In this document: one piece after another, positions 1 through 64,000 of the stretch | Numbering within the stretch: the stretch's first letter is position 1 | Layout of the letters: each line of letters begins with the position of its first letter | Source of the DNA: Patescibacteria group bacterium | GTDB taxonomy: Bacteria; Patescibacteriota; Minisyncoccia; Phycocordibacterales; Phycocordibacteraceae | DNA: 64,000 nt | Direction of reading: 5' to 3' | Assembly: GCA_018971045.1 (NCBI GenBank) | Contig: JAGWVF010000002.1 | Coordinates: 65,133-129,132, forward strand | Notes under the pieces: generated by a model | The model's input: only the letters and a program-made list of their open reading frames with translations | The model's database searches: none | Told to the model about the DNA's origin: nothing | Position numbers and translations under genes: made by a program

Positions 1-30
1 AGTGGCGGCTGATCCACCACCTCTATTTTT

Positions 31-1296
31 ATGGCTAAAAAAACTATTACGAAAAAGAAAAAACCTTCTCGACCGCGTTCGAAGCATCCGGTGAAGAAAT
101 CCGCGAAAAAGCGGACGATGAAGCGTCTGTCCGCGAAAAAGAAAGCGGTGAAGAAGAGCCGCGCGCGCGCGAAGCCGAACAAGAAGCAAGTCGTTCGCGC
201 GGCGCTTCACGGCGCAAAAGCGAAGAGTGAATCGCAGAAAGCGCTTTCGGCCGACGCGCTTATTGAGCGAGGGAAAGAGCGCGGATATGTCACCTACAAT
301 GAGATTCTGAAGTCATTTCCGCACGTTGAGGAAGACGTCGGTTTCCTCGAATCCTTGTACGAGCGGTTTGCGGCTGCCGGAGTCGATGTGCTCGAGGGCG
401 GCATGCTTGAAGACGCCGCTGACGAATATCTCGCGACGCGCAATATCAAGGACCGCCACTCCACGAGTTATGATTCAATCCAGATCTATCTGCGCGAGAT
501 CGGGCAATTCCCGTTGCTTACCGCCGCCGAGGAGCGTGAACTCGCGAAGCGCATTGAAAAAGGCGACGCTGAAGCGCGCAACATTCTTGCCCGTTCCAAT
601 TTGCGTCTCGTGGTGTCGATCGCTAAAAAGTACGTGGGCCGTTCGCCCGATCTTACGCTCCTCGACCTCATTCAAGAAGGCAATCTGGGCCTCTTCCGCG
701 CGGTCGATAAATTCGACTGGAAGAAGGGCTATAAGTTCTCGACGTATGCCACATGGTGGATCCGCCAGGCGATCACGCGGGCGCTCGCCGACCAGAGCCG
801 GACAATCCGCATCCCCGTCCACATGGTCGAGACGATCGCCAAGTACAAGCAAGTCTCGCGCCGCCTCGCGCAGGTCTTGGGACGCGACCCGCAGGCTGAG
901 GAGATCGCGGTGGAAATGGGCGTCGAGCCGGAGAAGATTTATCAAATCGAGAAGATCAATCAGGACACGCTCTCGCTTGAGAATCCGGTCGGTTCGGATG
1001 ACGATGAGAAATCGACGCTCGGCGATTTCATTCCTGACGATAAGATCCCCTCGCCGGTGCAGGAATCGTCGGAGCGCATTCTTGAGGAACAGGTGCGCGC
1101 GATTCTGAACGATCTTTCGCCCAAGGAACGCAAGATCCTTGAGATGCGCCACGGCCTTATGGACGGCATTTACCACACGCTTGAAGAGGTTGGGCGCGAA
1201 TTCGGCGTCACCCGCGAGCGCATCCGCCAGATCGAAGCGAAGGCTCTCGAGAAAATACGAACCCACGACAAAGCGCGGCATTTGAAATCGTACTAG
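31..1296 (+). CDS. rpoD: Primary RNA polymerase sigma-70 factor with Lys/Arg-rich N-terminal tail
   Basis: Region 2 [36 protein letters not shown]; region 4 [24 protein letters not shown]. Confidence 0.97.
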
Positions 1297-1310
1297 AGTA
1301 TACTCGCCTT

Positions 1311-2150
1311 ATGGCGAAAAAGCGGGTGGTGAAGAAGACAGCGAACGCACCCATTAAACACTGGAGCCATTCGAGTCTGATGGCGTTTTTGCGCAACCCG
1401 CTCGCCTGGTATACGCGATACGTCAAAGAGATTTATGATATGCCGACGACGCCTGCCGCGGTGGTGGGGAGCGCCGGGCACAAGGCGCTCGAGTATTTCT
1501 ATAGCGGAGTCCCGAAAGAGCTGGCGATACAGAAAGGTCTGGATCATATGCGCAATGTCGGCGATTTCGAAATAAACTTTGGGAAGGCGGTCTCAGCGCG
1601 GGCGAAGAGAGAGAGGCGAAAAGCGATGGAAGAGGAGTACCTTCGCGCGATTTCTTATTATCTCGCGCGACCACCTCGGCACACCGTGCTCGGCGTTGAG
1701 GTGGTCGGCGTTGTCAAAGTGAAGGGGCTTCCGATACCGATCAAGGCGATCTCGGATCTCGTCGTGGAATCACGCGTCGAGAAAGGCGCGGTCGATATCG
1801 TCGACCACAAGTTCGTAACGGCCTTTAGCAAGAGCGGCGCGGCGAAGTCGCTTTTTATCATCCAAGCGATTTTCAACTACTACACCGTGCGCGAGCTTTA
1901 CGGCAGGCCGGTACGGCGTTTTATCGTCTATGAGTGCAAAAAGACTAAGAATGGAGACGGCAAGGCGCAACTGCGGCGCTACGAGATCGATTTCACCAAA
2001 TGCGCCGAGAGCTTTGCTGTTTTCCATCGCCTGCTCCATGACGCGACCGCCGAGATTATGCGCGAGCGGCTCTACCTCCCGAATCCTTCTGATCTCTTCG
2101 AAGGCGAGCACTCATTTGAGCTGTATCGCCTCGATCTCCTCGATCGGTAA
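1311..2150 (+). CDS. PD-(D/E)XK nuclease family protein (RecB/AddB-like nuclease domain)
   Basis: WSHSSL...GSAGHKALE N-terminus, E...D...IVDHK catalytic pattern, Q...Y motif; TATACT 6 nt before ATG. Confidence 0.75.
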   Translation: MAKKRVVKKTANAPIKHWSHSSLMAFLRNPLAWYTRYVKEIYDMPTTPAAVVGSAGHKALEYFYSGVPKELAIQKGLDHMRNVGDFEINFGKAVSARAKRERRKAMEEEYLRAISYYLARPPRHTVLGVEVVGVVKVKGLPIPIKAISDLVVESRVEKGAVDIVDHKFVTAFSKSGAAKSLFIIQAIFNYYTVRELYGRPVRRFIVYECKKTKNGDGKAQLRRYEIDFTKCAESFAVFHRLLHDATAEIMRERLYLPNPSDLFEGEHSFELYRLDLLDR

Positions 2151-2164
2151 GCGCTCTCGAAAGA

Positions 2165-2836
2165 TTATTGAAGCGATTGATCGACGAGCGTCTTGAGGTC
2201 GTCGTAGGAATAGGCGCCGTCGACGACGACGGGGAGTTTACCGCGCACGAGGATAAGCGAGTAGGGAACCCCGGTGGCCCCCATAGCGAGCGCGTTCTTC
2301 CGGTCGGCTTGAATACGCTCAAGGAGCGGCGCCGACGTCGATTCGCTCGCGTAGCAGGTGGCGAAGGTATCAGCCGGCACATTCGTCACGGCGGCGATCG
2401 TTCCGATCGCCGCCGGAGCGACGGGCTGCCTCGCATAGAGCGCGTCGGTAAATTTCCAAAACGCATCATTGCCGCCAACCTCTGCCGCGCACTCAGCGGC
2501 CTTAGCGAGCGCGAGCGCGTCCGGATGGATCTCGCTGAGAGGGAAGTGGCGGAAGACCCACGCGACTTCGCCGTTCGCTCCTTCGGTCGCTATGATCTGG
2601 TGCAGTGTCTCATTGAATCCCTTACAGTATTCGCAATCGAAGTCGGCGTATTCGACGATCATCACCTTCGCAGCCGGATTCCCGAGAATGTGATCGGATG
2701 CGCTCACGGGGCGCACGAGCGACGGATCGCCTGCGCGTACGGGCGCCGCAGGTTTGGCGAGCGAGAGGTATACCGCCGCGGCGAGGATGATTCCGCTCAC
2801 GACAATCGCGACGGGAATGACGAGTGCGGATTTCAT
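2165..2836 (-). CDS. Membrane-anchored DsbA/thioredoxin-fold oxidoreductase
   Basis: N-terminal TM, EYADFDCEYC, FRHFPL, GATGVP. Confidence 0.9.
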   Translation of the reverse strand: MKSALVIPVAIVVSGIILAAAVYLSLAKPAAPVRAGDPSLVRPVSASDHILGNPAAKVMIVEYADFDCEYCKGFNETLHQIIATEGANGEVAWVFRHFPLSEIHPDALALAKAAECAAEVGGNDAFWKFTDALYARQPVAPAAIGTIAAVTNVPADTFATCYASESTSAPLLERIQADRKNALAMGATGVPYSLILVRGKLPVVVDGAYSYDDLKTLVDQSLQ

Positions 2837-3414
2837 AGCGGGAGCGCGTGGGTGAGCGAGGAGGTCGAAGAGGGCGCAAGAAGCCAGTCGGACGTGTCGA
2901 TTTTAATATCGCGGGTATCGCGCAATTCTTTATATTTCAAGATGCCGTGCGTAAGCGCATAGTCGTAGAGCGCGCGCGTAAGCCGCACGTCTTCAAGGCA
3001 ATATTCAGCCACCTTCGCTTTCTTGCCTTCGCGCCACCAGTCCTGCGCTTTCAGGCCGTCTCCCTTTTTTCCTTTTCCCAGGGTCGCCTCTGCAAGTGAT
3101 TGCAGACGGATCCGCCGGCCGAGCGCGCGCTGTACCTCGCGCAAAAGATCAAGCGATCGCAGAAAAGAAAGATCTCCCGGGTAATAGCGGTTCAAAAGCG
3201 GGATGTCGAAGGTGTCCGAGTTAAAGCCGATCAGCTGATCCGCGCGCTCGAGTATCGGCCAGAGCTTCGGCAGATCTTCTTTATAGTACGAGGAATATGA
3301 ATCAGTCTCGGAATCGTGAATGCCGACGACCGTAAGCTCCTGTTCGTTTACGTCAATGTGCCCGCGCACTGCCGAGTTCGAAATGGATTCGATGTCAAAC
3401 GTGATCGCGCGCAT
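2833..3414 (-). CDS. Ribonuclease H-like (DEDD, YprB-like) exonuclease
   Basis: FDIE, GFNSDTFDIP, YCLEDV motifs. Confidence 0.8.
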   Translation of the reverse strand: MRAITFDIESISNSAVRGHIDVNEQELTVVGIHDSETDSYSSYYKEDLPKLWPILERADQLIGFNSDTFDIPLLNRYYPGDLSFLRSLDLLREVQRALGRRIRLQSLAEATLGKGKKGDGLKAQDWWREGKKAKVAEYCLEDVRLTRALYDYALTHGILKYKELRDTRDIKIDTSDWLLAPSSTSSLTHALPL

Positions 3415-3415
3415 A

Positions 3416-4651
3416 TCAGCCTCCGGAGCGCAGCCGCGCGGGAAGGAGAGAGGTCGGAAGCTCGGTCTCCTCGCCGCTCGCTAGAACTTTCATCCGCACC
3501 GTTTGATTGGCGACCTCGTTCGCGCCATACGCGATGAAGAGCGGTATGCCGCGCCGCACCGCATCCTTGATTTGATCGCCGAGCGAGCGTTCAGTCAGAT
3601 TGACGAACACGCGTCCGCCTTCCGCGCGGAGCGTTTCGGCGAATGCCTGCGCCGCGGGAATGTCGCTTGGAACGGGCGTACCGAGATAGAGATGCGGCGC
3701 GTTCGCGTTCGTCTGCGGCAGGAGACCGCGCGTTTCGAGGAAGTCGATAAGCGTTACGTCTCCCATTCCGAAACCGATCGCCGGCACCGGATCGCCGCCG
3801 TACACCGCCACAAGGCCGTCGTACCGGCCGCCGCCAAAGATCGCACGCGGATTCGCAGGGTTGGTATCGAACACTTCGAAAACGAGCCCGGTGTAGTAAT
3901 CGAAGCCTCGCGTGATGCCGGGATCGAAGACGGCATTTTTAACGCCGCGTTCCCTGAGTGTCGCGATGACCGACTCGATTGGTTCCGCCTCAATATGCGC
4001 GAGCGGGTCCGTGTGGGTAATGGTCTCGCGCGCCGCGGTAAACGCCTCGGGCGTCATCTTCGATCGTTTATCGAGCAAGCGGAGATAGGAACGGACATCT
4101 TCTTCCGTAAGCCCCGCTACCTTGCAGGCGGCGTTCAGAAGTTCGCGCGAATTGACGCGGATGACGAAATCGCTGTCCGTTGCGCCGAATGCCTTCAAGA
4201 GCTCGGACGCGATCGTCACGATTTCAATATCGGCTTCGCTCGATCCGATACCGACCAAATCGACGTTCAGTTGATAATGTTCGCGTAGCCTTCCTTTTTG
4301 CGGACGTTCATAGCGAAAGACATTCGGAAGCGAGAACCAGCGGAGAGGAAAAGTGAGTTCGCGCCGCTTCGCCGCGATCATGCGAGCGAGGGTCGGAGTC
4401 ATCTCGGGCCGGAGCGTTACTCTCCGATCTCCGCGGTCGATGAAAGTATACGTTTGCTCAGAGACGATCTCTTCGGAGGTCTTCGCCTCGTAGAGTTCGG
4501 CGCGTTCGAGCGGGGAGGCGTTGTACTCTTCGTATCCCCAGCGCGCGAGAGTATCACGGATCTGCGCGAAGAGCGCGATCATGCGCGCCCAGTCGCCGGG
4601 ATAAAAATCGCGCACGCCCTTGTACGGGTCAGTCGAAAAAGGTTCGGCCAT
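3416..4651 (-). CDS. hisS: Histidine--tRNA ligase
   Basis: KGVRDF, LRPEMT, FRYERPQKGRLREH, RGFDYYTG, GGGRYDGL. Confidence 0.97.
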   Translation of the reverse strand: MAEPFSTDPYKGVRDFYPGDWARMIALFAQIRDTLARWGYEEYNASPLERAELYEAKTSEEIVSEQTYTFIDRGDRRVTLRPEMTPTLARMIAAKRRELTFPLRWFSLPNVFRYERPQKGRLREHYQLNVDLVGIGSSEADIEIVTIASELLKAFGATDSDFVIRVNSRELLNAACKVAGLTEEDVRSYLRLLDKRSKMTPEAFTAARETITHTDPLAHIEAEPIESVIATLRERGVKNAVFDPGITRGFDYYTGLVFEVFDTNPANPRAIFGGGRYDGLVAVYGGDPVPAIGFGMGDVTLIDFLETRGLLPQTNANAPHLYLGTPVPSDIPAAQAFAETLRAEGGRVFVNLTERSLGDQIKDAVRRGIPLFIAYGANEVANQTVRMKVLASGEETELPTSLLPARLRSGG

Positions 4652-4679
4652 AATATAATTTTATCACGAACGGTCGCGG

Positions 4680-5219
4680 CTAAACACCCGTTTCTTTTTC
4701 TTCCGGTATGTATTTGAGAATGAGATCGCGCATCATTTCCGGCTTTGAGATGCCAGACATAGTAAATTCCTCTTCCTCTCCGGCGGACTGCACCTTGATG
4801 GTTCCAATATTGATGATTGAGGAAAGAACGCCGCTCACATCTGACGTGACGTCTTGCACACGCGAAAGGAAGAGGCTCGATACCTCGCGCGAGAAGAAAC
4901 GGCGCTGTTTAATATGGATGATACGTTGATTCGTGAGAATCCATGCGTTGAGGAAATAACGGGTGAAGTTTCCCCACGCCACCGTCCAGATTATGAGGAG
5001 CCAGATCGTCAGAGCGTGGTGCGACTCCGATTGTCGATAATCGAGATACGATATGAAGTGTATATTCGCGGGTACCGGAGCAAACGAAAGTAATTGCGGC
5101 AACGCAAATGGGATTACCGCAAGGATCACATAAGGGAGCATCTCGCCAAGAAGGAGCAACCAATGCTTGCGGAGCAGGCGAACGACAAACTCACCCGGTT
5201 CGAGTTCGAAGCCGTTCAT
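4680..5219 (-). CDS. Membrane protein with bacterial PH domain
   Basis: RKHW, two TM segments, ILTNQRII...VQDVT...GTIKVQSAG. Confidence 0.75.
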   Translation of the reverse strand: MNGFELEPGEFVVRLLRKHWLLLLGEMLPYVILAVIPFALPQLLSFAPVPANIHFISYLDYRQSESHHALTIWLLIIWTVAWGNFTRYFLNAWILTNQRIIHIKQRRFFSREVSSLFLSRVQDVTSDVSGVLSSIINIGTIKVQSAGEEEEFTMSGISKPEMMRDLILKYIPEEKETGV

Positions 5220-5467
5220 ATGAGCAAGTACAATCCAAGTGCGAGCGATATGCTGAGGTGGAGAATGATCGACACCGTCGTTGCAAAAAGATTATGCGCA
5301 TACTTGAGCCAATGATAGATCGCAACGAGCGTATATAGCGCCCAGAAGACGAAAACGGAGATAAATAACCACTGTTTAAGCTGATCGCCGGAGACAATGT
5401 TCAGCATATGCAGATTCTGCATCACCGCCACGGGAGGTGCGAACGGCTGTAGCGGCCGATCAATCAT
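5216..5467 (-). CDS. Small membrane protein, hypothetical (start uncertain)
   Basis: Two hydrophobic helices with YHW motif; fills the gap between prmC and the PH-domain gene with short overlaps. Confidence 0.6.
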   Translation of the reverse strand: MIDRPLQPFAPPVAVMQNLHMLNIVSGDQLKQWLFISVFVFWALYTLVAIYHWLKYAHNLFATTVSIILHLSISLALGLYLLI

Positions 5468-6203
5468 CGAGAAATGATACCACGATCACGCGCGGAACGC
5501 CGTACTGATCGGCGTGTATTTCTGCGGTCAGGCGCCGATCGGTAAACAACGAGCAGGCGGCCGCTGCGTGTTCGCTATCGCATTCGATCCATGCGGTACC
5601 TTCTCTCGTGAGGTGTTTTGGAAGCTCGGCGGCGATGCGGCGAATGACGGCAAGACCGTCAACCCCCGCCCGCAAAGCGATCTCGGGCTCATAGCGGGCG
5701 ACACTCGCGGGGAGCGTGCGCTCGGAGGGAATATAGGGAGGATTGGCGGCAATGAGGTCGAATGTCTCGCCGTCGAACGGCGCGAAGAGATCGCCGATGC
5801 CGATATGCGCGCGAGACGCATCCAAGGCATTCCCCGATATATTTTTTGAAATAGTTTTCTCGTGCCCGGGATCAATCTCGCCAAACGAGACATCGGCCGT
5901 CGGGAGGCGCTTAAGCGCGGCGCAGCCGATGGCGCCGGAGCCGGCGCAAAGATCTAAAAAGCGAAGGCCGCTCGAATTCTTATTAACGGCTTCTTTAAGA
6001 AGTTGGAAGGTCCACCACTCGGTCTCGGAACGGGGAATAAGCGGACGCGAGTCGAGATGTATCGTAAGGTCGAGGAACGGCTGATGCCCGATCACATAGG
6101 CGAGCGGCTCATCGGCGGCGAGCCGACCGCAATCTGATCTGAAACCATCCGTCGCTACTCCACCGTATTTTTCATCGAGTAGCCGCCGCTCGTCTTTGGT
6201 CAT
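5460..6203 (-). CDS. prmC: Release factor glutamine methyltransferase (HemK/PrmC)
   Basis: EPLAYVIG, LIPRSETE, LDLCAGSGAIG, NPPY; start moved to MTKDE because the longer ORF begins inside a terminator. Confidence 0.9.
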   Translation of the reverse strand: MTKDERRLLDEKYGGVATDGFRSDCGRLAADEPLAYVIGHQPFLDLTIHLDSRPLIPRSETEWWTFQLLKEAVNKNSSGLRFLDLCAGSGAIGCAALKRLPTADVSFGEIDPGHEKTISKNISGNALDASRAHIGIGDLFAPFDGETFDLIAANPPYIPSERTLPASVARYEPEIALRAGVDGLAVIRRIAAELPKHLTREGTAWIECDSEHAAAACSLFTDRRLTAEIHADQYGVPRVIVVSFLDD

Positions 6204-6218
6204 ATGTAGAGAACGTAG

Positions 6219-6258
6219 CACAAAACAAAACAGCCCGCGCAAAGCGCGGGCTGTTTTG
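6219..6258 (-). terminator. Intrinsic terminator of the RRM gene
   Basis: 15-bp inverted repeat CAAAACAGCCCGCGC/GCGCGGGCTGTTTTG (6226-6258) with U-rich tail on the minus strand. Confidence 0.8.
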
Positions 6259-6272
6259 CCATCAAACGATGA

Positions 6273-6608
6273 TTAGTAGCCTCCTCGGCCGTAGCCGTTC
6301 CCGCCGCCGAAGCCGCCTTCGCGGCGCGGAGGGCGATCACCCTGCGGGCGGGCAAACGAGACGGAGAGCGTACGCCCATCCATCTCCTTGCCATCCCAAC
6401 GGTCGATGGCCGCCTGAGCTTCCGCCTCGGTCGCCATCTCGACAAATCCGAAGCCGCGTGAGCGGCCCGTCATTCGATCGCTAATGATGCTCGCCGAGAC
6501 GACATTTCCGGCCTCGCTAAAGGCCTTTTTAAGATCGTCTTCCGTCGAACGATAGGGAATACCGCCTACGTAGAGCTTGTTTCCCTGAACTGCTGACTGA
6601 TTATCCAT
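6273..6608 (-). CDS. RRM RNA-binding protein with Gly-rich tail
   Basis: RNP2 KLYVGGI, RNP1 RGFGFVEM, C-terminal GGFGGGNGYGRGGY; start at MDNQ. Confidence 0.93.
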   Translation of the reverse strand: MDNQSAVQGNKLYVGGIPYRSTEDDLKKAFSEAGNVVSASIISDRMTGRSRGFGFVEMATEAEAQAAIDRWDGKEMDGRTLSVSFARPQGDRPPRREGGFGGGNGYGRGGY

Positions 6609-6806
6609 GTGTAGATCTAACCGGTTAATCTCGCTGAAACTGAACGCATGCGGCCGTCGCCGGCCAAGGCATTGCTCGAATACTCCGCGAGTAATTACAG
6701 TATGCCAGAAATGCGCGGAGTACGCAAGGCATTGTTGATAAGCGCCGCCGCATCGAAAAAGAGACACGTTGACTTCATTCGTCAGATTTGGTATATATTA
6801 GACCAC

Positions 6807-7886
6807 ATGAAGAGTGCGATAAAAACGAAGCGCAAGGAAGCCTCGAAAGCGGTCAAACCGGTCACGTTTTCTTTTGACAGTATCGCTCTCGTGAAGCGCC
6901 TGCTCGCCTCGGTTCCGCCGCGCGCTCGCGAGGTGCTCACGCGCCGATTCGGCCTCGGCGCCACGACGACTCGCGAGACCCTCGAAACGATCGGTGATCG
7001 CGCCGGCATTACGCGCGAGCGCGTTCGCCAGATCGAGGCCGCCGGACTTGATGCCGTACGCGCAAGCAAGGCGTTTAAGGAAGCGAAAGCGGCATTTGAA
7101 GAGCTCACCTCGTATGTCACGTCGCTCGGCACCCTCGTACCCGAGGAAGCGCTTTTAGCGGCGCTCGGCAAGGACGGGAAAAGCCGCAACCGTTTTCGCT
7201 TCTTTCTTATGCTCGACTCGTCTTTTTATCGCGAGCGCGAAACGAACGAATTCCTCGTACGCTGGCATGTTGATAAAGGAACCGCCAAGCTTATTCACGA
7301 TGCGCTCTCGCGCCTCTACACATCGCTCGCCGATGACGAAGTCATTCCCGAAGGAGAACTTCTGGATCGGTTCCTCGACGAGCTTAAAGAAGTCAATGAT
7401 GCCTACAAGAATGAAGAAGTCTTGAAGCGCTGGCTCTCCTTAAGTAAGCATATCGGCAGCAATCCGCTCTCGGAATGGGGTCGCACGTCCGCTCCCGGTA
7501 TCCGGATCAAGGGCATTCGCGATTACGCGTATCTTGCGGTGAAGCGCCACGGCGAACCGATGCATTTCTCGGATGTTGCAAAGACAATCGGCACGCTTTT
7601 TTCGAAGAAGGCGCATATCGCAACGACCCATAACGAGCTCATCAAGGACCCGCGTTTCGTGCTCGTCGGACGCGGACTCTATGCGCTCACCGAGTGGGGC
7701 TACAAGCCGGGCGTGGTGCGCGAAGTGATCCGCGAAGCGCTCAAACAGGAAGGTCCGATGAAAAAGGATGACATCATCAAGCACGTGAAGCGCGCTCGTT
7801 TCGTGAAGGACAACACGATCTTCGTGAATCTGAACGATTCGCGGTATTTCAAACGCCTTAAGGACGGCCGGTATATCTCCGTCTAA
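6807..7886 (+). CDS. Sigma-70 region-4-like HTH fused to winged-helix (HARE-HTH/RpoE-like) domains
   Basis: RRFGL...TLETIGDRAGITRERVRQIE; HNELIKDPRFVLVGRGLYAL; TTGACT at 6769 and TATATT just upstream. Confidence 0.75.
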   Translation: MKSAIKTKRKEASKAVKPVTFSFDSIALVKRLLASVPPRAREVLTRRFGLGATTTRETLETIGDRAGITRERVRQIEAAGLDAVRASKAFKEAKAAFEELTSYVTSLGTLVPEEALLAALGKDGKSRNRFRFFLMLDSSFYRERETNEFLVRWHVDKGTAKLIHDALSRLYTSLADDEVIPEGELLDRFLDELKEVNDAYKNEEVLKRWLSLSKHIGSNPLSEWGRTSAPGIRIKGIRDYAYLAVKRHGEPMHFSDVAKTIGTLFSKKAHIATTHNELIKDPRFVLVGRGLYALTEWGYKPGVVREVIREALKQEGPMKKDDIIKHVKRARFVKDNTIFVNLNDSRYFKRLKDGRYISV

Positions 7887-7901
7887 TGGTTATTCGTATG
7901 C

Positions 7902-7936
7902 ACAGAAGCGGCGTCCGCGAGGCGCCGCTTCTGTTT
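7902..7936 (+). terminator. Intrinsic terminator-like hairpin
   Basis: ACAGAAGCGGCG...CGCCGCTTCTGT followed by TT. Confidence 0.7.
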
Positions 7937-7955
7937 GGTATACTGATACGGTACA

Positions 7956-9317
7956 ATGTCGCTCCTCCATAGCGTTGAATCGGCACAGAAAAAAATAACC
8001 TCGAAAACCGGATTACGGTTCGAGCCATGGCCGCTCCTTCTTGTCGCTCTATCGGTTCTCCTCATGGCGTTTGTCTTTATGCCGAGCGTCGCAATGCTCT
8101 CGTTCTCGATGGCGCTCTTTCTCGCGCCGATATGGCTCCCCCTCTTGCTTGTCGGCGGCGCGATCGATCTCTGGTACATCTATAAACGCTCGGAATTCAT
8201 CGCGAGTAAACAATATGTTCTCCTTGAGATAAAGCCTCCGCGCAATCTCGCCAAAACGCCTCTCGCTATGGAGACATTCCTTTCGACGCTGCACCTGACC
8301 GGAGGCGAGTCGACCTGGTGGGCGCGTTTGAATGGAGGAACCCGCCCTTTCTGGTCGCTTGAGATCGCTTCGTTTGAAGGTCAGGTGCATTTCTTTATCT
8401 GGGGGCGCGCTGATTTCCGCAGGCTTATCGAATCGCAGCTGTATGCCCAGTATCCAGGCGTGCATATCGCCGAATCGCTTGACTACACTCGCCTCATCTC
8501 AGCAGCGCCCGAGGAATGGAGTCTGTGGGGGTGCGATTTTATGCATATGGCCGCCGATCCGCTGCCCATCAGGACGTACATTGAATACGGACTTGATAAA
8601 GTACAAAAAGAGCCGGAACAGACCGACCCGCTCGCCAATCTTATCGAGTTCATGGGCTCCATCGGAAAAGGGGAGTATCTCTGGCTCCAATTCATCGTGC
8701 GCGCTCATAAAGGAGAGAAGTATCATAAACACAATGAGAAAGGCGATCCCTTCACGTGGAAAGATTTGGCGAACGAGCTGGTTCAGGATATTCGGAAAGC
8801 GACTCGTGATCCTTATGTCGATCCGGCTACCGGCGAAGAACGGCCAGGATTTCCGAATCCTACCAAAGGTCAGGTAGAAAAAATCGCCGCGATCGAGCGC
8901 AACGTCTCAAAACTCGCGTTCGATGTCGGCGGACGCGGCGTGTATCTCTCTCGGCCGGAACATTTCCACAGCGCGACGATCCCTCAAATGATCTCTCTCT
9001 TTAAGCCGTTTAACTCGGAAGGGTGGAACGGGATCAAAGCATCGGCGTGGCTCATGCGTTTCGACGATTATCCGTGGGAAGTCGGCGTTTCGAAAAAGAA
9101 AGATCATTATCGCCGCGAGCTGGTTGACGCGTTCCGCCGCAGGCAGTTTTTCCATGACCCTTTTCATGAGGGAGGATTGCATGCGGATGACGCCATGGTT
9201 ATGAGCACCGAAGAGCTCGCGACCATCTTCCACATTCCCTCGCGCTCGGTCGAGACGCCAGGTCTCGGACGCGTGCAATCAGCGACCGGCGAAGCGCCGC
9301 CAGACCTGCCCGTCTAG
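7956..9317 (+). CDS. CPR-type membrane-anchored hypothetical protein
   Basis: N-terminal TMs; LLEIKPP, FWSLEIAS, QLYAQYPG, EELATIFHIP, echoing the N-terminal half of the ATPase at 49073. Confidence 0.7.
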   Translation: MSLLHSVESAQKKITSKTGLRFEPWPLLLVALSVLLMAFVFMPSVAMLSFSMALFLAPIWLPLLLVGGAIDLWYIYKRSEFIASKQYVLLEIKPPRNLAKTPLAMETFLSTLHLTGGESTWWARLNGGTRPFWSLEIASFEGQVHFFIWGRADFRRLIESQLYAQYPGVHIAESLDYTRLISAAPEEWSLWGCDFMHMAADPLPIRTYIEYGLDKVQKEPEQTDPLANLIEFMGSIGKGEYLWLQFIVRAHKGEKYHKHNEKGDPFTWKDLANELVQDIRKATRDPYVDPATGEERPGFPNPTKGQVEKIAAIERNVSKLAFDVGGRGVYLSRPEHFHSATIPQMISLFKPFNSEGWNGIKASAWLMRFDDYPWEVGVSKKKDHYRRELVDAFRRRQFFHDPFHEGGLHADDAMVMSTEELATIFHIPSRSVETPGLGRVQSATGEAPPDLPV

Positions 9318-9321
9318 AGTC

Positions 9322-10293
9322 ATGCCGTTTCCAAGATTTCCTGCTCTCCAGAAGCGGTATCGGTGGCGCATGGCGGCATCAATCGCCGGAATGCTTCTGG
9401 TCAGCTACGCGCTCGTATTCGCTCCGCCGTCTTCCTTCCCGTCAGGGACAGTTCTTCTCGTTCAGCGCGGAGAAGGCGTTCCCGACATCGTGAAGAAATT
9501 TGCTGACGCGCATATCGTCGCCCACCCGTCGGTGCTACGCTTTATTCTGCGCGTCATGGACGCGGGGAATACGGTACAAGCCGGCGCTTACCGTTTCCCC
9601 CGCCCAGAGAGCGTGCTTTCGGTTGCGTATCGCTTGAGTCATGGTGAGTACGGCATTCCCTCCGTCCGCATCACGGTGACGGAAGGCGCAACGGTCCGCG
9701 AATTAGCCGATCAGGTCGCCGCCGCGTTTCCGGAAATATCGGCGGAGGACATGCGCGCGGCGGGCATGAAATACGAAGGATATCTCTTTCCGGACACCTA
9801 CACCTTTCCGCCGGGAACCGACGCGGACTCGGTGATTGCCGCCATGCGCGGCAATTTCGAGACGAAAATCGCTCCTTTGAAGGAGAGCATCGCGGCATCG
9901 GGACACTCGCTCTCTGCTGTTATCACGATGGCATCGCTTCTTGAGAAGGAGGCGCGCACCCTTGAGAGCAAGAAGATGGTCGCGGGCATCTTGTGGAATC
10001 GTCTCGCGCTCGGTATGCCGCTTCAGGTCGACGCAGTTTTCGGGTATATTTATAATCGGGAGACGTACTCGCCCTCGTACGCCGACCTCAAAGTAGATTC
10101 TCCCTATAACACCTACCTTCATAAAGGCCTCCCGCCCGGACCCATCAATAATCCGGGACTCGAGAGCATCGAAGCGGCGTTGAGTCCCACGAAAACTCCC
10201 TATCTCTACTACCTCACGGGGAATGATAATCAAATGCATTACGCCTCAACCTACGCCGGCCACCTTGCCAACCAGCGAAGCTATTTGCGATAG
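9322..10293 (+). CDS. mltG: Endolytic transglycosylase MltG (YceG family)
   Basis: EGYLFPDTY, ASLLEKEA, NRL...PLQVDA, SPYNTY...GLPPGPINNPG. Confidence 0.93.
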   Translation: MPFPRFPALQKRYRWRMAASIAGMLLVSYALVFAPPSSFPSGTVLLVQRGEGVPDIVKKFADAHIVAHPSVLRFILRVMDAGNTVQAGAYRFPRPESVLSVAYRLSHGEYGIPSVRITVTEGATVRELADQVAAAFPEISAEDMRAAGMKYEGYLFPDTYTFPPGTDADSVIAAMRGNFETKIAPLKESIAASGHSLSAVITMASLLEKEARTLESKKMVAGILWNRLALGMPLQVDAVFGYIYNRETYSPSYADLKVDSPYNTYLHKGLPPGPINNPGLESIEAALSPTKTPYLYYLTGNDNQMHYASTYAGHLANQRSYLR

Positions 10294-10359
10294 TCTTAAG
10301 GGGCGGAATACGAATAAGACCATAGCTAAAGAATCGATTTTTTGCTAAATTTTATTCAT

Positions 10360-12210
10360 ATGGAAAAGCACCCCCTACATCTCAAAAACCCAGAACTTCA
10401 GACTTCTCCTGAGGTCAATCGAGCTGTTGTTCAAGAAGAACGCCACACTGGCGAAAAAATGCCGAACGATCCTGGCGAGCGTATCGAAGCCTACATGGAT
10501 CGGCTTGAGAACATTTTCTTAAATCCGGACGAACGGAAGCGAGAGCGCAATCTCGAAATGTTCCGGGACAAGATTTATGACGCGCTCATCATAAAAAAAG
10601 AAAATTTTCCTGACAGCTATTTCGAACTCCAAAAGCGCATTGCGCGAGAGCGCGGCCAAGCCGTGGAAGAAATTCCGGAAAACGTCCGCGAGCAGATGAT
10701 GGACGTAGCCATCGATGATCAGAGGGCCTCGCTCGACGCATGGATCAACTACCTCGCCTCCGATGACGCCGTATATCCGGCGTGGTTCAAATACTACGCC
10801 TGGAATCAGATCACCAAGCTCTCCCAGTTCGACAAGGAGCGGGGCGAGTTCAAGAAGCGTACCGCTTCGACGGTCGCACCCTTTCCCGATATCTATCGCG
10901 AGCCATTAGCGCAGATCGCCGATCTCTACGAACGCGTCAAAGACGACAATAAAGACTCGGAAGCCCGTCGCGAATTCGACAAGAAGTTCCCCGTGCTCTA
11001 TGCCGAGCTCATCCAGAAATCACTCGCGGCACAGATAGAGAACAAGGAGAACGTCTCCGGGCAATGGGTGAAGTATGAGCAAGGAGACAGCGAAGCGGCG
11101 GAGAAACTTTATCAATCGCTCGAGGGCAAGGGCACCGGCTGGTGCACGGCCGGACATTCTACGGCGCAGGCGCAAATTAATAGCGGAGACTTTTATGTCT
11201 ACTACACCAATGACTCAAACGGCGAGCCGACCCAACCTCGTCTTGCCATTCGTATGAATGGCGACAACCGAATCGGCGAAGTGAGAGGCATCCTCCCTCA
11301 TCAAGGCGTTGAGCCGATCATGCAGGAAGTGCTTGATACCAAACTTCAAGAATTCGGCGGCGAAGCGGACGCATACCGCAAGAAAAGCGCGGATATGAAA
11401 ATGCTCACTGCGCTTGATCAGAAGAAAGAACAGGATCAACCCTTTGATAAGGACGATCTTGTATTCCTCTACGAAATCAATTCATCCATTGAAGGCTTCG
11501 GCTACCAGACCGATCCGCGCATCGCCGAACTCCGTCAAGAACGAAACGTCGAGGAAGACATGCTCACGATCTTTGAATGCACGAAAGACGAGATCGCTTA
11601 CGTCCCAAGCCAGATCACGAAAGACACTAAAGCCTATGTCGGACAGCTTGAGCCGGGCATCTTCCAGAAACTGCCCGAAGGTCTTGAGCATATGTACACT
11701 TCTTTCCCTGAAAAGAAAATCCGTAGGGATAGCATCGAGGTCGGCGGCAAGTCCGCGGAACAGCTCATATCCGAACTAAAAGCGGCAGGCATCCAGATTA
11801 CAAACAATGCAATGAGAATGCTTCTGAACAAGAAAGCATTCATTCCGACAAAAGATCTCGAGGATATGACCCTTATTCGCCTCGCTGTCGACGACCTCCT
11901 CGACTTCGAGCAGGATCCGTCCACCGATCGAATATTCGAGCGAGCGCAAGAGCTCGGTCTGGAAATCTGCCCGCCGGATACCGGCCCGGCTTGGCGCCTT
12001 AAGTATCGCAACCAGCCTTCGGGAAGATTGTTCATCGGCATGAAGCCAATCACTTGCTCCGACGGCCGCTCGCTCGGCCGCTCGTTCGTGTTCGGCCTGA
12101 CCCGGACCGACGACGGCGGCTTGTGGCTGTCCAACGATTGGGCGGATCCCGACGGCGAGTGGTTTCCGTACGACACGTTCGCGTTCCGTCTCCGCAAGCC
12201 TGAAGCTTAA
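10360..12210 (+). CDS. Hypothetical protein with C-terminal DGR-target-like (C-type-lectin-like) domain
   Basis: Long ORF with GTGWCTAG motif; C-terminus GLWLSNDWADPDGEWFPYDTFAFRLRK with VR-like codon pattern. Confidence 0.75.
   Translation: MEKHPLHLKNPELQTSPEVNRAVVQEERHTGEKMPNDPGERIEAYMDRLENIFLNPDERKRERNLEMFRDKIYDALIIKKENFPDSYFELQKRIARERGQAVEEIPENVREQMMDVAIDDQRASLDAWINYLASDDAVYPAWFKYYAWNQITKLSQFDKERGEFKKRTASTVAPFPDIYREPLAQIADLYERVKDDNKDSEARREFDKKFPVLYAELIQKSLAAQIENKENVSGQWVKYEQGDSEAAEKLYQSLEGKGTGWCTAGHSTAQAQINSGDFYVYYTNDSNGEPTQPRLAIRMNGDNRIGEVRGILPHQGVEPIMQEVLDTKLQEFGGEADAYRKKSADMKMLTALDQKKEQDQPFDKDDLVFLYEINSSIEGFGYQTDPRIAELRQERNVEEDMLTIFECTKDEIAYVPSQITKDTKAYVGQLEPGIFQKLPEGLEHMYTSFPEKKIRRDSIEVGGKSAEQLISELKAAGIQITNNAMRMLLNKKAFIPTKDLEDMTLIRLAVDDLLDFEQDPSTDRIFERAQELGLEICPPDTGPAWRLKYRNQPSGRLFIGMKPITCSDGRSLGRSFVFGLTRTDDGGLWLSNDWADPDGEWFPYDTFAFRLRKPEA
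12055..12198 (+). other. Putative DGR variable region (VR)
   Basis: 48 consecutive codons with no third-position A; NNC/NNT/NNG codons interspersed with TGG and TTC; ends TTCCGTCTCCGCAAG. Confidence 0.6.
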
Positions 12211-12272
12211 ACTCATTGTCTCTTTGTATTTTTCTGATTCTTTGGCTCTTGGATTCGGTGAAAGAAACGAAT

Positions 12273-13307
12273 ATGATCAGAATTTGGAATAAGTACGAAC
12301 AATTAAATACCCCTCTTAAAAGAAAGATATTTGTTGGGCTCTCGGGGGGTGTGGACTCGGCAGTGTCTGCCGCGCTTTTGAAACAAGCGGGAGCGCGCGT
12401 GACGGGCGTGTTTATCAAGGGGTGGTATCCCCCAGGGATACCGTGCGGGTGGGCGGCCGAGCGCCGCGACGCCATGCGGGTCGCGGCGCGGCTCTCGATC
12501 CCGTTTCTTACGCTTGACGCGAGCGAGGAATATAAAAAGGGCGTCATCGAGTATCTGCTTGACGAGTATCGCGCGGGGCGGACTCCGAATCCCGATGTGA
12601 TGTGCAATCGCGAAGTAAAGTTCGGCGCGTTTTATCGATTCATGAAGGCCGAGGGAGCCGATGCCATGGCGACCGGACACTACCGGAGCGGCGCAAAGGA
12701 TCAGAGTTATTTTTTATGGGCGGTGCCAAAGGAAATTCTTGAAACGGCGCTCTTTCCGGTCGGAGATCTGGAAAAAGAAAGGGTGCGCGCGCTCGCGGCT
12801 ACCTTCAACCTTCCGGTCGCCACGAAAAAAGACAGTCAGGGCGTCTGCTTTCTTGGGAATGTATCGGTTGACGAGTTCCTGCGGAGTGAATTCGGCACTA
12901 ATCCTGGCGTAGCCGTTGAGAGCTCGGGGCGGGTCGTCGGTGAGCACGATGGCGCACTTCTCTCTACCCTTGGCCAACGGGTGGCGCTCCGGAACGCCGT
13001 GGAGGAGGGGCCGTGGTTCGTGCTCTCGAAAGACATCAAGAAGAATGAATTGCGCGTCGAGAAGCGTAGCACGCAAAAGCGTATCAGTGCGCCGCGCGAA
13101 ATCCGATTTACTGACGCGAATTGGATCCAGGAGGCGGCACAAGCGACTGAAGCGCAGTACCGGTATCGCGGAGAGCACGTGCCCGGCCGCGTTTTTAATG
13201 ACCGCTTTATCGCCGCCGCGCCGCTCTCCGAGCCGCCCGCGCCAGGACAGTCGCTTGTGTTCTATGGCGCCAACGGACTCGCGGGCGGTGGTATCATTGC
13301 GGCATGA
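12273..13307 (+). CDS. mnmA: tRNA 2-thiouridylase MnmA (start uncertain)
   Basis: GLSGGVDS, TPNPDVMCNREVKF, ATGHY, KDQSYFL, KKDSQGVCF, PGQSLVFY. Confidence 0.95.
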   Translation: MIRIWNKYEQLNTPLKRKIFVGLSGGVDSAVSAALLKQAGARVTGVFIKGWYPPGIPCGWAAERRDAMRVAARLSIPFLTLDASEEYKKGVIEYLLDEYRAGRTPNPDVMCNREVKFGAFYRFMKAEGADAMATGHYRSGAKDQSYFLWAVPKEILETALFPVGDLEKERVRALAATFNLPVATKKDSQGVCFLGNVSVDEFLRSEFGTNPGVAVESSGRVVGEHDGALLSTLGQRVALRNAVEEGPWFVLSKDIKKNELRVEKRSTQKRISAPREIRFTDANWIQEAAQATEAQYRYRGEHVPGRVFNDRFIAAAPLSEPPAPGQSLVFYGANGLAGGGIIAA

Positions 13308-13714
13308 ATCAGAAACGCTTGTGGATCTCCGCGGCTATTATCGGCGTGTTTATTTTTATCGGATTCGTACTGTCCGTGCCGCATACCACGCGCGACGCGG
13401 TCCCGATCGAGAAACAAAACGCTGCCGCCGCGCCGACAGTCGCTCTGCGCGACACGTATAAGAAGGGCGTGCATCTGTTCGCTGGCTCGCTCTTAGTACC
13501 GACCGCCTGCACTACGGCGAGCACGACTGCCAGCCTCATCGGCGCGGCATCGAGCACCGAGAGCATCCTAATCGCGCTCTCGCTCTCAACCGACGCGCGC
13601 GTTTGTCTTCAGTTGCCGACGCAAGTTACTTTTTCGGCCGTGCTTGTCGCTCCAGACACGCTCCCGATTACGGTGACGGTAGACGGAGTCGTGGCGAGCA
13701 CGACCGCGCTATGA
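13304..13714 (+). CDS. Hypothetical membrane-anchored/secreted protein
   Basis: N-terminal TM, PTAC...CLQ cysteine pair, ATGA overlaps at both ends. Confidence 0.7.
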   Translation: MNQKRLWISAAIIGVFIFIGFVLSVPHTTRDAVPIEKQNAAAAPTVALRDTYKKGVHLFAGSLLVPTACTTASTTASLIGAASSTESILIALSLSTDARVCLQLPTQVTFSAVLVAPDTLPITVTVDGVVASTTAL

Positions 13715-14550
13715 CGGAACACCCGATTATTATCAAGGCCGATGGAGCAACCGAGGTCTTCGATCCGACTCGTTTGATGATGTCGCTTGAGCAAGCGGGC
13801 GCCGGCGTGCACTCCGCCGAACGCATCGCGCGTTCGATCGCCGCGACGGTACACGCGGGCGCGTCCTCAAAGGACATTTATTCTCGCGCGTTTGCGATGT
13901 TGCGGAAAGAGGCGCGGCCGGTTGCGGCCCGTTACGCGCTTCGGCGAGCGCTCCTCGAGCTTGGACCGACGGGGCACCCGTTTGAAGATTTCGTCTCGCA
14001 TCTCTTTCGCAAAGAAGGCTGGCAGGTCGAGACGCGCAAGCTTATTCAGGGGAAGTGCGTTCAGCACGAAGTTGATTTTTACGCGGCGCATCCGGAACAG
14101 AACACCTATCTCGCGGCGGAGCTCAAATACCATAATGATCCGAGTTACAAAACCGATCTTAAGGTCGCTCTCTATGTCAAAAGCCGATTCGACGATATTT
14201 TCTCCTGTGATCCTGAAGCCCGATCTTGCCCTATCGATCGCGGCCTCCTCGTGACGAATACGAAGTTCACCTCGGAAGCGATCGCCTACGCGCAGTGCTC
14301 GGGCGTCGAGCTTCTTGGGTGGGGGTATCCTATCGACAACACTCTGTACATGCATATGAATCGTCTGAAGGTCTTTCCCATCACGGCGCTCACGACGTTC
14401 TCGCTCTCGGAGAAGCGATTACTCATAGAGAGCGGGGTGATTGCCGTGGACGAGGTCGCGCGCGACCGCAGTCTTCTCGACGTACTCCACCTCTCGAGTG
14501 AACGGGTTGGCGAAGTCCTCGCCGAAGCCGAGGGATTACTGGAGAGCTGA
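13711..14550 (+). CDS. ATP-cone domain plus restriction-endonuclease-like (Mrr-type) protein
   Basis: IIKADGATEVFD ATP-cone start; GHPFEDFV, HEVD, ELKYH, LVTNTKFT. Confidence 0.8.
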   Translation: MTEHPIIIKADGATEVFDPTRLMMSLEQAGAGVHSAERIARSIAATVHAGASSKDIYSRAFAMLRKEARPVAARYALRRALLELGPTGHPFEDFVSHLFRKEGWQVETRKLIQGKCVQHEVDFYAAHPEQNTYLAAELKYHNDPSYKTDLKVALYVKSRFDDIFSCDPEARSCPIDRGLLVTNTKFTSEAIAYAQCSGVELLGWGYPIDNTLYMHMNRLKVFPITALTTFSLSEKRLLIESGVIAVDEVARDRSLLDVLHLSSERVGEVLAEAEGLLES

Positions 14551-15810
14551 CCGGCGCGCGTATTTGAGTTCTTCGCGCGCGACGGCTGCATCGCTCCACG
14601 GGATGCGGGTGCCGTTCGGACCCATGATGTACGGGCCGGCGCCCTTACCGGTGATGATGACGGCGGAACCTTTGGGAGCGATAGAGAAGGCTTTGCGCAT
14701 GGCAAGGCGGCGATCTTCTATGTATTCATGCTGGTGCATGCGGATTCCACTCGCGACATCGTCGGCGATCGCCCTCGGAGATTCGTCATAAGGATCTTCG
14801 GTGGTGAGGATAATGTACTCACAGTGCTTGTCGGCAACCGCGCCCATCACAGCGCGCTTCGCGACATCGCGCCCGCCGCCGGTTCCGCCGAGGATTCCGA
14901 TGAGGTGATGATTCTTATAGACCGTATACGCGCGTTCGAGCGAGTCGGCCGTGTGCGCGTAGTCGATAATGACAGTGAAATTCTGCCCTTCCTCGATACG
15001 CTCCATCCTGCCTGGGACGAGCTTGAACTTTTCAAGCGCGGATTTGATACTCTCGGAAGCTATGCCGAGAGATTCGGCGAGCGTCGCGGCCGCGAGCGCG
15101 TTCATGATATTAAATTCGCCCGGCAAATTGAGATGGATATTCGCGCCGCGCCAGACCATATTTCCGCCTTCAGGCGAGGTGGTGAACGGTTCTGCGTCGC
15201 GGATGCTGTAAGTGCGCTTAATGCCAGCATGCACCGCAAGGAATTTCTCGGCCTCGGCGTCATCGCGGTTTACCACGATGGTGTGGCGGAGCGCAGCGCC
15301 TTTTTCAAGCTGGCGCGCGAGGCTGAGCTTCGCCGCGACGTAGTTCTCGTAGGATCCGTGCGATTCGATATGTTCGGGCGAAAGGTTGGTGAATATGAGC
15401 GCGTCAAGGTCGACAAAGACGTGGCGAAATTGCTTCGCCCCCTCCGAAGTCATCTCGATAACGGCGTGAGTGCATCCGGCATCGATCGCGCGGCGGAAGA
15501 ATCGCTGTAACAATGTCCGCCCGAGCATGCTGCGTTTCGTGAGATTCTGTTCGCTCTTTCCGGCGATTTTGAGGTGGTTGGTATTCGCGAGCGCTACGGT
15601 ATGGCCGGCCTCTTCGAGAATAGCCGCAAGGAGTTCAGTGGTAGTCGTCTTGCCTTTGGTGCCGGTTACGCCGATCACAAAGAGCCGTTTTGAAGGGAAG
15701 CCGAAGCGCATCGCGCCTATGCCCGCGAGGAGATAATGGTAGACCGGTTGGAGGAGCGAAAAAAGCCGTTTCGGAATGTATTTCTTCGCTATTTTAAGGA
15801 ATGTTTCCAT
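14536..15810 (-). CDS. murE: UDP-MurNAc-tripeptide synthetase (MurE family)
   Basis: GVTGTKGKTTT, EMTSEG, FTNLSPEHIESH, PGRME, DYAHT, EDPY, ITGKG. Confidence 0.92.
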   Translation of the reverse strand: METFLKIAKKYIPKRLFSLLQPVYHYLLAGIGAMRFGFPSKRLFVIGVTGTKGKTTTTELLAAILEEAGHTVALANTNHLKIAGKSEQNLTKRSMLGRTLLQRFFRRAIDAGCTHAVIEMTSEGAKQFRHVFVDLDALIFTNLSPEHIESHGSYENYVAAKLSLARQLEKGAALRHTIVVNRDDAEAEKFLAVHAGIKRTYSIRDAEPFTTSPEGGNMVWRGANIHLNLPGEFNIMNALAAATLAESLGIASESIKSALEKFKLVPGRMERIEEGQNFTVIIDYAHTADSLERAYTVYKNHHLIGILGGTGGGRDVAKRAVMGAVADKHCEYIILTTEDPYDESPRAIADDVASGIRMHQHEYIEDRRLAMRKAFSIAPKGSAVIITGKGAGPYIMGPNGTRIPWSDAAVAREELKYARRSALQ

Positions 15811-15830
15811 GCGTGGTATAGTAGCTCAAT
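15811..15830. promoter_or_regulatory. Overlapping divergent -10 boxes for murE and asnB
   Basis: TATAGT (+, 15817-15822) 8 nt before the asnB ATG; TACTAT (-, 15818-15823) 7 nt before the murE ATG. Confidence 0.6.
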
Positions 15831-17690
15831 ATGTGTGGCATCGCCGGTATCATTCGCCCCGAGAAGAGGGGGCAAGAAGCGCTTGATCAGATGCTGGACC
15901 GTATTATACACCGCGGACCGGACGACAGCGGGACCTACGTCGACGCCTCTATCGCGCTTGGGATGCGGCGGCTGAGCATTATTGACGTCGCCGGCGGGAA
16001 ACAGCCGATCTCTTCCGAGGACGGCTCGCTCATCATCGTCTTTAACGGCGAGATTTACAATTTCAAAGAACTGCGTCGAGGGCTTGTAGCGCGGAATCAC
16101 CTATTCAAAACCGATTCCGATACTGAAGTCATTTTGCATCTTTATGAGGAATACGGACCTGCGGCGGTACGAAAACTGCGCGGTATGTTTACTTTTTTCA
16201 TTTACGATATGAAGAAAGGGAAGATCTTCGTAGCGCGCGACCCCTTCGGCATCAAGCCGCTCTATTACCTTGAAGAAAACGGCGCGAAGCGCGCGTTCGC
16301 ATCAGAAATAAAAAGCCTTCTCGCGTATCCCGGGTATCAAAAAGAGATCAATGAAGAAGCGATGTACCAATATCTTTCGTTCCAATACAATCCGCTTCGC
16401 GAGACGTTCTTCCGCGGAATCTATCGACTGCCGCCCGCAACGACGCTCCTTATCGATGCGTCGACCGGAGAAGCGGAAGAGCAGGTCTATTGGGATTACG
16501 AATTCCAGGAAGACGCGGAGATGGAAGAACATTCCGCGACCGAGAAGCTCGAGAGTCTTTTGAAAGATTCAGTCGAGCACCACCTGCTCAGCGATGTGCC
16601 ATTGGGCGCGTTTCTTTCCGGCGGCATCGACAGCGCGCTGATCGTGGGAGCCATTCGCGCGATCCATCCGACCGGTGAACTGAGGACATTTACCATCGGA
16701 TCGAAAGAAATCAATGAATTTAACGAGGCGCGCGAGCAGTCCGACGCTCTCCATACGACGCATACCGAGATCGTGCTCGATCCTGACGAATACTTCGCGC
16801 TGCTCCCGCGCATCGCGTGGCACTTTGACGAGCCGGTCGCCGATCCGGCCGCGATCGCGCTTTACTTCCTCGCGCGCGAGGCGCGGAAGCACGTGAAGGT
16901 GGTGCTCTCGGGCGAGGGCGCCGACGAGCTCTTCGGCGGCTACGGAATCTATCGCGAACCGTACTCCTTTGCGCGTTTTGAAAAGAGCGTGCCGAGGGCG
17001 CTGCGCTCGCTACTGCTTTTCTTCGCCCGCGTTCCCGTCCCCGTTCGCGGCATGAATTTTCTGCGCCGGTACCGAAAGCCGCTCGCGGATCGCTATATCG
17101 GCAATGCGTATATCTTCTCGGACGCTGAAGCTCGGAGAATCTGGCGCGGGAAGCCGCACGCGCGCATGAACCTCAAACCGCTGTATGAGAACGTGAAGAT
17201 GCTCTCGGAACCGACGCAGATGCAGTATATCGATATGCATACGTGGCTTCCGGGCGACATTCTCGCAAAAGCGGATAAGATGACGATGGCGCATTCGCTT
17301 GAATTGCGCGTGCCCTTTCTCGATATGAAAGTCGCGAACTTCGCGCGCATGATTCCGGACGCGCTGCGGTATAAGGACGGCACGGTGGGGAATGCGAAGT
17401 ATCTTTTGCGGAAGGCGGCGAAGGCATTCGTACCGCCTACGACCCAGAGACGCACCAAGCTCGGCTTTCCCATTCCGCTCGCCGAGTGGTTGCGGAATCG
17501 TTCCGACTGGCAGGAAAAATTACTCACGCATCCTTTCTTAAAAAAATATTTTGATATGGAGCTCGTGCAGGAGCTAGCTCGCGACCATATCTCGGGAGCG
17601 CGAAACAATGCCCGCAAGATCTTCATCTTCATGATGCTTGCGGCATGGTATGATGCCTACTTCACCGACGCGCTCACGCGTATTCAATAA
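15831..17690 (+). CDS. asnB: Asparagine synthase (glutamine-hydrolysing) family amidotransferase
   Basis: MCGIAG, HRGPD, FNGEIYN, LSGGIDS, LSGEGADELFGGY, ELRVPFLD. Confidence 0.95.
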   Translation: MCGIAGIIRPEKRGQEALDQMLDRIIHRGPDDSGTYVDASIALGMRRLSIIDVAGGKQPISSEDGSLIIVFNGEIYNFKELRRGLVARNHLFKTDSDTEVILHLYEEYGPAAVRKLRGMFTFFIYDMKKGKIFVARDPFGIKPLYYLEENGAKRAFASEIKSLLAYPGYQKEINEEAMYQYLSFQYNPLRETFFRGIYRLPPATTLLIDASTGEAEEQVYWDYEFQEDAEMEEHSATEKLESLLKDSVEHHLLSDVPLGAFLSGGIDSALIVGAIRAIHPTGELRTFTIGSKEINEFNEAREQSDALHTTHTEIVLDPDEYFALLPRIAWHFDEPVADPAAIALYFLAREARKHVKVVLSGEGADELFGGYGIYREPYSFARFEKSVPRALRSLLLFFARVPVPVRGMNFLRRYRKPLADRYIGNAYIFSDAEARRIWRGKPHARMNLKPLYENVKMLSEPTQMQYIDMHTWLPGDILAKADKMTMAHSLELRVPFLDMKVANFARMIPDALRYKDGTVGNAKYLLRKAAKAFVPPTTQRRTKLGFPIPLAEWLRNRSDWQEKLLTHPFLKKYFDMELVQELARDHISGARNNARKIFIFMMLAAWYDAYFTDALTRIQ

Positions 17691-17698
17691 TAAATACT

Positions 17699-18490
17699 AT
17701 GGCGACAAAATCTCCGCGCACCGGCAGCATCTTCGATCCGCATTCTGCGGAGCCGTTTAAAGTAAGTCGATCAAAAATCGATCTTTTCACCGAATGTCCG
17801 CGTTGCGCCTATCTCGATATGCGTCTTGGCGTAAAACGCCCCTCGACGCCCTCCTTCACGCTTAATAACGCCGTCGACGAGCTCCTGAAACGGGAGTTTG
17901 ATATCCATCGGGCCGCCGGCAGTACGCATCCGCTTGTCGAGAAATACGGCCTCAATGCCGTTCCGCTTGCCGACGACCGGCTCGAAGAATGGCGCGACGC
18001 TCTGCGCCGGGGAATCGCGTATCTGCATGAACCGACCAATATTCTCGTGCGCGGCGGCATCGACGACGTATGGGTCAATCCGAAGGGCGACCTCATCGTC
18101 GTAGACTACAAGGCAACGAGTAAAAAAGTCGGCCCGAGTACCGAGGATGATCTGTATGACGCGTATAAGCGGCAGGTTGAGATTTACCAGTGGCTCTTCC
18201 GCAGGAACGGCTTTTCGGTCTCGCCGACGGCGTATTTCGTTTATGTGAACGGAAAATCCGATGCCAAAGCGTTCGACGCGAAGCTTGAGTTTGACGTCGA
18301 ACTGATCCCGTACGCCGGTAGCGACGCGTGGGTCGAGCCGGCGATCTATGACTTGAAGAAGATGCTTATGAGCGATGAGATCCCGCCGGTCGGCACCTCT
18401 TTCGGCGGCGGACCGTGCGAGCACTGCACGTATCGCGAGGCGGCGGGCAAGGAGCTTCAAGCGCTCCACGCTAAGAATAAGAAAGCGTAG
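17699..18490 (+). CDS. PD-(D/E)XK nuclease with four cysteines (Cas4/AddB-like)
   Basis: CPRC near the N-terminus, GGIDD...VVDYK, QVEIY, C-terminal CEHC. Confidence 0.8.
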   Translation: MATKSPRTGSIFDPHSAEPFKVSRSKIDLFTECPRCAYLDMRLGVKRPSTPSFTLNNAVDELLKREFDIHRAAGSTHPLVEKYGLNAVPLADDRLEEWRDALRRGIAYLHEPTNILVRGGIDDVWVNPKGDLIVVDYKATSKKVGPSTEDDLYDAYKRQVEIYQWLFRRNGFSVSPTAYFVYVNGKSDAKAFDAKLEFDVELIPYAGSDAWVEPAIYDLKKMLMSDEIPPVGTSFGGGPCEHCTYREAAGKELQALHAKNKKA

Positions 18491-18493
18491 CGC

Positions 18494-18766
18494 ATGGCCC
18501 GCTCATTCGCCGATCGGGTGCGCGACGTGGTTCGTCAGATTCCGAGGGGCGAGACGCGAACGTATGGCGAGGTGGCCGCGGCGGCAGGACATCCCGGAGC
18601 GGCGCGCGCTGTGGGTACGATCATGAAAAACAATTATGATCCGAGCGTTCCGTGCCATCGCGTAGTGCGCCGCGACGGCGTGCTCGGGGACTATAATCGC
18701 GGCGGAAGCGCGGAGAAGGCGAGACTGCTCAATTCAGAAAGAAAGTTAGGACATCGGATGTCCTAA
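18494..18766 (+). CDS. MGMT family methylated-DNA--protein-cysteine methyltransferase (single domain)
   Basis: IPRGETRTYGEVA, ARAVG, PCHRV active-site motif. Confidence 0.92.
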   Translation: MARSFADRVRDVVRQIPRGETRTYGEVAAAAGHPGAARAVGTIMKNNYDPSVPCHRVVRRDGVLGDYNRGGSAEKARLLNSERKLGHRMS

Positions 18767-18770
18767 TAAT

Positions 18771-19439
18771 ATGGAAGTGAGAATTGAGGAGAGTTGGAAA
18801 GAGAAACTGCACGATGAATTCTCGAAGCAGTATTTTGTCGAACTCGCGGAGTTCGTAAAAAAGGAGTACCGCGAGAAAGCGGTGTATCCGGCGCCAAAAA
18901 ATATTTTCCGCGCGTTCGAACTTTGTCCGTTTGATACCGTGGACGTCGTCATCCTCGGACAAGATCCGTACCACGGCGAGCGGCAAGCCAACGGCCTCGC
19001 ATTCGCGGTTGATGAGGGGCGGCAGATCCCGCCGTCGCTCCTGAATATTTTTAAAGAAATAGCGCATGATTTCGGCAAGCCGCTTGAGCATACTGACGGC
19101 GATCTTGCCCGCTGGGCGAAGCAGGGAGTCCTGCTGTTGAACGCGACGCTGACCGTGCGCGCGCACGCCGCTGGATCGCATCAAGATCGCGGCTGGGAGT
19201 CATTTACCGATGCCGTCATCCGCTCGCTCTCCGAAGAGCGCGAACATCTCGTTTTTATGCTCTGGGGAAATTACGCGAAAGCGAAAGGCGCGCACCTTAA
19301 CCGTAAGAAGCACCTCGTACTCGAGGCTCCGCACCCCTCGCCGCTCTCGGCATCCTCAGGCTTTTTCGGTTGCGGCCATTTCAGCAAGGCGAATGACTAC
19401 CTCATTGCGAGCGGCAAGAGTCCGATAGACTGGCTCTAA
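18771..19439 (+). CDS. ung: Uracil-DNA glycosylase, family 1
   Basis: GQDPYH, PPSL, GVLLLN, HPSPLS. Confidence 0.97.
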   Translation: MEVRIEESWKEKLHDEFSKQYFVELAEFVKKEYREKAVYPAPKNIFRAFELCPFDTVDVVILGQDPYHGERQANGLAFAVDEGRQIPPSLLNIFKEIAHDFGKPLEHTDGDLARWAKQGVLLLNATLTVRAHAAGSHQDRGWESFTDAVIRSLSEEREHLVFMLWGNYAKAKGAHLNRKKHLVLEAPHPSPLSASSGFFGCGHFSKANDYLIASGKSPIDWL

Positions 19440-19459
19440 ACGACGCGTATACTACGCGT

Positions 19460-20032
19460 ATGAACCATACTCCGCAGATTAAGAGAGCGATACAATTTGC
19501 GGCCCGAAAGCATCACGGGCAGATGCGCCGAGAAGCGGATCCGTTGCCGTATATCACGCACCCTTTTTCAGTGGCGCTTCTTGTGGCCGAAGACGGCGCT
19601 CACGACGATGTCGTTACGGCCGCGCTTCTGCACGATACGATCGAGGATACCGGAACGACGCGCGAAGAGATCGCCGCCGTCTTTAACGACCGGGTCGCCG
19701 ACTTAGTCGTCGCGGTAAGCGAGATCAAGAAGCGCAACGGCAAATCGATCGCTTGGAAGGAGCGCAAGGTGGATTATTTTACGCGTTTGGAACATTCCAA
19801 TGACGACGCCATTTTGATTGCCGTCGCCGATAAGATAGACAATATCGAGAGCAAGCTTGAAGCGTATGCAAAAGAGGGCGACGCGCTTCTCGCCCGTTGG
19901 AGACAGTCGCCGAGCGAATATCTTTGGTATCACGAAGAGGCGCTCCGTATCGCTACCCGGCGTCTTCCTGATCACACGCTCACGAAGCGTCTCGCCGAGG
20001 CTCACGCCCGCGAACGCGAGGCGTTTGCGTAG
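19460..20032 (+). CDS. Stand-alone HD-domain (p)ppGpp hydrolase-like protein (Mesh1/SAH type)
   Basis: HHGQMR...PYITHP, LLHDTIEDT, ADKIDN. Confidence 0.8.
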   Translation: MNHTPQIKRAIQFAARKHHGQMRREADPLPYITHPFSVALLVAEDGAHDDVVTAALLHDTIEDTGTTREEIAAVFNDRVADLVVAVSEIKKRNGKSIAWKERKVDYFTRLEHSNDDAILIAVADKIDNIESKLEAYAKEGDALLARWRQSPSEYLWYHEEALRIATRRLPDHTLTKRLAEAHAREREAFA

Positions 20033-20033
20033 G

Positions 20034-22001
20034 TTACCAAATCTTCGCGCGATCTCGCGGCTCTCGATAGAGTTTGTCGCCTTTCTTCACGCCGAATGCC
20101 GCGTAAAACTCGGGAAGGTTTGAGGCCGGACCATTGATGCGGAATTGGCCGGGCGAATGCGGATCGGTCATCACCTGCGTCTTCTCCGATTCGGGACGGC
20201 GGTTCTCGCGCTCGAAGAGCGCGAAGCTTAAGAAGAATCGCTGTTCGGGAGTGAAGCCGTCGATATCTTTTCGTCCCGTTTTCTTTAATCGGTTTTGATA
20301 CGCGTCAAAGGCGATCGATGCGCCTCCGAGATCGGCGATATTCTCTCCGAGGGTAAGCTCGCCGTTCACCCGAAGTCCGTCGGCGACGGCATACTCGTTA
20401 AATTCGCGCACCAGCCGCTTCGTCCTTTCTTCAAATCGCCTGCGATCTTCCGGCGTCCACCATGTTTTCCGGTTTCCTTTGCCGTCGAACTTCGATCCCT
20501 GATCGTCGAAGCCGTGCGTGATCTCGTGGCCGATTACCGATCCGATCGATCCGTAGTTCACCGCATCGTCAGCCTCGATCGAGAAGAAGGGCGGCTGGAG
20601 GATCGCCGCGGGGAAGACGACATCGTTTAAACCGAAACTGCAGTACGCGTTCACCGTCTGCGGATACATGAACCACTCCTTACGATCCACCGGCTTTCGG
20701 AGCCGGCGCATCACGCGCGCGTGTTCCTGAAGCGAGGCGCGGAGCACGTTCCCGAAGTAGTCGTCAGGTCGGATAGAGAGTCCTCGATAGCTTTTCCATA
20801 TATCAGGATAGCCGAGCTTGCGATTCACCTGGCGCAATTTTTGAATCGCTTTTCTTTTTGTAGTGGAGCCCATCCAGTCGAGATTCTTGATTCGCGTCTC
20901 GTACGCTTCAAAGAGATCATCAACGACTTGATTAATATGTTTTTTAGCCTTCTGGGTGAAGTGCTGTTCGACATAGAGTTTCCCCAGCACTTCACCCAGG
21001 CTTCCGTTCACAACGCCAAGAACACGCCGCCAGACGGGCTTCATCGTCTTCACGCCCGAAAGAGCCGTGCCGTAGAAGGCGAAACTTTGCTTTTCAAGCT
21101 TCGTTCCGAGGTAGGGCGAAGCACCGCTCACAAGATGCCACAGGAGAAAGATCTTCCAATCCTCGATCGAGACGTTCGCGAGAAGGGCATTCATCGCTTT
21201 CATGAACTTTGGCTGCATTAAGACTACGTTTCGGGGAGTGCCGGCGCCGACGATCTTGAAGTAGCTCGGCCAATCCACATTCGGCGCGAGCTTGGCGAGC
21301 TTGGCGGTCGATAGCTTGTGGTACGTTTTGTCGACGTCGCGGAGCTCTTCTTTTGGCATCGAGGCTTTCGCGATCTCCGTTTCGATGCGGAGCACGATCT
21401 CGCGTTTCTTCTTTGCATCCGCTTTCGACTCGCCCGTAAGAGCGAACATCGTCTCCACGTGTTTCTCATATGCGTCTCGTACGCGTCTCGACTCCGCGTC
21501 ATCGTTAAGATAATAGTCTCGGTCGGGCATCCCGAGTCCGCTCTGATGGAGGTAGAGGATATATTTCTCGCTGTTTTTCATATCCTGATCGACGGCGAGG
21601 CCGAACGGGCCTCCGCCACCGATCTTTTCAAGATGGGCGAGCGCGGTTACCAGCGAACGCGCGTCCTTAATCTTCTCGATCTTCTGAAGCCACGGCTGAA
21701 GCGGAGTGATGCCCGCCTTGTTTCTTGATGCGAGATCGAGGCCGGAGCGATAGAAGTCGCGAACCATCTGCGCAGGCGTACCGGCTTTCGCGCTCTTCAG
21801 CTTCAACGCGTCCTCAACGATTTTCTTGAGTTGTTTTTCAGTCTCGTAGCGGAGGATGAGGAAGGATCCCCAGCGCGACTCGTGAGGAGGGATCGGATTC
21901 TTCGCGAGCCACCCGCCGTTTACGTGCCGGTAAAAATCATCTTGCGGCCGCACGCCGGTATCCCTGTCCCGGGCATCAAATCCCCAATTCTTTTTCTTCA
22001 T
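20034..22001 (-). CDS. M13 family metallopeptidase (PepO-like)
   Basis: PQDDFY, VNAY, HEITHGFD, GENIADLGG, DPHSP. Confidence 0.95.
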   Translation of the reverse strand: MKKKNWGFDARDRDTGVRPQDDFYRHVNGGWLAKNPIPPHESRWGSFLILRYETEKQLKKIVEDALKLKSAKAGTPAQMVRDFYRSGLDLASRNKAGITPLQPWLQKIEKIKDARSLVTALAHLEKIGGGGPFGLAVDQDMKNSEKYILYLHQSGLGMPDRDYYLNDDAESRRVRDAYEKHVETMFALTGESKADAKKKREIVLRIETEIAKASMPKEELRDVDKTYHKLSTAKLAKLAPNVDWPSYFKIVGAGTPRNVVLMQPKFMKAMNALLANVSIEDWKIFLLWHLVSGASPYLGTKLEKQSFAFYGTALSGVKTMKPVWRRVLGVVNGSLGEVLGKLYVEQHFTQKAKKHINQVVDDLFEAYETRIKNLDWMGSTTKRKAIQKLRQVNRKLGYPDIWKSYRGLSIRPDDYFGNVLRASLQEHARVMRRLRKPVDRKEWFMYPQTVNAYCSFGLNDVVFPAAILQPPFFSIEADDAVNYGSIGSVIGHEITHGFDDQGSKFDGKGNRKTWWTPEDRRRFEERTKRLVREFNEYAVADGLRVNGELTLGENIADLGGASIAFDAYQNRLKKTGRKDIDGFTPEQRFFLSFALFERENRRPESEKTQVMTDPHSPGQFRINGPASNLPEFYAAFGVKKGDKLYREPRDRAKIW

Positions 22002-22055
22002 AATTGCATCTTATATCGAAAGGGAAGATAAGGGAACTCGTGGAAGAAGTTCGGC

Positions 22056-22084
22056 TTTACATTTTTATAGATTTATTTTATAGT
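22056..22084 (+). promoter_or_regulatory. Sigma-70-type promoter of orphan gene
   Basis: TTTACA-N17-TATAGT in an AT-rich gap. Confidence 0.6.
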
Positions 22085-22161
22085 ACATCTAGAAGCACGC
22101 CATCCGCGGCTTCACTCTCGCCGCACCGTCGGCTCCGTTCCTGTTCGAAAAGGAGTTTGAA

Positions 22162-22734
22162 ATGGCATTGAAATTGAAAATAGAAGCGCACATTGAGTTG
22201 CCAGAAATCGCCAGAAAGACGACTCTGGACTGTTTCGTCAACGCTCGCTTTCGTGATGAGATGCTTGATTGCGAGTTGCCGGTCGTACAGACGGCAACGG
22301 CGGCGGCCAAGATCATCGCCGTCAGTTTCAATGAAGAGTGGGATGATCGCGATGTAGCATACGCGCTTATCGGACTCGATCGAAAGACCGATCGGATATC
22401 CTGCCGGACGCTTGGAAATCTGCTGATCGCGCTCGACCATACGCTGACATTGCCGCAGGCTGAAGCGGTTCTGACAGGAGCCGCTTTCAAGATCAATGAC
22501 GCCCGGATCCGAGGCGAGCAGACGTATCATTGCTTTGTCGTAACGGGCGATCCGCAAAATCCGGTCGCCGTTTGCGCCGTTCGCGTGTGCTACGACTGGG
22601 AAGAGTGGATGGAAGATTGGAGCTACTCGGTCGATCTCCTCGCGCCATTTCTGGGCGATCAGGCGGGCTCCGAGACGTGCCACAATCAATTCTTCCTCGT
22701 TCCTAATTTTGTTCGGCGCTACGCCTACGCGTAG
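22162..22734 (+). CDS. Hypothetical protein, possibly a diverged DGR-target-family protein
   Basis: AAGGAG SD 6 nt upstream, own promoter and terminator; FVVTGDPQNPVAV and aromatic C-terminus. Confidence 0.7.
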   Translation: MALKLKIEAHIELPEIARKTTLDCFVNARFRDEMLDCELPVVQTATAAAKIIAVSFNEEWDDRDVAYALIGLDRKTDRISCRTLGNLLIALDHTLTLPQAEAVLTGAAFKINDARIRGEQTYHCFVVTGDPQNPVAVCAVRVCYDWEEWMEDWSYSVDLLAPFLGDQAGSETCHNQFFLVPNFVRRYAYA

Positions 22735-22748
22735 CCGGTTTTGCGCTT

Positions 22749-22780
22749 CAGAAGCCCCGTAATTGGGGCTTCTGCTTTTA
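22749..22780 (+). terminator. Intrinsic terminator
   Basis: CAGAAGCCCC-GTAATT-GGGGCTTCTG followed by CTTTT. Confidence 0.75.
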
Positions 22781-22805
22781 TAATGTTTACGGTACTCTCT
22801 ACCGT

Positions 22806-24671
22806 ATGACGGTGAATGACGTACGGGCGAGATATATGCGTTTTTTCGAGAAGCGAGGACACGCCGCGATTCCGTCGGCCCCGATTATTCCCGAGAATGA
22901 TCCGACCACCCTCTTCACGAGTAGTGGAATGCAGCCCCTTGTGCCGTATCTCCTCGGCCAACCTCATCCGGAGGGTACGCGGCTCGTTGATTCCCAGCTC
23001 TCGTTTCGCGCCGAGGATATTGAAGAAATCGGAGACAATCGCCACACGACCTTCTTCGAAATGCTCGGGAACTGGTCCCTGGGCGATTATTTCAAAGCGG
23101 AGCAGCTGCCGTGGCTTTTCGAATTTTTGACTTCCGCGACCGACGGTCTGGGACTCGATCCGCATAAGCTATATGTGACCGTGTTTGACGGCGACGCTCG
23201 CGCGAAGATGGAGCTCGACGCCGAGACTGTCGAGATTTGGAAATCCATTTTCGCAAACGCCGGTATCACGGCCGATCTCGTGCGTCTCGGAACCGAGGAA
23301 GCAGGGTATCAGAAGGGGATGCAGGGAGGGAGGATCTTCTCTTATGGCGCCAGGAAGAATTGGTGGAGCCGCGCGGGGGTTCCGGATACGATGCCAGCCG
23401 GCGAGATCGGCGGACCCGATTCCGAAGTCTTTTATGATTTCGGCCTTCCGCACAATCCGAGTTTTGGAAAGGAGTGCCATCCGAACTGCGATTGCGGACG
23501 GTTCGTTGAAGTCGGGAATTCGGTCTTTATGCAATTCGTAAAAAGAGGAGACGGCAGTTTTGCGGAATTACCGAAGCGCAACGTCGATTTCGGCGGCGGG
23601 CTCGAGCGACTCACTGCCGCGACGCGCGGGAACCCCGACGTATTCCTCATCGATACGTTCGATGCGGCGCGCGCGGCGCTCGAGGAGCGGTCGGGGAAGC
23701 GTTATGCCGATGCGAAACGATCATTCCGCATCATCCTCGATCATATGCGCGCGGCGTCATTTTTTCTCGCTTCCGGCATCCGTCCCGGGAATACGGAACA
23801 AGGATATGTGCTTCGGCGTCTCATTCGCCGCTCGATCCGCGAAGCGGATAAGCTCGGGATCAAAGAGATGGCGCTTTCTCCAGTCGCAGAAGGCTTCGGG
23901 AATGCGTATGCCGCGCCGTATCCTTTCGTTCTTGCCGCTCGCGATCTGATTTACGGCGAGCTCGAGAAAGAAGAACGGCAATTTCGAGGAACACTCGCTC
24001 GCGGCCTGCACGAGCTCGATAAGATGGGGGACGCCATAGACGCTTTTATGCTTTTTACCACGTATGGCTTTCCGATCGAGCTTACCGCCGAGATCGCGGA
24101 GGAGCGAGGGCTCGCTTTTGACTTAGACGAAGTACAACGGCAAATGGAAGCGCATCAGGCGCTCTCGCGCGCGGGCGCCGCACAAAAGTTTGCCGGCGGA
24201 CTCGCGGATCGCGCCGAACAGACGATCCGCTACCATACCGCGCATCACCTCCTCTTGAGAGCGCTTCAGATAGTGCTCGGACCTTACGTTCATCAGCGGG
24301 GAAGCAATATTACGAACGAGCGCCTGCGCATCGACTTTTCCTATGGAAAGAAGATGACGCCGGAGCAGATACGGAACGTGGAGGAAATAGTGAATGAAAA
24401 AATATCCGAAGCGCTTCCCGTTATCCGGACCGACATGAAGAAAGAGGAGGCCGAGAGACTTGGCGCCGAGCACGAGTTTGGCGCCGTCTACCCTGATATC
24501 GTATCGGTGTATTCAGTCGGCCCGCTTGACGGCGCGTTCTCGATCGAATTTTGCGGCGGTCCGCACGTGGCGAATACGCGTGAGCTCGCCGAGGGCGGCA
24601 AACATTTCCACATTCTTAAGGAAGAAGCGTCGTCTTCCGGCGTTCGGAGGATTAAAGCAGTGTTAAAATAA
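22806..24671 (+). CDS. alaS: Alanine--tRNA ligase (no C-Ala domain)
   Basis: DPTTLFTSSGMQ, HTTFFEMLGNWS, HTAHHLL, EFCGGPHV, SGVRRIKA. Confidence 0.96.
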   Translation: MTVNDVRARYMRFFEKRGHAAIPSAPIIPENDPTTLFTSSGMQPLVPYLLGQPHPEGTRLVDSQLSFRAEDIEEIGDNRHTTFFEMLGNWSLGDYFKAEQLPWLFEFLTSATDGLGLDPHKLYVTVFDGDARAKMELDAETVEIWKSIFANAGITADLVRLGTEEAGYQKGMQGGRIFSYGARKNWWSRAGVPDTMPAGEIGGPDSEVFYDFGLPHNPSFGKECHPNCDCGRFVEVGNSVFMQFVKRGDGSFAELPKRNVDFGGGLERLTAATRGNPDVFLIDTFDAARAALEERSGKRYADAKRSFRIILDHMRAASFFLASGIRPGNTEQGYVLRRLIRRSIREADKLGIKEMALSPVAEGFGNAYAAPYPFVLAARDLIYGELEKEERQFRGTLARGLHELDKMGDAIDAFMLFTTYGFPIELTAEIAEERGLAFDLDEVQRQMEAHQALSRAGAAQKFAGGLADRAEQTIRYHTAHHLLLRALQIVLGPYVHQRGSNITNERLRIDFSYGKKMTPEQIRNVEEIVNEKISEALPVIRTDMKKEEAERLGAEHEFGAVYPDIVSVYSVGPLDGAFSIEFCGGPHVANTRELAEGGKHFHILKEEASSSGVRRIKAVLK

Positions 24672-24675
24672 AGTA

Positions 24676-25725
24676 ATGAGCTTTATACGAAATGTATTCG
24701 TCCGTGCGAAGGATGCCGAATCGGTCGTTCTTATCGACATCGGAGCGCAAACAGTTTCCGGCGCGTATGCGCTTTTCGTCGAAGGCCAATCGCCCGTGAT
24801 TCTCTATGAGCGCAGCATGGCCGTTGAGTTCCACGAGGGAGAAGCGCAGGAACAGGCGGTATTGCGCGCTTTGAAGACGCTCGGCGAGACTATTCTGCGC
24901 GAAGGCGCGCCCGTACTTATTCGCGCCGTCGGAAAAGGAAATACCCGCGGGATCCTCGTCTCGATCGACGCGCCGTGGCAGCGAACTTCCGTGCGCACTG
25001 AATACATTGAGGAGAAGAAACCCTTTCTCTTTACGAAACATCTCGTATCCGCGCTCCTCGAAAAGACCAAGGTGAAGCCTCCCGGCAAGATGCTGGTTGA
25101 CGAGAGCGTGATCGGCACCGTCCTCAATGGTTACGAGACGAACAATCCCTACGGTAAGGAAGCGCATCGGGCTGAAATTATGATTCTCACTTCGCTCATT
25201 GATGAAGTGATCGCGAAGAATATCGTGACGACGCTGCGCAGTGTCTATCACACTCGACATGTTCTCCCGATCGCGGGAACATCGCTTCGATACCAGGCGG
25301 TGCGGAATATCTTTCCGCATGAACGGGACGCGCTCATTCTCGACGTTACGGGGCCTCTGACGTCGATCGCGCTCATCCGCAATGATTTGTTCGTATCAAT
25401 CATACAGATCACGGATCGTCTCGCGACGATTGAGGAGTGGGTCGCGCGAGTGGTGGCGGAACTGGTAGAAGTCGCGCGGCGCTATCCGCTCCCGCGGACA
25501 ATCTTCTTGCTCGCCCGCGAACCCGAGGTACTGGAGCTTCAGAAAGCGCTTGCCGCCGCGAGTCTCGGCGATCTTTGGCTTTCGGACAGTCCTCCAGCGA
25601 TCGTTCCGGTGCTCTCGAGCCAACTCACGAGCCTTGTTCGGCAGGCAACTACCGGCACCCCGGATCTTTTGACCCTGCTTATGGCGCTCTATTGGCGCTA
25701 TCGCGACCCTGTTCGGGAACGGTAA
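24676..25725 (+). CDS. Hypothetical protein, degenerate actin/FtsA-like fold
   Basis: VLIDIGAQTV and LILDVTGPLTSI resemble the two phosphate motifs of FtsA/PilM-like proteins. Confidence 0.55.
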   Translation: MSFIRNVFVRAKDAESVVLIDIGAQTVSGAYALFVEGQSPVILYERSMAVEFHEGEAQEQAVLRALKTLGETILREGAPVLIRAVGKGNTRGILVSIDAPWQRTSVRTEYIEEKKPFLFTKHLVSALLEKTKVKPPGKMLVDESVIGTVLNGYETNNPYGKEAHRAEIMILTSLIDEVIAKNIVTTLRSVYHTRHVLPIAGTSLRYQAVRNIFPHERDALILDVTGPLTSIALIRNDLFVSIIQITDRLATIEEWVARVVAELVEVARRYPLPRTIFLLAREPEVLELQKALAAASLGDLWLSDSPPAIVPVLSSQLTSLVRQATTGTPDLLTLLMALYWRYRDPVRER

Positions 25726-25776
25726 TGCACCATCGCTCGCGCACTATTGTTCGATGAGCTGGTATACTGGAAATAT

Positions 25777-26994
25777 ATGCGCACTTTCAATGACATAACC
25801 CCGCCGTCTCGGCGTAAAGACTATGAATCCACAGGAGAAGCAAATACCCCCGATCGCGGCCCGTTACGCGTCGTCGGACGGCAGCCGAAGTTTCCGTTTG
25901 TCACGCTTCTTTCCGTTTTTCTCATTATCATCGGATCGGTTGGGGCCCTCTTCTATTTCTCGAGCGCAAGCATCAACGTAACCGCAAGCTCCGCTTCGGC
26001 GGCGATACAAGGATCGTTTACGGCGAGTCAAAGCGCCGGGGCGTTGCCGTATGAGATTATAACCGCTCAAAAGATAGCGACGCAGAGCGTAAAAGGGAGC
26101 GGAACGAAGGCCGTAACCTCAAGCGCGTCGGGAACTCTCACGATATATAACACCCAAACGAAAGCGCAGCATCTCGTGAGCAATACGCGCTTCGCGACCG
26201 CGGCGGGACTCATCTTCCGGATTCATACCGCCGTAACTGTTCCCGGGGGAAGTCCAGCGCGGCCGGGTTCTATCACCGCCAGGGTTTACGCCGATCAGCC
26301 GGGAAGTTCCTATAATATCGGAGCGGCTTCCTTTACTATTCCCGGCTTTGCCGGCACGCCGCAAGAAACCCAGGTGTACGCGCGCTCAACGAGCGCGATG
26401 AGTGGCGGCGCCTCCGGCAATGTGCCGGTCGTAGACCCGACGCTTGAGGCGCAGACGCGCGGCGCGCTCGTCAGAGCGCTCGCGCCTGACCTCGCGTCGA
26501 GTATTCAGAGCCAGATCCCCTCGGGCTACGCATTGCTCGATGGCGCGGCTACGACGACATACGAACATCTCGAATCGACGCCCTCCGATATTACCGGCAT
26601 GGTCGACGTAAAGGAGCAGGGGACGATCACGGCGATCGTCTTCCCGAACGCCGCACTCGCAAAGACCGTCGCGGCGTCAATTCCGAGCCTCGCCTCGCAG
26701 AATGCCGCGCTGACTCTCGCGCCTACGAGTACGCTCCACCTTACCGCGCCGAATCTGCCGGACACTACAGCCGCTTCATTTACCTTTACGCTCACCGGCA
26801 CCGCAGTGCTTGATTACGTCGTCGATCCTACGGCGATCGCCGCCGCAGTCGCGGGGAAAACACGTTCAGCCGCTGAAGTCGCTCTGACCAATTACCCCGA
26901 AGTCAAGCGCGCCATTATCATACTGCGGCCATTCTGGCGGCAAACATTCCCGCAGGATCCGGCATCTATTACGGTTAAGGTCGACAAGCCGTAA
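25777..26994 (+). CDS. Membrane-anchored protein with baseplate J/gp47-like extracellular domain
   Basis: Single TM; ASGTLTIYN...TRF...FRI...VTVPG...VYADQPGSSYNI; TATACT 8 nt before ATG. Confidence 0.6.
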   Translation: MRTFNDITPPSRRKDYESTGEANTPDRGPLRVVGRQPKFPFVTLLSVFLIIIGSVGALFYFSSASINVTASSASAAIQGSFTASQSAGALPYEIITAQKIATQSVKGSGTKAVTSSASGTLTIYNTQTKAQHLVSNTRFATAAGLIFRIHTAVTVPGGSPARPGSITARVYADQPGSSYNIGAASFTIPGFAGTPQETQVYARSTSAMSGGASGNVPVVDPTLEAQTRGALVRALAPDLASSIQSQIPSGYALLDGAATTTYEHLESTPSDITGMVDVKEQGTITAIVFPNAALAKTVAASIPSLASQNAALTLAPTSTLHLTAPNLPDTTAASFTFTLTGTAVLDYVVDPTAIAAAVAGKTRSAAEVALTNYPEVKRAIIILRPFWRQTFPQDPASITVKVDKP

Positions 26995-26996
26995 CG

Positions 26997-27086
26997 TCAG
27001 CGTCCGGCAGTGAGAGCCGGGAGGAGCGTCCCGATCATCCCAAGAGCGAGGAGGATGACGATGATGATTGCCAGAGCGCGTTTCAT
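26997..27086 (-). CDS. 29-aa single-pass membrane peptide MKRALAIIIVILLALGMIGTLLPALTAGR
   Basis: ATG...TGA ORF, basic N-terminus plus hydrophobic helix, TGgTATCGT 7 nt upstream. Confidence 0.7.
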   Translation of the reverse strand: MKRALAIIIVILLALGMIGTLLPALTAGR

Positions 27087-27154
27087 TCGCTCAACGATAC
27101 CAGAGGGCTCTCAGACAGCCAAGCCGTTCGGGGCGGGTGCAGGTGTGGATAAGC

Positions 27155-27183
27155 TTGTAATTTATCAAAATATATTGTATTAT
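27155..27183 (+). promoter_or_regulatory. Sigma-70-type promoter of orphan gene
   Basis: TTGTAA-N17-TATTAT, preceded by TGTGGATAA (DnaA-box match, 27144-27152). Confidence 0.6.
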
Positions 27184-27264
27184 GGAGAAGTCGTAAACCA
27201 ACCGCGTTAGCGGTTGGTTCGACATAAACAGTCTTTCCGTAACAATCGCAAAAGGAGTTAAGAA

Positions 27265-27684
27265 GTGAAAAAGAATCACGGACCCGATCTTGACGACAAA
27301 CCTGAACCTCTCGAGAAAGAGGTAAATGAACCACAACTGCGTCTCACTGTCGTTACGACAGGGTGGTTTCGCGAAGGACTGCTCTGCGAAGCGGAACCTC
27401 TCTGTACAAAAGGAAAGAAGGAATGCAAAGAGTGTCCCCTCGGGCCGGGCGTAGCACATCCGGGCGTTTTCGAGGGAAAAGACGAGGCGATAGCCGCATT
27501 CGAGCGACTTTTTATTGATGAACTCGAACGCGTGATCCACGCGTGGGCGACGCATCCGCCGGTGAAGCCGTATGTTCCCCGACCCGCCCGGGCCGAGGTC
27601 TACGAGCTGGCGAGTCTCGCACGCGGCAATCATGTTCGCGCCGAGATTCGCTCGGTCTACGAGGGGTCGAGGTTACTTCACTAG
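27265..27684 (+). CDS. Hypothetical orphan protein with four-Cys cluster
   Basis: AAGGAG SD 7 nt before GTG; CEAEPLCTKGKKECKEC; downstream hairpin. Confidence 0.6.
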   Translation: MKKNHGPDLDDKPEPLEKEVNEPQLRLTVVTTGWFREGLLCEAEPLCTKGKKECKECPLGPGVAHPGVFEGKDEAIAAFERLFIDELERVIHAWATHPPVKPYVPRPARAEVYELASLARGNHVRAEIRSVYEGSRLLH

Positions 27685-27702
27685 AGTAGACTCTCCTCGC
27701 TT

Positions 27703-27724
27703 GAAGGCGCCCCAAGGCGCCTTC
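27703..27724. terminator. Hairpin between convergent genes
   Basis: GAAGGCGCC-CAA-GGCGCCTTC. Confidence 0.55.
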
Positions 27725-27729
27725 TCCAT

Positions 27730-29394
27730 TTACGGCATCGTCTCTGCCATATCGCGTTTGATATCCTCGAAAGTTCCTCCGACTTTTTTACCCGGATTCA
27801 GAATTTCCTGCGGATCGAATATTGTCTTCGTCTTCTTGAAGAGCGCGATCATCTCGTCGCCAAAGAGCATCGGGAGATACGGCGTGCGGATAATGCCGTC
27901 GTTATGTTCGCCGGTAGTGGTACCGCCCTCCTTGATGACGAGCTCGTACACCTTCGGGGCGAGATCGAGGATCACTTGGCGGTTATCTTCTTTCGTAAGG
28001 TCCATGAGCGGAATGATGTGGAAATTGCCGTTGCCGATATGGCCCGCGATCGTGTAGATAAAGTGCTTAGAATATTCGGCGAGAAGCGCGTTCAGCTTCG
28101 GCAAGAATTCCGGATAGCTCTCCGGCGGGACGACGAAGTCGTCGATAAAGGGCGCGGTGTGCAGTCCGCGGACGTTCTTGCGCAAGAGATTGAAGCTCTC
28201 GCGGCGAATAATCCAATACTTCTCCGATTCTTTTTCATTCTTTTCGATCTTCATCTCCAAATGCATGTCGGCTAAAGTCTCTTTCGCCGCCTGCGCTTTC
28301 ATATCGGCTTCTTCGATCGTGTCTTCGGCAAATTCGGCCATGAGGATCATTTTCGGAACGCCGCCCGTCGCTACCAGCGCCGCTTCGGGGATGAGGTCGA
28401 TGCCGAGTTTTGCGGCGCGCACGAACCCCATTTGCGCGAGCATTTGGGGCATGAACTTTACGGCAAGGGTGAAGGTGTTGTCGTCATAGGATTCAAACGA
28501 CTCAGGATGCTGAGGGAGAACCCGCTTCACGATCTCGGGTAACGGCGCGATGTCGTAGAGGAAAACGACCAGCATCGCGCGGTGTTCCTTCGGCTTGACC
28601 AGCGCGAGCTTCGCACTGGTCCAGAGCGCGAGCGTGCCTTGCGAGCCGCAGATAAGCTTCGCGAGATTGAAGGTGCCGTTCTTCGGATCTTTGATATCCC
28701 AGAGGCCGTAGCCGGCGGAATTTTTTGACACTTTCGGCCGCTTCGCTTCGATAAGAGCGGCGTTCTTCTCGAGGAGCGCGTCCATCTCGCGGTAGATTTC
28801 GCCCTCAAGGTTCTGAAGTTTTTTCTTCTCTTCAAGCTCGGCGGCGGTGAGCGGCTTGAAGCGGGCTGATGAGCCGTCAGAAAGGACGACATCCATCTCT
28901 TCGATATAGCGCTCGGTCTTACCGTATTCGAGGGTGCGTTCGCCGCCCGAGTTGTTGGAGACGATGCCGCCCATGGCGGCGATCTCGCGGCTCGCCGGAT
29001 AGGAGGGAAGGACGAGCCCTTTCTCGAGCGTCGCCTTCTCAAAGTCGCGGTAATAGACGCCCGGCTCAGTCGTCGCCCAACCGTCTCCGACTTCGCCCAT
29101 ATGGTTCATATGCTTGGTGAACGATACAACGACTCCGGTAGTCAAAGGGCCGCCCGACATATCGGTTCCGGCGGATCGAGCAGTAAGCGATACGGACTCG
29201 CCCTCCGCCTTCCTGCGGGCAATCTCCTTCACGATCGCGCTTACGTCGTTTGCATCCTTAGGAAAGACCACGAGTTCGGGCATCCGTTCGAAAAGCGACG
29301 TGTCGCGGCTGTTCGCCTTCAGGGTTTCCGCATCATCCGCCACCTCGCCCCGTATCGTCTCCGCAATCGACTTCTTCAATTCTTCAGTATTCAT
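27730..29394 (-). CDS. FAD-binding oxidoreductase (GlcD/D-lactate dehydrogenase-like)
   Basis: RSAGTDMSGG, GGIVSNNSGG, GSQGTL, GHIGNGNFH, GEHNDG, LNPGK. Confidence 0.9.
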   Translation of the reverse strand: MNTEELKKSIAETIRGEVADDAETLKANSRDTSLFERMPELVVFPKDANDVSAIVKEIARRKAEGESVSLTARSAGTDMSGGPLTTGVVVSFTKHMNHMGEVGDGWATTEPGVYYRDFEKATLEKGLVLPSYPASREIAAMGGIVSNNSGGERTLEYGKTERYIEEMDVVLSDGSSARFKPLTAAELEEKKKLQNLEGEIYREMDALLEKNAALIEAKRPKVSKNSAGYGLWDIKDPKNGTFNLAKLICGSQGTLALWTSAKLALVKPKEHRAMLVVFLYDIAPLPEIVKRVLPQHPESFESYDDNTFTLAVKFMPQMLAQMGFVRAAKLGIDLIPEAALVATGGVPKMILMAEFAEDTIEEADMKAQAAKETLADMHLEMKIEKNEKESEKYWIIRRESFNLLRKNVRGLHTAPFIDDFVVPPESYPEFLPKLNALLAEYSKHFIYTIAGHIGNGNFHIIPLMDLTKEDNRQVILDLAPKVYELVIKEGGTTTGEHNDGIIRTPYLPMLFGDEMIALFKKTKTIFDPQEILNPGKKVGGTFEDIKRDMAETMP

Positions 29395-29490
29395 ATCTGA
29401 ATAGTATACCCGCAGTACGGCGTTTTTGTCCCATGTTCAACCGCTATGCTGATGGGGAAAGTACTCTCCAGCCGGTTCATTATAATTGGG

Positions 29491-29518
29491 TTGACAAATA
29501 TGTATAGCCGTGTATACT
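29491..29518 (+). promoter_or_regulatory. Near-consensus sigma-70 promoter with no downstream CDS
   Basis: TTGACA-N16-TATACT. Confidence 0.75.
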
Positions 29519-29524
29519 GAATAT

Positions 29525-29784
29525 GCTTGTTCGGTTCGGGTCATACCCCGTTCGCCTCTCTCGAGCAGAGGTAGAAGTCATAACCCCAGCAAGCGCCGTA
29601 TCGGCGAGAGCTGCAACCGCCGGTACGTACCTCGGGTGTTCCTCGAGCGCAGCCGCCACTACCTAGCCGTGGACGATACTGTAGCGGAAGGGTGAGAGCG
29701 ATGGGATGCTAGGCGCCCGGGGATTGGTCCCCAAAACAAATCGCTCTCACCCGCAGGGCCCCGTTTCGACGGCGGCCCTTTTTT
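29525..29784 (+). ncRNA. Candidate structured non-coding RNA of unknown family
   Basis: Bounded by promoter and terminator; series of hairpins including a perfect 13-bp stem 29690-29702/29740-29752. Confidence 0.6.
29756..29784 (+). terminator. Intrinsic terminator
   Basis: GGGCC-CCGT-TTCG-ACGG-C-GGCCC followed by TTTTTT. Confidence 0.8.
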
Positions 29785-30664
29785 ATTTCTCCATTTTATA
29801 GTGGTTGCGAGTTGTCGATTTTTCCAACTCGGAACGAGTCAGTTTTCGGATCCAAGCCTTTTGACGGCGGGCGTATTGCCAGAGCTTCGCGGAGAGGGTC
29901 GGGAACAGCGACGCTTCATCGCGCTCGCCGCGCAGATACTCGCCCACGATTTTGTATTCAAGGCCAAATTCATTCAGACGCTCGTCTCCCGTTCGTTCAC
30001 GAACCCGGCGAACTTCGTCAATGAGGCCGTGCGCAAGCGCGCTCGCGAGGCGCGCGTCAATCCGAGCGCGCAGCTCTTCGCGGGGCGGATCGAGGATAAT
30101 CCACTCGGCATTATAGGGCGGCATAATCCGCGTTCGTTCCGGAACCGATCCTCTATCCGCAATGATCTCGAGCGCGCGGATAATCCGGCGGCGGTTCTGC
30201 GGATCGAGATCGGCGGCGCGGCGCCCGTCTAAGGAGACGATGCGAGCGTACAATTCTTCAGTCGGCACGTCTTTAAGGCTTTCGCGAAAGGCGGGATCCG
30301 TCTTGACGCCCGGCAGTCCCGACAGAAGCGCGTCAAAATAGAAGTGAGTTCCGCCGGCGAGGATCGGCCGTTTCCCGCGAGCCGCGATCTCGATGATGAG
30401 ATTCGCCGCATCGGCGGCGAAGTCGCCCGCTGAGTAAGTCTCTTCCGGATCGCGGATATCGATCAGATGGTGGGGGATGCCGAGCATCTCTTCGGGAGAA
30501 ATCTTCTCGGTCCCGATATCGAGCCCGCGATACACTTGGCGCGAGTCGACCGATATGATTTCTCCCCCGCGCTCGAGAGCCTCGCGTATCGCGCGCGCCG
30601 ATTTACCCGAGGCCGTTGGCCCCGCGATGCAGATAATATGCGGAGGTTGTGCCTTGCCGGACAT
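29783..30664 (-). CDS. miaA: tRNA dimethylallyltransferase
   Basis: GPTASGKS, DSRQVYRGLDIGT, PHHLID, GGTHFY, YARRQ. Confidence 0.96.
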   Translation of the reverse strand: MSGKAQPPHIICIAGPTASGKSARAIREALERGGEIISVDSRQVYRGLDIGTEKISPEEMLGIPHHLIDIRDPEETYSAGDFAADAANLIIEIAARGKRPILAGGTHFYFDALLSGLPGVKTDPAFRESLKDVPTEELYARIVSLDGRRAADLDPQNRRRIIRALEIIADRGSVPERTRIMPPYNAEWIILDPPREELRARIDARLASALAHGLIDEVRRVRERTGDERLNEFGLEYKIVGEYLRGERDEASLFPTLSAKLWQYARRQKAWIRKLTRSELEKSTTRNHYKMEK

Positions 30665-30716
30665 GCGAGTAAGATGATAAGCGAACCTTACACCGTATCC
30701 AATAACCCTGCCATCT

Positions 30717-31376
30717 ATGAAAGAAACCAAGAGCAATTATTGCGAGAACTGCGGCGAATTCCACGACGCGGTGCGCGACTACCTCTCGCAAGTGAAGGTC
30801 GGCGAGACGGTGCCCGATTTCGAATTCGAAGCATTCCATCAAGGAGAGATTAAGCTCATGAGCCTTTCGAAGTTGCGCGGAAAATGGACCGTCCTCGTCT
30901 TCTATCCGGCCGACTTCACCTTCGTCTGCCCGACCGAGCTCGAGGAGCTCGCGAAGCTGTATCCCAAATTCCAGGCGCAGAACGCGGAGATTATTTCGAT
31001 TTCTTCCGATACCGTATTCACCCACAAAGCATGGCACGAAGTTTCGCCGGGGATTAAAGAGATTAAATATCCCATGGCGGCCGATCCCTCGAGCAAGCTC
31101 GCGTATGCCTTCGGCGTACTCGTTGAAGGCGGAGAAGCGGCGTTCACTCCCGATGAGGGATTGGCTTTACGGGGAACGTTTATTATCGATCCGAACGGTA
31201 TACTTCGTTCGATGGAGATAACCGATAACTCAATCGGCAGGAAGGGCGCGGAAACATTACGGAAGCTCCAGGCGGCGCAGTACGTAGAAACGCACAAAGG
31301 CAAGGTCTGTCCGGCCTCGTGGGAGCCGGGAGAAGATCCGCTCGAACCGGGTCTCGATCTCGTCGGAAAGCTGTAA
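30717..31376 (+). CDS. ahpC: 2-Cys peroxiredoxin (AhpC)
   Basis: FYPADFTFVCPTE and VCPASW. Confidence 0.94.
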   Translation: MKETKSNYCENCGEFHDAVRDYLSQVKVGETVPDFEFEAFHQGEIKLMSLSKLRGKWTVLVFYPADFTFVCPTELEELAKLYPKFQAQNAEIISISSDTVFTHKAWHEVSPGIKEIKYPMAADPSSKLAYAFGVLVEGGEAAFTPDEGLALRGTFIIDPNGILRSMEITDNSIGRKGAETLRKLQAAQYVETHKGKVCPASWEPGEDPLEPGLDLVGKL

Positions 31377-31420
31377 ATAGAGAAATCAACGGTGCGCTAC
31401 GAGAAAGCACATCATACGTG

Positions 31421-31502
31421 TGCTGGAGGTGGGAATCGAACCCACAACCCTTGCGGGACGGGATTTTGAGGCCCGCGCGTATACCTATTCCGCCACTCCA
31501 GC
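31421..31502 (-). tRNA. tRNA-Leu (CAA)
   Basis: GCTGGAG/CTCCAGC acceptor stem, loop CTCAAAA, long variable arm, GGTTCGATTCC; CCA not encoded. Confidence 0.92.
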
Positions 31503-31540
31503 GTGGTACTCGTAGCGTACCATATGCTAAAATCATTACC

Positions 31541-32524
31541 ATGAAAGATGACGCGGCGTACGTACCGACAAAATACGATTCGATTTTCTGGATCGACATC
31601 GATCGAATTATTCCGAACCCCTATCAGCCGCGCAAGGACTTCACCGAAGCGGGAATCGCCTCGCTTGCCGAGAGCATCCGGCAGTACGGCGTGCTCCAGC
31701 CGCTCGTCGTCAGCCGTTCGGAGGTCGAGAAGCCAGAGGGCGGTCTCGAGAGCGTCTACGAGCTCGTGGCGGGCGAGCGGCGTCTCCGCGCGAGTAAGCT
31801 CGCCGGACTAAAGCAGGTGCCGGTCGTGATTCGACACGGAGAGAATAACCTCACCAAGCTCGAACTCGCGATTATCGAGAACCTTCAGCGCGAAGATCTG
31901 AACGCGATCGATCGCGCCAAAGCGCTCGCGAGACTCATCGAGGAATTCGGCATTTCCCACGCCGAGACCGCGGCGAAGATCGGCAAGAGCCGCGAATACG
32001 TTTCAAACAGCCTGCGGCTTCTCTCGTTGCCGCAACATATGCAGGATGCCGTCGTCGCGCGCGAGATCAATGAGGGTCACGCCCGCCCGCTCCTCTCGCT
32101 CATCGAACGCCCCGAGGAGCAAGAGGCGCTTTTCAAGGAGATCATTCTCAAGAAACTGCCGGTGCGCCACGCGGAGCGGATCGCGCGCTCGATCGCTCAG
32201 GAGCGCGTACATAAAAAGAACCGCAAGTCGCCCGAGATGGTGGAAATCGAGAAATCATTGACCGAGACGCTTGGCACGCGCGTGATTATCGAACAGAACG
32301 CCGAGGGCGGCCGCCTTCTGATCGACTTCTTTTCTCCCGACGACCTCCAACTGCTCATCGATGCGCTGGCTTCTCGAGAAGCCGGAGTAACGACCCCTCC
32401 ATCCGCGCCGGAGATGCCGGTTTTCCCCAACACCACGCCGGTATCCGACGATTTCATCATCGCTCCGCCCGCGCCTGAAGAGGTTGACGATGAGCTCTAC
32501 TCGGTTACGAACTTCACGGTCTAG
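31541..32524 (+). CDS. parB: ParB/Spo0J partition protein
   Basis: PNPYQPRK, GVLQP, AGERRLRA, IENLQREDL, HTH. Confidence 0.94.
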   Translation: MKDDAAYVPTKYDSIFWIDIDRIIPNPYQPRKDFTEAGIASLAESIRQYGVLQPLVVSRSEVEKPEGGLESVYELVAGERRLRASKLAGLKQVPVVIRHGENNLTKLELAIIENLQREDLNAIDRAKALARLIEEFGISHAETAAKIGKSREYVSNSLRLLSLPQHMQDAVVAREINEGHARPLLSLIERPEEQEALFKEIILKKLPVRHAERIARSIAQERVHKKNRKSPEMVEIEKSLTETLGTRVIIEQNAEGGRLLIDFFSPDDLQLLIDALASREAGVTTPPSAPEMPVFPNTTPVSDDFIIAPPAPEEVDDELYSVTNFTV

Positions 32525-34125
32525 TTTTTATTTTTAAGAGATTTTGAAACGAAGCGCGTGCGGCGCTTGCGGGGGGACTTATTGATCTCGGTCATGCCGA
32601 GCGCCGCCCGGATGTGCCGGCGCGCGAGCGAGGTGCGCACGAGAGTCAGCCATTTTGGCGAAGGATGAGCCGAGTCTTTCCGAATAATCTCGACGACATC
32701 GCCGTTTCCGAGCTCCGTATCGAAGGAGACGAGCTTGCCGTTGACCTTTGCGCCTTGCAGGTGATCGCCCAGGTCTGAATGAATCGCATAGGCGAAGTCG
32801 ATCGGAGTCGAGGCGGCGGGAAGGTCGATGACGTCGCCTTGCGGCGTGAAGACGAAAACGCGGTGGGAGAAGAAGTCTTCCTTGAGCCCCTCGACGAATT
32901 CTTCAGAGCCGGCGATGTCAGTGTGGGCATCGGCGAGTTCGGCGAGCCAAAGCGGCACTTTCACGACGGGCCGTTCACCGCCCTCTTTTTTGGTCACGCG
33001 CATCAGAGAGGGGATAAGCGAGCGGATCCACGAGAATGAGAGCGCCGAGAAGCGGGTTTTCTGCTCCTGTTTATCGAGTTTCTCGATATCCTTGCCGAGT
33101 TGTTTGTAGGACATATGCGACGCGATGCCGAAGGCCGCGCGCTTATGCATCTCTTCGGTGCGGATTTGGATCTCGACAATGCCCGCTTTCGGAGTGACAA
33201 CCGTGGTATGAAGCGACTGATAGCCGTTCGGTTTCGGGAAGGCGATATAATCTTTGAATTCTCCCGGGAGAGGCTTATAGAGCGCGTGCACGAGTCCGAG
33301 AGTCGTGTAGCAGTCTTCGATCGACGGTACGACGAGCCTGAGCGCGGCGATGTCGTGGATCAGATTGATATCATCGTGCTTGCGCTTCAACTTCTGATGC
33401 AGGCTCCAGAGGCCCTTCATTCGGATATCCGTGCGGAAGGCGGTCAATCCTTTTTTCGCGAGTTCGGCTTTTAGTTCTTTCTGCACCTTCTTAAGACCCT
33501 CTTCAGTTTCCTGCGTCTTCAGTTTGCGCACCTCCGCGGTGTGCAGAGCGGCATCCGGATCGATAAAGGGGAAGGCGAGATCCTCGAGGTCCCGCTTCAT
33601 CATTCCCATCCCGAGGCGGTCGGCAATGGGCGCATAGATCTCGATCGTCTCGAGCGCGATGCGGCGGCGCTTGTGTTCCGGCACATGCTCGAGCGTTTGC
33701 ATATTGTGATATCGATCCGCAAGCTTGACGATGAGCACGCGGATATCGCTCGCGGTCGCGACGAGCAGCCGGCGCAAGCTCTCCGCGTGGCGTTCGGCGC
33801 CGCGATACTTATGCGTTCCGAGCTTCGTCACGCCGTCGACGATAAAAAGGAGCTCCTTTCCGAATTCTTTTTCCATATCTTCACGCGAGACGCGCCCGTC
33901 TTCGACGGCGTCGTGGAGGAGTCCGGCGGCGATGGTAACCGTATCCATTCCGTATTCAGCGAGAATCTTAGCCGCCGCCGCCGGGTGGATGAAGTACGGC
34001 TCGCCCGAGTAGCGGGTCTGCCCCTCATGAGCCTTTTTCGAGTACTCATAAGCCCTCTCGATGTAGGCGGCGTCTTCTTTCGAGTGGTTCTCCATGAGAG
34101 CCACGATCTCCCTCGCTGTGGTCAT
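32521..34125 (-). CDS. rel: RelA/SpoT family (p)ppGpp synthetase/hydrolase (HD, synthetase, TGS; no ACT)
   Basis: SGEPYFIHP, LLHDAVED, KLADRYHNM, PKPNGYQSLHT, DFAYAIHS. Confidence 0.92.
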   Translation of the reverse strand: MTTAREIVALMENHSKEDAAYIERAYEYSKKAHEGQTRYSGEPYFIHPAAAAKILAEYGMDTVTIAAGLLHDAVEDGRVSREDMEKEFGKELLFIVDGVTKLGTHKYRGAERHAESLRRLLVATASDIRVLIVKLADRYHNMQTLEHVPEHKRRRIALETIEIYAPIADRLGMGMMKRDLEDLAFPFIDPDAALHTAEVRKLKTQETEEGLKKVQKELKAELAKKGLTAFRTDIRMKGLWSLHQKLKRKHDDINLIHDIAALRLVVPSIEDCYTTLGLVHALYKPLPGEFKDYIAFPKPNGYQSLHTTVVTPKAGIVEIQIRTEEMHKRAAFGIASHMSYKQLGKDIEKLDKQEQKTRFSALSFSWIRSLIPSLMRVTKKEGGERPVVKVPLWLAELADAHTDIAGSEEFVEGLKEDFFSHRVFVFTPQGDVIDLPAASTPIDFAYAIHSDLGDHLQGAKVNGKLVSFDTELGNGDVVEIIRKDSAHPSPKWLTLVRTSLARRHIRAALGMTEINKSPRKRRTRFVSKSLKNKN

Positions 34126-34191
34126 AGAGAAACACTATATACCACAAACACTCTTTTGTGTTTCGGCAGAAACGGGACGGCCTCCGCGCAT

Positions 34192-36603
34192 TTATTTCAA
34201 ATACTCTGCCGCTTCGGCGGGGGTGAGAGCGTCTGGTTTGGTGTCAGTGGGGAGGTAGATGCGGCGAAGACCTTTCTTTAAGAAGAGGCCCTGCTTTGAT
34301 TTATAGAGCACGAGCTCTTTACCGGTGCGGGGATGTTTGCCGATTTCTCTCACGATCTCAACTCCTCTCGGCGGCTTCTTCGGCGTCGCGAGAAGCGCGA
34401 GCGCGGTATCGAGCGTAACCGTGTAGGGGTCGCCAACGTTTGGTTTGAGCGATCGAAATTCCCCGTCGCTGCCGACGTAGGGGCCGAAGCGTCCGGTCGA
34501 CGCGAAGACGGGCTTACCCGTTCCCGGATGCATCCCGAGTTCGCGGGGGAGCGAGAGATACTTGACCGCGTCGGCGAGCGTGATCGACGAGAGGTCGGTG
34601 CCTTTAGGAATACTTGCGCGCTTGGCCGCCGTCTTGGGCCGCCCTCTTCCTTTTTTTGCTGCTTTTTTCTTTTTTGATTTCTTAATTTCGATGCCAGCAG
34701 GTTCTTCCTCAATCTTTACCTCTTCCTCTGGAAGCGCCATCTCCACATACGGCCCAAACCGTCCCGTCTTAATATAAATCGGCGCGCCCGTATCGGGGTG
34801 TGTCCCGATCGGTTCATCGCCTTTTAATTCTTCTCCCGTCTCGGTGCGCGCGCCAAGACAATCGGGATAGCGTTTACAGCTCATAAACACCCCGCCGCGC
34901 CCAAGCTTCAGTTCCATCGGAGAGCCGCAGATCGGGCAGGGGAACTTCTCGCGGTCAACATCGCCTAATGAGGTCGCCTTCGGTAACTTCTCTTTTGCCT
35001 TCACCGCCTTCTCGAATGGTCCGTAAAAAGTAGAAAGCGTCTCGGTATAGCCGCGCTCGCCGCGCGCGATCTCGTCAAGCTCGTTCTCCATTTCGGCGGT
35101 AAAGGTATCACTCACATATTCTGGGAAGTTTTCTTCGAGCCATCCGGAAACGACCATGCCGGTCGCGGTCGGCTTCAGAGCGCGGCCGAGTTTATCGACG
35201 TAACCGCGATCCTGAATCGTTTTCATAATCGCGGCATACGTCGAGGGGCGTCCGATGCCTCGCTTCTCGAGCTCCTTGATAAGGCCGGCTTCGGTATAGC
35301 GATTCGGAGGCTCGGTCTGTTTCTCATCGGCGGCGAGCGAGAGGAGCGAGAGCGGATCACCGATCGCCAGCTTCGGCAATTCATTATCTTCACCGCGCGC
35401 TCTCGTATCGAGCGCAAGCCATCCCGGGAAGATCGTGCGGGAGCCGGTGGCGGCGAAAGGCGGTATCGGCGCGTCCGCGCGGGCAGTGAGACTCGTGCGC
35501 ATAATACGCGCGGGTGCCATCTGCGACGCAAGCGCGCGTGTGCGGATCAATTCATACAGGTGCGTTTCGTCTGGCGTCGCGCCTGCCCGCTCCTTTCCGG
35601 GATCCGTGGGGCGGATCGCTTCGTGCGCTTCTTGCGCATTCTTACTCGTCGTTTTGTACGCGCGAACCTGGAGATACTCTTTGCCAAACAGGTTCTCGAT
35701 AAGTCCGGCCATCTTCGCGACGGCCTCTTTACTTAAATTGACCGAGTCGGTGCGCATGTAAGTAATGTACCCGGCCTCATAGAGCTTCTGCGCGGCGCGC
35801 ATCGTGCGCGAGGGCGCGAAGCCGAGCCGAGTCGAGGCCGTCTGCTGCAGCGTGGAGGTAGTAAAGGGTGGGCGCGGAGAGCGTTCCTCCGCTTTCTCGA
35901 TGATGTCCGCAACGCTCCACGAAGCACTGCGGCCAGCCCGCACGATGCGTTCCGATTCTTCCTTCGAACCTGGTTGTTCGACGCAGACAGCCGCGACAGT
36001 TCCGGCGCTCGACTGAAACAGCGCCGTTAAGACGAAATAGGTAACCGGATTGAAAGAGGCGATCTCGCGTTCGCGTTCGGCGAGGATCCGGAGCGCCGGC
36101 GACTGCACGCGTCCGGCCGAGAGACCGTAGCGGACTTTCTTCCAGATAAGGCCTGAGAGGTCGTAGCCAACGATGCGATCGAGGACTCTCCGGGCTTCCT
36201 GGGCGCGGCGGAGATTTTCATCGATAGTGCGCGGATGTTTGAGCGCCTCTTTAATCGCGTCCTCGGTAATTTCGTGGAAGACGACTCTCTTCGGCCTCTT
36301 CAATCCGGCGACTTCCTTGATGTGCCAGGCGATCGCTTCGCCCTCGCGATCAGGGTCAGTCGCGAGAAAAACCTCGTCGGCTTTTTTCGCGGCGCGCTCG
36401 ATTTTCTCGATCACCTCGCGTTTCTCGGCGGGAATGACGTAATGCGGGATAAAGCCGCCCTCGATATCGACGGCGTCTTTGTTCGTCTTCGGCAAGTCGC
36501 GTACATGCCCTACCGATGCGAGTACGGTATACTCCGCCCCGAGATAGTGGCCGATGGTGCGCGCCTTGGTGGGGGATTCCACGATAAGCAGTCGTTTCTC
36601 CAT
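34192..36603 (-). CDS. topA: DNA topoisomerase I
   Basis: IVESPTKA, ATDPDREGE, SAGRVQS, ITYMRTDS, AHEAIRPT, GIGRPSTY. Confidence 0.97.
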   Translation of the reverse strand: MEKRLLIVESPTKARTIGHYLGAEYTVLASVGHVRDLPKTNKDAVDIEGGFIPHYVIPAEKREVIEKIERAAKKADEVFLATDPDREGEAIAWHIKEVAGLKRPKRVVFHEITEDAIKEALKHPRTIDENLRRAQEARRVLDRIVGYDLSGLIWKKVRYGLSAGRVQSPALRILAEREREIASFNPVTYFVLTALFQSSAGTVAAVCVEQPGSKEESERIVRAGRSASWSVADIIEKAEERSPRPPFTTSTLQQTASTRLGFAPSRTMRAAQKLYEAGYITYMRTDSVNLSKEAVAKMAGLIENLFGKEYLQVRAYKTTSKNAQEAHEAIRPTDPGKERAGATPDETHLYELIRTRALASQMAPARIMRTSLTARADAPIPPFAATGSRTIFPGWLALDTRARGEDNELPKLAIGDPLSLLSLAADEKQTEPPNRYTEAGLIKELEKRGIGRPSTYAAIMKTIQDRGYVDKLGRALKPTATGMVVSGWLEENFPEYVSDTFTAEMENELDEIARGERGYTETLSTFYGPFEKAVKAKEKLPKATSLGDVDREKFPCPICGSPMELKLGRGGVFMSCKRYPDCLGARTETGEELKGDEPIGTHPDTGAPIYIKTGRFGPYVEMALPEEEVKIEEEPAGIEIKKSKKKKAAKKGRGRPKTAAKRASIPKGTDLSSITLADAVKYLSLPRELGMHPGTGKPVFASTGRFGPYVGSDGEFRSLKPNVGDPYTVTLDTALALLATPKKPPRGVEIVREIGKHPRTGKELVLYKSKQGLFLKKGLRRIYLPTDTKPDALTPAEAAEYLK

Positions 36604-36661
36604 CTGTTCACAAATAACCCGCGCACCCATTCTCGGTCAAGCCCATCGAGTAGGGTAACGG

Positions 36662-37432
36662 CTATACGTTGGCCAAAACTGGGTGATGATCCGATCCATA
36701 GAGATCGGGAATGACTTCGGCGTGGTCGAGCGTGAAGTGGCGCGACACGAGAATGTGGTCAAGCTGGGAACGCGAGAGGGGGTGGGTGATGGCGCCCGGA
36801 AGGGTGTTCACGAGCTCGTGTTCCATAAAGCGCTGTTCGATGCGGGTGCGCTCTCTGCGGTAGAGGAGCGCGTCGCTCGTACTGCCGCCCATGATCCAGT
36901 TAAGAGGCGTGATGTGGGGGGACTCGAGGATATTGAAATCGCCGCAGACGATCGTCGGGCGCGCCGGATCGCGTTCGACCATCGCCGCCTCAAACTCGCC
37001 GAAGCGGATGTTCGGATTGGCGAGGATCAGGTGGAGATTAAACACGCGCATCAAACCGGAGGGAAGGGCGAGGTCGACGAACAGCGCGCTTCGGTTATGG
37101 AGCCGGTTGAAAAAGCGCGAGGGCGCGAGGCGAATGAACCATTTTGTCCGGTTCGGGAGAAGCGGCCAATAATCGGCGAATGAAATATCTCCCTGCGTCT
37201 CGATCGGATGCTTCGACAGCACCACCAGGAAGTGTTCTTCGCGGATCCGGTTCACGAGCATTTCCCGATCGCGCGCGTATGCAAGTGAGCCGGGAAGGGT
37301 TTGCAAGCGTTTCAAGAAGTGCTTCGGGACTTCCTGAAGGCAAAAGATATCGAAATCGCTTCGGGCGATAAACTCGAATGCGCGATCAGGTTCTCTATTG
37401 CGGAAGAGCATGTTCCATGAATAAATGTTCAT
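36662..37432 (-). CDS. Endonuclease/exonuclease/phosphatase (EEP) family protein
   Basis: SWN, CLQEV, GDFN, LDHI, SDHHP; TATAAT 6 nt before ATG. Confidence 0.9.
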   Translation of the reverse strand: MNIYSWNMLFRNREPDRAFEFIARSDFDIFCLQEVPKHFLKRLQTLPGSLAYARDREMLVNRIREEHFLVVLSKHPIETQGDISFADYWPLLPNRTKWFIRLAPSRFFNRLHNRSALFVDLALPSGLMRVFNLHLILANPNIRFGEFEAAMVERDPARPTIVCGDFNILESPHITPLNWIMGGSTSDALLYRRERTRIEQRFMEHELVNTLPGAITHPLSRSQLDHILVSRHFTLDHAEVIPDLYGSDHHPVLANV

Positions 37433-37439
37433 ACGAATA

Positions 37440-38297
37440 TTATACGCGCCGCCAGGCGCCGAATTCCTCTTTGGCGAGGCCGCGGAGTTCAAGAGCGGCG
37501 AGCGCGGTGAGCGCCTCTCCGGCGCCGTGAGGCGCGGCGCGGAGGATCTCGTCGCGCGTTTTCGGCTCATCGAGCAGCCGCCAGATTTCGCGTTCGGCAT
37601 CCTCGAGATCCTGCGGCGCCTCGCCCGATACGATCGGGCCGCGCGGCGCGATCCCGAGCGCCTCAAGAATGTGGATCGGGTCGGAGACGAGCGCCGCGCC
37701 GAGCCGGATGAAGAGGTGGCTCGCGAAGCCGTGCGAGTCTCCCATGCGGTGCGGAACGCACAGGAGATCGCGGTTATACTCGCCCGCGAGCCGGGCGGTG
37801 ATAAGCGTTCCCGACTTTGGTCCAGCCTCGATCACGAGCACCGCGTCCGCGAGCCCGACCATCAGCCGATTGCGCTCGGGGAAGTAGTGCACCCGCGACG
37901 CGCGGTCAGGCGCATATTCTGAAAGCATCCCGCCGCCTTTTTCGAGAATTTCCAAAGCAAAGCGGCGATTGCTGCGCGGGTAGAGGACGGTATCATCGAG
38001 GCCCGATCCGGGAAGCGCGAGAGTATGAATGCCCGCCGCGAGCGCCGCTTCGTGCGCGCACGTATCAATGCCGAGCGCGAGCCCGCTTACGATCGAGATT
38101 GGGTAGCCGGCGAGTCCGGAAATCAGCTTTCGGCACGCCTCTTCGCCGTAGCGCGTCATCGCGCGCGATCCGACGACGGTCAAGAATTTCGTTCCTGCGG
38201 GCGGGAGACTTCCGCGAATCCAGAGCCGTTTCGGGAGCTGGGGGATCTCGGCGAGTTGTACAGGCCACTCTTCCCGTGCGAGTTCACGGATGTCCAT
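37440..38297 (-). CDS. dprA: DNA-processing protein DprA
   Basis: VVGSR, IVSGLALGID, FPERNR, SGTLITA. Confidence 0.94.
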   Translation of the reverse strand: MDIRELAREEWPVQLAEIPQLPKRLWIRGSLPPAGTKFLTVVGSRAMTRYGEEACRKLISGLAGYPISIVSGLALGIDTCAHEAALAAGIHTLALPGSGLDDTVLYPRSNRRFALEILEKGGGMLSEYAPDRASRVHYFPERNRLMVGLADAVLVIEAGPKSGTLITARLAGEYNRDLLCVPHRMGDSHGFASHLFIRLGAALVSDPIHILEALGIAPRGPIVSGEAPQDLEDAEREIWRLLDEPKTRDEILRAAPHGAGEALTALAALELRGLAKEEFGAWRRV

Positions 38298-38301
38298 TCA
38301 C

Positions 38302-38313
38302 CTAGTATACTAG
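38302..38313. promoter_or_regulatory. Palindromic bidirectional -10 element between dprA and serS
   Basis: CTAGTATACTAG reads TATACT on both strands, 6 nt before the dprA ATG and 10 nt before the serS ATG. Confidence 0.65.
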
Positions 38314-38321
38314 AAAGCATC

Positions 38322-39593
38322 ATGCTCGATATTAAATTTATCCGAGAAAATCTCGACGTCGTCAAAGCCGGCGCGGCGAAGAAGCATATCGCGGTCGATC
38401 TCGAGAGATTAATCGCGGTTGATGAAGAGCGCAAGCGGCTACGCCAAGAGCTTGATGCTAAGAAGGCCGAACAGAATCGCCGCAGTAATGAAATCCAGAT
38501 CGCGAAGGATCTGGAGCGCGAGAAACTCATCGAACAGATGCAGCACTTGAAGGCGGGAATGGCTGAGAGCGAAGACCGGCTCAAGGAGGTCATGGTCGAG
38601 TGGCAGACGCTGATGCTCACTATTCCGAATGTTCCCGACATGTCCGTTCCAGACGGCGAGAGCGACGAGCAGAATCTCGAGGCGCGCACGTGGGGAGAGA
38701 AACCGGCCTTCTCCTTTACGCCGAAGCCTCACCACGAACTAATGACGGCTCTCGGCCTTGCCGACTTTGAGCGGGGCGCCAAGGTCGCGGGCTTTCGCGG
38801 ATATTTCTTGCGGGGCGACGGCGCGCGGCTCCTCATGGCGCTTCGGCGTTTCGTAGAAGATCGATTCATGAATCGCGAGGGCTTCGAGCCGATGTTCGCA
38901 CCCTCGCTTGTACGCCGCGAAGCCTTCATCGGTACCGGCTATCTGCCGCAGGGCGAAGAGGATCTCTACAAGACGCAGAACGGCGAGTATCTCGCCGGCA
39001 CCGCCGAGGTGGCGACAATGGGCTACTTTATGAATGAAGTGATCGATCAGTCCATGCTCCCTTTGAAGTTTTTCGCGTATTCTCCTTGCTTCCGCCGCGA
39101 AGCGGGCAGCCACGGAAAGGATGAAAAAGGAGTCTTTCGAGTGCATGAATTCGAGAAATATGAACAGGTCGTTCTCTGCGAAGCCGATCATGCGACCTCG
39201 GTTCAGCTCCACGAGGAGATCACGGCGAATTCAGAGAAGCTTCTTCAGGAACTCGGCCTCCACTACCGCGTCGTGGTAAATTGCGGCGGCGATCTCGGCC
39301 TCGGCCAGGTCAAGAAGTATGATCTTGAAGCGTGGATGCCGTCCGAGAATCGTTATCGAGAGACGCACTCGGCGTCCTACTTCCATGATTTTCAAACGCG
39401 GCGGCTCAATATCCGGTATCGCGACAGCGGGGGGATATTGCGCTATGCGCATTCTCTGAATAACACGGCGCTCGCGATACCGCGCATTCTCACGCAGATC
39501 GTCGAGAACTACCAAAAGGCCGACGGCACGGTCAAGGTGCCCCCGGTCCTCGTGCCGCATGTGGGGAAGGACACTCTCGGCGTCGCGCGGTAA
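38322..39593 (+). CDS. serS: Serine--tRNA ligase
   Basis: MLDIKFIREN, GTAEV, CFRREAGS, RVHEFEK, HSLNNT. Confidence 0.97.
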   Translation: MLDIKFIRENLDVVKAGAAKKHIAVDLERLIAVDEERKRLRQELDAKKAEQNRRSNEIQIAKDLEREKLIEQMQHLKAGMAESEDRLKEVMVEWQTLMLTIPNVPDMSVPDGESDEQNLEARTWGEKPAFSFTPKPHHELMTALGLADFERGAKVAGFRGYFLRGDGARLLMALRRFVEDRFMNREGFEPMFAPSLVRREAFIGTGYLPQGEEDLYKTQNGEYLAGTAEVATMGYFMNEVIDQSMLPLKFFAYSPCFRREAGSHGKDEKGVFRVHEFEKYEQVVLCEADHATSVQLHEEITANSEKLLQELGLHYRVVVNCGGDLGLGQVKKYDLEAWMPSENRYRETHSASYFHDFQTRRLNIRYRDSGGILRYAHSLNNTALAIPRILTQIVENYQKADGTVKVPPVLVPHVGKDTLGVAR

Positions 39594-40413
39594 TCGCCGC
39601 TTTACGGAGCGACGGCGCTCGCGCCGCCGCCGCGTCCTCATCGTCTCCGGAAGTTTGTTTTTGCTTTCTCTCGCCGCCGCCGTGTATATGCTTAATCAGA
39701 ATTTCGCGCGCATAGCGAGAGTGCAGGTGTATGGATCGGATCAGTCGCTCGCCGCGATCGCGAGACAAGCGATGGAAGGGACCTATTTCGGCATCATCCC
39801 GCGCGATTCGACTCTGTTTTATCCGGGCGACCGGATCCGATCGATGATTACCGCGGCATATCCGGATATCGCCGCGGTGTCTTTGTTCCACGACGGACCT
39901 ACCCAGCTTTCGATCAGGGTGAGCAACCGCATTCCGATAGCGCGGTGGTGCGGCGCGCCGCCGCCGAATGGCTTTACCGCGTCGTCGACTCTCGCCGACG
40001 CGGCGAACTGCGGCTTTTTCGACGCGAGCGGAGTGCTCTATGCGACAACAACGAGCGACGAGCCGATTAATACCTTTCGCGTGTATGGATCGGATACGAG
40101 TACAGCCGGCGCGTCCGCGCTCGGCACGACGCTCCCCGACGCGCGCCGGTTTCCCGCGGCGTTTGACTTCGCGCGACAGCTCGGCTCATTCGGATCTCCG
40201 GTTACGATAGTCGTTTTCCGAAATGGCGAAGCAGATGACTATCTCGCGAGCGGAACGCGCGTGACGTATGTGCTCGATGATGAACAGAACGCGTTTGCGG
40301 CGCTTGCTTCGGCGCGCGCAAATTTCGATCTTACGAACGGCTCGGTTGAGTATGTCGACCTGCGGTTCGATGGAAAAGTGTATGTGAAGCCGAAAAATGC
40401 TACGGTTCCGTAA
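39559..40413 (+). CDS. FtsQ/DivIB-like cell division protein
   Basis: Arg-rich N-terminus, TM, POTRA-like segment, C-terminal EYVDLRFDGKVYVK. Confidence 0.7.
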   Translation: MWGRTLSASRGNRRFTERRRSRRRRVLIVSGSLFLLSLAAAVYMLNQNFARIARVQVYGSDQSLAAIARQAMEGTYFGIIPRDSTLFYPGDRIRSMITAAYPDIAAVSLFHDGPTQLSIRVSNRIPIARWCGAPPPNGFTASSTLADAANCGFFDASGVLYATTTSDEPINTFRVYGSDTSTAGASALGTTLPDARRFPAAFDFARQLGSFGSPVTIVVFRNGEADDYLASGTRVTYVLDDEQNAFAALASARANFDLTNGSVEYVDLRFDGKVYVKPKNATVP

Positions 40414-41417
40414 TGTCATTCTGGAATAATCTTCCCAAGCCTTTTTTCGTCATGGCGCCGCTCAAGGACGTTACGGACGCGGCCTTTCGCGCGCTTGTCG
40501 CGGCGCGGGGCGCCCCCGACGTGTCTTGGACCGAATTTGTCTCAGCTGACGGGCTCTACCACACCCGTATGAAGCGGCGCGTGCCCGATGCCGAGAATCC
40601 TCTGATGCGCGATCTCGCATTTACCGAAACCGAGCGGCCGATCGTCGCGCAGATCTTCTCGAGCGAGCCGGCGATGATAGCGTACGCGGCTCGTCTCGCG
40701 GCCGAGCTCGGCTTCGACGGAGTCGATCTCAATATGGGCTGTCCGGATCGTTCGGTCGAGAAGCAGGGAAGCGGGGCCGCGCTTATCAAGACGCCCGAGA
40801 TCGCGCGCGGAATTATTCGCGCCGCAAAGGCGGCGAGCGATCTCCCTGTCTCGGTGAAGACGCGCATCGGGTACCATAAAGAAACGCTCGAAGCATGGCT
40901 CCCGGCGATCCTTGAAGAAGATCCGACGGCGGTAACGATTCATTTGCGCACGCGTAAAGAGATGTCAAAGGTTCCCGCGCATTGGGATCTGATGGCGCGC
41001 GCGGTCGAGATCCGCAATCGCGTGAATCCGGGCGTGCTCCTTATCGGCAACGGCGATCTAGCGGATCTCGATGATGCGCGCGGCAAGATCGCTGTCTCCG
41101 GTTGCGACGGCGCGATGCTCGGCCGCGCGATGTTCGGGAATCCGTGGTTATTTGAGGATATCGAACGATTTCGCAATCCCCTCGCGAATAGCGGATGTGC
41201 GAAATCCGCCCATTCCGCGCGAGAGAAGCTCGACGCGCTCATCGAACTCGCGCACCGCTTCGAGAAACTCTCGCCACCGAAATCGTTTTCCATTCTGAAA
41301 AAGCACATCAAGGCCTTTGCGGCGGGCTTCGACGCCGCCGCCGAATTGCGGGCGAGGCTCATGCTAACCGGCTCCGCCGCCGAATTGGAGCGCGCTATTC
41401 GCGATAATCCGCTATAA
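40413..41417 (+). CDS. tRNA-dihydrouridine synthase (Dus family)
   Basis: MAPLKDVTD, DLNMGCP, SVKTRIG, IHLRT, GNGD. Confidence 0.93.
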   Translation: MSFWNNLPKPFFVMAPLKDVTDAAFRALVAARGAPDVSWTEFVSADGLYHTRMKRRVPDAENPLMRDLAFTETERPIVAQIFSSEPAMIAYAARLAAELGFDGVDLNMGCPDRSVEKQGSGAALIKTPEIARGIIRAAKAASDLPVSVKTRIGYHKETLEAWLPAILEEDPTAVTIHLRTRKEMSKVPAHWDLMARAVEIRNRVNPGVLLIGNGDLADLDDARGKIAVSGCDGAMLGRAMFGNPWLFEDIERFRNPLANSGCAKSAHSAREKLDALIELAHRFEKLSPPKSFSILKKHIKAFAAGFDAAAELRARLMLTGSAAELERAIRDNPL

Positions 41418-41425
41418 TCGCTCTC

Positions 41426-42457
41426 ATGGCTCACCAGTCGCTCTATCGGATGTATCGCCCGTCAACTTTTGCCGACGTTGTCGGTCAAGAGCAGGTGACG
41501 AAGCCGCTCGAAGAAGCGGTGAAGGCAAAGAAGATCGGCCACGCGTATCTCTTCGCCGGCAGCCGCGGACTCGGGAAGACCTCGGTGGCCCGCATCTTCG
41601 CGAAGGAGGCCGGTTGTACCGAACACGATCTCTACGAGATCGACGCCGCGAGCAATAATAGCGTCGAGGATATTCGCGCGCTCACCGAGGGCGTCTATAC
41701 GCTCCCGTTCCAATCGCCTTACAAAGTGTATATTCTCGATGAGGTGCATATGCTCTCGAGAGGCGCATGGAACGCCTTTCTCAAAACGCTTGAAGAGCCG
41801 CCCGCGCACGCGATATTTATCCTCGCGACGACCGAGCTCGAGAAGGTGCCCGAGACGGTGCAGTCGCGCTGTCAGGTATTCGAATTTAAGAAACCGACGC
41901 GCGCCGTTCTCGCGGAAATGACGGCGGCCGTCGCGAAGAAAGAGGGTTACGCGCTCGCGCCGGACGCCGCCGAGCTTATCGCGCATCTCGCCGAGGGTTC
42001 GTATCGGGACGCGCTGTCGATTTTGCAAAAAGTATGCGCGAGCGCCGAGGAGAAGTCGCTCTCGCGCAGTGCGGTTGAGGCTGCGACCGGCGCGCCGCGC
42101 CGCGAGCAGGTACACGCGCTTCTTACCGCGCTCGCAAAGGGCGAGCGCGGCGGCGCGCTCGCGGCGATCGAGCGCGCCGCGAAGGAGCAGGTGGATATGC
42201 GCCTCTTTCTCGAGCTTACGCTCGAGGCTTTGCGCGCGGCGCTTCTCATTCGCTTCGCGCCCGATCTGCACGATGCGCTCCGGACCGAGCTCGGGACGGA
42301 TGAATTCTCCTCTCTCCAGCGTATCGGGAGCGGTGGTTCCGGCATATCGCACGCCACCCTGCTCGCGTTTTTAAATGCCGCGGATCGCATCCGCTACGCG
42401 CCTATCCCGTCATTACCGCTTGAGCTCGCGGTTCTCGAGCTTCTTGGCGGCGCATGA
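41426..42457 (+). CDS. dnaX: DNA polymerase III subunit gamma/tau (short form)
   Basis: YRPSTFADVVGQ, GSRGLGKTS, EIDAAS, DEVHML, LKTLEEPP, SRC. Confidence 0.95.
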   Translation: MAHQSLYRMYRPSTFADVVGQEQVTKPLEEAVKAKKIGHAYLFAGSRGLGKTSVARIFAKEAGCTEHDLYEIDAASNNSVEDIRALTEGVYTLPFQSPYKVYILDEVHMLSRGAWNAFLKTLEEPPAHAIFILATTELEKVPETVQSRCQVFEFKKPTRAVLAEMTAAVAKKEGYALAPDAAELIAHLAEGSYRDALSILQKVCASAEEKSLSRSAVEAATGAPRREQVHALLTALAKGERGGALAAIERAAKEQVDMRLFLELTLEALRAALLIRFAPDLHDALRTELGTDEFSSLQRIGSGGSGISHATLLAFLNAADRIRYAPIPSLPLELAVLELLGGA

Positions 42458-43161
42458 GTGATGATGCGGCGGGTTGGGCGATACTTGCTATCGTTCTCGC
42501 GGCCGCGGCCGGCGGCGTTTACTACGAGTACCAGCGTACTCGCCCCTGCGCCGTACCCATCCCGTACGCGATCGGAGCGGTCGACAGCCGCTTCGATATC
42601 TCAAATGCGACCTTGATCGCGGACGCGAAGAGCGCGGCGGCAATCTGGAACAAGGCGGAAGGGAAGACTCTGTTTACCTACGATCCGCAAGCGAAGCTCA
42701 CGATTAACTTAGTGTATGATTCGCGCGAGGCGGCGGCGAAACTCGGCAACGATATTGCCGTACAGCAAGCCGATCTCGATGCCGAGCGCGCCGCGCTCGA
42801 CGAGCTCAAGGCACAGTGTCCTGTCGATCGATCGATGTGCGATGAATTGCCGGCGCGAGTCGCGAGCTATAACGCGCATGTCGCGGCGTATAATGCCGAG
42901 GTGGCGCAGTACAATCAAACTGCCGGACACACGTTCCAAGAAGGCCAGTATCTCCGCGATGCGTCGGGAGAGCGGATCAATGTATTTGAATTTACCGGCG
43001 CTCTCCAGCTCAAGCGCGTGCTCGCGCACGAGTTCGGCCACGCGCTCGGGCTCGAGCATAATAAGAATCCCGAATCGATCATGTATGCCGAAAACGAGGG
43101 CGGCAATCTGGCGCCCTCCGCCGCCGACCTCGCGGAACTTCGCGCCCTCTGCGGGACTTAA
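42454..43161 (+). CDS. Matrixin (M10-like) zinc metalloprotease, membrane-anchored
   Basis: HEFGHALGLEH followed by SIM Met-turn; N-terminal TM; coiled-coil insert. Confidence 0.88.
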   Translation: MSDDAAGWAILAIVLAAAAGGVYYEYQRTRPCAVPIPYAIGAVDSRFDISNATLIADAKSAAAIWNKAEGKTLFTYDPQAKLTINLVYDSREAAAKLGNDIAVQQADLDAERAALDELKAQCPVDRSMCDELPARVASYNAHVAAYNAEVAQYNQTAGHTFQEGQYLRDASGERINVFEFTGALQLKRVLAHEFGHALGLEHNKNPESIMYAENEGGNLAPSAADLAELRALCGT

Positions 43162-43194
43162 AACGATCACTGAATAATGCTAGAGTGCATCCAT

Positions 43195-43265
43195 TGCCCG
43201 ATCGTCTAATGGTAGGACACCGCCCTTTGGAGGCGGGTATTGGGGTTCGAGTCCCTGTCGGGCAG
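43195..43265 (+). tRNA. tRNA-Gln (TTG)
   Basis: TGCCCGA/TCGGGCA acceptor stem, CCGCC-CTTTGGA-GGCGG anticodon arm, GGTTCGAGTCC; CCA not encoded. Confidence 0.95.
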
Positions 43266-43433
43266 CAAAAAGTGCGCAGCAACTTTTTACTGCCCGAAGC
43301 GAGTCGCGGGACGACTCGCGTCAGGGACGAGAAGACCTTGTGAGCAGATTTTGCGATTTCCTGAAGCAAAATCTCCACAAGGTGTACTGAAGCTGTAAGC
43401 TTCGAGAAATGTAATCATGGCCCCTGTCGGGGG
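43266..43433. repeat. tRNA-linked palindromic element with inverted and direct copies of the tRNA 3' end
   Basis: CTGCCCGA (43290) and CAGGGAC (43322) are complementary to the tRNA 3' end; CCCTGTCGGG is repeated at 43253 and 43422; internal hairpins. Confidence 0.7.
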
Positions 43434-43499
43434 ACTTAACGACCTGAGGGTTCTAATACGAGGAAACAAATCCGTGATTTTTGTGGTATAATATCTCAT

Positions 43500-43629
43500 A
43501 TGCAGCATCGTATGCAGGTATCGACGGAGCCATTCGAGAAGATTGTTCGCAGAGAGAAGGTAACAGTTTTATTCTGATGAAGACGAGGTGAAGTACGGAG
43601 TGGTGGGTATTCGTATCGAGGTCAATTAA
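43500..43629 (+). pseudogene. Internally deleted ASCH-domain gene remnant
   Basis: MQHRMQVSTEPFEKIVRREK joined out of frame to FYSDEDEVKYGVVGIRIEVN*; TATAAT 7 nt upstream. Confidence 0.65.
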
Positions 43630-43651
43630 ATCTTAATTTCAAAACCAGCCC

Positions 43652-44434
43652 ATGACACCAAAGCAACCGATCAGAGGAGCGAAGAGGGCGGCCGAATCGT
43701 GGAGCGAAGTCGCGGAGTGGTATGACTCCCTGCTTGAAGGAGATCAAGACACGTATCAATCGAAGGTCATTTTGCCGAATCTGTTGCGCGTGCTCGCGCT
43801 CGCGAAAGGCGAGCGGGTGATCGATATCGCGTGCGGACAGGGGTTCTTCACCCGCGCGTGCAGGGACGCGGGAGCGGCGCCGATGGGCGCTGATATTTCA
43901 GAAGAGCTTATCGCGTTCGCGCGCGAGAGGTCGGCCGATATTCCGTATCACGCCGCGCCGGCGCACGAGCTTTCATTCGCCAAAGACGCGAGTTACGAAA
44001 CGGCGCTCATGGTCTTGGCGATCCAGAATATTGAAAAGATAGACGCCGCTTTTGCCGAGGCGAAGCGCGTTCTGACTCCGAGCGGGCGCGTGGTGATGGT
44101 GCTTAATCATCCGGCCTTCCGCGTGCCGAAGCATTCGAGCTGGGGATATGAGGAGCAGTCGCGCATCCAGTACCGCCGCGTGGATCGCTACCTCTCGGGT
44201 GAGAAGATATCGATCGATATGCATCCCGGGCAGAAGCACGGCGCAAAGACCGTCTCGTATCACCGCTCGCTCCAGGACATCGTGAAGTCGCTTTCAAAGA
44301 GCGGTTTCGCGATCACGCGGCTTGAGGAGTGGATCTCGCATCGAGCGAGCGGCCGCGGTCCGCGCAAGAAGGCGGAGGACACTGCGCGGAAGGAGATACC
44401 ACTTTTTATGCTCATCGAAGCGCGCGGACGGTAA
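43652..44434 (+). CDS. Class I SAM-dependent methyltransferase
   Basis: VIDIACGQG, GADIS, RVLTPSG. Confidence 0.9.
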   Translation: MTPKQPIRGAKRAAESWSEVAEWYDSLLEGDQDTYQSKVILPNLLRVLALAKGERVIDIACGQGFFTRACRDAGAAPMGADISEELIAFARERSADIPYHAAPAHELSFAKDASYETALMVLAIQNIEKIDAAFAEAKRVLTPSGRVVMVLNHPAFRVPKHSSWGYEEQSRIQYRRVDRYLSGEKISIDMHPGQKHGAKTVSYHRSLQDIVKSLSKSGFAITRLEEWISHRASGRGPRKKAEDTARKEIPLFMLIEARGR

Positions 44435-44480
44435 TTGCCGCGTCGCGTTTCGAGGATAATTCGGGTAAAATACGACCGTC

Positions 44481-45620
44481 ATGCGAATGAATCAGCGAGT
44501 CGTCTCTGTCGGCGCGGGAGCGTCCGCTCTTATTCTTTTCGGCGGCTTCTGGCTCGCCGGCCTTTTCTCGACCGAGTACCGCTCGGCGAACGCTGACGCG
44601 GAGCGCGTCATCCCATTGCCGGTTCTCAATAAAGAAGAATATAACAAGCGGATGCTTGCGCTCGCTCATTTCGTACTGCCGACCGTTGCGCCCGCGGCGA
44701 CGTCATCAAGAGCGACTTCCTCCCCGGCGTCCGCCGCGGCGAGTTCAACGCTCATTCTGCCGATCTCGACCGCGACGACCACAGTCTCGGTTCCCGGCCG
44801 CTTATGGCCGGTTCCGACCGTCTATCCCCGTGTCGGCGCGCTCTTACCCTTCAATCGCATCGTCGCATACTATGGGAATTTCTATTCAAAAGGCATGGGT
44901 GTGCTCGGCGAATACCCGACGGATACGTTGCTCGGTATGCTCGCGAGTACGACGGCGGTATGGGCCGCGGCGGATCCGTCGACGCCCGTGGTGCCCGCCA
45001 TCCAATATATCGCCGTGGTCGCGCAGGCGCGTTCGGGGAAGGAGGGGAATTATATTCTCCGGATGCCGGACACGGAGATCGATCACGCGCTCGATCTCGC
45101 GAACCAAGTACACGGCATCCTGATCCTGGATGTGCAGGTAGGGAAGAGCACCGTGGAGCACGAGATCCCGCTTCTCGAGAAGTACCTCCTGATGCCAAAT
45201 GTGCATCTCGCGATCGACCCCGAATTCTCGATGAAGTTTAATGATGCGCCCGGAGAAGTAATCGGCACCTTTGACGCGAAGGATATTAACTATGCCGCGT
45301 CGTATCTCGCGGGTCTTGTCGAGCAGTATCACTTGCCGCCGAAGATTCTCGTGGTGCATCGCTTTACTGAGGATATGGTGACCCACTACAAACAGATCAC
45401 GCCGCTTCCCGAGGTGCAGATCGTGATGGATATGGACGGTTGGGGCTCGCAGGCCAAGAAGAAAGGCACGTATAATCACGTGATCGCTCCCGAGCCGGTA
45501 CAGTTCACCGGGATCAAACTCTTTTATAAAAACGATCTGAAGCCGCCCTCGACCGGCATGCTCACGACGGCTGAGATTCTCGGCCTTATCCCCGCGCCGA
45601 TCTATATTCAATATCAGTAA
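44481..45620 (+). CDS. Membrane-anchored hypothetical protein (possible glycoside-hydrolase-like barrel)
   Basis: TM, Ser/Thr linker, RIVAYYG, LDVQVG, HLAIDPEF, DMDGWG, GIKLFY. Confidence 0.65.
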   Translation: MRMNQRVVSVGAGASALILFGGFWLAGLFSTEYRSANADAERVIPLPVLNKEEYNKRMLALAHFVLPTVAPAATSSRATSSPASAAASSTLILPISTATTTVSVPGRLWPVPTVYPRVGALLPFNRIVAYYGNFYSKGMGVLGEYPTDTLLGMLASTTAVWAAADPSTPVVPAIQYIAVVAQARSGKEGNYILRMPDTEIDHALDLANQVHGILILDVQVGKSTVEHEIPLLEKYLLMPNVHLAIDPEFSMKFNDAPGEVIGTFDAKDINYAASYLAGLVEQYHLPPKILVVHRFTEDMVTHYKQITPLPEVQIVMDMDGWGSQAKKKGTYNHVIAPEPVQFTGIKLFYKNDLKPPSTGMLTTAEILGLIPAPIYIQYQ

Positions 45621-45670
45621 AAGTGCCGAAAGCTATTGCGCCTCTCGAGGGTGTGATATCATTCCGCCAT

Positions 45671-46414
45671 ATGGAAACACATAACACCGGGAATAATTAT
45701 TTTTTGCCTATCGCCGTCGTGATCGGCTGTCTCTTTATCGCCGGAGCGGTCTACTGGAACGGGGCGCACCCGTCCGCGGCGCCCGCGGGCGGCACTCAGC
45801 CGGGCGGTACGGCGCCGATAGCAGTCGACATTAAGAACGTGAAGATGGACGGCGATCCCTATATCGGATCGCCTACGGCGCCGGTAACCATCGCGTTCTG
45901 GAGCGATTTCCAATGCCCCTTTTGTAAAGAGTTTGAAGTCGGCGGGGTGAAAGAGCTTGAATCGCGCGGAACGACGTCGTCTTTGCCGGACATCATCAAG
46001 AATTATGTGAACACGGGCAAAGTAAAGATTGTGTTTATGGACATGGCATTCCTCGGCAATGATTCGATCACGGCGGCCGAGTACGGCCGGTCGGTGTGGA
46101 AGCTCTATCCACAGCAGTACTTCGCCTGGCGCACGGCGATGTACACCGCGCAGGGGACCGAGAATACCGGCTGGGCTACCGCCGATAAAATCGAGAAGAT
46201 CACGGCGACTGTTTCCGGACTCGACGTATCGGCGATCTCGGCGGACGTAAAAGCGAATGCTTCGGCGTATCAGGCGATGATGGACGCCGATAAGGCCGAG
46301 GCGGGGAAAGTAGGAATCAGCGCGACGCCGTCATTCGTGATCGGTAAGCAGGTGATCGCGGGGGCGTATCCGTACAGCACTTTCCAGTCCGCGATCGACG
46401 CGCTCTTGAAGTAA
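45671..46414 (+). CDS. DsbA family oxidoreductase
   Basis: TM, SDFQCPFC, GISATPSF, GAYP. Confidence 0.9.
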   Translation: METHNTGNNYFLPIAVVIGCLFIAGAVYWNGAHPSAAPAGGTQPGGTAPIAVDIKNVKMDGDPYIGSPTAPVTIAFWSDFQCPFCKEFEVGGVKELESRGTTSSLPDIIKNYVNTGKVKIVFMDMAFLGNDSITAAEYGRSVWKLYPQQYFAWRTAMYTAQGTENTGWATADKIEKITATVSGLDVSAISADVKANASAYQAMMDADKAEAGKVGISATPSFVIGKQVIAGAYPYSTFQSAIDALLK

Positions 46415-46428
46415 CCACGGGAGACAGA

Positions 46429-46461
46429 CAGCGTGCGGCCGGGCTTTCCGGCCGCACGCTG
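46429..46461. terminator. 14-bp GC-rich hairpin downstream of the DsbA gene
   Basis: CAGCGTGCGGCCGG/CCGGCCGCACGCTG; no U tract. Confidence 0.45.
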
Positions 46462-46476
46462 GTGTATGATGGCGTT

Positions 46477-47190
46477 ATGACCGTCCTCATAATCGCGTTC
46501 GCCGCCTCGGCGGCAACCTTTATCGGAGGGAGTTTCGCCCTGCGCTTCCGCGACAAACTCCACCTCATTCTCGGTTTTTCGGCTGGCGCAGTCGCGGGCG
46601 TTGCGCTCTTTGATCTTTTGCCCGAGGCGATTTCGCTCGGCTCACAGTATCATTCCGCTGAGACGGTGGCGCTCGGCATCGCCGCCGGCCTTTTCGGGTA
46701 CCTGATTCTTGATCGGCTTATTCTGCTCCACTCGCATGAAGAAGATGAAGCGGCGAGTACGCCTCGCGGATTTCTCGGAGCGCTCACGCTCTCCACGCAC
46801 AGCTTTCTCGACGGTATCGCGATCGGCGTCGGGTTCCAGGCGACCACGGCGATCGGGATTATCGTAGCCGCCGCGGTGCTGACGCATGATTTCTCCGATG
46901 GCATCAACACGGTCAATCTGGTGTTGCGCAATGGCGGGACATGGAAGGCGGCTCTGCGCTGGCTCGCGGTTGACGCCGCGGCGCCGTTTCTCGGCGCCGC
47001 GGCGACGCTTTTCTTTCATATTTCCGAATCGGCGATCGGGCTCGTGCTTGCCGTTTTCGTCGGTTCTTTCCTCTATCTCGCGGCGAGCGATCTTATTCCC
47101 GAGAGCCACCATCGCCATCCTCGCGCGCTCACGACCGTCATGACGCTCTTTGGCGCACTGGTGATTTATATCGTGGTTCACGTGGTATAA
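46477..47190 (+). CDS. ZIP family metal transporter
   Basis: GFSAG, DLLPEA, HSFLDG, HDFSDG, DLIPESH; TATGAT 6 nt before ATG. Confidence 0.92.
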   Translation: MTVLIIAFAASAATFIGGSFALRFRDKLHLILGFSAGAVAGVALFDLLPEAISLGSQYHSAETVALGIAAGLFGYLILDRLILLHSHEEDEAASTPRGFLGALTLSTHSFLDGIAIGVGFQATTAIGIIVAAAVLTHDFSDGINTVNLVLRNGGTWKAALRWLAVDAAAPFLGAAATLFFHISESAIGLVLAVFVGSFLYLAASDLIPESHHRHPRALTTVMTLFGALVIYIVVHVV

Positions 47191-47200
47191 TACGAAGCGT

Positions 47201-47536
47201 ATGAAACTATTTTTCCACTGGTTCGTCGCGGCGTTGACTATCCTCATCGCCGCATACATTGTTCCGAACGTGTCGGTAACGCTCGCGGGAGCGGCGATAG
47301 CGGCGGTAGTTCTCGGGGCGCTCAACCTTTTCATTCGCCCGATCCTTATGATATTGACGCTGCCTATTACGATTGTAACGCTCGGCCTCTTCTCGATCGT
47401 GATTAACGCGGTGCTCGTTATGCTCGCGTCGCTCGTAGTTCCCGGCTTTTTCGTCGGCGGATTCGGGACGGCGCTCCTCTTTGCGTTCACGCTTTCGGTG
47501 ATCAACTGGGTATTCCATCGGTGGGCGACATTTTAA
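47201..47536 (+). CDS. YvlD-like 4-TM membrane protein (holin superfamily IV)
   Basis: LNLFIRPIL.ILTLPITIVTLGLF..VINA. Confidence 0.85.
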   Translation: MKLFFHWFVAALTILIAAYIVPNVSVTLAGAAIAAVVLGALNLFIRPILMILTLPITIVTLGLFSIVINAVLVMLASLVVPGFFVGGFGTALLFAFTLSVINWVFHRWATF

Positions 47537-47537
47537 T

Positions 47538-47741
47538 ATGATCGATCCTGAACTTGCCGCGAAGCTTGACGAGATCGGCGCGAAGGCCGACCGAGCGTAC
47601 CAGGCCGCCGAGAAGGTGCGGAAGTACCTCTTTTGGGCCGGCGTCATCAGTATCGCGCTCTTCGTCATTCCCGCCGTCGGCCTCGCCTTCGTCATTCCGA
47701 AATTCATCGCCGCCTATTCGACCACGCTCGGGGGAATCTGA
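47538..47741 (+). CDS. Small single-TM hypothetical protein
   Basis: Compact ORF abutting the upstream gene; EKVRKYLFW followed by TM. Confidence 0.7.
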   Translation: MIDPELAAKLDEIGAKADRAYQAAEKVRKYLFWAGVISIALFVIPAVGLAFVIPKFIAAYSTTLGGI

Positions 47742-48359
47742 CTAAATCGCGCGTTTCCCGCGGATGATGTTGAAGAGAATCGGAAAGAAAGAAACAATGA
47801 TAATTACGAGAGAAAGGGGGAGAACGTAATGCTCACTGTTCGGAAGAAGCGAACCCAAGGTGTAGCCGAGGAGTACCATCCCGGCTCCCCAGAGACAGCC
47901 GCCGATAATATTAAAGAAGAGGAATTTCTTATATGTCATCGAACCGATGCCGGCGAGTATGGGAGCAATCGTGCGTACGATGGGGACGAAACGCGCGAGA
48001 ATAACCGCCCGCCCGCCGTAGTTCTCGTAGAACCGTTCGGTTCGTCTCAGATACTCGCGCTTAAAGAAGAAAGAGTCTTTTCTGGAGAAGAAATTTACCC
48101 CGACATTGGCGCCGAACCAGTAGCCGACTGAGTCGCCTATAATAGCGGCTGCGGCGACAAAGAGGGTAAGAGGAAGGATAGCGAGCGTCCCGTTCGAGGA
48201 GAGAAGTCCGGCCGCGAAGAGGAGCGAATCGCCGGGAAGGAAGATGCCGAAGAGCAATCCGCTCTCCGCGAAGATAAGGAACGCGATGCCGACGTAACCG
48301 CCGGTTCGGATCATCGCGATCGGATCAAGATTCACGCAAGCGGAAAGAAAATTCAACAC
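47742..48359 (-). CDS. DedA family membrane protein
   Basis: FAESGLLFGIFLPGDSLLF, GDSVGYWFG, ARFVPIVRT. Confidence 0.93.
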   Translation of the reverse strand: MLNFLSACVNLDPIAMIRTGGYVGIAFLIFAESGLLFGIFLPGDSLLFAAGLLSSNGTLAILPLTLFVAAAAIIGDSVGYWFGANVGVNFFSRKDSFFFKREYLRRTERFYENYGGRAVILARFVPIVRTIAPILAGIGSMTYKKFLFFNIIGGCLWGAGMVLLGYTLGSLLPNSEHYVLPLSLVIIIVSFFPILFNIIRGKRAI

Positions 48360-48379
48360 CCCCGTATTTTATCAGATAG

Positions 48380-48414
48380 AAAACAAGACGGGCGCCAGAG
48401 TTATCCGGCGCCCG
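48380..48414 (-). terminator. Intrinsic terminator of orphan gene
   Basis: Minus strand CGGGCGCCGGA-TAAC-TCTGGCGCCCG-TCTTGTTTT. Confidence 0.7.
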
Positions 48415-48427
48415 CGAGAATGATTGT

Positions 48428-48949
48428 CTATCTGGGGACGAGCTTCAAAAACAAATCGGCAAACGCCTGCTCGGAGCGGAACACGGTTTCGGCGCGTTCT
48501 GCCTGCCGGATATCGCGATCGCGCCTCTCTTCGAGCGATCGTTCGAAATGCTTTTTCCAGAACCCGGGCGTATCGTCGCCGCCAAGCCGCTGCTTCGGGA
48601 AATCATGTTCGGATTCGCGGCAGTGATGCCCGGCCCAGAGTAGCTTCACGGCAAGCTTTCCGTCCTCGTCCGCCACTGGGAACCCCCGCTCGTCGACGAT
48701 AGCCGTCGGAGAGGTGATTTGGACCCAAAGACATCCTGGTGCTGGCGTGGCAACGTGACTCAAGACGCGAGAATAGCGGATTGCGTATAATCCTTTGAGG
48801 GCATTCGCAACCCAGCCGCTGTTTGGAGGCGCTTGCGACGCGTTGTCGACGAACCGCAGCGTATTCTCGATGAGAATGATTCTGTTCGTCGGCCGCCCGG
48901 GACTCCTTCCGCGAGGCAAGTAGCGATGATCGTCATACCATAGGATCAT
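48428..48949 (-). CDS. Hypothetical orphan protein
   Basis: GGAG 6 nt before ATG (MILWYDDHRY), TTGACT-N16-TAATTT upstream, terminator downstream. Confidence 0.6.
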   Translation of the reverse strand: MILWYDDHRYLPRGRSPGRPTNRIILIENTLRFVDNASQAPPNSGWVANALKGLYAIRYSRVLSHVATPAPGCLWVQITSPTAIVDERGFPVADEDGKLAVKLLWAGHHCRESEHDFPKQRLGGDDTPGFWKKHFERSLEERRDRDIRQAERAETVFRSEQAFADLFLKLVPR

Positions 48950-49072
48950 AATGCACTCCAATGTACACGCGCGGATCCCCCACGCAAGGATGCTTATCAA
49001 GGGCAATAAGCCTGATATGAAATTATCATGTCGATGTGATTAGTCAAAAATTAATATCGTATACTGTGGAGT

Positions 49073-51847
49073 ATGGAATCTTCGCCGAAGCTCTCGACGC
49101 CTGAAGAAGAACTCTCGTATTTGCGCGAACAGGTGCTCCGCAAGGAGCGCGAGATAGCCCTTCAAACGGGGATCGAGAACACTAGCCCGGAACGCGAGCG
49201 GATCATCAGGGAACAGGTGCGCGCGCACCAAACGGCGCCTGCCGAAGCGTTCTCGCCCGAATATCATCTGAATGAAGCGACCCAAGCGGCGGCGGCGGAC
49301 GCGATTCTCGCCGAACTTGAACTTGGAAGTGGCGAGGAAGCGATCAAGAGCCTACAGAAAATCCTCGAGGAAAAGGGAATCAGGAACGCTCTCGCCGTCG
49401 CCGAGAAGATGCGCGATCCTCACGCAACCGACGACTTCCATCGCTATTTGGTGCGTTATGTCGCCGCCGGCCTGCCGATGCATGAAGGAGACGAGAAGGC
49501 GCCGCGCTTCCGGTCGCTTCATATGACGCTCTACGAGATCGCGCTTCCCGAGCCGAAGGCGGTCGAGCAGGGAGGACGGCAGAAGACTCTCAAAGAACTT
49601 ATTTCGGGCATGGAGCAGTTGTATGCCGGCCTCCTCTCGATCGAGGACGCTCTGCCGGGCGAACCGACGTACTATGCGCTCGAGCTCGCGGTGCCGGCAC
49701 ACAGTCCCGAATTGCAATTTTACGCCGCCATCCCGAATACGAAGAAGAATCTTTTTGAAAAACAGCTCCTCGCCGTCTTTCCCGGTGCGCGTCTGGTGCC
49801 TCAGCCGTACGATTACAACGTATTCGTTTCGAACGGTACGACGCTCGCCTCGGTCGCCGCGCTCGCAGAAAATCCGGCGCTCCCGTTGAAGGATTACGCT
49901 GATTTCGACCACGATCCTTTGAACGCGCTTATCAATGCTTTCGCTAAAATCGAGAACACCGGCGAGGGCGCCGCGCTCCAGATCATCATCGAGCCGCGCG
50001 CCGATCGGCACATGAAGCATTATCAAAAGATCCTGCAGGCGCTTCGCAAAGGCGAGAGACATGATGTGGCGTTCAAGACGCCCGAGACGATCATTGGTGA
50101 AATCGGGCGCGATTTCTCCCGCATCCTATTCTCGAATAAACCGAAGGACGTACAGAAGGCTAAAGAGGCCGAGACGCGCCAGATCGAAGCGAATAAGACC
50201 GCTATCGAGCAAGTCGAGAAGAAGATCGCGATGCCGATCGTCGGAGCCACGATCCGAGTCGTCGCGTCCTCGCACGACGCGCATACGGCGGCGCGGATCC
50301 TCGACGAGATCGAGTCGACCTTTCATCAGTTCGGAAATACGCAAGGGAATCATATCGAGTTCGCGCGCGCTACGGATCGAAGTGCGCAAGCGGTATTTGA
50401 CGCATTTTCCTTCCGTCTTCCGTCATCCGACGCGCTCCCGCTCTCCCTGCGCGAACTGACGACGATCTACCATTTTCCTCCATCGGGAATGGAGTCATCG
50501 CCGCATCTCCGGCAGGAGCGCTTCACGCACGCGCCGGCGCCGATCTCTCTGCCGCAGACAGGCGTACTGCTTGGCATTAATAATTATCGAGGGAAAGAGA
50601 CGCGTGTCTGCCTCGATCCTGAAGATCGCCTCCGTCATCTCTACGTCATCGGCCAAACCGGCACCGGGAAGACCGGACTCTTGAAGTCGATGATTCAACA
50701 AGACATTATGCGCGGGGAGGGATGCTGTTTTATTGATCCGCACGGCACCGACATTCTCGACATCCTCGCGATGGTGCCGCCTGCGCGTTACAAGGACGTT
50801 ATCTATTTCGACCCCGCCGATCTCTCGAGGCCGTTTGCGCTCAACTTCCTCGAGTATGACCTCTCGCGTCCGGAGCAGAAGACCTTCATCGTCAACGAAC
50901 TCCTCATGATCTTTCGCCGTCTCTACGGCGACGTTCCCGAGAGCATGGGGCCGGCGTTCGAGCAATACTTCCGCAACGCGACGCAACTCGTGATGGAGGA
51001 CCCGGCGAGCGGTTCCACCATCCTCGATATCGCGCGCGTTCTCTCAAATAGTGAATTTCGGCGGATGAAGCTCGCGAAAAGTATGAACCCGATCGTCAAC
51101 CAATTCTGGAACGAGATCGCGACTAAAGCTGGTGGCGAAGCATCGCTTGAAAATGTGGTGCCCCATATCACCAACAAGTTCGATGATTTCACCGCAAACG
51201 ACTTCATCCGGCCGATCGTCGGACAACAGCACTCCTCTTTTAATTTCCGCGAGGTGATGGATTCGAAGAAGATCCTACTCGTTAATCTCTCGAAGGGCCG
51301 CTTGGGCGAGAAGAACGCCAATCTTCTCGGACTCATCATCGTCGGTAAGCTCTTTATGGCGGCGCTTTCGCGCGCCGACTCGCCTCGCGCTCATTTTCCG
51401 CCTTTTTATCTCTATATTGACGAATTCCACAATGTAACGACCGATTCGATCCCCGGCATCCTCTCGGAAGCGCGCAAATATAAGCTTGCGCTCTCCGTGG
51501 CACATCAGTTCCTTAATCAGGTCGAGGAAGCGACGCGCCAAGCCGTGTTCGGCAACGTCGGCAATATGGCGATATTCCGCATCGGCGAAGAAGACGCGGA
51601 ATTTTTCGAAAAGCAGTTCGCGCCCGTCTTTACCGCGCTTGATTTCGTGAATATCGAGAATCGCAATGCGTACGTGAAGATTCTCGCGAAAGGCGTCCCG
51701 CAAAAGCCGTTTGATATGCGAACGCCGGATACGCCCGCCGGAAATCCCGAGCAGATCGACGATCTTATTCAACTCTCATCGCTCACTTACGGCCGCGATC
51801 GTGCTACAGTGGAGACTATGATCCGCGAACGGTATCTTACGCACTGA
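49073..51847 (+). CDS. VirD4/TraD/HerA-like P-loop ATPase with long N-terminal extension
   Basis: RLRHLYVIGQTGTGKT, IDPHG, LYIDEFHN, SEARKY, AHQ, GNVG. Confidence 0.88.
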   Translation: MESSPKLSTPEEELSYLREQVLRKEREIALQTGIENTSPERERIIREQVRAHQTAPAEAFSPEYHLNEATQAAAADAILAELELGSGEEAIKSLQKILEEKGIRNALAVAEKMRDPHATDDFHRYLVRYVAAGLPMHEGDEKAPRFRSLHMTLYEIALPEPKAVEQGGRQKTLKELISGMEQLYAGLLSIEDALPGEPTYYALELAVPAHSPELQFYAAIPNTKKNLFEKQLLAVFPGARLVPQPYDYNVFVSNGTTLASVAALAENPALPLKDYADFDHDPLNALINAFAKIENTGEGAALQIIIEPRADRHMKHYQKILQALRKGERHDVAFKTPETIIGEIGRDFSRILFSNKPKDVQKAKEAETRQIEANKTAIEQVEKKIAMPIVGATIRVVASSHDAHTAARILDEIESTFHQFGNTQGNHIEFARATDRSAQAVFDAFSFRLPSSDALPLSLRELTTIYHFPPSGMESSPHLRQERFTHAPAPISLPQTGVLLGINNYRGKETRVCLDPEDRLRHLYVIGQTGTGKTGLLKSMIQQDIMRGEGCCFIDPHGTDILDILAMVPPARYKDVIYFDPADLSRPFALNFLEYDLSRPEQKTFIVNELLMIFRRLYGDVPESMGPAFEQYFRNATQLVMEDPASGSTILDIARVLSNSEFRRMKLAKSMNPIVNQFWNEIATKAGGEASLENVVPHITNKFDDFTANDFIRPIVGQQHSSFNFREVMDSKKILLVNLSKGRLGEKNANLLGLIIVGKLFMAALSRADSPRAHFPPFYLYIDEFHNVTTDSIPGILSEARKYKLALSVAHQFLNQVEEATRQAVFGNVGNMAIFRIGEEDAEFFEKQFAPVFTALDFVNIENRNAYVKILAKGVPQKPFDMRTPDTPAGNPEQIDDLIQLSSLTYGRDRATVETMIRERYLTH

Positions 51848-51850
51848 CGT

Positions 51851-53611
51851 ATGGCATCTCCCGAACAACTTGGACGCCGGACAAATGGTCCGGAAAAAAT
51901 CGAAACCACGTTACCCGCATCACCGTCCGATGATCTGACAGGGACAGATCGCGACGATTTTATTGCGGCGCTTAAAAAATTACGATCGCGCGCCCTCGAA
52001 GACGGAGATTACCAGAAAATGTTTGCAATTGAAAACAGGCTCTGGGGAAAGGGTGGAATTGATGAAAAAGCGCTTTTGGGGAAGGAAGGGATTGACGAAG
52101 GAAGCGCCACGAGCCAGCCGCACGAGGAAGTCAAAAAAGATCCAGGTGAATTTCCAGCTTCAGTGGAAGCCGACGTGGATCCTTTTGCGGAAGATGAAGA
52201 TATGAGCGGGACGCCCGACGGGACGAGAGAATGGAGTGCGCGATGGAGAGGGAAACTGCGCAGTATCGTCGAGGGTTCAAAGGAACTGGTCGGCGGGTTG
52301 AGCGAGCGCGGCGCGCGCCTCTCCGAATATCTGAAGAATCGTTCAGTTGAAATAGACGCGAAAGCGGAAATGAGTAAATTGGAAAGAGGCTTTCGATGGA
52401 TGGGCGAGCGGTACGACAAGCTGGGATGGAAGTCGAAGGTCGCGATCGGCGCGAGTCTTGGCATCGGGGCAGGCGCCGCCTCCGCCATTTCTCTTCCCGT
52501 AGCGCTTGCGCTGACCGGAGGCATCGCGGCACAGCGGGTGTTTGGATTGGCAAGCGCGTTCACGAAGCTCGAGAAGCGGTATCAAGACAAGGAATCCGGC
52601 GGGTTTTTCGCGAAGAAAGAGAGGGCGATGGGGAAGGCGATGGTTCACGCGGCCTTCATGACGGGTGTGATGCTCGCCGTGGCCGAGGGGGCGAAAGAGG
52701 TTACCGAATACGCGAGAGAGCATCAGTTGACCGAGAGATTGCTGGAGTGGCTGAGGCATTCTCACTCCCTCGATCACTCCGCGCCGCCAACAGCGGCGCA
52801 TCCCGCGCCCGTTCTCGAAATGAATGCGCCCGCGAGCGGCAACCTCATGCCCGAGGTGTCGGTCGAGGCTTCTTCGAGAGGCTACGAAGGAATGACCAGG
52901 CACTTGTGGGAGCGATTGCAGGAACAGCATCTCGACCCGAGCAAGTTTCCTGAAGGGAGCGATATCCGCAGGCTTTTGGAGGCCGACGCGCATTCGATCG
53001 GAAAGGTCGCGCATCAGATCGCGAGCGATCCGTCGCACGGCTTCTTCAAGCCTGACGGTACGAGCGTCGTCGTCCCCGAGTCGGCGCATATGACCATCGG
53101 CGCTGACGGGCAACTGCATATGAGTGATTCGGCCCTTCCCGGAGGCTTTGTGCACGCGCCCGAGAACGCGGCCGTAACCGAAGGGTCTCAGCATCATTAT
53201 GAATGGGAGAATGAGCCGGTGAGAACGACCGTTGAACCAGTCCCAAGCGATACTCCCGCGTACGACGTTCCGCAAAATACGACGCCGGAGTCCGCTCCGT
53301 TCCAGACGCCCGACTCGCTTATCGAAACGCCTACACCCGACGCGCATATTTATAGCGGCTTAGACGGAGGCCGGCCGATCGCATTCGGCGGGACGCCAGA
53401 GAAGCTTCACGCGGCGATCACGGAGTATCTGAAGCAAAATCCGGGGAAGGGCATTGTCGGCAACGATGATGCGGGAGCGCATCGCGTTCTTTGGCATCTG
53501 GTTGACGACAAACTCACTTCGAGCGCCCCCTTGCGGGAAAAAATCTTCGGCCTCTTTTCGAGAACGCTCCCGCCGTTCGGCCCCGATGATTTCAGAAATA
53601 TTATCACCTAG
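51851..53611 (+). CDS. Hypothetical protein with central Gly/Ala-rich hydrophobic segments
   Basis: 586-aa ORF starting 3 nt after the ATPase stop; VAIGASLGIGAGAASAISLPVALALTGG. Confidence 0.7.
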   Translation: MASPEQLGRRTNGPEKIETTLPASPSDDLTGTDRDDFIAALKKLRSRALEDGDYQKMFAIENRLWGKGGIDEKALLGKEGIDEGSATSQPHEEVKKDPGEFPASVEADVDPFAEDEDMSGTPDGTREWSARWRGKLRSIVEGSKELVGGLSERGARLSEYLKNRSVEIDAKAEMSKLERGFRWMGERYDKLGWKSKVAIGASLGIGAGAASAISLPVALALTGGIAAQRVFGLASAFTKLEKRYQDKESGGFFAKKERAMGKAMVHAAFMTGVMLAVAEGAKEVTEYAREHQLTERLLEWLRHSHSLDHSAPPTAAHPAPVLEMNAPASGNLMPEVSVEASSRGYEGMTRHLWERLQEQHLDPSKFPEGSDIRRLLEADAHSIGKVAHQIASDPSHGFFKPDGTSVVVPESAHMTIGADGQLHMSDSALPGGFVHAPENAAVTEGSQHHYEWENEPVRTTVEPVPSDTPAYDVPQNTTPESAPFQTPDSLIETPTPDAHIYSGLDGGRPIAFGGTPEKLHAAITEYLKQNPGKGIVGNDDAGAHRVLWHLVDDKLTSSAPLREKIFGLFSRTLPPFGPDDFRNIIT

Positions 53612-53629
53612 TATGCTATCCTCTTCCTT

Positions 53630-53926
53630 ATGCACGACGAATTGACGGCCCTTATCGCCAAAGACCTCGGTATTGAATCACTGCCTCTTGATGATCAGAA
53701 GAATCTTATCGCGCAGTTCGGCGAAGTGGCGCTTAAGGCGGCGACACTCGCGGTAACGGAGAAGCTCTCGGCCGACAAGCAGGCGGAATTCATGAAGCTT
53801 GCCGAAGTCGGCGATGCGAAGGAGCTCAAAACGTTCCTCGATCGCGAAGTTCCCGATCACGAAGATATCGCTCAAGCCGCGGTCGCCGAGGAACTTAAGA
53901 AGTTTAAAGAATTTCAGACGCCGTAG
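53630..53926 (+). CDS. Small acidic helical CPR-type protein (DUF5663-like)
   Basis: DLGIESLP...FLDREVPD pattern; -10-like TATCCT 7 nt upstream. Confidence 0.7.
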   Translation: MHDELTALIAKDLGIESLPLDDQKNLIAQFGEVALKAATLAVTEKLSADKQAEFMKLAEVGDAKELKTFLDREVPDHEDIAQAAVAEELKKFKEFQTP

Positions 53927-53952
53927 TATACTGCCTACGTAACATTAAAATT

Positions 53953-54501
53953 ATGAAACCGACTCAAACTGGAATCGTTACCGCACTCGCGCTCACGGTC
54001 ATCGTTGTCTTTTTCGCCTTCCCGGGCCTGTCGCCGTTTAATCAGCCTCAGACTCAATCGCAAACCGCTGCGGCTGATCAGGCGCAAGATTTATCCACCA
54101 ATCCGCAGGCACAACCTGCGGCTACCACATCCGTTACCATGCCTACCGATACCCCCAAGATTACTCAGCTCATGATGAAGGATGAAGTCGTCGGAACCGG
54201 CAGTGCCGCCGCCGCGGGTGACACCGTTACCGTAAATTATGTCGGCGCGCTTACGAACGGCACGGTTTTCGACGCGTCCGCGAAGCATGGCTCGGACGGA
54301 TTCACCTTTACGCTCGGCGCCGGACAGGTGATCAAGGGTTGGGATCAGGGCATCGTTGGAATGAAAGTCGGCGGGAAGCGCATGCTCGCCATTCCCTCGG
54401 CGCTCGCGTACGGCAGTCAGGCAGTGGGCAATGTGATTCCGGCCAATTCCGATCTCATATTCGAGGTGGAACTTTTGAAGGTGGTCAAAGGGGCAAAATA
54501 A
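53953..54501 (+). CDS. FKBP-type peptidyl-prolyl isomerase
   Basis: VNYVGALTNGTVFDAS, GQVIKGWDQG, IPANSDLIFEVEL. Confidence 0.95.
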   Translation: MKPTQTGIVTALALTVIVVFFAFPGLSPFNQPQTQSQTAAADQAQDLSTNPQAQPAATTSVTMPTDTPKITQLMMKDEVVGTGSAAAAGDTVTVNYVGALTNGTVFDASAKHGSDGFTFTLGAGQVIKGWDQGIVGMKVGGKRMLAIPSALAYGSQAVGNVIPANSDLIFEVELLKVVKGAK

Positions 54502-54525
54502 ACAGCTATCTGCTAGGGTGAGGGG

Positions 54526-55740
54526 ATGAGCGCCCTGACATTTAAGATCGAAGCCCGCGCCGCTCAGCACGGCCGCGCGGGGGTACTCACGACGCCGCAC
54601 GGCAGTATCCGCACGCCCGCCTTTGTTCCGGTCGGTACCAAAGCAAACGTGAAGGGTATTCTACCGAGCCAAATGCTTGCGCTCGGCGCTCAGGCGGTGC
54701 TCGCGAATACGTATCATCTCTATCTCCAGCCGGGCGAGACGATCGTGAAGAGAGCGGGAGGTCTCGGCGAGTTTATGCGATGGCCGGGGCCGACGATGAC
54801 CGATTCGGGCGGATTTCAGGTGTTCTCGCTCGGCGCCGCCTTCGGAAAAACGATTTCAAAATTTACCGCCGGCGAGACTCCGGAAGAGGAGGCCGTCGCC
54901 ATCTATGATGAGAGCGTCGCCAGCCAGCACGGCCAACTTGCGGTTATCGACGACGAGGGCGTTACCTTTACCTCGCACCTCGACGGATCGCTCCATCGAT
55001 TCACTCCGGAGCGCTCGGTTGAGATCCAGCATGCGCTCGGCGCCGACCTCTTCTTCGCGTTTGATGAGTGCACCTCGCCGGTCGAGCCGTATGCCTATCA
55101 GCGCGAGGCGATGGACCGGACGCATCGCTGGGCCGCGCGTTCGCTTACGGCGCATCGGCAGGATCTCGACGCGAACAAGAAACAGGCGATATTCGGCATC
55201 GTGCAGGGCGGCCGATATGAAGATTTGCGCCGCGAGTCCGCTCGGGAGATCGCCTCGCTCGGCTTTGACGGCATCGGCATCGGCGGATCGTTTTCAAAGG
55301 AGGACATGCGCGGAGCGCTTCAAGCGGCCGTGGAAGAATTGCCCGTTGAGCTTCCGCGCCACTTCCTCGGCATCGGCGAACCGGGCGACCTTCTCGAGGG
55401 CATCATGCAGGGAATGGATCTTTTCGATTGCGTCGCGTCGACGCGGATCGGCCGGCACGGATCCGTTTACACGCGCCGCGGCATCATCCACCTGAAGAGC
55501 GAGAGATATCGCGATGATTTCTCGCCGATCGATCCGAGTTATGCGGCGCCGGGAACCGAGGGATTCACGCGCGCGTACGTGGCGCATCTGATCCGATCGA
55601 AAGAAATGCTCGGCTCGCAGATCTGTTCGATGCACAACATCGGCTTCATTCTTGCGCTTGTCGACGGCGCTCGCCAGGCTCTTCTTGAGGGGCGGTTCGA
55701 CGCGTACCGTTCGGACTTCATTCGCGACTACTATGGATAA
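54526..55740 (+). CDS. tgt: tRNA-guanine transglycosylase
   Basis: TPAFVPVGT, ANTYHL, TDSGGFQVFSL, GIVQGG, DLFDCV, HN. Confidence 0.95.
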   Translation: MSALTFKIEARAAQHGRAGVLTTPHGSIRTPAFVPVGTKANVKGILPSQMLALGAQAVLANTYHLYLQPGETIVKRAGGLGEFMRWPGPTMTDSGGFQVFSLGAAFGKTISKFTAGETPEEEAVAIYDESVASQHGQLAVIDDEGVTFTSHLDGSLHRFTPERSVEIQHALGADLFFAFDECTSPVEPYAYQREAMDRTHRWAARSLTAHRQDLDANKKQAIFGIVQGGRYEDLRRESAREIASLGFDGIGIGGSFSKEDMRGALQAAVEELPVELPRHFLGIGEPGDLLEGIMQGMDLFDCVASTRIGRHGSVYTRRGIIHLKSERYRDDFSPIDPSYAAPGTEGFTRAYVAHLIRSKEMLGSQICSMHNIGFILALVDGARQALLEGRFDAYRSDFIRDYYG

Positions 55741-57805
55741 TTTCAAACTCCATCTTCCTTTTAATCCGGCGGGAGATCAGCCGGCGGCGATAGCCGCGCT
55801 TCTACGTGGCCTCGATGAAGGCATGCGCGATCAGATCCTCTTTGGAGCGACGGGAACGGGAAAGACCTTCACTATCGCCAATGTGATCGCCCGCCACGGA
55901 AAGCCGACGCTGGTCCTCGCGCACAATAAAACGCTCGCGGCGCAACTCGCGCAGGAGTACCGCGAATTCTTCCCTGAGAATGCCGTGCATTACTTCGTCT
56001 CCTATTACGATTACTATCAGCCGGAAGCGTATATCGCGCATTCGGATACGTATATCGAGAAGGAAGCGATGATCAACGCCGAGATCGACCGGCTCCGCCA
56101 CGCGGCGACGCAGGCGCTCCTCACGCGGAGCGACGTCATTATCGTCGCTTCCGTCTCGGCGATCTACGGCCTCGGCTCGCCGGAGGAATATGAGAGCGTG
56201 CATGTCAAAATCCAAACGCAGGAAGCCGTGGCAGGCGGACGGGGAGGGCTTATTCGAAAATTGATCGGCATCTATTTTGAACGCACGAACGCCGATCTGA
56301 ATCCGGGGCAATTGCGCGCGATCGGCAATTCGCTCGAATTTATGCCCGTCAACGAGCGCGTGCTGTACCGCATCGGCTTTGAGGGAGATATCGTCGCCTC
56401 GATCGATCAGCTCGACCCGGTCTCGCGCGCGCAGATGGCGGAGCCGACGTCCGTGTTCGTCTTTCCGGCAAAGCACTTCGTGACGAGCGAGAAGGAGCGC
56501 GATCGCGCCATCGAGGATATCAAGCTCGAACTCGAAGAGCAGCTGGCCAAATTCAAGCGCGAGGAGAAGCCGCTTGAAGCCGAGCGGCTGAAGCGCCGCA
56601 CGCTCCACGACCTCGCGCTCATCCGCGAACTCGGCTACACGAGCGGGATCGAGAATTACTCGCGCCATTTTGACGGGCGGAAGCCGGGGGAGCCGCCGCA
56701 TACCCTGCTCTCCTATTTCCCTCACGCCAAGGATGGATCGGCGGAATTTCTTACCGTGATCGACGAATCGCACGTGACGGTGCCGCAGATCGGAGGGATG
56801 TACGCGGGCGACAAGTCGCGCAAGGATGTTCTCGTCGAATACGGTTTTCGCCTCCCTTCGGCGCGCGACAACCGGCCGCTCACGTTTGAAGAGTTCGAGG
56901 CGCGCGTGGGGCAGATCATCTACACGAGCGCGACGCCGGGATCTTATGAAAAGAGCCGTGCCAAGCAGGTGGTGGAACAGGTGATTCGTCCGACCGGCCT
57001 CGTCGATCCCGAGCTATCGGTCCGACCCGTCATTGAAGGCGCGTCGAGCGGAGCGCCCGGCTATCCGGGACAAATCGCTGATTTCATTGCCGAAGCGGAG
57101 ACGGTCATCAAGCGAGGCGGCCGCGCGCTCGCGACTACGCTGACCAAGCAGATGGCCGAGGATCTCGCCGATTTTCTCAAAAAGAAGGGAATCAAGGCCG
57201 AGTATCTCCACTCCGACGTGAAGACCATTGATCGTATTGATATCCTGAGCACGTTCCGTCAAGGAGGTTTCGATATTCTAGTCGGGGTTAATCTCTTGCG
57301 CGAAGGGCTTGATCTGCCCGAGGTGGAGCTGGTCGGCATTCTCGACGCCGATAAGGAAGGATTTTTGCGCAGCGAGACGTCGCTCATCCAGACTATCGGC
57401 CGCGCGGCGCGGAACGTGCTGGGACGCGTTATCCTGTACGCGGACGTGATGACTGGATCTCTCGAACGCGCGATCAGCGAGACGAACCGCCGCCGCGCCA
57501 TTCAGATCGCCTATAATCAGAAGCACGGCATCACTCCGCAGACGATTAAAAAGGAGATTCACGATATCGCCGCTTCGATGCGCACCGAGCATCAGCGAAC
57601 CGTTCATGAACTTCTTGCTCTCGACACGCTTGCGTACAAGGACAATCCGAAGGAGTTCATCGCGCGCAAACGAGAAGAGATGGCGGAGGCGGTCGAGCGG
57701 CTCGACTTTGAGACGGCGGCGCTTCTCCGCGACGAAATCTACAGATTCGAAGGCACGACTCCCAAGGCGCGTAAACCCCGCGTTCGTAAACCGCTCAGTG
57801 GATAA
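55733..57805 (+). CDS. uvrB: Excinuclease ABC subunit B
   Basis: GATGTGKTFT, HNKTLAAQL, YYDYYQPEAY, DESH, NLLREGLDLPEV. Confidence 0.97.
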   Translation: MDNFKLHLPFNPAGDQPAAIAALLRGLDEGMRDQILFGATGTGKTFTIANVIARHGKPTLVLAHNKTLAAQLAQEYREFFPENAVHYFVSYYDYYQPEAYIAHSDTYIEKEAMINAEIDRLRHAATQALLTRSDVIIVASVSAIYGLGSPEEYESVHVKIQTQEAVAGGRGGLIRKLIGIYFERTNADLNPGQLRAIGNSLEFMPVNERVLYRIGFEGDIVASIDQLDPVSRAQMAEPTSVFVFPAKHFVTSEKERDRAIEDIKLELEEQLAKFKREEKPLEAERLKRRTLHDLALIRELGYTSGIENYSRHFDGRKPGEPPHTLLSYFPHAKDGSAEFLTVIDESHVTVPQIGGMYAGDKSRKDVLVEYGFRLPSARDNRPLTFEEFEARVGQIIYTSATPGSYEKSRAKQVVEQVIRPTGLVDPELSVRPVIEGASSGAPGYPGQIADFIAEAETVIKRGGRALATTLTKQMAEDLADFLKKKGIKAEYLHSDVKTIDRIDILSTFRQGGFDILVGVNLLREGLDLPEVELVGILDADKEGFLRSETSLIQTIGRAARNVLGRVILYADVMTGSLERAISETNRRRAIQIAYNQKHGITPQTIKKEIHDIAASMRTEHQRTVHELLALDTLAYKDNPKEFIARKREEMAEAVERLDFETAALLRDEIYRFEGTTPKARKPRVRKPLSG

Positions 57806-57866
57806 GTCCCGCAAGGCCTTGCCGCATGTTCTATACTCCTAAGGGAGCATCAAAAGAACGATTTCC

Positions 57867-58502
57867 ATGCCTTATTATCCAGACGACGATAAATCCCTCT
57901 ACATTAGTCCCACCGTTGGCATTTCGATCAGCCTTATTCTCTTGGTTGTTGGCGGCGGTCTTGGCGCTCTCACGTCTTGGTACCTCTCAAAGCCGGCGAT
58001 TGCGCCCGAGTGCAGTACTGCCGAGCTCAATCAGAAATATCAGAGCGGATTTGAAGCCGCGAAGCAATTGGTCGAGAACAGCAGCATCGGCGGCGCCTTT
58101 CGCCCTGCTACCGACGTGCGTACGCTCACCGGCACGGTTACCTCGGTGAGCGCTGATCGCTTCACCCTGAACAGTCCGTCCGTAAATCCCTTTGATGACC
58201 AATCAATGAATATTCGAACCGTCTTCTTTTCCGGAACAACGACGATTGTCGCGCTTATTCCTAAAGATCCCGTTGCGTATCAAAAAGAGATGGACGTCTT
58301 CGTCAGGTCAGCTCGTTTGGGCACGTCAACGCCGTTAAACGCGCCGTCTTCGACAACCGAGATCGCTAAGAAAACAGCGGATATCAAAGTCGGCGATGCG
58401 ATTACCGTTATTGCCGCCGAGAATATCAGATCCCTTAAGGAGTTTCCTGCGGATAAAATCGAGATCTTAATTCCTTCATCTCTTCATGCACCACTTCCAT
58501 AG
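57867..58502 (+). CDS. Hypothetical membrane-anchored protein
   Basis: N-terminal TM; GTVTSVS...DIKVGDAITV OB-like pattern. Confidence 0.7.
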   Translation: MPYYPDDDKSLYISPTVGISISLILLVVGGGLGALTSWYLSKPAIAPECSTAELNQKYQSGFEAAKQLVENSSIGGAFRPATDVRTLTGTVTSVSADRFTLNSPSVNPFDDQSMNIRTVFFSGTTTIVALIPKDPVAYQKEMDVFVRSARLGTSTPLNAPSSTTEIAKKTADIKVGDAITVIAAENIRSLKEFPADKIEILIPSSLHAPLP

Positions 58503-59961
58503 ATTCAATTCAGCGATAGCTGGCATAGGGTTGGCTTCCGTACTCTTTTTTACGGGCGGCGCGGTTGCGTATGCGAGCGGCGGAAATACGGCCTTTACGT
58601 GCCCGACCGGAACCTATATGACCGGCCTTTATTTTCCCAATCTGGCCGAAAGTAATTATCAAGATTTTTCCGGCGTTACGGCAACTTGCGTACCGGCGAC
58701 CATGGGCGCGCCCTTTTTCCCTACGGGAGGAGGAGGCGCGGGAGTTACCTGCTACCAGAGCCCGGGCCAATTCGGGGTCGAGTCCAGCGTCACTTTCCCG
58801 ATAGTGGGCGGAGTACCGACAGCCCTCGGAGTGCAGGGTACGTGCGCGGCCATCGTGACCAACTCCGCTTCCGTACCGGCTGTCTATTCAGAAGATCCTA
58901 CGTCATGGAGCCGGCTTGACTGCCCGCCGAACTCTTTTCTCAATTACTTCTATTTCCCGAACGCATGGAGCCCAACTCAGCCCGGCTTATACTTAAGTGG
59001 CGGATGCCAGGCTCTCCCTCCGACGGCAAGTCTCAGCGCTGCTCCAACCACAGTGAATTCAGGCGGCGCCACGCACTTAAATTGGGGCTCCGTTGGAGCG
59101 TCGAACTGCACGGCTGGCGGTCCGTGGAGCAATGCAAGCTCGCCTCTTTCAGGAAGCGGATGGGGTAACTCTCTGTTTGCCGACGCTATTTACACGTTCC
59201 AGTGCTCGGCATTCGGCGGCTTCCTGCAGTCGCTTCTCCAGTCAGTCACCGTGAGGGTGAATACCTGCAATTTGCCGTGGGGAGGAACGATAGCCGACGG
59301 ACAATCCGTTACCGCGTATCAAAGCGCATCGTCGGCGACCTGCCCCTCTGAGACGCGCGTTTGTCAGGGATCAACGCTGAGCGGAACGTATCAGTCGCAA
59401 AACTGCACATCGACGTCAAGCAACACGATCGTCGCCACTCTTACCGCAACGCCGAGTCAAGTCAAATTCGGGAAGTCGTCTGTTCTTACTTGGACGTCTC
59501 AGAATGCGACCGAATGTGACGCCGTCGGCGGATTTACGACCGGCGGCATGCCGAATAACGCCACGGGCGTCTCCGTCGGCCCGATCACTTCGGTTCAAAA
59601 TTATCAGATATTCTGTTTCTACCGGACGGCGGCGGGAGATATTACGAATCAAGCATATTCGAATATAGCGACGGTTACCGTTCCGACGCCGATCTCCATC
59701 AATGCTTCTCAGACTCGCGTGCCGCCGGGGAGTCAGGTAACTATCTCGTGGACCTCCACGCTGCCGGCGAATTCCTACAACTGCCAGCTCTTGGGGCCGA
59801 ATGTTCCCGCGCTCGGCAACTTAACCTTCCCCGGAAGCCAGAAAGTCGTGATTAATTCCCAATCGGTCTACACTATTTCCTGCACCGATCCGTTAGGCGG
59901 AACCCCGCCGCCGGCGGTCTCGGTGCGAGTGAACATTACCGGATCTTCTCGAGAGTTCTAG
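58486..59961 (+). CDS. Secreted Cys/Ser/Thr-rich modular surface protein (adhesin-like)
   Basis: Signal peptide ending AYA; duplicated CP..YFPN module; three Ig-like L.A.P..V..G....L.W.S repeats. Confidence 0.75.
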
Positions 59962-60021
59962 AGACTCGTCTCGTGTGGTACACTGAACGCGAACCTGCCC
60001 CGCCACGGGCAGGGAATTCGC

Positions 60022-62700
60022 ATGCCGAAACAAACCAAGAAAAAAGAAATCCCTCGAGATCCTGTCCGGGATAAGCAACATAAGCACGGAAGCGACTGGC
60101 TTTCCGTGAGAGGCGCCCGCACGCATAATCTGAAGAATATCTCGGTGGATATGCCGCGCGGCGCGATGACGGTGATCACCGGACTTTCCGGTTCGGGGAA
60201 GAGCTCGCTCGCCTTCGATACGATCTTCGCGGAAGGACAGCGGCGGTATGTCGAATCCCTCTCAGCCTACGCGCGCCAGTTCTTAAATCAAATGGCGAAG
60301 CCGGACGTCGACGAGATCAGCGGCCTCTCGCCGGCTATTTCAATCGACCAGAAAAGCCGCTCCAATAATCCGAGATCCACCGTCGCGACCGTTACCGAGA
60401 TTTACGATTATTTGCGCGTGCTCTATGCGCGCGCCGGACAGCCCTACTGCATCCATCACGATGTCCCGATCTCGCGCCTTTCAAAGGAGGAGATGATCAA
60501 GATGGTCTTTTCGCGCGTCGAGAAGAAGCGCAAAGGCGCGGCCGCAGGATCCGCGGAAAAGGTGATGGGCGTCGCCGTTGATAGAAGCGCGGTTACCGTC
60601 TACGCGCCCGTCGTGGTGGGGCGCAAGGGAGAATACTATCAACTGCTCTACGATCTGCTCGGGAAGGGCTACGAGCGCGCCGTCATTGACGGGAAGCCGT
60701 TCTCATTGCGCGAGAAGATTGAACTCGATCGAAATAAACAGCACTCAATCGACGCGGTCGTTGACTCCATCTACGTCTCCGAGTTTGCACGCTCGGCCGA
60801 GAGCGCGCGCGAGCGCCTCTCCGAGGCTCTGGAGCTCGCGCTTAAAGAAACCGGAGGGCTCGTGAAGATAGCCCATGCCGACGGTTCGGTCGAAACTCTC
60901 TCGTCGAGGTTTATTTGTCCGGAAGACGGCGCGTCTTTCCCCGAGGTGGAACCTCGCCTCTTCTCTTTTAATTCTCCGTACGGAGCGTGCCCGGAGTGCC
61001 ACGGCCTCGGCACCGAATCGCTCTTCTCCGACGCGCCGTGTCCGGTCTGCGGGGGGAAACGCCTGCGTCCGGAGGCCTTGCGCGTCTATTTGAAGAGCAA
61101 GAAGGACGCGACGCTCGGTAAAAACATCGTGGATTTCACCGGCATGTCGATTCGCGAGGCAAAGGAATTCGTCGATTCGATCGCGCTGTCCGAGATGAAG
61201 CGCGAGATCGCCTCGCCGATACTTAAGGAGATCGACAGCCGGCTCGCGTTCATGCTGAATGTCGGCCTCGATTACTTGACCCTGAATCGTTCGGCCGCGA
61301 CGCTCTCTGGCGGCGAGGCTCAGCGCATCCGCCTCGCGTCCCAGCTCGGGAGCGGGCTCACGGGCGCGCTCTACGTCCTTGACGAACCGACGATCGGACT
61401 CCATCAGCGCGACAACGACCGCCTCATCAAGACCTTATTGGTGCTCAAAGAGCTCGGCAATACGATCATCGTCGTCGAACACGATGAAGACACCATCTAC
61501 GCCGCCGATTATCTGGTAGATATCGGTCCGAGCGCGGGAATTCACGGCGGCACGGTCGTAGCCGCCGGATGGCTTGATGACCTGCTTACGGCGAAGAAAA
61601 ACGAGAGCGGTTCGGTAACGCTCGCGTATCTGCGCGAAGAGAAGGAGATCGCCATTCCTGAAGAGCGCCGCACGAGCGAGAAGGGGTGGATCAAGGTGCG
61701 CGGCGCGACGCTCCATAATATAAAAAATCAAAATATTGACGTGCCGCTCGGCAGGCTCGTAGGCATCACGGGCGTGTCGGGGAGCGGGAAGTCGACCTTT
61801 CTGTACGACATCCTGCACCGGAATATCGCGGCGCGCTTCATGCGCCGCGAAGCCGCGCTCGCGCACGCGAGCGCTCTGACCGGCACCGAGTATGTCGGCC
61901 GTGCGGTGCTTATCGATCAGTCGCCGATCGGCCGCACGCCGCGCTCGAATCCGGCCACCTATACGGGCGCGTTCACTCACATTCGCGATCTCTTCGCGGC
62001 GACCGCTGAAGCGCGAGCGCGCGGCTGGAAGCCGGGCCGATTCTCATTCAATGTCCCCGGCGGGCGCTGTGAAGCCTGTCAAGGGAACGGCTCCATCGCG
62101 GTCGAGATGCACTTCCTCCCGACGGTTTACGTAACCTGCGATATCTGCGGCGGCAAGCGCTTTATGAAAGAGACGCTCGAGATCACCTATCGGGGGAAGA
62201 ATATCCACGAAGTGCTCATGATGACGATCGAAGAGGCCGAACGATTTTTTGAAGATATTCCGGCCATTTCCGATCGTCTGCGGAGCTTAAACGCGACGGG
62301 GCTTGAATATCTCACGCTCGGCCAGAGCGCGACGACGCTCTCGGGCGGCGAGGCTCAGCGGGTGAAGATCGCGAGCGAGATGTACCGTCCGATGACGATG
62401 AAGACGATCTACCTTCTCGACGAACCGACAGTCGGCCTCCATTACGAGGACGTGCGCAAGCTCATCGAGATTCTCCAGGAACTCGTGCGCCGCGGCAATA
62501 CGGTCGTCGTGATCGAGCATAATCTCGACGTGATCAAAAGCGCCGATTATCTTATCGACTTCGGTCCCGAGGGAGGTCTTGACGGCGGCAAGGTTGTCGC
62601 GAAGGGCACGCCTGAAGAAGTGGCAAAGACCTCGGGATCGCACACGGGCGCCTATCTCGCGAAGACATTCTCGCGCCATGCAAAGAAGCGAACTCGATAG
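60022..62700 (+). CDS. uvrA: Excinuclease ABC subunit A
   Basis: [14 protein letters not shown], two LSGGEAQR motifs, [14 protein letters not shown]. Confidence 0.97.
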
Positions 62701-63937
62701 ATTCAATCTCCCGGACGTGCCGGGAGTGTACCTCTTCAAGAAGGGCAGGCGCGTGATCTATATCGGCAAGGCGACATCGCTCCGCGATCGGGTGCGCTCC
62801 TACTTCGACGACGATCTCATCGCCGCGCGCGGCCCGCGCATCGTCGACATGGTCACGCAGGCGACCGCTCTTACGTATCAGAGCACCGCCACGGTTCTGG
62901 AGGCGCTGGTGCTTGAAGCCGCGCTCATAAAAAAATACCAGCCGAGAGCGAATGCGATCGGAAAAGACGATAAGAGCTTTTTATACGCCGTCATTACCCG
63001 GGAGCCGATCCCGCGCGTGCTCACCGTGCGGAAGAAGGACATCGATTTTGAAAAGAAGAGCGCGCCTCTCCCTCTGATGACGGAACTCGAATCGATCTAC
63101 GGGCCGTTCACGTCGGGGTCGCAGTTGCGAGAAGCGCTTCGGCTCATTCGCCGCATCTTCCCGTTCTTCGATACTCAAAAGCCCGTCGGTTCAAGAAGCA
63201 AGCATCAAGCGGCAAAGATAGAATTTAATGCGCAGATTGAGCAATACCCGCGCGACGTTACGGAATATCGCCGGACGATCCGGCACGTGAAGCTCTTACT
63301 GAGCGGCCGAGGGAAGGAACTGCGCGCGTCGCTTGCGCGCGAGATGAGGCGGGCGGCCCGCGACGAGCGTTTTGAAGAGGCGATGGAGGCCCGCCGTGCG
63401 CTCTTCGCGCTCGATCACCTGCAGGACGTCTCTCTCATTAAAGACGAACATCGGCGCGCCGATGGAGAGCCTCACGCCGAAGAAGGCAAGGGTATGCGAA
63501 TTGAAGCGTACGACACCGCGCACCTCGCGGGAACCAGCGCGATCGGGGTGATGACGGTCGTCGAGGGCGGCGAGCCAGTCAAAAGGGAATACCGGACCTT
63601 CCGCATCCGGGGCGTGAAAAAGAATGACGACGTCGGTTCGCTGAAAGAAATCCTTTCGCGCCGGCTCGATCATCCCGAATGGCCCTTCCCGGGCGTAATC
63701 GTGATCGACGGCGGCGCCGCGCAGAAGAGGGCGGCCGAGACGGTTTTGAAAGAGCGCGGATTCGCGATCCCGGTGGTCGGGGTCGTGAAGGATGAACGGC
63801 ATCGCCCCCGCGAGGTGATCGGCGCGCGGCGCGCGGGCGTCCTCGAGGCGGACGCCGTGCTCGCGAACGCGGAGGCGCACCGCTTCTCGCTCGCGCGCCA
63901 CCGCATCGCGCGCGCGCAAGCTCTGCATTTGAAATGA
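62678..63937 (+). CDS. uvrC: Excinuclease ABC subunit C (short, no HhH tail)
   Basis: PGVYLF...YIGKA..LR.RV.SYF GIY-YIG domain; RIEAYD, IDGG, EAHRF. Confidence 0.92.
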   Translation: MQRSELDRFNLPDVPGVYLFKKGRRVIYIGKATSLRDRVRSYFDDDLIAARGPRIVDMVTQATALTYQSTATVLEALVLEAALIKKYQPRANAIGKDDKSFLYAVITREPIPRVLTVRKKDIDFEKKSAPLPLMTELESIYGPFTSGSQLREALRLIRRIFPFFDTQKPVGSRSKHQAAKIEFNAQIEQYPRDVTEYRRTIRHVKLLLSGRGKELRASLAREMRRAARDERFEEAMEARRALFALDHLQDVSLIKDEHRRADGEPHAEEGKGMRIEAYDTAHLAGTSAIGVMTVVEGGEPVKREYRTFRIRGVKKNDDVGSLKEILSRRLDHPEWPFPGVIVIDGGAAQKRAAETVLKERGFAIPVVGVVKDERHRPREVIGARRAGVLEADAVLANAEAHRFSLARHRIARAQALHLK

Positions 63938-63949
63938 TATACTGGATTG

Positions 63950-64000
63950 ATGCAAACTATCGTCGGAGTTCTGCGAGGCGGGACGGGCCGGGAACACGAC
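63950..64000 (+). CDS. ddl: D-alanine--D-alanine ligase N-terminus (cut by window edge)
   Basis: MQTIVGVLRGGTGREHD matches the V.VL.GG.S.EH start of Ddl; TATACT 6 nt before ATG. Confidence 0.65.
   Translation, partial: MQTIVGVLRGGTGREHD

Follow-up and report, generated by a model that had tools for sequence, protein, structure and literature searches.

The plus strand of the window (the whole stretch of 64,000 nucleotides that was analysed) carries a real feature at 29491-29784. This candidate RNA unit is an ORF-poor stretch of about 260 nt between a promoter and a terminator. It probably encodes a structured non-coding RNA whose family is not catalogued and which is likely to be transcribed alone, starting at a consensus promoter and ending at an intrinsic terminator (about 29525-29784, plus strand). 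Three homologues were found, G030 and G010 in the same genus and G335 in another family of the order, giving four copies in four species together with the copy of this genome (W, genome G000). One architecture is kept across these four copies through base changes that preserve the pairing.

The promoter that the earlier note had picked out, TTGACA-N16-TATACT, is present and agrees with the consensus at 11 of 12 positions (Table 1). Its extended form, GGGTTGACAAA-N11-GTGTATACT, is common to W and the homologues; in the alignment the promoter columns are invariant in G030 and G010, and G335 has the same promoter type. Across the 742.5-kb genome, a strict regular expression finds nine near-consensus promoters; that at 29491-29518 is the sole example on the contig of the window. 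It is also the only one of the nine that leads to a terminator without an ORF bearing a ribosome-binding site. The same promoter type lies upstream of protein genes in the genus as well and is therefore a genus consensus, not specific to the RNA. The 5' end is predicted at 29525 because of the promoter position and the conserved first helix GCUUGUU, and the 3' end at 29784 because of the T-run of the terminator. This terminator, which had been described as UUCG-capped and followed by six T, is found as such and adjoins the stop codon (29783-85) of the convergent miaA; the homologues terminate in their own, differing hairpin and T-run.

Table 1. Features of the candidate RNA unit and its flanking genes, with positions in the window
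Feature	Position	Strand	Description
FAD-oxidase-like gene	27730-29394	minus	divergent flank of the RNA
Promoter	29491-29518	+	-35 TTGACA 29491-96, 16-nt spacer, -10 TATACT 29513-18; 11/12 consensus matches
Predicted transcript	29525-29784	+	about 260 nt; predicted ends
5' arm	29525-29594	+	helices P1, P2 and P3 with apical loop
P1	29525-31 / 29588-94	+	GCUUGUU / AGCAAGC; pair table
P2	29533-36 / 29582-85	+	GGUU / AACC; pair table
P3	29554-59 / 29567-72	+	GCCUCU / AGAGGU; pair table
P3 apical loop	29560-66	+	CUCGAGC; position of the pyrimidine-rich loop in the homologues
Variable middle hairpins	29595-29655	+	GCCG-UAU-CGGC 29595-29605; CUCGGG-UGUUC-CUCGAG 29631-47
Kissing hairpin HK	29656-29672	+	stem CCAC/GUGG 29656-59/29669-72; loop UACCUAGCC
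HK loop with Ha loop	29662-67 / 29708-13	+	CCUAGC pairs with GCUAGG; complementarity
3' module	29690-29752	+	stem S enclosing Ha, Hb and A-rich linker
Stem S	29690-702 / 29740-52	+	perfect 13 bp, 13/13 paired
Hairpin Ha	29703-05 / 29716-18	+	GGG..CCC; loop contains GCUAGG 29708-13
Hairpin Hb	29719-32	+	GGGGA-UUGG-UCCCC; stem 29719-23/29728-32; within S
A-rich linker	29733-39	+	AAAACAA; within S
Intrinsic terminator	29756-29784	+	hairpin 29756-78, tip CCGU-UUCG-ACGG, then T6 29779-84
miaA	29783-30736	minus	convergent flank of the RNA

The plus strand folds with an energy of -115.3 kcal/mol (z = -3.45), and 0 of 200 shuffles are as good. The minus strand folds about equally well (z = -3.28); with z similar on both strands, fold energy alone is therefore not decisive for the strand. 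One element proposed by the earlier note, a 13-bp stem (29690-29702/29740-29752) with two small hairpins and an A-rich linker inside, is confirmed with 13 of 13 pairs. The hairpins GCCTCT/AGAGGT (P3) and CCAC/GTGG (the HK stem) are likewise present, and both are kept in the homologues. The remaining proposed hairpins stand in part: CGGG/CCCG and CTCGGG/CTCGAG are present without being conserved in the homologues, and CAGC-CGCCG/CGGCG-GCTG is present with an outer part, CAGC/GCTG, that competes with P1, the helix that the homologues keep.

By searching 61 relatives with a 311-nt BLAST query, the G030 copy was recovered at E 5.3e-5; G010 gave a weak match among the same relatives (E 0.008), and the read-out of its locus shows a third copy. 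The G335 copy, an RNA of about 450 nt, was found by R3, a covariance model of the 3' module of W, G030 and G010 (31.1 bits, E 1.7e-4). Against shuffles, the fold z is -5.64 for G030 and -4.59 for G335. The G030 promoter reads TTGACAAA-N11-GTGTATACT, and the first bases of its RNA are GCTTGTT as in W. In addition, G030 has a 14-bp version of stem S in which two pairs are changed on both sides, keeps the inner hairpins and the A-rich linker of W, and ends in a terminator of its own.

The neighbouring genes are named here from by-eye readings of translated ORFs, without a protein-family scan. The expectation of homologues near miaA was only partly right. It holds for G030, where the RNA adjoins miaA with one small ORF between them and where, as in the window, miaA and a peroxiredoxin gene lie beside the RNA. 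In G010 a distance of 1.9 kb separates the RNA from miaA and its orientation is reversed, with a tRNA gene upstream and a kinase-like gene convergent; in G335 the RNA lies between rplU and a convergent rmuC. No neighbour gene is common to all four loci. Because promoter and terminator have the same orientation in all four copies, and because the G-U pairs (U-G in P1, G-U in P3 and G-U in S of G030) fit the plus strand only, we infer independent expression, and the RNA is likely to be transcribed from its own promoter.

All four copies follow one plan, namely the arm of P1, P2 and P3, two to four variable hairpins, HK, stem S containing Ha, and the terminator. The middle hairpins differ in number, length and sequence in each homologue, and Hb and the A-rich linker are missing from G010 and G335. 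The 3' side of P1 is AGCAAGC in W and AACAAGC in G030; both pair with GCUUGUU, and P1 is fully paired in these two copies. In G010, P1 (AGCAACGC) requires a bulged C for its seven pairs, and the plain MAFFT register leads to two failed pairs; P1 of G335, as read by eye, is weak, with four pairs and a bulge. P2 covaries, being GGUU/AACC in W, GGUC/GACC in G010, GCUUA/UAAGC in G030 and GCCUGC/GCAGGC in G335. Similarly, one strand of stem S reads GGGUGAGAGCGAU in W, GGGGCGAGAACGAU in G030, GGGUGAGAG in G010 and GGAGGAAG in G335, where the whole stem is GGAGGAAG/CUUCCUCC. Five of the 13 pairs of stem S are changed on both sides, and so are all four pairs of the HK stem in at least one homologue. 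P2, P3, HK, S, Ha and the kissing contact are fully paired in W, G030 and G010, each in its own register.

The loop of P3 and its adjoining stem bases read CUCUCCCGGU in G030 and G010, CUCUCCGGU in G335 and CUCUCUCGAG in W. The core of this loop is self-complementary, CCGG in three copies and changed on both sides to UCGA (within CUCGAG) in W; palindromes of 4 nt often arise in loops by chance, and the self-complementarity is a hint only. The P3 loop is the most sequence-conserved element of the RNA.

The best-supported feature is the one that the earlier note had offered as a possible pseudoknot, the pairing of CCTAGC (29662-29667) with GCTAGG (29708-29713), since the two loops are complementary in four of four copies. 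W and G010 have CCUAGC/GCUAGG as their HK and Ha loops, G030 has CUCUGGC/GCCAGAG, and G335 has (U)CUAGC/GCUAG(A). The loops would form a kissing contact of 5-7 bp and switch as a block; W and G010 have the same letters and were counted as one event. When the loops were shuffled (200000 trials for each copy), the observed run was reached in 1.1% of trials for W, 0.6% for G030 and 0.7% for G010; for W this means that six contiguous pairs arose in 2276 of 200000 composition-keeping shuffles.

Covariation was counted over 25 modelled pairs and 94 cells in a four-row alignment that was fitted to the R3 structure and so leans toward the model. In this alignment of four sequences, 92.6% of the 94 cells are paired, against 80.3 +/- 2.3% in shuffles, and 0 of 500 shuffles reach the observed value. 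On the same four sequences and model-fitted alignment, 10 of the 25 pairs are changed on both sides, against 3.3 +/- 1.5 in shuffles, and again 0 of 500 reach it; the stems of the homologues change sequence and stay paired, as a structured RNA of the kind first proposed should do. When the partners were slid by one to three columns as a control, only 36-49% of cells were paired. The kissing register of G030 is off by one column in the alignment, which scores three cells as unpaired; in its own register the contact has seven of seven pairs.

The RNA is patchily distributed. Exact pattern and BLAST searches place it in three of 222 species genomes of the genus (G000, G010 and G030), and the matches inspected from models R1, R2 and R3 reveal no further carriers in 151 sampled genus genomes. 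R1, built on the 3' module of W and G030, recovered two of the 151 and missed G010; its sensitivity is therefore limited, and not found does not equal absent. R2, a model of promoter and 5' arm, returned 47 of 151 genomes at E ≤ 1, with the three known copies first and generic promoters before other genes as the next eight. R3 at E ≤ 0.3 returned six of 151, comprising the three true copies, two coding-like matches (G133 and G008) and G015 at 18.9 bits. Outside the genus, R3 finds the RNA in one of 150 other sampled genomes of the order, namely G335, in none of 150 other sampled genomes of the class, and only in G335 itself among 101 genomes sampled around it. With laxer filters and E ≤ 1, R3 matches none of five close relatives, and R1 with filters off scores no more than 14 bits on 25 loci, 24 of them miaA loci.

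The sequence searches gave many short matches. The 311-nt region matched 41 of the 61 relatives at E ≤ 1; G030 and G010 were inspected and are real, and the others are matches of 15-35 nt. BLAST with the G010 RNA at E ≤ 0.02 reached seven of 222 genomes, with G010, G030 and G000 as the real ones; the match in G016 covers the promoter only, before a protein gene, and those in G182, G088 and G022 span 18-26 nt. The pattern GTATACT-N5-9-GCTTGTT occurs in six of 222 genus genomes, three real and three by chance in coding sequence (G128, G161 and G165), and the reversed-pattern control gave eight. In genome and metagenome contigs, the exact pattern GTCCCCAAAACNAATCGNTCTC was met twice on the contig of G030 itself and once as a chance match in coding sequence; a shorter pattern hit 13 loci in viral contigs, none of which matches R1. 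When 29 miaA loci were scanned for units running from a promoter to a terminator, only G030 and one unit with an 82-codon ORF emerged. Genome G023 groups with G010 in the poorly resolved miaA tree, and its syntenic place is without the RNA. Each carrier genome has one copy. These results suggest that the family is rare or that it evolves past the reach of the models used, and the patchy occurrence speaks for an accessory rather than a housekeeping role.

Known RNA families were searched with Rfam 15 (4227 models): the whole window was scanned at the gathering score, 29350-29900 at E ≤ 10, and the G010 and G030 loci at E ≤ 5. At the gathering score the window contains two tRNAs only, with nothing at 29491-29784. 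The search at E ≤ 10 gave only SNORD45 (16 bits) and PK-BYV (14 bits), both at chance level, and at the G010 and G030 loci only a tRNA is above threshold. The novelty supposed by the earlier note thus survives this check, in which no family matched the RNA in the window, G010 or G030. In particular, raiA, OLE, ROOL, GOLLD and HEARO gave no covariance-model match in the window region. It had also been stated that hallmarks of RNase P RNA, tmRNA and SRP RNA are missing. This is borne out: RNase P RNA and tmRNA are encoded on another contig (C3:38700-39033, 111 bits, and C3:21672-22079, 101.5 bits, respectively), and no SRP RNA match was obtained. ARAGORN on 29300-29900 reports no tRNA- or tmRNA-like gene.

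It is conceivable that the RNA is a very diverged 6S or SRP RNA that the Rfam models miss, and this is very unlikely. The 99.6%-complete genome has no match anywhere to SRP RNA (RF00169, RF01854) or 6S RNA (RF00013), which leaves such a place to be filled, and the consensus promoter resembles that of a stable RNA. On the other hand, an SRP RNA would here be without a partner. The Ffh M domain (PF02978) has no match in the genome even at E ≤ 10, and PF00448 has none above the cut-off in this genome and is likewise missing from 61 order genomes that represent 25 families (controls 14 of 14), so that SRP54-type GTPases (Ffh, FtsY) were not found in the genome or the 61 order genomes; RF00169 is found in 0 of 61 relatives as well. 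The lack of both partner and RF00169/RF01854 match rules SRP RNA out by context. 6S RNA forms one long, irregular hairpin whose 5' and 3' ends pair and whose centre opens into a large bubble, whereas several hairpins in a row and a kissing contact make up the comparative fold, which is not a rod; there is no RF00013 match, and the patchy distribution also misfits, as a housekeeping RNA is expected in close relatives and was not found there. Two ORFs in the region, 29523-29666 (47 codons) and 29510-29695, raise the different question of a small-protein or leaderless mRNA, and the ATG at 29523 is near the predicted transcript start. This ATG is absent from G030 and G010, however, so that the ORF at 29523-29666 is not conserved. 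Six-frame blastp between the W, G030 and G010 copies shows no frame-specific similarity: between W and G030 the matches are short, spread over several frames and both strands, and confined to the 3' module, which is conserved at the nucleotide level, and W against G010 and G030 against G010 give no match. The substitutions preserve base pairs, not codons, and we regard a coding function as extremely improbable. A role in cis, as a leader or riboswitch that regulates the following gene through its terminator, is hardly more credible. The case for it is the 95-codon ORF of G030, which lies on the same strand about 35 nt past the terminator; this ORF has no homologue in this genome, and G030 is the one copy of four with a co-oriented downstream ORF. 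In the other three the next gene is convergent (miaA in W, the kinase-like gene in G010 and rmuC in G335), and since a convergent gene faces three of four copies, the RNA is taken to be neither leader nor message.

The functional strand might instead be the minus strand, as the 3' tail of miaA or as a long leader of the FAD-oxidase gene (27730-29394). The minus strand does fold comparably, miaA ends at 29783 and would run into the region, and promoter-like sites of the oxidase gene occur at 29506-29479 and 29432-29403. These sites, however, are downstream of the structured part, and neither miaA nor the oxidase gene adjoins the RNA in G010 or G335. Moreover, the G-U pairs of P1, P3 and S would become A-C mismatches, and a T-run after the hairpin exists on the plus strand only; the chance that the minus strand is the functional one appears minimal. 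Greater weight, within the range of the unlikely, is given to the reading that the RNA belongs to a mobile or defence element as a guide-like or scaffold component, comparable to an omega RNA, a bridge RNA or the ncRNA of a retron, and travels between genomes, its protein partner being encoded elsewhere or lost. The RNA occurs patchily, in three of the 222 genomes of the genus and in a single species from another family, and the three genus carriers are not clustered in the miaA tree, which is poorly resolved (13 of 27 inner branches open). The G010 RNA lies by a tRNA gene, and a 1.3-kb segment with the RNA, the kinase-like gene and a rhodanese is missing from G023; a synteny breakpoint lies downstream of miaA, glcD adjoining miaA in 0 of 29 other loci. 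Against this, no transposase, nuclease, reverse transcriptase or shared protein gene lies beside any of the four copies, no flanking direct or inverted repeats were found, there is a single copy per genome, and blastn showed no similarity to phages or plasmids. Divergence among the copies is on a par with that of the host genes, and any transfer is therefore not recent. By-eye reading of the four loci also shows no adjacent IscB/TnpB, IS110 recombinase or reverse transcriptase gene, which speaks against HEARO/omega RNA, bridge RNA and retron ncRNA as identities.

As a structured RNA that is probably transcribed independently, the molecule may act in trans as a folded particle, not as a message or leader. 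The HK-Ha kissing contact of 5-7 bp would hold the 3' module together as a rigid body, and the conserved loop of the 5' arm (CUCUCCCGGU, CUCUCCGGU or CUCUCUCGAG) is the predicted site where the particle meets a partner. This partner could be a protein, a purine-rich RNA stretch such as GGAG, which resembles a Shine-Dalgarno sequence, or another molecule of the same RNA bound via the self-complementary core. Scanning for targets with the complement of the P3 loop and hairpin yielded only frequent words of coding sequences. The last of these partners leads to a bolder proposal, which we consider rather unlikely: that the RNA is a miniature self-assembling particle in which at least two copies join via the core of the 5'-arm loop (CCGG/UCGA) and via HK-Ha contacts between copies.

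Several known systems resemble parts of this RNA. raiA RNA is about 200 nt long and occurs in Firmicutes and Actinobacteria. It and OLE, ROOL and GOLLD are, like the present candidate, genes that stand alone and whose RNAs have numerous hairpins and contacts between distant loops, with a function that is unknown or partly known; the present RNA, in contrast, is smaller (about 260-450 nt), has so far been found in four Patescibacteria species, and matches no Rfam model. Trans-acting sRNAs of the RsaE/RoxS type use C/U-rich hairpin loops to pair with Shine-Dalgarno regions. With these the RNA shares a terminator at its end, an independent transcription that is here predicted, and a conserved pyrimidine-rich apical loop (CUCUCCCGGU). 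However, it is far larger, it consists mostly of conserved tertiary architecture, and the target scan gave no target. 6S RNA is similarly an abundant stand-alone RNA of 150-300 nt with a strong promoter, and without a 6S match in the genome its slot is open; nevertheless, the present fold lacks the single rod and central bubble of 6S RNA, and the present RNA was not found in most close relatives. The ColE1 RNAI/RNAII pair and the HIV-1 dimerisation initiation site form kissing-loop complexes, and a self-complementary loop core lets two copies pair. The loop-loop helices of 5-7 bp and the self-complementary core (CCGG, or UCGA in CUCGAG) are alike, whereas here the covarying loop pair lies on one RNA and dimerisation is only a possibility.

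Patescibacteria are ultra-small bacteria with tiny genomes and little spare DNA, and to our knowledge almost nothing is known of their non-coding RNAs; we found no account of such an RNA in the titles and abstracts of the non-coding RNA literature on Patescibacteria, Parcubacteria and the candidate phyla radiation. A strongly promoted and intricately folded RNA that is absent from the catalogues is a concrete new candidate family to fold, probe and image, with a tertiary contact backed by a block of compensating changes. Given its patchy occurrence, it may serve an accessory function; host interaction, regulation and defence are examples. According to one report, OLE, ROOL and GOLLD are RNA-only assemblies in which A-minor contacts and kissing loops join the molecules, with covariation at the intermolecular contacts (PMC12286853); another describes that small RNAs can also assemble (bioRxiv 10.64898/2026.07.01.735769). 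In comparison with such intermolecular contacts, HK-Ha is a predicted contact, within one molecule or between copies. Should self-assembly prove true, RNA-only quaternary structures would extend to the small RNAs of uncultivated symbionts, and a small counterpart of OLE, ROOL and GOLLD would exist in bacteria that have genomes of 0.7 Mb and in which searches revealed no signal recognition particle.

Two minor observations concern the region as a whole. The repeat GTCATA(A)CCCC that had been noticed at the outset occurs in both of its forms, GTCATACCCC and GTCATAACCCC. Finally, the DNA contigs of related samples (four runs) have no variant within the RNA and are identical across it.

By comparing the miaA-peroxiredoxin region of the window with the corresponding 29 other loci of the genus, the surroundings of the candidate structured RNA may be described. 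The miaA-peroxiredoxin gene pair is retained in 24 of these loci, and past the miaA stop the DNA differs in each of them; the window's FAD-oxidase gene adjoins miaA in none of the 29. The site past the miaA stop is a synteny breakpoint. In the genus member G010, a 1.3-kb segment adjoining a tRNA gene holds the RNA together with genes for a rhodanese and for a P-loop kinase-like protein; compared with G010, the relative G023 lacks this segment, and its tRNA is inverted.

Coordinates of the features compared (L-numbers, loci from relatives' genomes in their own coordinates)
Feature	Location	Genome or length
miaA-peroxiredoxin region	window 29783-31376; loci L057-L085	
Segment comparison	L092 5900-7330 vs L100 5565-6142	G010 vs G023
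Genus-type promoter sites	window 29486-29518; L098 1540-1501 (minus); L104-L111	
Promoter and common leader	L104 1501-1720; L105 1634-1400 (minus); L109 1574-1330 (minus)	G070, G129, G005
Additional 5' part of the G335 RNA	L117 1170-1313	~145 nt

The strong promoter is very uniform across the genus, (C/G)TTGACAAA-N11-(C)GTGTATACT, and precedes RNA genes and protein genes alike; only 9 near-consensus promoters are found in the entire 742.5-kb genome of the window's organism (G000). Three relatives (G070, G129 and G005) have, directly after a consensus promoter, a common leader with a long hairpin that reads GTTCGCCACAGCAGAAAGCGGCTT ... CTGCTGTGGCGAA, G070 having GTTTGCCGTAGCAGAAAGTGGCTT instead. 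On the 3' side of the leader, the Shine-Dalgarno motif AGGAGA precedes an ORF, and the ORFs of G129 and G005 resemble each other. Judged from these sequences, the leader is possibly a conserved 5' UTR element.

The RNA of G335, which belongs to another family of the same order, carries an additional 5' part with a second loop containing CUAGC and with the stem strands GGUGUCC/GGACACC, similar to Ha, the hairpin within the 3' stem. This loop and the Ha-like strands suggest either a partial internal duplication or an alternative pairing.

A survey for the signal recognition particle (SRP) in G000 and 60 relatives from 25 families of the order detected none of its components. PF00448, which would catch both Ffh and FtsY, gave no match at E<=1e-5 in any of the 61 genomes; the small SRP RNA model RF00169 likewise matched 0 of 61. 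In G000, the large SRP RNA (RF01854) was without a match, and the Ffh M domain (PF02978) was so even at E<=10. All control genomes gave matches to the SRP protein families, and the G000 assembly contains no N. Among the literature titles and abstracts listed, no account of SRP parts missing in these bacteria was found.

When sampled words of window 28800-30800 were compared with contigs from sequencing runs, matching DNA was present in 20 holders from 7 studies. Contigs of runs with the labels wastewater, wetland and soil metagenome contained every sampled word and thus near-identical DNA; for a groundwater-labelled run, the fraction of words present was 0.86. By these word matches, this bacterium, or strains very close to it, would seem to be widespread.
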